A DNA stretch of 39,000 bases from Chiloscyllium plagiosum. Lineage: Eukaryota. The DNA lies in assembly GCF_004010195.1 (NCBI RefSeq), contig NW_025214096.1, positions 1-39,000 on the forward strand, given 5' to 3'. Shown one piece after another: positions 1 to 39,000 of this stretch (positions are counted from its first letter, which is position 1; each line of letters starts with the position of its first letter). A program made the position numbers and the translations under genes. The notes under the pieces are model-generated. The model was not told where the DNA came from, ran no database searches, and saw only the letters and a list, made by a program, of their open reading frames with translations.

Positions 1-60
1 GGGCTAATGGTAAGACTCCTGGAAAACTGGGACTGTTTCTGGGGAAGTTGGGACTGTTTC

Positions 61-1682
61 TGCAGGTGCTGAAGATTAAAGTCAAGAGTGTGGTGCTGGA
101 AAAGCAGAGCTGGTCAGGCAGCATCCGAGCAGCAGGAAAATTGATGTTTTGGGCAAAAGCCCTTCATCAGGAATGAGGTGGGAGCCTCAGGTGCAAAGAT
201 AAATGGGAGAGGAGTGGGGCTGGGGGGAAAGAAGCTGAGACAGCAATAGGTGGATGGAGGTGGGAGTAAAGGTGATAGGTCGGAGGGGAGGATGGTATAG
301 ATAGGTGGGAAGGAAGATGGACAGATAGCACAGGTCATGAGGACGGTGCTGAGCTGGAAGATTGGAACTGGGGTAAGGTGGTGAGGGGGAAATGAGAAAA
401 CTGGTGAAATCCACATTGATGCCCTGGGGTTGAAGGGTCCCGAGGTGGAGGATGAGACGTTCTTCCTCCAGTCAATGGGTGATAGGGAGTGGCGATGGAG
501 GAAACCCAGAATCTGCATGCTTTTGGCAGAGTGGGAGGGGATGTTGAAGTGTTGGGCCACAGAGTGGTGAGGTTGGTTCGTGCGGGTGTCCCGGAGATAT
601 TCTCTGAAGCACTCTGGGAGTAGGCGTCCTGTCACCCTAATGCAGAGGAGGCCACATCGAGAGCAATTGATACAGTAAATGGCATGTGTGGAAGTGCAGA
701 TGAAATTTTGATGGATGTAGAAGGCTCCTTTAGGGCCTTGGATGGAGGTGAGGGAGGAGGTGTGGGCACAGGTTTTGCAATTCCTGCAGTGGCAGGGGAA
801 GGAGCCCGGAGGGGAGGGTGAGTTGTTGGGGGACGTGGACCTGACAAGGGAGTCGCGGAGGGAACGGTCTTTGCGGATAGTGGATTAGAGGTGGGGAGAG
901 AAATATACCCCTGGTGGTGGGGTCCATTTGTAGGTGGCGGAAATGGCAGAGGATGATGCGCTATATATGGAGGTTGGTGGGATGGAAGATGAGGACCAGG
1001 GGGTTCTGTCCTTATTGCGATTGGAGGGGTAGGGCTTAAGGGTAGAGATGTGTGGAAGTGGATGAGATGCGCTAGAGAGTATCATCAATTTGAGGCGGCT
1101 GGGTGGCTCAGTGGTTAGCACTGTTGCCTCACAGTACCGCGGTCCCAGGTTCAATTCCAGCCTCTGGCGACTGTCTGTGTGGAGTTTGCACATTCTCCCC
1201 GTGTCTGTGTGGGTTTCCTCTGGGCAGGACAGGTGAATTGGTCATGCTACTTTGCCCGTGGTGTTAGGTGCATTAATCAGAGGGAAATGGGTCTGGGTCG
1301 GTTACTCTTCGGAGGGTTGGTGTGGACTTGTTGGGCCAAGGGGCCTATTTCCGCACTGTAGGGAATCCAATCTGTGCAACCATGTGGGAGGGGAAATTGC
1401 AGTCTTTAAAGAGGGAGACCATCTGTGTGTTCTGTGGTGTAAGTGGTCCTCCTGGGAGCAGAGGCGGAAGAATTGGAAATACGGGGTAGCATTTTTGTAG
1501 GAGGGAGATTGGGACGAGGTGTACACCAGGTAGCTGTGGGAGTCGGTGAGTTTGTAGAAAATGTCAGTGTTGAGTCAGTCAATGTTGATGGAGATGGAGA
1601 GGTCCAAGAAGGGCAGAGGGGTGTCAGAGATGGTCCAGGTGAGTTGAAGGTCAGAGTGGAATGTATTGGTGAAGTTGATGAA
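61..1682 (-). mobile_element. Penelope-like element (Neptune-like), 5'-truncated and decayed; end of RT, GIY-YIG region and 3' terminal repeat; interrupted by a SINE
   Basis: Minus-strand translations include FREYLRDTRTNQPHHSVAQHFNIPSHS, PYFQFFRLCSQED and PSNRNKDRTP, homologous to the + strand copy at 13049-14846. The terminus at 61-180 matches the shared PLE end with a degenerate hammerhead core (CTGATGA at 170..164). Confidence 0.85.
1094..1373 (+). mobile_element. tRNA-derived SINE (HE1/V-SINE-like) with an internal deletion, inserted in the PLE
   Basis: A box TGGCTCAGTGG, B box GGTTCAATTCC, central GTCTGTGTGGAGTTTGCACATTCTCCCCGTGTCTG, CR1-like 3' tail ending AATCCAATCT; homologous to 28189-28476 and 32844-33147. 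Confidence 0.85.
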
Positions 1683-4600
1683 ATTATTCATGTGGCTCTA
1701 TCACCAATCCACTGTGTCAGTGTTACATTATTCATGTGGCTCTATCACCAATCCACTGTGTCAGTGTTACATTATTCATGTGGCTCTATCACCAATCCAC
1801 TGTGTCAGTGTTACATTATTCATGTGGCTCTATCACCAATCCACTGTGTCAGTGTTACATTATTCATGTGGCTCTATCACCAATCCACTGTGTCAGTGTT
1901 ACATTATTCATGTGGCTCTATCACCAATCCACTGTGTCAGTGTTACATTATTCATGTGGCTCTATCACCAATCCACTGTGTCAGTGTTACATTATTCATG
2001 TGGCTCTATCACCAATCCACTGTGTCAGTGTTACATTATTCATGTGGCTCTATCACCAATCCACTGTGTCAGTGTTACATTATTCATGTGGCTCTATCAC
2101 CAATCCACTGTGTCAGTGTTACATTATTCATGTGGCTCTATCACCAATCCACTGTGTCAGTGTTACATTATTCATGTGGCTCTATCACCAATCCACTGTG
2201 TCAGTGTTACATTATTCATGTGGCTCTATCACCAATCCACTGTGTCAGTGTTACATTATTCATGTGGCTCTATCACCAATCCACTGTGTCAGTGTTACAT
2301 TATTCATGTGGCTCTATCACCAATCCACTGTGTCAGTGTTACATTATTCATGTGGCTCTATCACCAATCCACTGTGTCAGTGTTACATTATTCATGTGGC
2401 TCTATCACCAATCCACTGTGTCAGTGTTACATTATTCATGTGGCTCTATCACCAATCCACTGTGTCAGTGTTACATTATTCATGTGGCTCTATCACCAAT
2501 CCACTGTGTCAGTGTTACATTATTCATGTGGCTCTATCACCAATCCACTGTGTCAGTGTTACATTATTCATGTGGCTCTATCACCAATCCACTGTGTCAG
2601 TGTTACATTATTCATGTGGCTCTATCACCAATCCACTGTGTCAGTGTTACATTATTCATGTGGCTCTATCACCAATCCACTGTGTCAGTGTTACATTATT
2701 CATGTGGCTCTATCACCAATCCACTGTGTCAGTGTTACATTATTCATGTGGCTCTATCACCAATCCACTGTGTCAGTGTTACATTATTCATGTGGCTCTA
2801 TCACCAATCCACTGTGTCAGTGTTACATTATTCATGTGGCTCTATCACCAATCCACTGTGTCAGTGTTACATTATTCATGTGGCTCTATCACCAATCCAC
2901 TGTGTCAGTGTTACATTATTCATGTGGCTCTATCACCAATCCACTGTGTCAGTGTTACATTATTCATGTGGCTCTATCACCAATCCACTGTGTCAGTGTT
3001 ACATTATTCATGTGGCTCTATCACCAATCCACTGTGTCAGTGTTACATTATTCATGTGGCTCTATCACCAATCCACTGTGTCAGTGTTACATTATTCATG
3101 TGGCTCTATCACCAATCCACTGTGTCAGTGTTACATTATTCATGTGGCTCTATCACCAATCCACTGTGTCAGTGTTACATTATTCATGTGGCTCTATCAC
3201 CAATCCACTGTGTCAGTGTTACATTATTCATGTGGCTCTATCACCAATCCACTGTGTCAGTGTTACATTATTCATGTGGCTCTATCACCAATCCACTGTG
3301 TCAGTGTTACATTATTCATGTGGCTCTATCACCAATCCACTGTGTCAGTGTTACATTATTCATGTGGCTCTATCACCAATCCACTGTGTCAGTGTTACAT
3401 TATTCATGTGGCTCTATCACCAATCCACTGTGTCAGTGTTACATTATTCATGTGGCTCTATCACCAATCCACTGTGTCAGTGTTACATTATTCATGTGGC
3501 TCTATCACCAATCCACTGTGTCAGTGTTACATTATTCATGTGGCTCTATCACCAATCCACTGTGTCAGTGTTACATTATTCATGTGGCTCTATCACCAAT
3601 CCACTGTGTCAGTGTTACATTATTCATGTGGCTCTATCACCAATCCACTGTGTCAGTGTTACATTATTCATGTGGCTCTATCACCAATCCACTGTGTCAG
3701 TGTTACATTATTCATGTGGCTCTATCACCAATCCACTGTGTCAGTGTTACATTATTCATGTGGCTCTATCACCAATCCACTGTGTCAGTGTTACATTATT
3801 CATGTGGCTCTATCACCAATCCACTGTGTCAGTGTTACATTATTCATGTGGCTCTATCACCAATCCACTGTGTCAGTGTTACATTATTCATGTGGCTCTA
3901 TCACCAATCCACTGTGTCAGTGTTACATTATTCATGTGGCTCTATCACCAATCCACTGTGTCAGTGTTACATTATTCATGTGGCTCTATCACCAATCCAC
4001 TGTGTCAGTGTTACATTATTCATGTGGCTCTATCACCAATCCACTGTGTCAGTGTTACATTATTCATGTGGCTCTATCACCAATCCACTGTGTCAGTGTT
4101 ACATTATTCATGTGGCTCTATCACCAATCCACTGTGTCAGTGTTACATTATTCATGTGGCTCTATCACCAATCCACTGTGTCAGTGTTACATTATTCATG
4201 TGGCTCTATCACCAATCCACTGTGTCAGTGTTACATTATTCATGTGGCTCTATCACCAATCCACTGTGTCAGTGTTACATTATTCATGTGGCTCTATCAC
4301 CAATCCACTGTGTCAGTGTTACATTATTCATGTGGCTCTATCACCAATCCACTGTGTCAGTGTTACATTATTCATGTGGCTCTATCACCAATCCACTGTG
4401 TCAGTGTTACATTATTCATGTGGCTCTATCACCAATCCACTGTGTCAGTGTTACATTATTCATGTGGCTCTATCACCAATCCACTGTGTCAGTGTTACAT
4501 TATTCATGTGGCTCTATCACCAATCCACTGTGTCAGTGTTACATTATTCATGTGGCTCTATCACCAATCCACTGTGTCAGTGTTACATTATTCATGTGGC

Positions 4601-7600
4601 TCTATCACCAATCCACTGTGTCAGTGTTACATTATTCATGTGGCTCTATCACCAATCCACTGTGTCAGTGTTACATTATTCATGTGGCTCTATCACCAAT
4701 CCACTGTGTCAGTGTTACATTATTCATGTGGCTCTATCACCAATCCACTGTGTCAGTGTTACATTATTCATGTGGCTCTATCACCAATCCACTGTGTCAG
4801 TGTTACATTATTCATGTGGCTCTATCACCAATCCACTGTGTCAGTGTTACATTATTCATGTGGCTCTATCACCAATCCACTGTGTCAGTGTTACATTATT
4901 CATGTGGCTCTATCACCAATCCACTGTGTCAGTGTTACATTATTCATGTGGCTCTATCACCAATCCACTGTGTCAGTGTTACATTATTCATGTGGCTCTA
5001 TCACCAATCCACTGTGTCAGTGTTACATTATTCATGTGGCTCTATCACCAATCCACTGTGTCAGTGTTACATTATTCATGTGGCTCTATCACCAATCCAC
5101 TGTGTCAGTGTTACATTATTCATGTGGCTCTATCACCAATCCACTGTGTCAGTGTTACATTATTCATGTGGCTCTATCACCAATCCACTGTGTCAGTGTT
5201 ACATTATTCATGTGGCTCTATCACCAATCCACTGTGTCAGTGTTACATTATTCATGTGGCTCTATCACCAATCCACTGTGTCAGTGTTACATTATTCATG
5301 TGGCTCTATCACCAATCCACTGTGTCAGTGTTACATTATTCATGTGGCTCTATCACCAATCCACTGTGTCAGTGTTACATTATTCATGTGGCTCTATCAC
5401 CAATCCACTGTGTCAGTGTTACATTATTCATGTGGCTCTATCACCAATCCACTGTGTCAGTGTTACATTATTCATGTGGCTCTATCACCAATCCACTGTG
5501 TCAGTGTTACATTATTCATGTGGCTCTATCACCAATCCACTGTGTCAGTGTTACATTATTCATGTGGCTCTATCACCAATCCACTGTGTCAGTGTTACAT
5601 TATTCATGTGGCTCTATCACCAATCCACTGTGTCAGTGTTACATTATTCATGTGGCTCTATCACCAATCCACTGTGTCAGTGTTACATTATTCATGTGGC
5701 TCTATCACCAATCCACTGTGTCAGTGTTACATTATTCATGTGGCTCTATCACCAATCCACTGTGTCAGTGTTACATTATTCATGTGGCTCTATCACCAAT
5801 CCACTGTGTCAGTGTTACATTATTCATGTGGCTCTATCACCAATCCACTGTGTCAGTGTTACATTATTCATGTGGCTCTATCACCAATCCACTGTGTCAG
5901 TGTTACATTATTCATGTGGCTCTATCACCAATCCACTGTGTCAGTGTTACATTATTCATGTGGCTCTATCACCAATCCACTGTGTCAGTGTTACATTATT
6001 CATGTGGCTCTATCACCAATCCACTGTGTCAGTGTTACATTATTCATGTGGCTCTATCACCAATCCACTGTGTCAGTGTTACATTATTCATGTGGCTCTA
6101 TCACCAATCCACTGTGTCAGTGTTACATTATTCATGTGGCTCTATCACCAATCCACTGTGTCAGTGTTACATTATTCATGTGGCTCTATCACCAATCCAC
6201 TGTGTCAGTGTTACATTATTCATGTGGCTCTATCACCAATCCACTGTGTCAGTGTTACATTATTCATGTGGCTCTATCACCAATCCACTGTGTCAGTGTT
6301 ACATTATTCATGTGGCTCTATCACCAATCCACTGTGTCAGTGTTACATTATTCATGTGGCTCTATCACCAATCCACTGTGTCAGTGTTACATTATTCATG
6401 TGGCTCTATCACCAATCCACTGTGTCAGTGTTACATTATTCATGTGGCTCTATCACCAATCCACTGTGTCAGTGTTACATTATTCATGTGGCTCTATCAC
6501 CAATCCACTGTGTCAGTGTTACATTATTCATGTGGCTCTATCACCAATCCACTGTGTCAGTGTTACATTATTCATGTGGCTCTATCACCAATCCACTGTG
6601 TCAGTGTTACATTATTCATGTGGCTCTATCACCAATCCACTGTGTCAGTGTTACATTATTCATGTGGCTCTATCACCAATCCACTGTGTCAGTGTTACAT
6701 TATTCATGTGGCTCTATCACCAATCCACTGTGTCAGTGTTACATTATTCATGTGGCTCTATCACCAATCCACTGTGTCAGTGTTACATTATTCATGTGGC
6801 TCTATCACCAATCCACTGTGTCAGTGTTACATTATTCATGTGGCTCTATCACCAATCCACTGTGTCAGTGTTACATTATTCATGTGGCTCTATCACCAAT
6901 CCACTGTGTCAGTGTTACATTATTCATGTGGCTCTATCACCAATCCACTGTGTCAGTGTTACATTATTCATGTGGCTCTATCACCAATCCACTGTGTCAG
7001 TGTTACATTATTCATGTGGCTCTATCACCAATCCACTGTGTCAGTGTTACATTATTCATGTGGCTCTATCACCAATCCACTGTGTCAGTGTTACATTATT
7101 CATGTGGCTCTATCACCAATCCACTGTGTCAGTGTTACATTATTCATGTGGCTCTATCACCAATCCACTGTGTCAGTGTTACATTATTCATGTGGCTCTA
7201 TCACCAATCCACTGTGTCAGTGTTACATTATTCATGTGGCTCTATCACCAATCCACTGTGTCAGTGTTACATTATTCATGTGGCTCTATCACCAATCCAC
7301 TGTGTCAGTGTTACATTATTCATGTGGCTCTATCACCAATCCACTGTGTCAGTGTTACATTATTCATGTGGCTCTATCACCAATCCACTGTGTCAGTGAT
7401 ACATTATTATCCCAGCTCTATCACCAATCCACTGTATCAGTGTTACGTTATTAACACAGGTCCATTACCAATCCACTGTGTCAGTGTTACGGTATTAACA
7501 CAGCTCTATCACCAATCCACTGTGTTAGTGTTACATTATTAACACAGGTCCATTACCAATGCACTGTGTCAGTGATACATTATTAACACAGCTCTATCAC

Positions 7601-7716
7601 CAATCCACTGTGTTAGTGTTACGTTATTAACACAGCTCTATCACCAATCCACTGTGTCAGTGTTACATTATCAACCCAGCTCCATCACCAATCTGCAGTG
7701 TCAGCGTTACATTATT
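1683..7716. repeat. 44-bp tandem satellite, about 137 units
   Basis: Unit ATTATTCATGTGGCTCTATCACCAATCCACTGTGTCAGTGTTAC. No mismatch seen from 1683 to 7398 (about 130 units; printed lines recur every 660 bp), then about 7 diverged units to 7716. Confidence 0.99.
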
Positions 7717-7983
7717 AAAAGGCAGGTTCTTGTCCCACTTTCATATTGAGAATATCCTCTACTGCACTGTGTGGTACTAAAAGGAACAGTCTTCCAACAC
7801 ATATACCACCTGAAGTTCGGGTATTCATGCGTTGCCCTGGGCCTTCAACAGCAGCAGAATTGTACCCCAACACAATCTGCAACTTCATCGTCTGTTCTAT
7901 GGATGGCAACTGCTTCGTGGAGTTATCACTGCAGCGTTAATCCAAAGTTATGATAATGTTCTGAGAAAGCGGTGTCGAGTTCC

Positions 7984-8243
7984 ACTCTGGCAGAATTTGA
8001 ATTCAATGAAAATTTGGAATTAAGAGTCTACTGATGACCTCAAATCCATTGTCGAATTTTGGGCAAAACCGTGTGTTTCACTCATGTCCTTTAGAAAATC
8101 TGCCACTCTTAAATCATCTGACCGACATGACACTGCAGATCCACAGAAATGTGGTTGAGTATTAACTACCCTCCGGGCAATTAGAGATGGGAAATAAATG
8201 CTGGCTAACCCAGTGATACTCTCATGCCACGAATAAAGAAAAA
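7984..8243 (+). mobile_element. Degenerate SINE of a second family (elasmobranch type, LINE-derived 3' tail)
   Basis: Ends GGGCAATTAGAGATGGGAAATAAATGCTGGCTAACCCAGTGAT...GAATAAAGAAAA, resembling a common shark SINE/LINE tail recalled from memory; related tail fragments occur near 14855-14890 and, inverted, near 20350-20510. Confidence 0.55.
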
Positions 8244-8377
8244 CATCCACCATCAAAACAGTACTATGAAGCCAGCTTTCCACCCTAGATCAATGGACAG
8301 TGCAGGAGGGTGTGCCAGGAGCAACACCAGGTGCAACAGAAAATGTGGACTCAACCTGAAGTTATCAAACAGGACTG

Positions 8378-8526
8378 TGAAGAGTGTGGTGCTGGAAAAG
8401 CATCAAAAGGCCAGGCAGCATCTGAGGAGCAGGAAAATCAATGTTTTAGACAAAAGCCCTTCATCAGGAATCCAGCACCACACTCTCGATTCTAATCTCC
8501 AATATCAGCAGTACTCACTTTCACCT
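8378..8526. mobile_element. Short PLE-terminus-derived element with inverted halves
   Basis: 8378-8471 is the minus-strand PLE end (TGGTGCTGGAAAAG...CCCTTCATCAGGAAT); 8471-8526 is the plus-strand PLE end (CCAGCACCACACTCTCGA...CACTTTCACCT). Confidence 0.7.
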
Positions 8527-8859
8527 AGGATTACTTTCATGTCAAACAATATAAGCTGTAAGTGATATAACATAGAACAATACAGCACAGTACAGGTTCT
8601 TTGGTCCATGATGTTATGCCAAGCATTTATTCTCATCTAAGATCAACCTAACCTACACACCCCTCAATTTACTGCCGTCCATGTACTCGGTCAGCAGTAG
8701 CTTCAATGTCTCATGTCTCTGACTCTACTACCACTGCTAGCAGCGCATTCCACACACCCAGCACTCCCTGCATAAAGAACTTACCTCTGACATCTCCCCT
8801 AAACCTTGTTCCGACATTTTAAAATTATTTCCACTTATGATAGCCATTTCTGCTCTGGC

Positions 8860-9066
8860 TCAAGATTAGAGTGGTGCTAGAAAAACACAGCAGATCATGC
8901 AGCATCCGAAGAGCAGGAAAATTGACGTTTTGTGCAAAAGCTCTTCTTCAGGGCCCGAAACATTGATTTTCCTGCTCCTCAGATGCTGTCTGACCTGCTG
9001 TGCTTTTCCACCACCACTCTAATCTTGACCCTGATCTCCAGGACCTGCAGTTCCCACTTTTGCCTC
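8860..9066. mobile_element. Palindromic PLE-terminus element inserted in CR1
   Basis: TCAAGATTAGAGTGGTG at the left end is the reverse complement of CACCACTCTAATCTTGA near 9012-9029; the centre carries hammerhead remnants (TCTTCAG / GGCCCGAAAC). Confidence 0.8.
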
Positions 9067-10427
9067 AAAATCTCTAGCTATCTACTCTATCTATGTCTCT
9101 CATTAGATTGTACACCTCTATCAAGTCACCTCTCTTCCTTCTTCTCTCCAGTGTGAAAAGCCCGAGCTCACTCAACCTCTCTTCATAAGACATGCCTTCC
9201 AATCCGGGCAGCACCCTGGTAAGTCTCCTCTGCACTCTTTCTGAAGCATCGACATCCTTTTTATAGTGAGGCAACGAGAACTGGACACAATATTCCAAGT
9301 ATGGTCTAACCAGGGTTTTATGGAGCAAATCATCGTGACTCTTAAACTTAATCCCCCCTGTTAATGAAAGTCAAAATACCACACATCTTCTTAACAACAC
9401 TATCAACTCGGGTGGCAACTTTGAGGGATCTAGGTACATGGACCCCAAAGTCTCGTTGTTCCTCCACATTGCCAAGAATCCTGACTTTAGCCCTGTATTC
9501 AGCATTCAAATTCAACCTTCCAAATTAAATCACTTTGATTTAACTCGGTTGAATCAGTGCAGGCTCGAAGGGCAGAATGGCCTACTCCTGCACCTATTGT
9601 CTATAATCCCATCTGCCACTTCTCAGCCCAGCTCTGCAACCTGTCATTGTCTTATTGTAGCCTGCAACAGCCCTCGACACTATCTGCAACACCACCGGCC
9701 TTTGTGTCATCGGCAAACTTACTAACCCACCTTCCACTTCTTCGTTCAAGTCATTTATAAAAACCAGAAAGAGCAGAGGCCCAAGAACAGATCCCTGCCG
9801 GATACCACTGGTCACTGACCTCCAAGCAGAATGTTTTCCATCCACTACCACTAGCTGTCTTCTTTCAGCCAGCCAATTCTGTATCTGGACAGTCAAAGTC
9901 CGCTGTATCCTATACCTCCTAACTTTCTGAATGAGCCTACCGTGAGGAACCTGATCAAATGCCTTACTGAAATCCATATACACCACACCAACTGTTCGAT
10001 CTTCGTTAACTTGTCTTGTCAAATCTCAGTAAGGCTTGTCAGGCATGACCTGGCCCTCACAAAGCCATGCTGACTATCTTTCATCAAACAATGTTTCTCC
10101 AAATAGTCATAAATCCTACCTTTCAGTATTCTTTCCAGTAGCTTGCTGACCACACATGTAAGACTGACTGTTCTTTAATTCCCAGGGATTTCCCTATTCT
10201 CTTTCTTGAACAGAGGAACAACATTCGCCTCCCTCCAATCACCTGATACTACTCCCATGCAGAGTGAGGATGCAAAGATCATAGCCAGTGGCACAGCAAT
10301 CTTATTCCTTGCTTCCTGTAGTAACTTTGGATGTATCTGGTCTGGCCCTGTGGACTTATCTACCTTGATGCTTCCCAGAATTTCCAGCACATCCACTTTC
10401 TTAATATCAATCTGTTCAAGCCTATTA

Positions 10428-10655
10428 CCAAAAGAGAAAACGCTGGAAAATCTCATCAGGTCTGGCAGCATCTGTAAGGAGAGAAAAGAGCTGACGTTTC
10501 GAGTCTAACTGACCCTTTTTCTTAATATCAATCTGTTCAAGCCGAGTACCAAAAGAGAAAACACTGGAAAATCTCAGCAGGTCTGGCAGCATCTGTAAGG
10601 AGAGAAAAGAGCTGACATTTCGAGTCTAACTGACCCTTTGTCAAAGCTGACCCTT
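10428..10655 (-). mobile_element. Tandem pair of short PLE-like terminal fragments (another family) with a 15-bp TSD
   Basis: Two copies of CCAAAAGAGAAAAC(G/A)CTGGAAAATCTCA...GAGTCTAACTGACCCTTT; TGTTCAAGCCTATTA is duplicated at 10413-10427 and 10656-10670. Confidence 0.75.
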
Positions 10656-11289
10656 TGTTCAAGCCTATTAACCTGGTCCACAATGTTCTCATTATCAACA
10701 AGCTCCCCCTCCTTAGTGAATACTGAAGCAAAAGTCCCATTTAGAGCCTTCCCTACCTCTTCAGATTCCAGGCACAAGTTCCCTCCACTATTCTCCTTTG
10801 CCCCTCCCCTCTCTCTGATCATTCTCTTATTCCTCACACCTTTGGGTTTTTCCTAATTCTTCTCGCCAAGACTTTCTCATGGCCCCTCCTAACTCTTCTT
10901 AGTCCATTTTGAGTTCTTTCTGAGCTCCCCTGTAATCCTCTAAAGCTGTGCCAGAGGTTTGCTTCCTCAACCTTAAGTAATCTTCCTTCTTCCTCTTGAC
11001 AAGAAGCTCCTCTTGCCATCCAAGGCTCCTACATCTTACCTTAGCCTTCCTTGCCTGTTTCAGTGGGACAAATTTGCTCCTTAAACAGCCTCCACATTTC
11101 TGTAGTGCACATCTCGCAGAACAATTGTTTTCTATTTATACTTCACAGCTCCTGTACAATAGCAGTATAATTTCTCCTCCCCCAGCTAAATATCTACCCA
11201 TACTGTCTGTTCCTATCCTTCTCCATGGCGATTGTAAAGGTGAGAGACAAAAAAACCTGGGATGGCTGGAAAAAGGGAAGCCTTCAGAA

Positions 11290-13008
11290 ATGAGATAACA
11301 AGAATCCAGAGAAAGTATTTACCTGTTAGGGTGAAAGGAAAGGCTGTTAGGTAAGGGGGAATGCTGGATTACGAAAGAAATTGAGGGTTTGATTAAGAAA
11401 AAGAAGGAAGCATATGGCAGGTAGAGACAGGATATCTTGAGTGAATCCTTAGAAGAGTATAAAGATAGCAGGAGTATACTCAAGAGGGAAATCAGGAGGG
11501 CAAAAAGGGGACATGAGATAGCTTTGGCAAATAGAATTAATGAGAATCCTAAGGGTTTTTACAAGGGTTTTTAAGGACAAAAGGGTAACTAGGAAGAGAA
11601 TAGGGCCCCTCAAAGATCAGCAAGGTGGTCCTTGTGTGGAGCCGCAGACAATGGGGAGATACTAAACGCGTATTTTGCATCAGTATTTACTGTGGAAAAG
11701 GATATGGAAGACATAGAATGTCGGGGAATAGATGGTGACATCTTGAAAAATGTCCATATTACAGAGGAGGAAGTGCTGGATGTCTTGGAATGCATAAAAG
11801 TGGATGGAAAAGCGCAGCAGGTCAGGCAGCATCCAGGGAACAGGAGAATCGACGTTTCGGGCATAAGCCCTCCTAACTCTTCTTAGTCCAGGCTTATGCC
11901 CGAAACGTCGATTCTCCTGTTCCCTGGATGCTGCATGGTTTGGAAAGGCAAGGACTGATTAGGGATAGTCAACATGGCTTTGTGCGTGGGAAATCATGTC
12001 TCACAAACTTGATTGAGTTTTTTGAAGAAGTAACAAAGAGAATTGATGAGGGCAGAGTGGTAGATGTGATCTATATGGACTTCTGTAAGCTGTTTGACAA
12101 GTTTCCCCATGGGAGACTGGTTAGCAAGGTTAGATCTGACAGAATAGAGGCATTTGGAGACAGAACTGGTTCAAAGGTAGAAGACAGAGGGTGGTGGTGG
12201 TGGGTTGTTTTTCAGACTGGAAGCCTGTGACCAGTGGAGTGCCACAAGGATCGGTGCTGGGTCCGCTACTTTTTGTCATATATATAAATGATTTGGACGT
12301 GAGTATAAGAGGTATCGTTAGTAAGTTTGCAGATGACAACAAAATTGGAGGTGTAGTGGACAGCGAAGCAGGTTACCTCAGATTACAACAGATGGGTCAA
12401 TGGGCTGAGAAGTGGTAGATCGAGTTTAATTGAGATAAGTGCGAGGTGCTGCATTTTGGGAAAGCAAATCTTAGCAGGACTTATACACTTATTGGTAAGG
12501 TCCGAGGGAGTGTTGCTGAACAAAGAGACCTTGGAGTGCAGGTTCATAGCTCTTTGAAAGTGGAGTCGCAGATCGACAGGATAGTGAAGAAGACATTTGG
12601 TATGCTTTCCTTTATTGGTCAGAGTATTGAGTACAGGGGTTGGGAGGTCATATTGCGGTTGTACAGGACATTGGTTAGGCCACTGTTGGTTAGGAATATT
12701 GCGTGCAATTCTGGTCTCCTTCCTATCAGAAAGATGTTATGAAACTTGAAAGGGTTCAGAAAAGATTTATAAGGATGTTTCCAGTGTTGGAGGATTTAAG
12801 CTATAAGGAGAGACTGAACAGGCTGGGGCTGTTTTCCCTGGAGCGTCGGATGCTGAGGCGTGACCTTATAGAGGTTTACAAATTTATGAGGGGCATGGAT
12901 AGGATAAATAGACAAAGTCTTTTCCCTGGGGTCAGGGAGTCCAGAACTAGAGGGCATAGGTTTAGGGTGAGAGGGGAAAGACATAAAAGAGACGTAAAGG
13001 GCAGCTTT
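11290..13008 (+). mobile_element. CR1 LINE ORF2 fragment (RT), frameshifted
   Basis: [71 protein letters not shown]. Confidence 0.93.
11805..11934. mobile_element. PLE-terminus hairpin insert: perfect 44-bp inverted repeat around a 21-nt loop
   Basis: 11826-11869 is the exact reverse complement of 11891-11934; arms contain GGCTTATGCCCGAAACGTCGATTC; it replaces a deleted stretch of the host CR1. Confidence 0.9.
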
Positions 13009-14846
13009 CGGTTGGTTGGTGCGGGTGTCCCAGAGGTGTTCTCTGAAACCACCGAACTCATCTCTGCATACCTTGACACGGTCCTGTCCCCCTTAGTCCA
13101 AGAACTCCCCACCTACGTTTGGGACACCACCCCCGTCCTCCACCTCCTCCATGATTTTCGCTTCCCCGACCCCCAACGCCTTATCTTCACCATGGACATC
13201 CAGTCCCTGTACACCTCTATCGCCCATCACGAAGGCCTCAAAGCCCTCCGCCAAACCAACCAGTAACCTTTCACTGACACCCTCCTTCGAATGACTGAAC
13301 TGGTCCTCACTCTGAACAACTTCTCTTTCCAATCCTCCCACTTCCTCCAAACCAAAGGAGTAGCTATGGGCACCCTCATGGGTCCCAGCTATGCCTGCCT
13401 CTTCGTCAGATATGTGGGACAGTCCATCTTCCACAGCTACACTTGGCACCACCCCCCACCTTTTCCTCCGCTACATCGATGATTATATCGACACTACCTT
13501 GTGCTCCCACGAGGAGGTTGAACAGTTCATCCACTTTACTAACACTTTCCACCCCGACCTCAAATTTACCTGCACCGTCGCAGACTCTTCCCTCCCCTTC
13601 CGAGACCTCTCCATTTCTATCTCGGATGACCGACTCAACACGGACGTTTACTATAAACCGACCGACTCCCACAGCTACCTAAATTACACCTCCTCCCAAC
13701 CTGCCAGCCCATATTCCCAATTTCTTCGCCTCCATCGCATCTGCTCCCAGGAGGACCAATCCCAATCCCAAACAACCCAGATGGCCTCCTTCTTCAAAGA
13801 CCGCAATTTCCTCTCAGACGTGGTTGACGATGCTCTTCACCGCATATCCTCCACTTACTGCTCCTCCGCCCCAGAACCCCGCCCCTCCAATCGCCACCAG
13901 GATAGAACCCCATTGGTCCTCACCTACCATCCCACCAACCTCCAGATACATCATATCATCCTTGGTCATTTCCGCCACCTCCAAACAGACCCCACCACCA
14001 AGGACATATTTCCCTCCACTCCCCTATCAGCATTCTGAAAAGACCACTCCCTCTGCGACTCCCTCGTCAGGTCCACACCCCTCACCAACCCAAACTCCAC
14101 TCCCGGCACCTTCTCGTGCAACCGCAAGAAATGCAAAACTTGCACCCACACCACCCCCTCACTTCCCTCCAAGGCCCCAAGGGATCATTCCATATCCATC
14201 ACAAATTCACTTGCACCTCCACACACATCTTTTACTGCATCTGCTGCACCCGATGTGGCTTCCTATACACTGGGGAGACAGGCCGCCTATTGCGGAATAT
14301 TTCAGAGAACACCTCTGGGACACCTGCACCAACGAACCCAACCGCCCCGTGGCTGAACACTTTAACTCCCCCTCCCACTCCACCAAGGACATGCAGGTCC
14401 TTGGCCTCCTCCATTGCCAGACCATGGCAACACGACGCATGGCATCTTCCGCCCAGGAACCCTCCAACCACAAGGAATGAATGCTGATTCCTCCAGCTTC
14501 TTCATTTCCCCTCCCCCACCTTTTCTCAGTTCCAACCCTCGGACTCAGCACTGCCTTCTTGACCTGCAATCTTCTTCCCGACCTCTCTGCCCCCACTCCC
14601 TCTCCGGCCTATCACCCTCACCTTAACCTCCTTCCACCTATCGCATTCCCAACACCCCTCCCCCAAGTCCCTCCTTCCTACCTTTTATCTTAGCCTGCTT
14701 GGCACACCCTCCTTATTCTGAAGAAGGGCTTATGCCCGAAACGTCGATTCTCCTGCTCCTTTGATGCTGCCTGACCTGCTGCGCTTTTCCAGCAACACAT
14801 TTTTCAGCTCTGATCTCCAGCATCTGCAGTCCTCACTTTCTCCTAC
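13009..14846 (+). mobile_element. Penelope-like element (Neptune-like): RT, Cys-rich linker, GIY-YIG endonuclease and 3' terminal repeat; pseudogenised
   Basis: FTMDIQSLYTSI, NNFSF..HFLQTKGVAMGT.MGPSYA, FLRYIDD, TDVYYKPTDSHSYL, CNRKKCKTC linker, FTCTSTHIFYCICCTRCGFLYTGETGR; 13009-13048 is a short inverted copy of about 14299-14343. Confidence 0.93.
14714..14749 (+). ncRNA. Minimal type I hammerhead ribozyme motif in the Neptune-like PLE terminus
   Basis: CTGAAGA (14718-14724), A, stem II GGGC-TTAT-GCCC, GAAA (14738-14741), CGTC (palindromic ACGT, GUC site). Stem I is weak in this copy. Confidence 0.7.
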
Positions 14847-15285
14847 TAAATGTGACCAATCCAGCAATGCCCACACCTCATGCATGGCGAATAGGAAAGT
14901 TCCCTTGGTTTGATTATCTTTCTCAAATGCATAACCTTCAGATTGACTGCACTCTGTGATTGCACTGGAGCTGGTGCAGATGTGATCGATTAGGATGTTG
15001 CCTGAGCTGGAGTGATTCAACTGTGAAGACAGACTTGATAGGCTGTTTGTTGAAGAAAACTCTCGAGACTCAGACCTTGAGAACTTATTAGTTTATTACA
15101 TTTTATATCATGGGGAATTCACCATCCTAACTGTGGCTCAGTGCTATTCCGAAGTACATCAGGATACTACAGAGAGAGCAGATAGGAGCTGATCGTTAAT
15201 TACAGTTTGGTATGCTTACAAGTTGGTACTAAATTAGAGGTTAGCCGTTGTTGTGGTTCTGTTCGCCGAGCTGGGAATTTGTGTT

Positions 15286-15325
15286 GCAGACGTTTCGTCC
15301 CCTGTCTAGGTGACATCCTCAGTGC
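15286..15325 (-). ncRNA. Minimal hammerhead ribozyme motif (inverted 5' repeat copy)
   Basis: Exact reverse complement of 17330-17369. Confidence 0.78.
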
Positions 15326-16307
15326 TTGGGAGCCTCCTGTGAAGCGCTTCTGTGATGTTTCGTCCGGCATTTGTAGTGGTTTGAATCTGCCGCTTCCGGT
15401 TGTGAGTTCCAGCTGTCTGTTGCAGTGGTCGGTATATTGGGTCCAGGTCGATGTGCTTATTGATTGAATCTGTGGATGAGTGCCATGCCTCTAGGAATTC
15501 CCTGGCTGTTCTCTGTTTGGCTTGTCCTATAATAGTAGTGTTGTCCCAGTCGAATTCATGTTGCTTGTCATCTGCGTGTGTGGCTACTAAGAATTCTTGG
15601 ACATCATCAGAAATATACACATAGACAAGGAATAACCATGGTCTCATTCGATGTAACAGCACTGTTTACCTCTATCGACAAAACCCTAGCCAGAGAAACA
15701 ATAGCCAACCTGCTGGACGTACAGAACAGACAACAGGACGTTGAACCTATCAACAAAGACGGCATACTCAAACTACTAGACCTGTGCCTCATAACACACT
15801 TCACATTCAACAACAAAATATATGAACAAATCAACGGCATACCCATGGACTCACCCACCTCTGGACTCATAGCAGAAGTGGTAATGCAAAGATTAGAACA
15901 AACAGTCTTACCGCAAATTCAACCCAAACTCTGGGTCAGATATGTGGATGACACCTTTGTAATCATTGAAAACACAGAAATAGAGAACACACACCGGATC
16001 ATCAACGCCAAACTCACAGGAATCTGATTCACTAGAGAGGAAGAAAAGGACAACCAACTCCCATTCCTAGACATGATGATATTGAGAATACCTAACAGAG
16101 AATTCACCACAAAGGTGTACAGGAAAGCCACACACACAGACCAAGTCCTGAACTATGAAAGCAAACGCCCCAAGACACACAAAAGAAGTTGCATCAAGAC
16201 ACTATTCAAAAGGGCCACAACACACTGCAGTACACCAGAACTGCAAAAAGAGGAAGAAGAACACCTATACAATGTATTCACCAAAATGGATACCCCCGCA
16301 ATTTCAT

Positions 16308-16526
16308 TAGGGATTGTCTGTTTGGATTTGCTAGACGACTGTCCTCTGATATTGATGAGGGCCGTGCAGATGATGTGGTTTATATGGAGTTCATTGAGGT
16401 CTTTGACGAGGTCCCACACGGAAGGCTGGTCCAAAAGGGAAGAGCCCATTGGATCCAAGGCAAGTTGGCAAATTGGGTCCTCAATTGGTGGAGGGTTGTT
16501 TTTGGGATAGAAAGCCATTGTCCAGC
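16308..16526 (+). mobile_element. CR1 RT fragment embedded in the PLE
   Basis: Translates IDEGRADDVVYMEFIEVFDEVPHGRLVQKGRAHWIQGKLANWV; flanked by duplicated PLE segments 16088-16307 and 16527-16737. Confidence 0.85.
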
Positions 16527-17329
16527 ATACCTAACGGAGAATTCACCACTAAGGTATACAGGAAAGCCACACACACAGACCCAAGTCCTGAACTACGAAA
16601 GCAACCGCCCCAAGACACACAAAAGAAGTTGCATCAAGACACTATTCAAAAGGGCCACAACACACTGCAGCACACCAGAACTGCAAAAAGAGGAAGAAGA
16701 ACACCTTCGCCAAAAATGGATACCTACGCAATTTCATCAACAGATGCCTAAGGGAAAGATAACGGAACGAGGACATGCCGCACCCAAAGGACTAGCCACA
16801 CTACCATACATCAAGAGTATTTCCGAACTGACAGCCAGACTACTGCGACCACTAGCACACATAACAGCACACAAACCAACAGCCACTCTCAGACAACAAC
16901 TCACCAGAACGAAGGACCCGATACTCAGCATGAGCAAAACCAATGTAGTGTATAAAATCCCAAGCAAGGACTGCACAAAACACCACATAGGACAAACAGG
17001 AAGACAGCTAACGATCCGCATCCATGAACACCAACTAGCGACGAAACGACACGACCAGCTATCCTTAGTAGCCACACATGCTTTTGACAAGCAACATGAA
17101 TTCGACTGGGACAACACTACTATTATAGGACAAGCCAAACAGAGAACAGCCAGGGAATTCCTAGAGGCATGGCACTCATCCACAGATTCAATCAATAAGC
17201 ACATCGACCTGGACCCAATATACCGACCACTGCAACGCACAGCTGGAACTGACAAACGGAAGTGGCAGATTCAAACCACTACAAATGCCGGAGGAAAGAT
17301 CACAGAAGCGCTTCACAGGAGGCTCCCAA

Positions 17330-17369
17330 GCACTGAGGATGTCACCTAGACAGGGGACGAAACGTCTGC
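17330..17369 (+). ncRNA. Minimal type I hammerhead ribozyme motif in the Poseidon-like PLE 3' repeat
   Basis: GCA-CTGAGGA-T-GTCACC-TAGACA-GGGGAC-GAAA-CGTC-TGC: stem I GCA/TGC, intact CUGANGA and GAAA cores, predicted cleavage after C17366. Confidence 0.8.
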
Positions 17370-17969
17370 AACACAAATTCCCAGCTCGGCGAACAGAACC
17401 ACAACAACAAACACCTGAGCTACAAATCTTCTTACAAACTTAGAGGTTAGCCATTAGGGTCAAAACTAAAGCACTATTATGCATTCCACAAGTGGACAGA
17501 ACAAATAGCATCACCATTTGTTCTATTTACACAGATTGCTAACACTAAGCAGAGATGTCCCCAATTAGCTGAATGACAGTGAAGTGGAAATAACACGTGA
17601 AGGAAGTGGGGACTAGTTGACAAGTCTATATCTGCTTGACTGGTTCTACAGCCTGCACTGATCATTCTTCAAACAGAGGAAACACTGATTTGACACCTTA
17701 GGAAGATAAGGCCAACCTTTCACATTACCTCATAGTAAGGAATGCACAGCCAGCAAAGTTCTGGGGACACAAAAGTTTCTCAGTCGGATTAGGAAAATGG
17801 CTTCCAAGCCAACCATGTTAACTTTTCCCTAACACTGTTTAATTCAGAGAAGACTCAGTGGGACATGGAGGAGATCTGATCAATGCACACCAACAGGTTC
17901 TGAGGAGCAAAGACATGGTTTATTGGGAGAACTTTTGGCATGAATAGAAGGGCCATTAATTAGCAGGTA

Positions 17970-18225
17970 GAGTGATAAGATAAGAATCAGGAGGTTCAGG
18001 TGGGACTTGAGTTGCATAGTTTTTCAATCAGAGGATTGTGGGTATCTGGGACTCATTGCCTGTAAAGCCGGTCAGGGCAGGAACCCCCGAGACATTTAAG
18101 AGCTATTCAAATGAACACTTGAGATAATTAATATATAAGGTTCAGGGCCAAGAATAGATCAATGTTTGATGACTGGGGCGGGCAACATGGGCTGATGGAC
18201 CTCCTTCCATGCTATCAGATGGTTC
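17970..18225 (+). mobile_element. Degenerate CR1 3' end
   Basis: Resembles the other CR1 tails here (TTTTCAATCAGAGGATTGTGGGTATCTGG...ATGGGCTGATGGACCTCCTTCC). Confidence 0.55.
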
Positions 18226-18483
18226 TATTCAATTTCATTGGTGCTTCTTTCCATCCTCTCAAACCCTATTGATATCGTCCTGCAGTCAACAGCTGTCGTC
18301 TTCATTGTTAACTTATTCAGCCAATGATATGTCATCTGCAAATTTACTTTTTGAGGTCTATGTTATGCACAGCATTCACCAGGAGACTAATGATGGGCAT
18401 ACAGATCGGGTCTAGCCAGCATGCAGAAACCCTGCCAATAATAAACAAATATAATTTAAGATCAGGGTAGAGTGGGCTTTACT

Positions 18484-18713
18484 GTAGAAGAAAGTGAGGA
18501 CTGCAGATGCTGGAGGTCAGAGCTGAAAATGTGGTGCTGGAAAAGCACAGCAGGTCAGGCAGCATCCAAGGAGCAGGAGAATCGGCGTTTCAGGCATAAG
18601 CCCTTCTTCAGGAATGAGGTAAGTGTGCCAAGCAGGCTAAGATAAAAGGTAGGGAGGAGGGACTTGGGGGAGGGGCATTGGAAATGCAATAGGTGGAAGG
18701 AGGTTAAGGTGAG
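18484..18713 (-). mobile_element. Neptune-like PLE 3' terminal fragment with hammerhead motif
   Basis: Reverse complement of about 14615-14846; CTGAAGA core at 18611..18605. Confidence 0.85.
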
Positions 18714-19048
18714 GCACCACCAACATACAGGAACAGCAGAGGGACCATTATCAGCCACTTGGATCTTAATTGGCAATGGATTGTGGGGAAATCAAACCAT
18801 CCACTTGTTAGATGCATATTTTGGGGAAAAAAAATCGAATGTTTAGGGGAAAACATGTTGGTGTCAATCGGAGTTGGCTGAATAATAAGAGGCAGAAACG
18901 TATCATTTCTGGGTTGGCAAGATGTAATGACGAGCATTTGATGGGAATCTTATTTCTGTTTGGTCATCAGATGTGGAAATTTAGGCTAGATCTGCACTTA
19001 CAGCTCATCCCTGTCTGCCTTGGAGGAGACTGTGTCACATGACTCGAT

Positions 19049-19131
19049 GGCAGTCTCAGAGTGTACTAGAAAACTGGAAATATGTAATGTTTGGCTGTGA
19101 AATGGATACCTGAGTTGGTTGTTGTTTTGAC
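19049..19131 (+). mobile_element. Internal fragment of the LTR family seen at 21316 and 30838
   Basis: GCAGTCTCAGAGTGTACTAGAAAACTGGAAATATGTAA...GGCTGTGAAATGGATAC matches about 21405-21485. Confidence 0.7.
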
Positions 19132-19290
19132 AGGAGGCAGAGCAGGAGGGCTGAGCAGGCAGTGCAGAAATCTCCTGTGGCTATTCCCCTGCAAAACAGA
19201 GATACCATTTTAGATACTGTTAAGAGAATAGGCCTTAAAGAGGATGAGAGCAGCAGCCAGTTTCCTGGCACCATGGGAGTGGCCCAGTGG
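19132..19290 (+). mobile_element. CR1 ORF1 fragment
   Basis: QAVQKSPVAIPLQNRDTILDTV, homologous to VQESPVAIPLEN near 33330-33365. Confidence 0.65.
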
Positions 19291-19311
19291 AAGGTGAACT
19301 ACAACAATATT

Positions 19312-19512
19312 AGGCCTATCACCCTCACCTTAACCTCCTTCCACCTATCATATTCCCAGCGCTCCTCCCCCAAGTCCCTCCTCCTTCCCTTTTGTCTTAG
19401 CCTGCTTGGCACACCCTCCTCATTTCTGAAGAAGGGCTTATGCCCGAAATGTCGATTCTCCTGTTCCTTTGATGCTGCCTGACCTGCTGCGCTTTTCCAG
19501 CAACACATTTTT
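19312..19512 (+). mobile_element. Neptune-like PLE 3' terminal fragment with hammerhead motif
   Basis: Matches about 14605-14805; CTGAAGA at 19426-19432, GGGC-TTAT-GCCC, GAAA. Confidence 0.85.
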
Positions 19513-20250
19513 AATCTATGTGTGGAGCAAGAAGAGGGAGGTGAGGTCCTAAATGAATACTTTGTGTCAGTATTCACCAAAGAAAAGGAATTGGTGGAGG
19601 ATGATGTCAGGAAAGGCTATGTCCAATTTCTAAGCCAAGTTGCTATTAAAAAGGAAGCGGTGTTGTGCATCTAAAAAAGCGTTAAGGTAGATAAACCCGA
19701 GGATCCTGATGGGATCTCTCTCAGAATATCGTGGGAGGCAAGAGATCAAATTGATAGACATCTTTGGCTGCAAGTGAGGTCCCCCCAGAGGACGAGAGAA
19801 TAGCCAATGTTGTCCCATTGTTTAAGAAAGGGAGCAGTGTTAATCCAGGAAATTACAGGCCTGTGAGTCTCAAATCGGTGGTAGGGAAATTAATGGAAAA
19901 GATTCACAGGGACAAGATCCACACGGATTTAGAAGCAAATGGACTTCTTAGTGACATGGGAAAAGTTTTTTGAGGAGGTGAAGATGATTGATGAGGGAAA
20001 CATAAATGATTTTATCCATGTGAACTTCAGTAAAGCCTTTGACCAGGTCTCTCACGACAGACACAAAAGGTGAAGTTACATGGTATCAGGGGTGAGCTAA
20101 CAAGATGAATACAGAACTGGCTTAGTCCTCGGTGATAGAGGTATCGGTGGAAGGATGCTTTTCACAATGGAGGGCTGCGACTAGTAGTGTTCCACAATGA
20201 TCAGTGCTGGAACCTCTACTGTTCACATAAATGATTTGGAAGAAAATGTG
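19513..20250 (+). repeat. Local duplicate of CR1 segment 25579-26428
   Basis: Near-identical, including shared disabling changes (e.g. CCACAATGATCAGTGCTGGAACCTCTACTGTTCACATAAATG). Confidence 0.9.
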
Positions 20251-21315
20251 TGTTGGTGTCAATAGAAGTTGGCTGAATAATAAGAGGCAGAAACGTATCA
20301 TTTTTGGGTTGGCAAGATGTATTGAGTAGCATTTGATAGGGACCTTATTTCTGTTTGGTCATCAGTGTGGAAATTTAGGCTAGACCTGCACTTACAGCTC
20401 ATCCCTGTCTGCCTTGGAGGAGACTGGTAAGCTTCCTTCCTGAACCACTGCAGTCCATCTTAGGCAGGGAATTCCAGGATATTGACCCAGCGATGGTGAA
20501 TGAATACAGGATGGTACAATCAGACCATAAGACATCAGAGCAGAAATTCAGGAGCAGTCATTCAGCCCATTGAGTCTGCTCTGCCATTCAGTCATGGCTG
20601 ATAAGTTTCTGGACCTCATTCTCCTGCTTACTCCCCATAACCCTTGATCCCCTTGACCTGTCTATCTAAGTCTTAAATATGAGCAATGACCTGGCCTCCA
20701 CAGTCTTCTGTGGCAGTGAATTATATAGACTCACCACTCTCTGATTGAAGAAATTTCTCCTTATCTCCTTTCTAAAAGGTCTTCCCTTTACTCTAAGGCT
20801 ATGCCCTCTCCTCCCAATAGAAACATCTTCCCAACATCCACTCTGTCCAGGCCATTCAGTATTCCGTAAGTTTCAATTAGATCTCACCCCATCCTTCTAA
20901 ACTCAACTGAGTATAGTCCCAGAGTTCTCAAACGTTCCTCATATGTTAAGCTTTTCATTCCTGGGACCATTCTCGTGAACCTCCTCTGAACACGCTCCAA
21001 GGCCAGTACATCCTTCCTGAGATACTGGACTCGACACTGCGCACAATACTCCAAATGTGGTCTGACCAGAGCTGAAGAGAGCCTCAAGAGTACAACCCTG
21101 CATTTATACTCAAGTCCTCTCAAAATAAATACCAATATTGCATTTGCCTTCCTAACTACTGACTCAACCTACAAGTTTACCTTGAGAGAATCCTGGACTA
21201 GAACTCCCAAGACTTTTTGCACTTCAGACTTTTGAATTTCTTCCCCATTTAGAAAACAGTCCATGCCTCTATTCTTCCTACCGAAGTGCATGACCTCAAC
21301 TTTCCAACATTCGAC

Positions 21316-22536
21316 TGTTATGAAGTTGTGCACCGTACCTTTAAGAGAGAGTGAATGCTGTTCTGTGCTGAGAGATTACAAGAGCCTGTGTATATGAATA
21401 GATAGCAGTCTCAGAGGGTACTGGAAAATTGAAAATATGTAACACTTGGCTGTGAAACTGATATCTGAATTGATTGCTGTTTGCCATGTTGCCTGGTATG
21501 GAAGGTGCCAGCTATGAAGAGAGGTTGAGTAGGTTAGGATTGTTTTCATTCGAAAAAAGGAGATTGAGGGGGTCCTGACTGAGGTTTACAAAATCATGAA
21601 GGGTATAGACAGGGTAGATAGAGATAAGCTTACTCCCAGGGTGAGGGATTCAATAATGAGAAGTCACATGTTCAAGTTGAGAGGAGAAACGTTTAAGGGG
21701 ATAGACGCGGCATGTAGTTTACACAGAGGGTGGTAGGTGCCTGGAACACATTGCCAGCAGAGGTAGTAGAGGCAGGCACGATAGATTCATTTAAGAAGCG
21801 TCTGGACAGATGCATGAGTAGGTGGAGAAGGGTACAGATGCTTAGAAATTGACAGACAGGTTTAGACAGTGGATTTGGACCGGCACAGACTTGGAGGGCC
21901 GAATGGCCTGTTCCTGGGTTGTATATTTTCTTTGTTCTTTCCTTGTATTCTTTGTTTTTTGAATTTAACCAATCAGTTTAAAATTATGTTCCAGGATACT
22001 AAAACCCAATTGAGTTTAAATTTATTATTTTGCCACCATCAAACTAATGAGACAATCTGACGTTGGGGATGTAAAAAGGCAGTCATTTTGAAAATCAAAT
22101 AGAGCAACTGCCATCAACATAGATCTAAGAAATTAGGGAACCCTCTCTATCAAAGGTACCTTTTCATATTTGCAGTAAAAAGAAAGAAGACAACCCAGGG
22201 AGGTCTTCAGCCGGAAGAAGACAGATACCAAAGATGACAGCTGCTGTCTGGTTTTGAAATTAAGTTGATGTAATTCTAGTAAGTGTTTTATTGGAAGAGC
22301 ATATTGTTGTAGAGTTGGAGGCAGGTAATAAGCAGTTAAGAGAAAGGGAGGTCTAAAAGTGTGAATAGTTATTGTTTAATGTTCACTTTTCGAGTTAAAA
22401 CACAAATTGATGTTATTTTCTTTAAATAGTGGGATTTGGGAGTTCTCTGTTACTCACAATTTAACATATCATACGGCGAGGTAAGCTTTTCTGGGTATTT
22501 GGTTTAATTAACAGAAGGGTTCACTGCCGTATCATA
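21316..22536 (+). mobile_element. Solo LTR (family A) interrupted by a CR1 3' fragment
   Basis: Starts TGTTATGAAG, collinear with 30838-31380, and the host CR1 resumes after it; no clean CA end or TSD seen. Confidence 0.7.
21486..21958 (+). mobile_element. CR1 3' end inserted in LTR A
   Basis: ATGTTGCCTGGTATGGAAGG...TATGAAGAGAGGTTG (MLPGME..SYEERL) followed by the tail GGGCCGAATGGCCTGTTCCTG and a T/C-rich repeat. Confidence 0.85.
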
Positions 22537-23081
22537 GAAGGCCTTGATCTGCCACATCTTTGCCCACTCTCCTAACATGTCCAAATCCTTTCGCATCCTC
22601 CCTGCCACCTTAATACTACTTGCCCCTCCACCTATCTTTGTATCATTGGCAAACTGAGCCAGAATACCCTCACTTCCCTCACCTAGATCTTTAACGTACA
22701 AAGGGAAAAATGGTGGTCCCAACACTGAGCCTTGCAGAACACCACTTATTACCAGCTGCCATCCTTTTCTCCACACTGTCTGCTTTCTGCCAGATAGCCA
22801 AACTTCTATCTATGCTAACACCTTGCCTCCAACACCATGGGCCCTGATCTTGGTCAGCAGTCTCCTGTGCAGCACCTTGTCAAAAGCCGTCTTGAATTCC
22901 AGATAGATAACTTCCATTGGTTCTCCTAAGTCTAACCTGCTCATTACTTTCTCAAAGAATTCAGACAGAATTGTCAGGCATGACCTCCCCTTGATGAAAC
23001 CATGCTGACTTTGCCTTGTTTTACCATACACTCCCAAGTATTCAGAAACTTCAGCTTTTACAATGAACTCCAAAACCTTAC

Positions 23082-23195
23082 ATCAGCCCCTTTCCCCCTT
23101 CACATTCCTGGTGAAGGGCTTATGCCCAAGACATCGATTCTCCTGCTCCTTGGATGCTGCTTAACCTGCTGTTCTTTCCAGTGCCACACCTTTTG
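23082..23195 (+). mobile_element. Short PLE terminus insert with degenerate hammerhead and a 15-bp TSD
   Basis: CATTCCTGGTGAAGGGCTTATGCCCAAGACATCGATTC; ACTCCAAAA(C/T)CTTAC at 23067-23081 and 23196-23210. Confidence 0.8.
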
Positions 23196-23680
23196 ACTCC
23201 AAAATCTTACCCATGACTGAGATTAGGCTAATTGGTCTGTAATTTTCTGTCTTTTGCCTTATTCCCTTTTTAAACAGGGGTGTCACCTTAGTGATTTTCC
23301 AGTCCTTGGACCTTTCCTGACACTAACGATTCCTGAAAGATCACTGCTAACGCCTCTACCATCTCTTCAGCTATCTCCCTTAGAAATTTGGGGTATAGTC
23401 CATCTGATCCAGGTGATGTATCCACCTTCAGACCATTCTGTTTTTCTAGCATTTTCCCCTTGGTGATGACCACCATACTCAGCTCTGCCTCCTCACTCTC
23501 TTGAATTTTTGGGAAATTATTCGTGTCTTCTAATGTGAACACTGACGCAAAGTAATTATTCAATTCCTCAGCCATTCCCTTGTTCCCCACTCCCACCTCT
23601 CCAGTGTCATTTTGCAGCAGTCTAATGTCTACTTTTGTCTCTCTTTTGCTCTTTATATATATAAAGAAACTCTTACAGTC

Positions 23681-23960
23681 TTACAGTCATAGAGATGTAC
23701 AGCATGGAAACAGACCCTTCGGTCCAACCCGTCCATGCTGACCAGATATCCCAACCCAATCTAGTCCCACCTGCCAGCACCCGGCCCATATCCCTCCAAA
23801 CCCTTCCTATTCATATACCCATCCAAATGCCTCTTAAATGTTGCAATTGTACCAGCCTCCACCACTTCGTCTAGCAGCTCATTCCTTAAACATACCACCC
23901 TCTGCATGAAAAGGTTGCCCCTTAGGTCTCTTTTATATCATTCCCCTCTCACCCTAAACT
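23681..23960 (-). mobile_element. Younger-looking CR1 3' tail fragment
   Basis: AGTCATAGAGATGTACAGCATGGAAACAGACCCTTCGGTCCAAC...CCCCTCTCACCCTAAAC; a similar tail starts at 28088. Confidence 0.8.
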
Positions 23961-24987
23961 TGAACTAGGACAACCCAATAAATGGTGAAAATATATTTAA
24001 AATATATATTTAAATATAACATATTTAAAATCTTTACAGCCTGCAGAGACTCCAGCTCAACAGTCTAAAATAATGTTGGAATTCTGGTAATCGGGCAAGT
24101 CCATTAAAAAAAAAAGATGCCAATGTGTAGCATGCATGTTTAGTTACTTCACAAATAAACCCAAACTCCCACAGTTAGTATTCATAAGTAGTTAACATAT
24201 ATAGTTAATGCCAACACTTCCTTTATATTACTGGCTAACTTCCCTCAAATTTAATCTCCTCCCTTCTTATTTCTTTTTTGTTGTTGCCCTCTGTTGGTCT
24301 TTGTAGTTTCCCAATCCTCTGGTTTCCCACTGCCCTTTGCCAAATTAAATGTTCTCTCTTTTGCTTTCATGCTATCCCTGACTTCCCTTGTCAGCCATGA
24401 TCCCCTTATCCTCCCTGTACATGCTTATTATTCCCAGGGATGAATTTTTGCTGTGTCTCCTGAATTACTCCCAGAAACTCCTGCCATTGCTGTTCCACTG
24501 TCTTTCCAGCTCAGCTCCTCTCCCAGTCAATTCTGCCCAGCTCCTCCCTCATGGCTCTGCAGTTTTCTTTATTCAGCTGTAATACTGTTACCTCTGATTC
24601 TCTGTTCTCCCTTTGAAATTACTCTGTAATTTTAAGCTTATGATCGCTCCCTCCTTAAGGATTCCTTCAACTTAAGGTCCCCATGAGGTCTGCTTCATTG
24701 CACAACACTAAATCTAGTACTGCATGGTATTTGTGATGTGTGAATGATACTCGCTACTCATCATAATGACTGCGATAGAACACTTCGGCTTTTGGGAAAG
24801 GATTGAAGTTAGTTGGATTGTTTTCCACGAACAGTAATTTTCAACATCTTGAGGGGCCCAGATAGAATGGACTGTGAGAAGTCTTTCCCTCTTGTAACAG
24901 GATCAACAACCAGTGTCCAACAAAAGTAGCAAAGTGAAAGAAAAACAATTTGAAGCAGCGAGTTGTTTTGGAATTCACTGCAGCAAG

Positions 24988-25204
24988 AGGCTATTCAGCC
25001 CATTGAGTACATACTGACCCTCTCAACAGTATCCCATCCAGCCAACCCTGATCCATCCCACTACCCCATTCCTGTAACAGTGCATTTCCCATAACTAATC
25101 CACTGAGCCTGTGTATCTCTGGACACTACAGACAATTTAACATGGCCATTCTACCTAACCTGCATATCTTGGGACTGTGGAAGGAAACCAGAGCACTTGG
25201 AGAC
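24988..25204 (-). mobile_element. Degenerate V-SINE 3' half
   Basis: ACAATTTAACATGGCCATTCTACCTAACCTGCATATCTTGGGACTGTGGAAGGAAACCAGAGCAC, homologous to 28280-28350. Confidence 0.7.
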
Positions 25205-27106
25205 AGAGCATCATGACAGGGAAGCATTTGGGAGTAAATCCGCATCAGATATGTGGGAGAATTTCACTTATAAGAGTTCAGGAGTGGCATTTCCCTGCAA
25301 AAATGAAGGATAGGAATGGCAAGTTCTGTGAATCTTGGATGACCAGGGATATTACGATCTTGGTCAAAAAGAGAAAGGAAGCATACCTAAGATGGATGGG
25401 AACTGAAAAAGCCCTTGAAGTATGTAAGGAAAGTGGGAAAGAACTTAATCAAGGAATGAGGAGATGTAAAAGGGGTGATGAAGAGTCATCAGCAAACAGG
25501 ATTAAGGCACTTCATGCACATATAAAAAGCAAGTGGGTGGTGAGGAAAAGGGTTAGCACACTCAAGGACAAAGGAGGGAATCTATGTGTGGAGCCAGAAG
25601 AGGGAGGTGAGGTCCTAAATGAATACTTTGTGTCAGTATTCACCAAAGAAAAGGAATTGGTGGAGGATGATGTCAGGAAAGGCTGTGTCCAATTTCTAAG
25701 CCAAGTTGCTATTAAAAAGGAAGCGGTGTTGTGCATCTTAAAAAGCGTTAAGGTAGATAAACCCCAGGATCCTGATGGGATCTCTCTCAGAATATCGAGG
25801 GAGGCAAGAGAACAAATTGCTGGAGCATTGATAGACATCTTTGGCTGCAAGTGAGGTCCCCCCAGAGGACTAGAGAATAGCCAATGTTGTCCCATTGTTT
25901 AAGAAAGGTAGCAGTGTTAATCCAGGAAATTACAGGCCTGTGAGTCTCAAATCGGTGGTAGGGAAATGAATGGAAAAGATTCACAGGGACAAGATCCACA
26001 CGGATTTAGAAGCAAATGGACTTCTTAGTGACAGACAGCATGATTTTGTGCATGGGAAAATTGTGCTTCACTAACTTGATCGAGTTTTTTGAGAAGATGA
26101 AGATGATTGATGAGGGAAAAATGAATGATTTTGTCCACATGGATTTCAGTAAAGCCTTTGACAGTGTTCCTTGTGGCAGACATTGGACACAGCCTTTCCT
26201 GACAATTCCTTTTCTTTGGTGAATACCAACACAAAGTATTCATTTGGGTGAAGTCACATGGTATCAGGGGTGAGCTAACAAGATGAATACAGAACTGGCT
26301 TAGTCCTCGGTGATAGAGGTATCGGTGGAAGGATGCATTTCACAATGGAGGGCTGCGACTAGTAGTGTTCCACAATGATCAGTGCTGGAACCTCTACTGT
26401 TCACATAAATGATTTGGAAGAAAATGTGGCTGGTCGAATTTGTACATTTGTGGATGATACAAAGAATAGTGGAGTTGCAGACATTGAGGAGGATTGTCAG
26501 AGGGTACAGCCGGATATAGAATGGTTGGAGGCATGCGCAGAAAAATGACAGATGGAGATTAAACCAGATAAATGCGAGGTAATACATTTTGGAAGGTCAA
26601 ATACAGGTGGAAATTATACAGTGAACGGCAGAACCCTTCAGAGTATTGATTTGCAGAGGGATCTGGATGTGCAGGTCCACAGATTACTGAAGGTGGCAGC
26701 ACAGATAGATAAGATGGTTAAAAGAAAAAGGCTTCCGGCATGCTTGCCTTCATTGGGAGGGGCACTGAGTATCAGGATAGGCAAGTTATGCTGCAGCTTT
26801 TGTGACAATTCTGTCTTTTTAAAAAGGTCATTTTGTCCCTGGGATTTTTTTTTTGGAGAGAGGTTTTGAAGGCAGAGGCGTGGAACCAGCTACTGGAGAT
26901 GGCCGAAGTCAACAATTGAGGAGGCCTTTAGATTTGTTTTTTTTAAAAGGTTGGAACAAGAGAAGCAGCTTGAATGGGAGTGGCCAGTTCTCACAGACCA
27001 AGCGATTTTTTTTAACATTAGCAATCAGAAGCTGTTTGGGGTCCCAGAAGAATTAGAAATTTCAGTGAATGATTCCGATCTGCTACTTTTGCTGAAATCT
27101 CTCTTA

Positions 27107-27965
27107 GAGTCATAGAGATGTAACATCCTTCCGATAGGAAGGAGACCAGAATTGCACACAATATTTCAACAGTGGCCTAACCAATGTCCTGTACAGCCGC
27201 AACATGATCTCCCAACTCCTGTACTCAATACTCTGACCAATAAAGGAAAGTATACCAAACGCCTTCTTCACTATCCTATCTACCTGCGACTCCACTTTCA
27301 AGGAACTATGAACCTGCACTCCAAGGTCTCTTTGTTCAGCAACACTACCTGGGACCAAGTATTCACCATTTTGTGATTGGTAGTGTGCAAGATGGGACAA
27401 AGTCTTTTGCTTCGCTTCAAGTTATGATACTCTTTCCCCACCCAGCTGTTCCCTTCCTTTATCTTCCCCCTGGCATGTCAACAATCAAATGAACAGGAGG
27501 CTGAAGCTGCATATTCTGAACATTGTTCTGACATGTATCTTGAGGAAATGTGCAGTTATAAACTAATTAATTAGGCTCTTTACTCAGCGTTGTAAGGGCG
27601 TGGAATGTCCTGCCTGCAACAGCAGTAGACTCGCCAACTTTAAAGGCATTTAAATGGTCATTGGATAAATATATAGATGATAATGGAAGTGTGTAGGTTA
27701 GATGGGCTTCAGATTGGTTTCACACGTCGGCGCAACATTGAAGGCTGAATAGCCTGTACTGCCCTGTGTTGTTCTATGTTCTAAGTCCTGCTAAGATTTG
27801 CTTTCCCAAAATGCAGCACCTCACATTTATCTAAATTAAACTCCATCTGCCACTTCTCAGCCCATTGGCCCATCTGATCAAGATCCTGTTGTAATCTGAG
27901 GTAACCCTCTTTGCTGTCCACTACACCTCCAATTTTGGTGTCATCTGCAAACTTACTAACTAAAC
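27107..27965. mobile_element. Cluster of CR1 fragments nested in LTR B (about 27107-27350 minus, 27570-27781 plus tail, 27782-27965 minus)
   Basis: [39 protein letters not shown] and KWQMEFNLDKCEVLHFG in minus ORFs. Confidence 0.8.
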
Positions 27966-28087
27966 CTCTTTGTTGCATCCTCCTAGATTGGAGAACGGCA
28001 TGTAAGAATCTGTGTCTGAAATTGCTATTTTGCAAAGGGGTGTGTTTGTGGGATGTTACCGTGTTGGAACAGTTAATTATTAACTGC

Positions 28088-28940
28088 AGTCATAGAGATA
28101 TACACCATGGAAATATACCCTTTGGTCCAACCCGCCAATGCTGAACAGATATCCTAAAATAATCTTGTTCCATTTCACTCTAAATCCATTAGATTAGATT
28201 CCTTACAATGTGGAAACAGGCCCTTCAGCCCAACCAGTACACACCGACCCACTTCCCTCTTACTAATGCACCTAACACTATGGGCAATTCAACATGGCCA
28301 ATTCACCTGACCTGCACATCTTTGGACTATGGGAGGAAACCGGAGCACCCGGAGAAAACCGCACAGACACTGGGAGAATATGCAAACTCCACACAGACAG
28401 TCGCCTGAGGCGGGAATTGAACCTGGGACCCTGGTGCTGTGAGGCAGCAGTGCTAGCTACTGAGCCACCATGCTGTTCCGTCATATTCATATTCCCATCC
28501 AGGTGCCTTTTAAATGTTGTACTTGTAACATCTTCCACCACTACCTCTGGCAGCTCATTCTGTACATGTATCACCCTCTGTGTGAAGACGTTGCCCTTTA
28601 GATCCCTTTTAAATTTGTTCCCTCTCACCTTAAACCTATGCCCTCCAGTTTAGAAAAGACATTGTGTATTTACCCTATCCACTCCCCTTGTGATTTTATA
28701 AACCTCTATAGGGTCGCCCCTCAGCCTCCAATGCCCAGGGTAAATAGCCCCAGTCTATTCAGCTTCAACCTTTAGCTCAAACCCTCCAACGTTTTTATCA
28801 ATCTATTCTTAATCCTTTCAAATTTCACAACATCCTCCTTCTAGCAGCCAGACCAGAATTACACAGTATTCCAAAAGTGGCCTAACCAATGCCCTGTCCA
28901 ACAGCAACATGAAATCCCAACTTCATACTCAATGCACTGT
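28088..28940 (-). mobile_element. CR1 3' end interrupted by a SINE
   Basis: Tail AGTCATAGAGAT at 28088; RGNKFKRDLKGNVFTQRV in the minus ORF. Confidence 0.8.
28189..28476 (-). mobile_element. tRNA-derived SINE (HE1/V-SINE-like), near full length
   Basis: A and B boxes on the minus strand, GGTGCTCCGGTTTCCTCCCA core, (AATCT)n tail at 28189-28200. Confidence 0.88.
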
Positions 28941-29743
28941 TATTTGGTTAATTTTTCCAATAGTTATGGACTTTTAAATTCCTTTTTATTTTGTTTGTAT
29001 TTTAACTATCTCGTGTTTAAATTGTGTGTGGCTTAATGTCGAGTAGTTTGACCAGTTGCATCACATCTGGAACATACACTTCACATTTACCTTTAAAATA
29101 AGAAAAGGTTAGGGTACAGGCTATCTTTCTAAAAGATTTCAAGGAGGTCAGGTCTCGTACATAACACTTTATAGAACTTTAGTTACGCCACACTTGGTAT
29201 AATGCGTACAATTCTGGCCACCACACTATCAGACGGATGCCTTGGAGAGGGTCCAGAAAATGTTTACCAGGATGTTGCCTGGCCTGGGGGTTGTAGCTAT
29301 GAAGAAAGGTTGGACAGACTGGGTTTGCTTTCACTGGAATGCAGGAGGTTGATGGGGGCGACCTAATAGAAGTTTATAAGATTGTGAATGGCGTGGATAG
29401 AGTGGAAAGTATGAGGCTTTTTCCCAGGGTGGGAGGGGTCAATTACTAGGGGACACAGGTTCAAGATGTGAGGGGGGCAAGTTTAAAAGAGATGTATGAG
29501 GCAAATTTTTCACACAAAGGGCAGTGAGTGCTGCTCAAGGAGGTGGTGCAAGCAGACAAAATAGCAGCTTTCAAGAAGCATGTGGACGAGTACATGAATA
29601 GGAAGTGAACAGAGAGATATGGATCCTGTAACTGAAGACAGTTTTAGTATAGAAGAACAAAATGTGTTGGCACAGGTTTGAAGGGCTGAAGGGCCTGTTC
29701 CTGTGCTGCATCATCCTTTAGTGCTCTCTTGTTTTTGTTGTTC

Positions 29744-29834
29744 TGCAAACTCCACACAGTTACGCAAGGCTGGAATCAAACCTAGGCCTCCAGCACTGTG
29801 AGGCAGTTGTGCTAACCACTGAGCCTCCGTGCTG
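29744..29834 (-). mobile_element. 5' tRNA-like head of a V-SINE
   Basis: Reverse complement reads CAGCACGGAGGCTCAGTGGTTAGCAC...GGTTTGATTCCAGCC...TGTGTGGAGTTTGCA. Confidence 0.75.
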
Positions 29835-30120
29835 TGGAAATATGGTGGAGGCAGGTACGAGTGAGGCATTCAAGAGTGCAGTGAGTGATTATTGGAACAG
29901 AAACACAAACAACTCTGTGATTCATTCTCAGATTTATTCTCACATGCCATACATTAAAGTCAGAAATATCTCACTTTAGCACTAACAGTGTAACATAGCT
30001 CTGGGCAGACAACGATACTGAGTACCCACTGACAATTAACCCAGGCAAACTTTGTCACCCTAATTGTATCTCTCTCCCAGCTTATTCAATCAGCAACTAC
30101 TGACTCATTTCTCTAATATT

Positions 30121-30290
30121 GAGGTGCCGGTGTTGGACTGTGGTGGACAAATCACACAACACCAGGTTATCGACCAACAGGTTTATTTGAAAGTACAAGC
30201 GTTTGAGTGTTGTTCACCTAACAAAGGAGCAGTGCTCCGAAAGCTTGTACTTTCAAATGTACCTGTTGGACTAGAACCTAGTCTTGTGAT
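30121..30290. mobile_element. Palindromic short element with a degenerate hammerhead-like core (further PLE-like family)
   Basis: CCAACAGGTTTATTTGAAAGTACAAGC is inverted to GCTTGTACTTTCAAATGTACCTGTTGG; centre CAC-CTAACAA-A-GGAGC-AGT-GCTCC-GAAA-GCTT-GT. Confidence 0.6.
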
Positions 30291-30498
30291 ATTGCCAGTA
30301 TCAGGAGGTTTAATGCTGAGATGTATGTTTCTACAGTATCGCTGTTACTATGTGGGATCTGTGAGAAGATTCCCTGGATCCCAGATCTCTGCAAGCACAT
30401 GCTCAGGACTCAGGTAAAGAAACTGATAGTTTCTTCTCAGGTTTTAAACTGGATTTAGGTAAGAACATTTTAGGCTGTGAGATGTTACCTCGGCAGGA

Positions 30499-30837
30499 TC
30501 ACTCACTGTGTAACTGTACTGAGATGTGTTTATTCAGCATGGTGAGGGTCAATCACTATGTAACTGTACTAGGATGTGTGTTTATTCAGCATGGTGAGGG
30601 TCACTCACTGTAACTGTACTGGGATGTGTTTATTCAGCAGGGTGAGGGTCACTCATTGTGTAACTGTACTGAGATGTGTTTATTCAGCATGGTGAGGGTC
30701 AATCACTATTTAACTGTACTAGGATGTGTGTTTATTCAGCATGGTGAGGGTCAATCACTATGTAACTGTACTAGGATGTGTGTTTATTCAGCTGGGTAAG
30801 GGTCAATCACTGAGTAACTGTACTGGGATGTGTTTAT
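30499..30837. repeat. 50-52 bp minisatellite, about 6.7 units
   Basis: Unit approximately GATGTGTTTATTCAGCATGGTGAGGGTCAATCACTATGTAACTGTACT(AG/GA/GG). Confidence 0.95.
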
Positions 30838-31380
30838 TGTTATGAAGTTGAAGGCGTGCACTGTACCTTTAAGAGAAAGTGAATGCTGTTCTGAATTGAG
30901 AGATTATAAGCGCCTGTGTATATAATAAGATGGAAGTCCTAGAAAATTGAAAATATGCAATATTTACCTGTTAAATGGATACATGAGTTTTGGTTACTGT
31001 TTTGGCAACAATTTGAATTTAACCAATCAGTTTAACTTATGTCCCAGGATACTAAAACCCAATCGAGTTTGAATTTATTGTTTTGCCAACATTAAACCAA
31101 TGAGACGATCTAATATTGGGGATATAAAAAAGGCAGGCAGTTTGAAAATCAAACATAACAACTGCCATCAAAAGAGAACCAAGCAATAAGGAAACACTCT
31201 CTATCAAAGGCACCTTTTCAATGCAACATATGTGCAGTTAAAAGACGGAATACAACCCAAGGAGTTCCTCAGCTGGAAGAAGGCAGACACCAAAGACAAC
31301 AGCGGCTGTGTGGTTTTGAAATTAAGTTGATGTAATTTTAATAAGTGTTTTATGGGAACAGTATACAGTTATGGAGTTAG
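30838..31380 (+). mobile_element. LTR family A, 3'-truncated by a CR1 insertion
   Basis: TGTTATGAAG start; collinear with 21316-21485 plus 21959-22320. Confidence 0.75.
31023..31129 (+). promoter_or_regulatory. Putative LTR U3 promoter: three CCAAT boxes and a TATA box
   Basis: CCAAT at 31023, 31059 and 31097 (36-38 bp spacing); TATAAAA at 31123-31129. Confidence 0.5.
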
Positions 31381-32060
31381 AACATAGAACACAGAACAGT
31401 ACAGCACAGAACAGGCCCTTCAGCCCACGATGTTGTGCCGATCACTGATCCTCACGTATGCACCCTCAAATTTCTGTGACCATATGCATGTCCAGTAGTC
31501 TTTTAAATGTCCCCAATGATGTTGCTTCCACAACTGCTGCTGGCAACGCATTCCATGCTCTCACAACTCTCTGTGTAAAGAACCCGCCTCTGACATCCCC
31601 TCTATACTTTCCTCCAACCAGCTTAAAACTATGTTAGTCATTCCTGCCCTGAGAAATAGTCTCTGGCTATCGATTCTATCTATGCCTCTCATTATCTTGA
31701 ATACCTCAATTAGGTCCCCTCTCCTCCTCCTTTCCTCCAGTGAAAAAAGTCCGAGCTCAGTCGACCTCTCCTCATAAGATAAGCCCTCCAGTCCAGGCAG
31801 CATCCTGGTAAACCTCCTTTGAACCCGCTCCAAAGCATCCACATCTTTCTTATATTAGGGCGACCAGAACTGTACGCAGTATTCCATGTGCGGTCTAACC
31901 AAAGTTTCATAGAGCTGCAACAAGATCTCACGACTCTTAAACTCAATCCCCCTGTTAATGAAAGCCAAAACACCATATGCTTTCTTAACAACCCTGTCCA
32001 CTTGGGTGGCCATTTTAAGGGATCTATGTACCTGCACACCAAGATCCCTCTGTTCCTCCA
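31381..32060 (-). mobile_element. CR1 3' end, cut by the assembly gap
   Basis: AACATAGAAC tail; ALERVQRRFTRMLPGLEGLSYEER and LVRPHMEYCVQFWSP. Confidence 0.92.
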
Positions 32061-32081
32061 NNNNNNNNNNNNNNNNNNNNN
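32061..32081. other. Assembly gap (21 N)
   Basis: Run of N. Confidence 1.
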
Positions 32082-32843
32082 AGACAGATTTTTATACAAG
32101 TGTTACGACGAAATCGCAGGTAAGTGGAATGGGGGATTAACAAAATAAATTTAACCGAATCGAAGGAAAATCAGACTCAGTGATCAGACAGACATATTGT
32201 TGCCCCTATGTCTAATCGTGTTATTTTCCAATAGCCCTGTATTCACAAGACCATCAACCTCTCTCACTATGGAGTGAGACAGTGTTTGGAATGCAATTGA
32301 GGGATTCAAGGAATTCATAAACGCGATACTAATAGCCAGAAAGTACGAGAGGACTGCAATAACACGGATTGCCTGTCGGGGTGAGGATTTGCATCGACAC
32401 AGTCACCACTACCAGAAGGAAGACCTCAGTAAGACACCCTCCAAGGCCAAGCAGAGACCAGCACTGGAGAGCAGGGTAGTCAGGGACCAGGTATCAATTA
32501 CTGCTGAAGGCCTAAACACTACTTCACTGTCGTGTCTCCTTTCTTCCCTGACAAAAAATAAATGTGGTGGGGTAGAGAGACATGCCGTTGGTAGCAGAGT
32601 AAGCAGGAAGGCTTTCACACGAGAGGCTTCGGACAGCTCCAGCTCAGCAAATTGTACAGGGAAACTGAAATACAGTCGTTTTAACTTTATTGTTACAGCC
32701 GTTGAGGTGGCAGTTAGGGCAGTCGCACGCTCCTCTTGTGGGATGTGGCAGCTCACGGAGATTTCCACTGGCCCTGATGGCTACACGTGTGGGCACTGCA
32801 CCCAGCTTCAGCTCCTGGGAGACCGTGTTACGGCGCTGAAGCT

Positions 32844-33147
32844 GGGCATCACGGTGGCTCAGTGGTTAGCACTGCTGCCTCACAGCACCAGGGACCAGGG
32901 TTCAAATCCTGCCTCGGGCAACTGTCTGTGTGGAGTTTGTACATATTCACCGTGTCTGCATGGGTTTCCTCTGGGTGCTGCGGTCCGCCCACAGTCCAAA
33001 GATGTGCAGGTTAGGTGAATTGGTCATGCTAAATTACCTGCAGTGTTGCGTGTAAGGGAGTGGGTCTGGGTAGGCTGCTCTTCCGTGGGTTGGTTCGGAC
33101 TTGTTGGGCCAAAGGGCCTGTTTATGCACTGAAAGTAATCTAATCTA
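32844..33147 (+). mobile_element. tRNA-derived SINE (HE1/V-SINE-like) inserted in CR1 ORF1
   Basis: TGGCTCAGTGG A box, GGTTCAAATCC B box, TAATCTAATCTA tail. Confidence 0.88.
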
Positions 33148-35403
33148 GGATGCATTCAGGGTCATCCGAGATAATGACTGTAATATTCCAGTCCAACGTT
33201 CATCGCCCTGAGTTTACCTGTCAGTCCTGTTGTATTAAAATAAACACAACTTAATCCAACAGGCGTTCCTTGCTTCCTGTCATGTTCCAGGCAGAGAGTA
33301 GATGGGCGACCACCAGGAATAGCAAAGGGAGTGCAGGAATCCCCTGTGGCCATTCCGCTCGAAAACATTTTGGATTATTGGGGGCGATGACCGTTCAGGG
33401 GAAAGCAGCAGGAGCCAGGTTGGTGGTACTACCACTGGCTCTGGGGCACAGCGGGAAAGGGTAAAGTTAAACAGGTCGTTAAAGATAGGAGGGTCGATTG
33501 TTAGTGGGACAGATCAGAGATTCTGTGGTCACAAACGGGAATCCAGGATGGTGCGTTATTTCCCAGGTGCTATGGTCCAGTATGTCTCCAAGTGGCTGCA
33601 AACATTCTCAAGGGGGAAGGGGAGCAGCCGGAAATCATTATGCACGTTGGCACAAATGATACCCGGAGAAATAGGGATGAGGTCCTGCAGCGTGATTACA
33701 GAACGCTAGGAGAAACACATTTAAAAAAAAAAATCGTTGACAGTGGTAATCTCCTGAGAGGGAGATTACCGTCCGAGACATGCACTGGAGGGACGCTAAT
33801 ATCTTGTCGGCCAGTTTTGCTTGGGTTACAAGGGAGGGTTTAAACTAGATTGGCAGGTGGTGGTATCCTCAAGATCAGGGAGGAAAGTGGAAGGAGATAC
33901 AGTAATCAGAAATAGTAAGGTTAGGCTGGAAAACGACAGAGAGAAAGTAATGCATTTTGGATTAAATTGCATCTGTTTCAATGCAAGAGGGTTGACAGGT
34001 AAGGCCGATGAACTCAGGGCGTAGATAGGTAGGTGGGACTGGAATATTATAGCCATTACAGAAACATGGCTAAGTGATGGATAGGTGTGACAGCTTAATG
34101 TGCGAGGGAACAGGTGCATTAGGCGAGACAGAGGTGGTAGAAGGAGGGGAGGGGGAGTTGCATGTCTGATTAAGGGGAGAACCACAGCATTAATCAGAGG
34201 TAAAATGACTAATGGGTCACCCAGTGAGGCTTTGTGGGTGGAGTTTAGAAATAGGAAGGGAATGGTGAGGTGATTGGGGTTGTAAAATAGGCTCCCAAAT
34301 AGTCAACAGGAATGAGAGTAACAAATATCCAGGGAGAGAGGGGAGAACTGCAGAAGCAATAGGGTTATCATAATACTGTTTTTTCTAATATAGGCTGGAA
34401 CAGCCAGAATGTTAAGTGATTTGATGAGGTAAAATCTGTTAAATGCGTCAGGAAAGTTTCCTCAAGCAGTAAATAGAGTGTCCGACTCGGAAAGGGGCAA
34501 ACTTCGAAATTTTCTTAGTAAATAGGGCATGACAGGTGTCTGGGCTAATAGTGGGGGAGCACTTTGGGACCACGAACCATAGTTCTATTGGTTTTCAAAT
34601 AGTTATGGAGAATGACAAAACTGGTCCTCATGTTCATGTTCGAACTTGGGGTGTGGCTCAGGTACAGGCAGCTCGGATCAACGGAATCCCTGGAGATATA
34701 TAAGGGATACAGGAGTTTTCTGAAGAAGGAAAGCAGTAGGGTGAAAAGGGGGCAAGAAAGAGCCTTGGCTGAGAAGATTAGGATGAATCCAAAAAGGTAC
34801 TTTAAATATATTAAAAGAAAAAAAATAACTGCGGAGAAAATAGGACGCCTCGAAGACCAATGTGGACAAGTATGTGTGGAACTATAAGAGATGTGTGAAG
34901 TCCTCAACGAATATTTCTACTCTATGTTTACCGTGGAGAAAGACATGATGACTTGAGAACTTGAGGAAGTTAGTGGTGATATCTTAGGGACAATCCATAT
35001 CATAGTCGAGGAGATTTTGGACGTACGAGAATGTTTGAAAGTTGATAAATCTCACGGTCCTTACCCGATATATCCAAGAACACCTCTAGGGAATTCAGAA
35101 GAATTTGCGGGAACCCTGGCTTATAATGTTGATCATCATTAAAGTAATGTCCCGGAAGACTGGAGGTTGGAAAATATTGAGCCCTTATTCAAGAGGAACT
35201 GAGCAAAAAAGCCTTGGAACTACAGATCAGTAGGTAAGTTACTTGAGAAGGTTCTGAGGGATAAGATTTACATGCATTTAGAAAGACAGGCTTTGATTAG
35301 AAATAGTAAGTGTGGCTTTGTGCAAGGAAGTTTATGCCTGACAATTCTCTTAAAGTAATTGGATAATGTGACCAGGAATATTGACTTGGGTGGGGCAGTA
35401 GAT

Positions 35404-35607
35404 GTCGAAACATGTGGTGTTGGAAAAGCACAGCAGGTCAGGTAGCATTCGAGGGGCAGGAGAATCTATGTTTCGGACATAAGCCCTTCATCAGGAACTC
35501 CAAAACATCGATTCTCCTGTTCCTCTGATGCTGCCTGACCTGCCGTGTTTTTCCAGTGCCACATTTTTCGACACTGATCTCCAGCATCTGCCGTGCTTAC
35601 ATTCTCC
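35404..35607. mobile_element. Palindromic PLE-terminus element inserted in CR1
   Basis: Left arm is the minus-strand PLE end to CCCTTCATCAGGAA; right arm is the plus-strand end AAAACATCGATTCTCC...CTCCAGCATCTGC; GTAGAT occurs on both flanks. Confidence 0.8.
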
Positions 35608-36109
35608 AACGGTGGTAGATTTAGTCGATATGGATTTCAGTTACAGCAGAATAGAATGAGGCTTTTTAGCCCCTGGGGCCTGATATACAATTACAGGAGG
35701 TGGCCAATAAACCCCTAGGGCCTATTAAACTGTAACCAGATCATGCAGCATCAGTATCCAGTTGCACAGCAACAGAATCAGTCTATTCAGCTACTTGAAG
35801 TCAGGAACACAGGAAAAAGAAGAAGCCACAAAGTAACAGGACTATGGGGTATACTGGAATAAAACCAGGCTACATAGACCCTCAGACCTGCCCTTCCATT
35901 CAGTAAGTCAGGGCTGATCTGCACTCGGCAGCAATTTCTCTTTCATGTCCAATTCTTTGTAGCCCTCGACTCTCTGTCGGGTCAAAATCCATTGATACCC
36001 ACTCGCACCCCCCAAACATTTCAGTGATGTAGCCTCCTCTAACTGTCTGGTTCCAACCGTCACTAGCCCCTGAGAGAAGGAAACACTCCCCACACATATG
36101 CCTTGGCCT

Positions 36110-36560
36110 ATTGACATGTATAGAAGATATGAACACAGCGTAAAGTGACTGGCCCTGATATCAAAACAGGATTTGATAAAGCAAGATGTTAAGGACACTG
36201 AACAAATCGAACTTGATGAGAAGCAGTTGTAAACTCCCCACTGGTTGGATCATTCGGAACACCATTTGGCTAGTGGACATCAATCCTCCCAGTCCCTGGA
36301 TATCTCTGTGGACAATCCTCAGGATAGCTTCTTCGACACAAACATCTTCAGCTGCTTCATCAAAGTCTTTCCCTCTGTCATACGATCAGTGCTGGAGATG
36401 TTCTGTGAAGATTATACAATGTTCAGAACAATGAGTCGCCTCCTAAGGTACTAAGGTATCAAATCTTGACAACATTTAAGCTTGCGCTGTTAATGTATAG
36501 GTAACATGAATCAAAAGCACTGCTGGGCACTAAACATTTCCACGGTTAAAAGAAAGAGGA
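36110..36560 (+). mobile_element. Highly decayed LINE RT fragment of a different CR1/L2-group family
   Basis: GCCCTGATATCAAAACAGGATTTGAT (LDIK.AFD-like), CCTCAGGATAGC (PQGS-like), TTCAGCTGCTTCATCAA, ATGTTCTGTGAAGAT (FADD-like). Confidence 0.55.
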
Positions 36561-36700
36561 ACGCCTTCAGCAACTCTAGCTGGTTTCACAGTAATATAAG
36601 AAAGCCATTCAGCCTATCAGATCTATTGGATAACAAGAGGCGCAAAGCGTTCACACGCTTCTGCCGGTTACACAAGAAGACAATTTAAAAAAAAAAAAAC

Positions 36701-37452
36701 AGGTGTTGGAATCCAAAATACACGCGCAGGAAGCTGGAAGAACAAAATAAGCAAGGCAGCATCAAGACTTTCAGAAGTGAACGCCTTGGATATAACCCTT
36801 CGTCAGGACTGTGGATGGGAGTAAGGGCGTCCATAGATAAAGGGGTAGGTGAGGAAGGAGGAGGCAGAGTGGCGAGGTGGGGATAAGGGATAAGTGGAGA
36901 TAAAGGGTATCAGCGGGTTGGTGATGGGAGTGCTGAATCCAGTTGGTAGCAGGACAAAAGGTTGCTCAGGGGAATGGAAGGCGGGGAGGAGTTGGGAAGC
37001 TAGTCGGGGGGATTGGAAGGGAGGTTATTTGAAATTGGAGAATTCAGTGTTGAGTCCCCGGTGTGCACACGTGACAGATGAGATCTTGTTCCTCTAAATT
37101 ATGGTTTGGTTCATTTTGGCAATGGAGGAGGCTAAGGATGACCATGTTGGAAAGGGATTGGGAAAGAGAATTGAAATAAGAAGTGACTGGGAGGTCTTCC
37201 ATTCCACCTAACGACCCTACCTTTCAGCTCGCAACTGGATTAATACCTCCCATCGCCCAAACAGGTTGCACCCACCACTTGTGTCCATATAGCCGTAACT
37301 TGCCATATCCCTGTTCTCCCCACCCCAAACACTCCCTTCCCTCTTTATCTGCAGCTCCCCCTACACCCCCCACCCCAGTTCTGAAGAACGGTTATACCTG
37401 AAATGTTGACTTTCCCTACTCATGATGCTGCCTGGCTTGCTGTTTTCTTCCA
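36701..37452. mobile_element. Inverted pair of old PLE 3' ends with hammerhead remnants
   Basis: Minus arm about 36701-37200 (CCCTTCGTCAGGACT = CTGACGA core); plus arm to 37452 with AGTT-CTGAAGA-ACGGTTATACCT-GAAA-TGTT-GACT near 37377-37411. Confidence 0.7.
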
Positions 37453-37842
37453 GCCTTCTGTTTGTCTCCTATAACTCAGGAAGATAGAGTCTAGTCAGCA
37501 CAACGTGTTGGTAGGCAGGAACCACGGGTTACCCACTGAAGTCCTTGAACCTCTGCCCTCGGGCCAGGAGGAAGACATTCAGTCCTTCGAGACACTGACA
37601 CATGAACAGAAGAGGCCATTCAGCCCCTCAAAACTGTTACACTGAAATAGGAGGATGTTATTGTTGCTGCAACACGACAGACCAATGAGGCATAGACTGC
37701 ACAAACAGACTGCACCATGTTGTTCTTCCTGGCTCCATTGCTAATGGTACACATGTGTTATGTTAATGTGGTTTGCTGACCATGAGGAGGGAAAGTGATT
37801 GGTTTGAGAGAAGTACCAAGGAGGCATCTTCCATCTCCGAGC

Positions 37843-38498
37843 TGTTATGGACTAGGCTAGACCACTCAAAACATTTTTAAGCAGGCAGCCCAAAGCATAC
37901 ATTTTAAATTTGTTTCGATAAGTGTACAATGAAAATTAGCTGGAGTAATTTAGCTAGGTTGACTAGTAGATTTTAAAACAGACAAAAACTTTATTCATAA
38001 AATTACACAATGCCACACAAACAACAGAATAAAGGATCAGGACAAAATTAAACCGATTCATCTAGACTTAAATATGCTGTTCCGAATATACACAACTGTC
38101 CCAAAAAGCAAACTCCCAATAAAAACCAGTATAAATGGAAGGCAAACTTCCAGGTTGAAGTTGAAGGTCAGAAAAGAGAGAGAGTTTCCACACAGCTCCC
38201 AGTTGAACTTCCCAGTTCAAAGCTCAACTGCAAACTGCTCAGCTCAGCTCAGCGAGTTCAGCTAAAATAGCTCACCACTCTCCGTTCATTATACTGGTCA
38301 CTTATAAAGCATGACCACTTTGGCCTGAAGTCTCATTTATTTCCATATAAATCAAAGGCCTCTGAAAATCATTTTCATCTCTGTACCAAACCTGAGTAAT
38401 CTGAGCTTGGCCCCGTTTTATGGTCCCTCTGAAAAGAAACAAGGCCAGAGTCTCCTTCAGCCAAGCTTTTCGACAAAACATGGACTAGCTTTGTGACA
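37843..38498 (-). mobile_element. 3' LTR of a Gypsy-type retrotransposon
   Basis: On the minus strand TGTCACAAAG...TCCATAACA (TG...CA), immediately preceded by the purine-rich tract TGGAGGGAGACA at 38499-38510. Confidence 0.8.
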
Positions 38499-38692
38499 TG
38501 TCTCCCTCCACGCCTTAAAAACAGAACCATCAATGCTAAAAGATGGCTGCCTTTTTAACCATTCAAACCCAGTTAGTAGTCCAAAAACAGACAGATACAC
38601 TATACTAACTGTAAACATTCAAACATGCACAAACCCATGCAAATTCAGGCCGCGGTACACCCACCAGCGAACACCTCTGTATCTCATTCGAG

Positions 38693-39000
38693 TCACAATA
38701 GCTCATCAGCTTTCACGTTTTCACGACCTGCCACATGCACAATGGACAGATTGAATGGCTGCAACAACAAGCTCCATCTAAACAGTCTGACATTTTTGTC
38801 CTTAATATTATCCACAAATGTCAATGTGTTGTGATCAGAGTATACAATTGTCTCAGATGCATTGCTGGTAATATAAACACAGTTATGATGTAATGCCAAC
38901 ACCAACTTTAAAGTCTCTTTCTTCAACGTTGAACATTTCTGTGGATGAACGTTCGACTTCCCAGAAAAAAAACCCGATAGGTCTTTCTATTCCCTCATCA
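38693..39000 (-). pseudogene. Ty3/Gypsy pol RNase H C-terminus (decayed), running off the window
   Basis: DEGIERPIGFF, KETLKLVLAL, SDHNTLTF, RLFRWSLLLQPF, HVAGRENVKAD match the typical E.E.LA / TDH / RL.RW / N..AD motifs. Confidence 0.88.

Follow-up and report, generated by a model that had tools for sequence, protein, structure and literature searches.

Two minimal hammerhead ribozyme motifs stand in opposite orientation at the ends of one Penelope-like element (PLE) in a 39,000-nt stretch of Chiloscyllium plagiosum DNA (contig NW_025214096.1; hereafter the window), and their arrangement raises the question of whether they work as a pair or were duplicated together with the sequence around them. 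A first-pass annotation had described the two motifs as intact and identical, and it suggested that sense and antisense transcripts could both be cleaved. The description holds: the 40-mer at 17330-17369 matches the reverse complement of 15286-15325 at every base, the CUGAGGA and GAAA core elements are intact, A9 is followed by a single extra U, ACGU is all that remains of helix III, and a TAG at 17347-17349 within loop II closes the frame 16159-17349. The proposed class is likewise upheld, namely the minimal type I hammerhead of a PLE, whose palindromic helix III is thought to act in dimers. The motif pair is not a separate feature; it is part of the inverted repeat of one broken PLE copy. 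Very probably both hammerheads are the normal end-repeat motif of the family, doubled by an inverted 345-nt copy at the 5′ end of one insertion.

One broken insertion and the motifs within it

One 5′-truncated, broken insertion, assigned below to the Penelope/Poseidon clade, spans 15247-17439 and is bounded by a 13-bp target-site duplication (TSD). The features of the locus are as follows.

15234-15246, no strand: left TSD copy, 13 bp, identical to 17440-17452; the adjacent bases differ on each side
15247-15591, minus strand: inverted 5′ arm, 345 nt, without tail, a copy of the element 3′ end at 17064-17408
15286-15325, minus strand: minimal type I hammerhead, inverted copy, the reverse complement of 17330-17369
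15589-15598, no strand: head-to-head junction, a 10-bp perfect palindrome read from the sequence, with a 3-nt microhomology between arm and body at 15589-15591
15591-16307, plus strand: 5′-truncated reverse transcriptase (RT) core, from Pfam RVT_1, identity to C. punctatum proteins and tblastn frames
16308-16523, plus strand: foreign insert of 216 nt interrupting the ORF
16524-16737, plus strand: internal duplicate of 16085-16307 (202/225 identity, gaps included)
16750-17349, plus strand: C-terminal GIY-YIG-type endonuclease region, with its stop at 17347-17349 in ribozyme loop II
17330-17369, plus strand: minimal type I hammerhead of the 3′ pLTR, predicted cut at 17366/17367 (after C17366), matching the consensus published in Fig. 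S3 of PMC4209133
17339-17440, plus strand: family ORF start, the first 34 codons (of the next tandem unit); the ATG at 17339-17341 is formed by A9, the extra U and G10.1
17409-17439, plus strand: PLE tail, 31 nt, right arm only
17440-17452, no strand: right TSD copy, 13 bp, identical to 15234-15246

Alignment of the inverted repeats (15247-15594 against 17061-17408) gave 336 identical positions out of 348; of the 12 differing positions one marks the junction, so that the 345-nt arm proper contains 11 mismatches. That the two motifs are identical is not surprising, since they lie inside near-identical arms and a 40-nt identical stretch has P=0.27 in arms with 11 mismatches per 345 nt. None of the 11 mismatches falls in the outer 110 nt of the arms, which include the ribozyme (17299-17408 versus 15247-15356; P 0.014 by sites and 0.045 counting 8 events, both post hoc). 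This mismatch-free stretch leaves room for chance, gene conversion or constraint, and it counts against reading the inverted motif as a passenger. The arms reach 42 nt and 73 nt beyond the predicted cut site, indicating that the template copied for this insertion was uncut there. The inverted 5′ copy, the tail within the 30-40 nt range at one end and the TSD are those of an EN+ PLE insertion unit.

The RT core was matched by Pfam RVT_1 with E 1.8e-6 (28.3 bits, slightly below the cut-off of 29.6), and the tblastn frames revealed a frameshift near 15633 and an in-frame stop at 16025-16027. Protein comparison, performed with longer proteins only, gave 34 matches among 330 candidates. The closest relatives among the proteins searched were those of Chiloscyllium punctatum, 84-89% identical to the RT query, followed by other carpet sharks, unnamed records and flatworms; identity was 48-57% to named flatworm proteins overall and 55-57% to the trematode proteins P0016, P0012 and P0018. 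In an RT tree of 34 rows, built without named Penelope, Poseidon or Cercyon references, the window element grouped with four C. punctatum proteins (support 100/99). A recent horizontal transfer between sharks and flatworms is unsupported, the shark rows being separate from the flatworm rows and the deeper forks weak.

Over 148 aa the endonuclease region shares 47% identity with the C-terminus of P0016, and P0002 ends in the same STEDVT, at the same loop II stop, as the window frame. Searching the endonuclease fragment of the window for the Pfam GIY-YIG domain produced no match; the domain is annotated (precomputed) on the relatives P0020 and P0021. An RT followed by a C-terminal GIY-YIG endonuclease (EN) in one ORF, the arrangement of EN+ PLEs, is thus present in broken form. 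No zinc-finger-like linker between RT and EN was found in the window translation, nor in P0002 or P0016; such a linker is given as a feature of Neptune and Nematis in the available text of PMC8557442. Alignment of the C-terminal part with the endonuclease part of P0016, combined with the missing Neptune-type linker, points to a place in the Penelope/Poseidon clade, an assignment made from sequence comparison. A non-LTR retrozyme, described in the accessible part of bioRxiv 10.64898/2026.07.22.740005 as non-coding tandem units with a type I hammerhead in each, was ruled out: the copies here are inverted, they flank an RT-EN remnant, and there is no tandem array at the locus.

Within the element ORF, 16085-16737 comprises a 225-nt internal duplication with a LINE-like 216-nt piece between the copies. 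Pfam returned no RT match for this insert (16308-16523), which resembles a piece of a LINE RT gene.

The motif itself has the core of the metazoan PLE minimal hammerhead of type I (CUGANGA ... GAAA-N-palindrome-NUH), sits in a PLE pLTR and extends over the stop codon that ends the RT-EN frame. Its helix II is long and its helix I short, with covariation among relatives. U17340 is unpaired between A9 and G10.1, the G10.1-C11.1 pair is G17341-C17358, and helix II holds one mismatch, A17344.G17355, that the first-pass annotation had not recorded. A strict hammerhead descriptor returned four matches in the window, namely the pair, one at 14718 in a second PLE family and one at 36806 that is probably spurious; the chance level in 200 Markov shuffles, made from the window minus its satellite, averaged 0.035 matches and never exceeded 1. 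The search with hammerhead models that the annotation had suggested, run with Rfam over the whole window, yielded no hammerhead up to E 5 and three unrelated weak matches. Viral contigs scanned with the motif pattern gave 68 matches, none of them a relative.

Related motifs were sought in the best 80 of 457 confirmed metagenome loci (68 clusters). A relaxed descriptor identified 19 motifs, which lie in 17 of these 80 loci and 12 of the clusters; none of 5 shuffles gave a match. The CG palindrome is present in 17 of these 19 motifs, and the extra base after A9 is A in 13 and U in the other 6. Inverted repeats of at least 80 nt were found in 21 of the same 80 loci (17 of the 68 clusters), and in two loci, L039 and L051, the inverted arms hold a pair of ribozymes on opposite strands, in the same layout as in the window. 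Stem covariation was examined in an alignment of 11 motifs, consisting of 9 of the 19 related motifs and the 2 window motifs; the near-duplicates L026, L028, L029, L031, L034 and L037, two minus-strand partners, and L040 and L062 (different helix III) were left out. Helix I, which the descriptor does not demand, covaries in this alignment, with two-sided changes at 3/3 pairs and 90.9% of cells paired, indicating that the motif class is a real, conserved structure. Helix II was selected by the descriptor, so its pairing is not independent evidence.

The window contains further repeats. The remnant of the second PLE family (13364-14850, plus strand) has a Cys-rich linker before its endonuclease (Neptune-like) and an intact minimal hammerhead of its own at 14718-14745, with a 4-bp helix II; eleven further end fragments of this family lie within the window. 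A tiny fold-back of its end (11805-11874, minus strand, and 11891-11937, plus strand) places two truncated ribozyme halves head-to-head in a host sequence that resembles a LINE, and an older opposite-strand pair of the same end (18484-18714, minus strand, and 19313-19520, plus strand) has a decayed ribozyme core in each member. Elsewhere there are a very homogeneous 44-bp tandem array at 1683-7716 (137 copies, 99% matches), which adjoins a fragment resembling 13526-13705, a 121-bp tandem dimer of a short repeat end at 10397-10639, and an 84-nt hairpin at 30180-30263 with a weak microRNA-model score (36.9 bits against a cut-off of 90).

Origin of the inverted arm

The inverted arm is likely to be a by-product of insertion, and the second motif is best explained as a passenger, carried along with the inverted 5′ copy that is usual for such elements. 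For the copying step we favour, with reasonable though limited confidence, a scheme with two primers. The RT-GIY-YIG protein would cut both target strands and one cDNA would be primed from each; the two cDNAs would begin at two internal RT start sites, one running for ~1.85 kb and the other for 345 nt, and would be joined by microhomology. For the anole protein, the available text of PMC11167929 describes cutting and extension of both strands, two internal RT starts that define the tail, and hammerhead cleavage that is dispensable. Since the ribozyme lies directly upstream of both start sites, an arm formed in this way would carry it once longer than ~80 nt. In intact tandem members of the family, the motif is predicted to be a weak dimeric or protein-assisted ribozyme.

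The ends of the family were examined in four public sequencing runs aligned to 16745-17500; these represent three coded organisms, with a best word share of 0.52, and the species may differ from that of the window. The family is high-copy (27,153, 124,478 and 7,118 contigs in three runs; 794 RNA reads in run X21, ~2% of that run). Its loose ends concentrate at two places, 17405-17408 and 17441, which are the two ends found in the window insertion: in X21 there were 22, 24 and 32 reads at 17406, 17407 and 17408 and 92 reads at 17441, and in DNA run X2 62 contigs had a loose end at 17407. Measured from the AUG embedded in the ribozyme, the two arm ends lie at +70 and +101, matching the two preferred 3′ ends of the family. 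Among the 40 of 273 difference rows that were listed, none falls within 17299-17408, suggesting that the window copy carries the family majority there, at a resolution where minor variants are not visible. For 8 of the 11 mismatches between the arms, the change is private to the right arm and the left arm carries the majority letter of the family, which fits a single template followed by independent decay.

A possible but doubtful alternative keeps the single event but has the arm arise at the junction palindrome, where antisense RNA or cDNA would prime itself or fold back, with no second priming on a target strand. It differs from the two-primer scheme in the copying step only, and the ribozyme pair would remain a passenger. 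The junction palindrome is perfect over its 10 bp, and self-priming on an antisense template is the preferred view of such palindromes in the accessible text of PMC3846280. Against this, the arm begins at the equivalent of 17064, ~1.47 kb from the point where the body is truncated, so that a simple hairpin needs a jump, and the outer end of the arm falls on the second RT start site of the family, a position that follows directly from two primings. An origin from two separate insertions of this family, adjacent or nested, would draw on its great abundance but is very unlikely, since a single TSD encloses both arms, the arm alone is unbounded by any TSD, and the arms agree at 12/12 listed family-polymorphic sites within 17064-17408.

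Predicted activity of the motifs

Under the reading of the first-pass annotation, each hammerhead would cut its own transcript, one sense and one antisense. The annotation had cautioned that pairing of the long inverted repeat could mask the fold, and the modelling bears this out: in the whole-element ensemble, the probability of pairing with the other arm reached 0.999-1.0 and that of the ribozyme stems 0.0 on both strands, and the arm duplex was modelled at -697.6 kcal/mol versus -6.0 for the monomer ribozyme fold. These are equilibrium calculations that neglect co-transcriptional kinetics and transcripts initiating inside the element; a transcript of the latter kind would hold one arm only. 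Both cores are intact, the 110 nt surrounding them are identical between the arms, and in the isolated 40-mer stems I and II were modelled at a probability of 0.63-0.77 for three of the four tested pairs and 0.39 for the fourth, all of which speaks for a functional pair. With 30-130 nt of native flank, however, the same stem pairs dropped to 0.002-0.05. MFE folds recovered no hammerhead and were no better than shuffles (z -0.15 to -1.05).

A double hammerhead requires two same-sense copies. The opposite copy is the reverse complement and so cannot provide the second half, which leaves a single monomer on each strand. A modelled dimer of two 40-mers reached -12.7 kcal/mol versus -20.9 for the best alternative. 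For metazoan minimal hammerheads, cleavage of monomers is described as undetectable and that of dimers as weak in the available text of PMC4209133, and the anole Poseidon hammerhead is reported in the corresponding part of PMC11167929 to cleave only on adding the element protein. The ORF at this locus is also broken. Among the 794 family reads of X21, depth was continuous over the cut site with no pile of starts or ends, which is weak evidence given a poly(A) single-cell library and reads from other family copies. Among first mates, depth at the ribozyme was ~215 for the minus strand and 33 for the plus strand, which fits mostly sense RNA. Taken together, these points make two-strand cleavage at this locus unlikely and the motifs here most likely inert, and the functional pair is scarcely credible as an account of the arrangement.

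Start-codon overlap and comparison with known systems

The frame that opens at the ribozyme ATG shares 88% identity with the corresponding N-terminal part of P0005 and 47% with the N-terminus of the 824-aa P0016. In metagenome locus L031 an apparently intact 811-aa PLE ORF (170-2799), lying between direct repeats, starts at the AUG inside its hammerhead, in the position that the ATG occupies in the window motif. An ORF start overlapping the hammerhead is reported for the anole element in the available text of PMC11167929; the overlap is already published for that element, and novelty of the wider pattern is not claimed. One speculative reading, to which we attach little weight, is that the hammerhead might serve as a triple-coded junction and translation switch in this part of the Penelope/Poseidon clade. 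The stop of one unit would lie in loop II, the start of the next unit at A9-U-G10.1 and the cut 28 nt into the ORF, and folding or protein-assisted cleavage might remove the start of the element's own mRNA once protein accumulates. Such a switch cannot be general, since the extra base is U in only six of the 19 related motifs from the best 80 of 457 loci. Viral ribozymes with a role in translation are described in the accessible part of PMC13725137. The start codon within the ribozyme core offers a concrete test of hammerhead function in intact family members, not at this locus.

In its motifs the window agrees with what the available text and figures of Cervera and De la Pena 2014 (PMC4209133) present for metazoan PLE minimal hammerheads: the core, the extra base after A9, the G10.1-C11.1 pair and a CG for helix III are common to both. 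The resemblance is closest to the Clonorchis sinensis Cercyon motifs of that paper, with which it shares the GCA/UGC helix I, the extra U, the 6-nt loop and the CG, and in both a 6-bp helix II opens with GUC, whereas the A.G mismatch belongs to the window motif. The text there reports dual minimal hammerheads on opposite strands 100-700 bp apart, in contrast to a spacing of ~2 kb in the window, and Fig. S4A depicts a second, opposite-strand minimal hammerhead at the 5′ end of a truncated PLE. The motifs compared in Fig. S3 include no cartilaginous fish, whereas the window is from a shark.

Similarly, an inverted pLTR with TSD, a 31-bp tail and junction palindromes are described in the available part of PMC3846280. 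The EN+ PLE insertion unit of that paper and PMC8557442, as far as their accessible text presents it, shares with the window the inverted 5′ copy, the 31-nt tail on one arm, the TSD, the junction palindrome and a pLTR bearing the first ORF codons. The window TSD is 13 bp as against 8-10 bp in the rotifer examples, and the window copy is without a direct 5′ pLTR and has its body cut inside the RT. Relative to the Poseidon element PAc of Anolis carolinensis, as given in the available text of PMC11167929, the ORF opens where stem II begins in both elements, and the cut lies 26 nt farther downstream in PAc and 28 nt in the window; in both, two RT start sites define the tail and RNA-seq ends are absent from the cut site. 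The start sites lie at +70/+101 in the window and at 111-118 for the main site of PAc, and the window copy is broken.

The locus is one more dead copy with a textbook PLE insertion structure and has little significance as found. It is also a clean example, in which TSD, tail, junction and both family 3′ ends can be read within 2.2 kb and the template was uncut at the ribozyme. With motifs of a known kind, in an arrangement in print since 2014 and described in the text and figures available from PMC4209133, PMC3846280 and PMC8557442, it is an ordinary finding.
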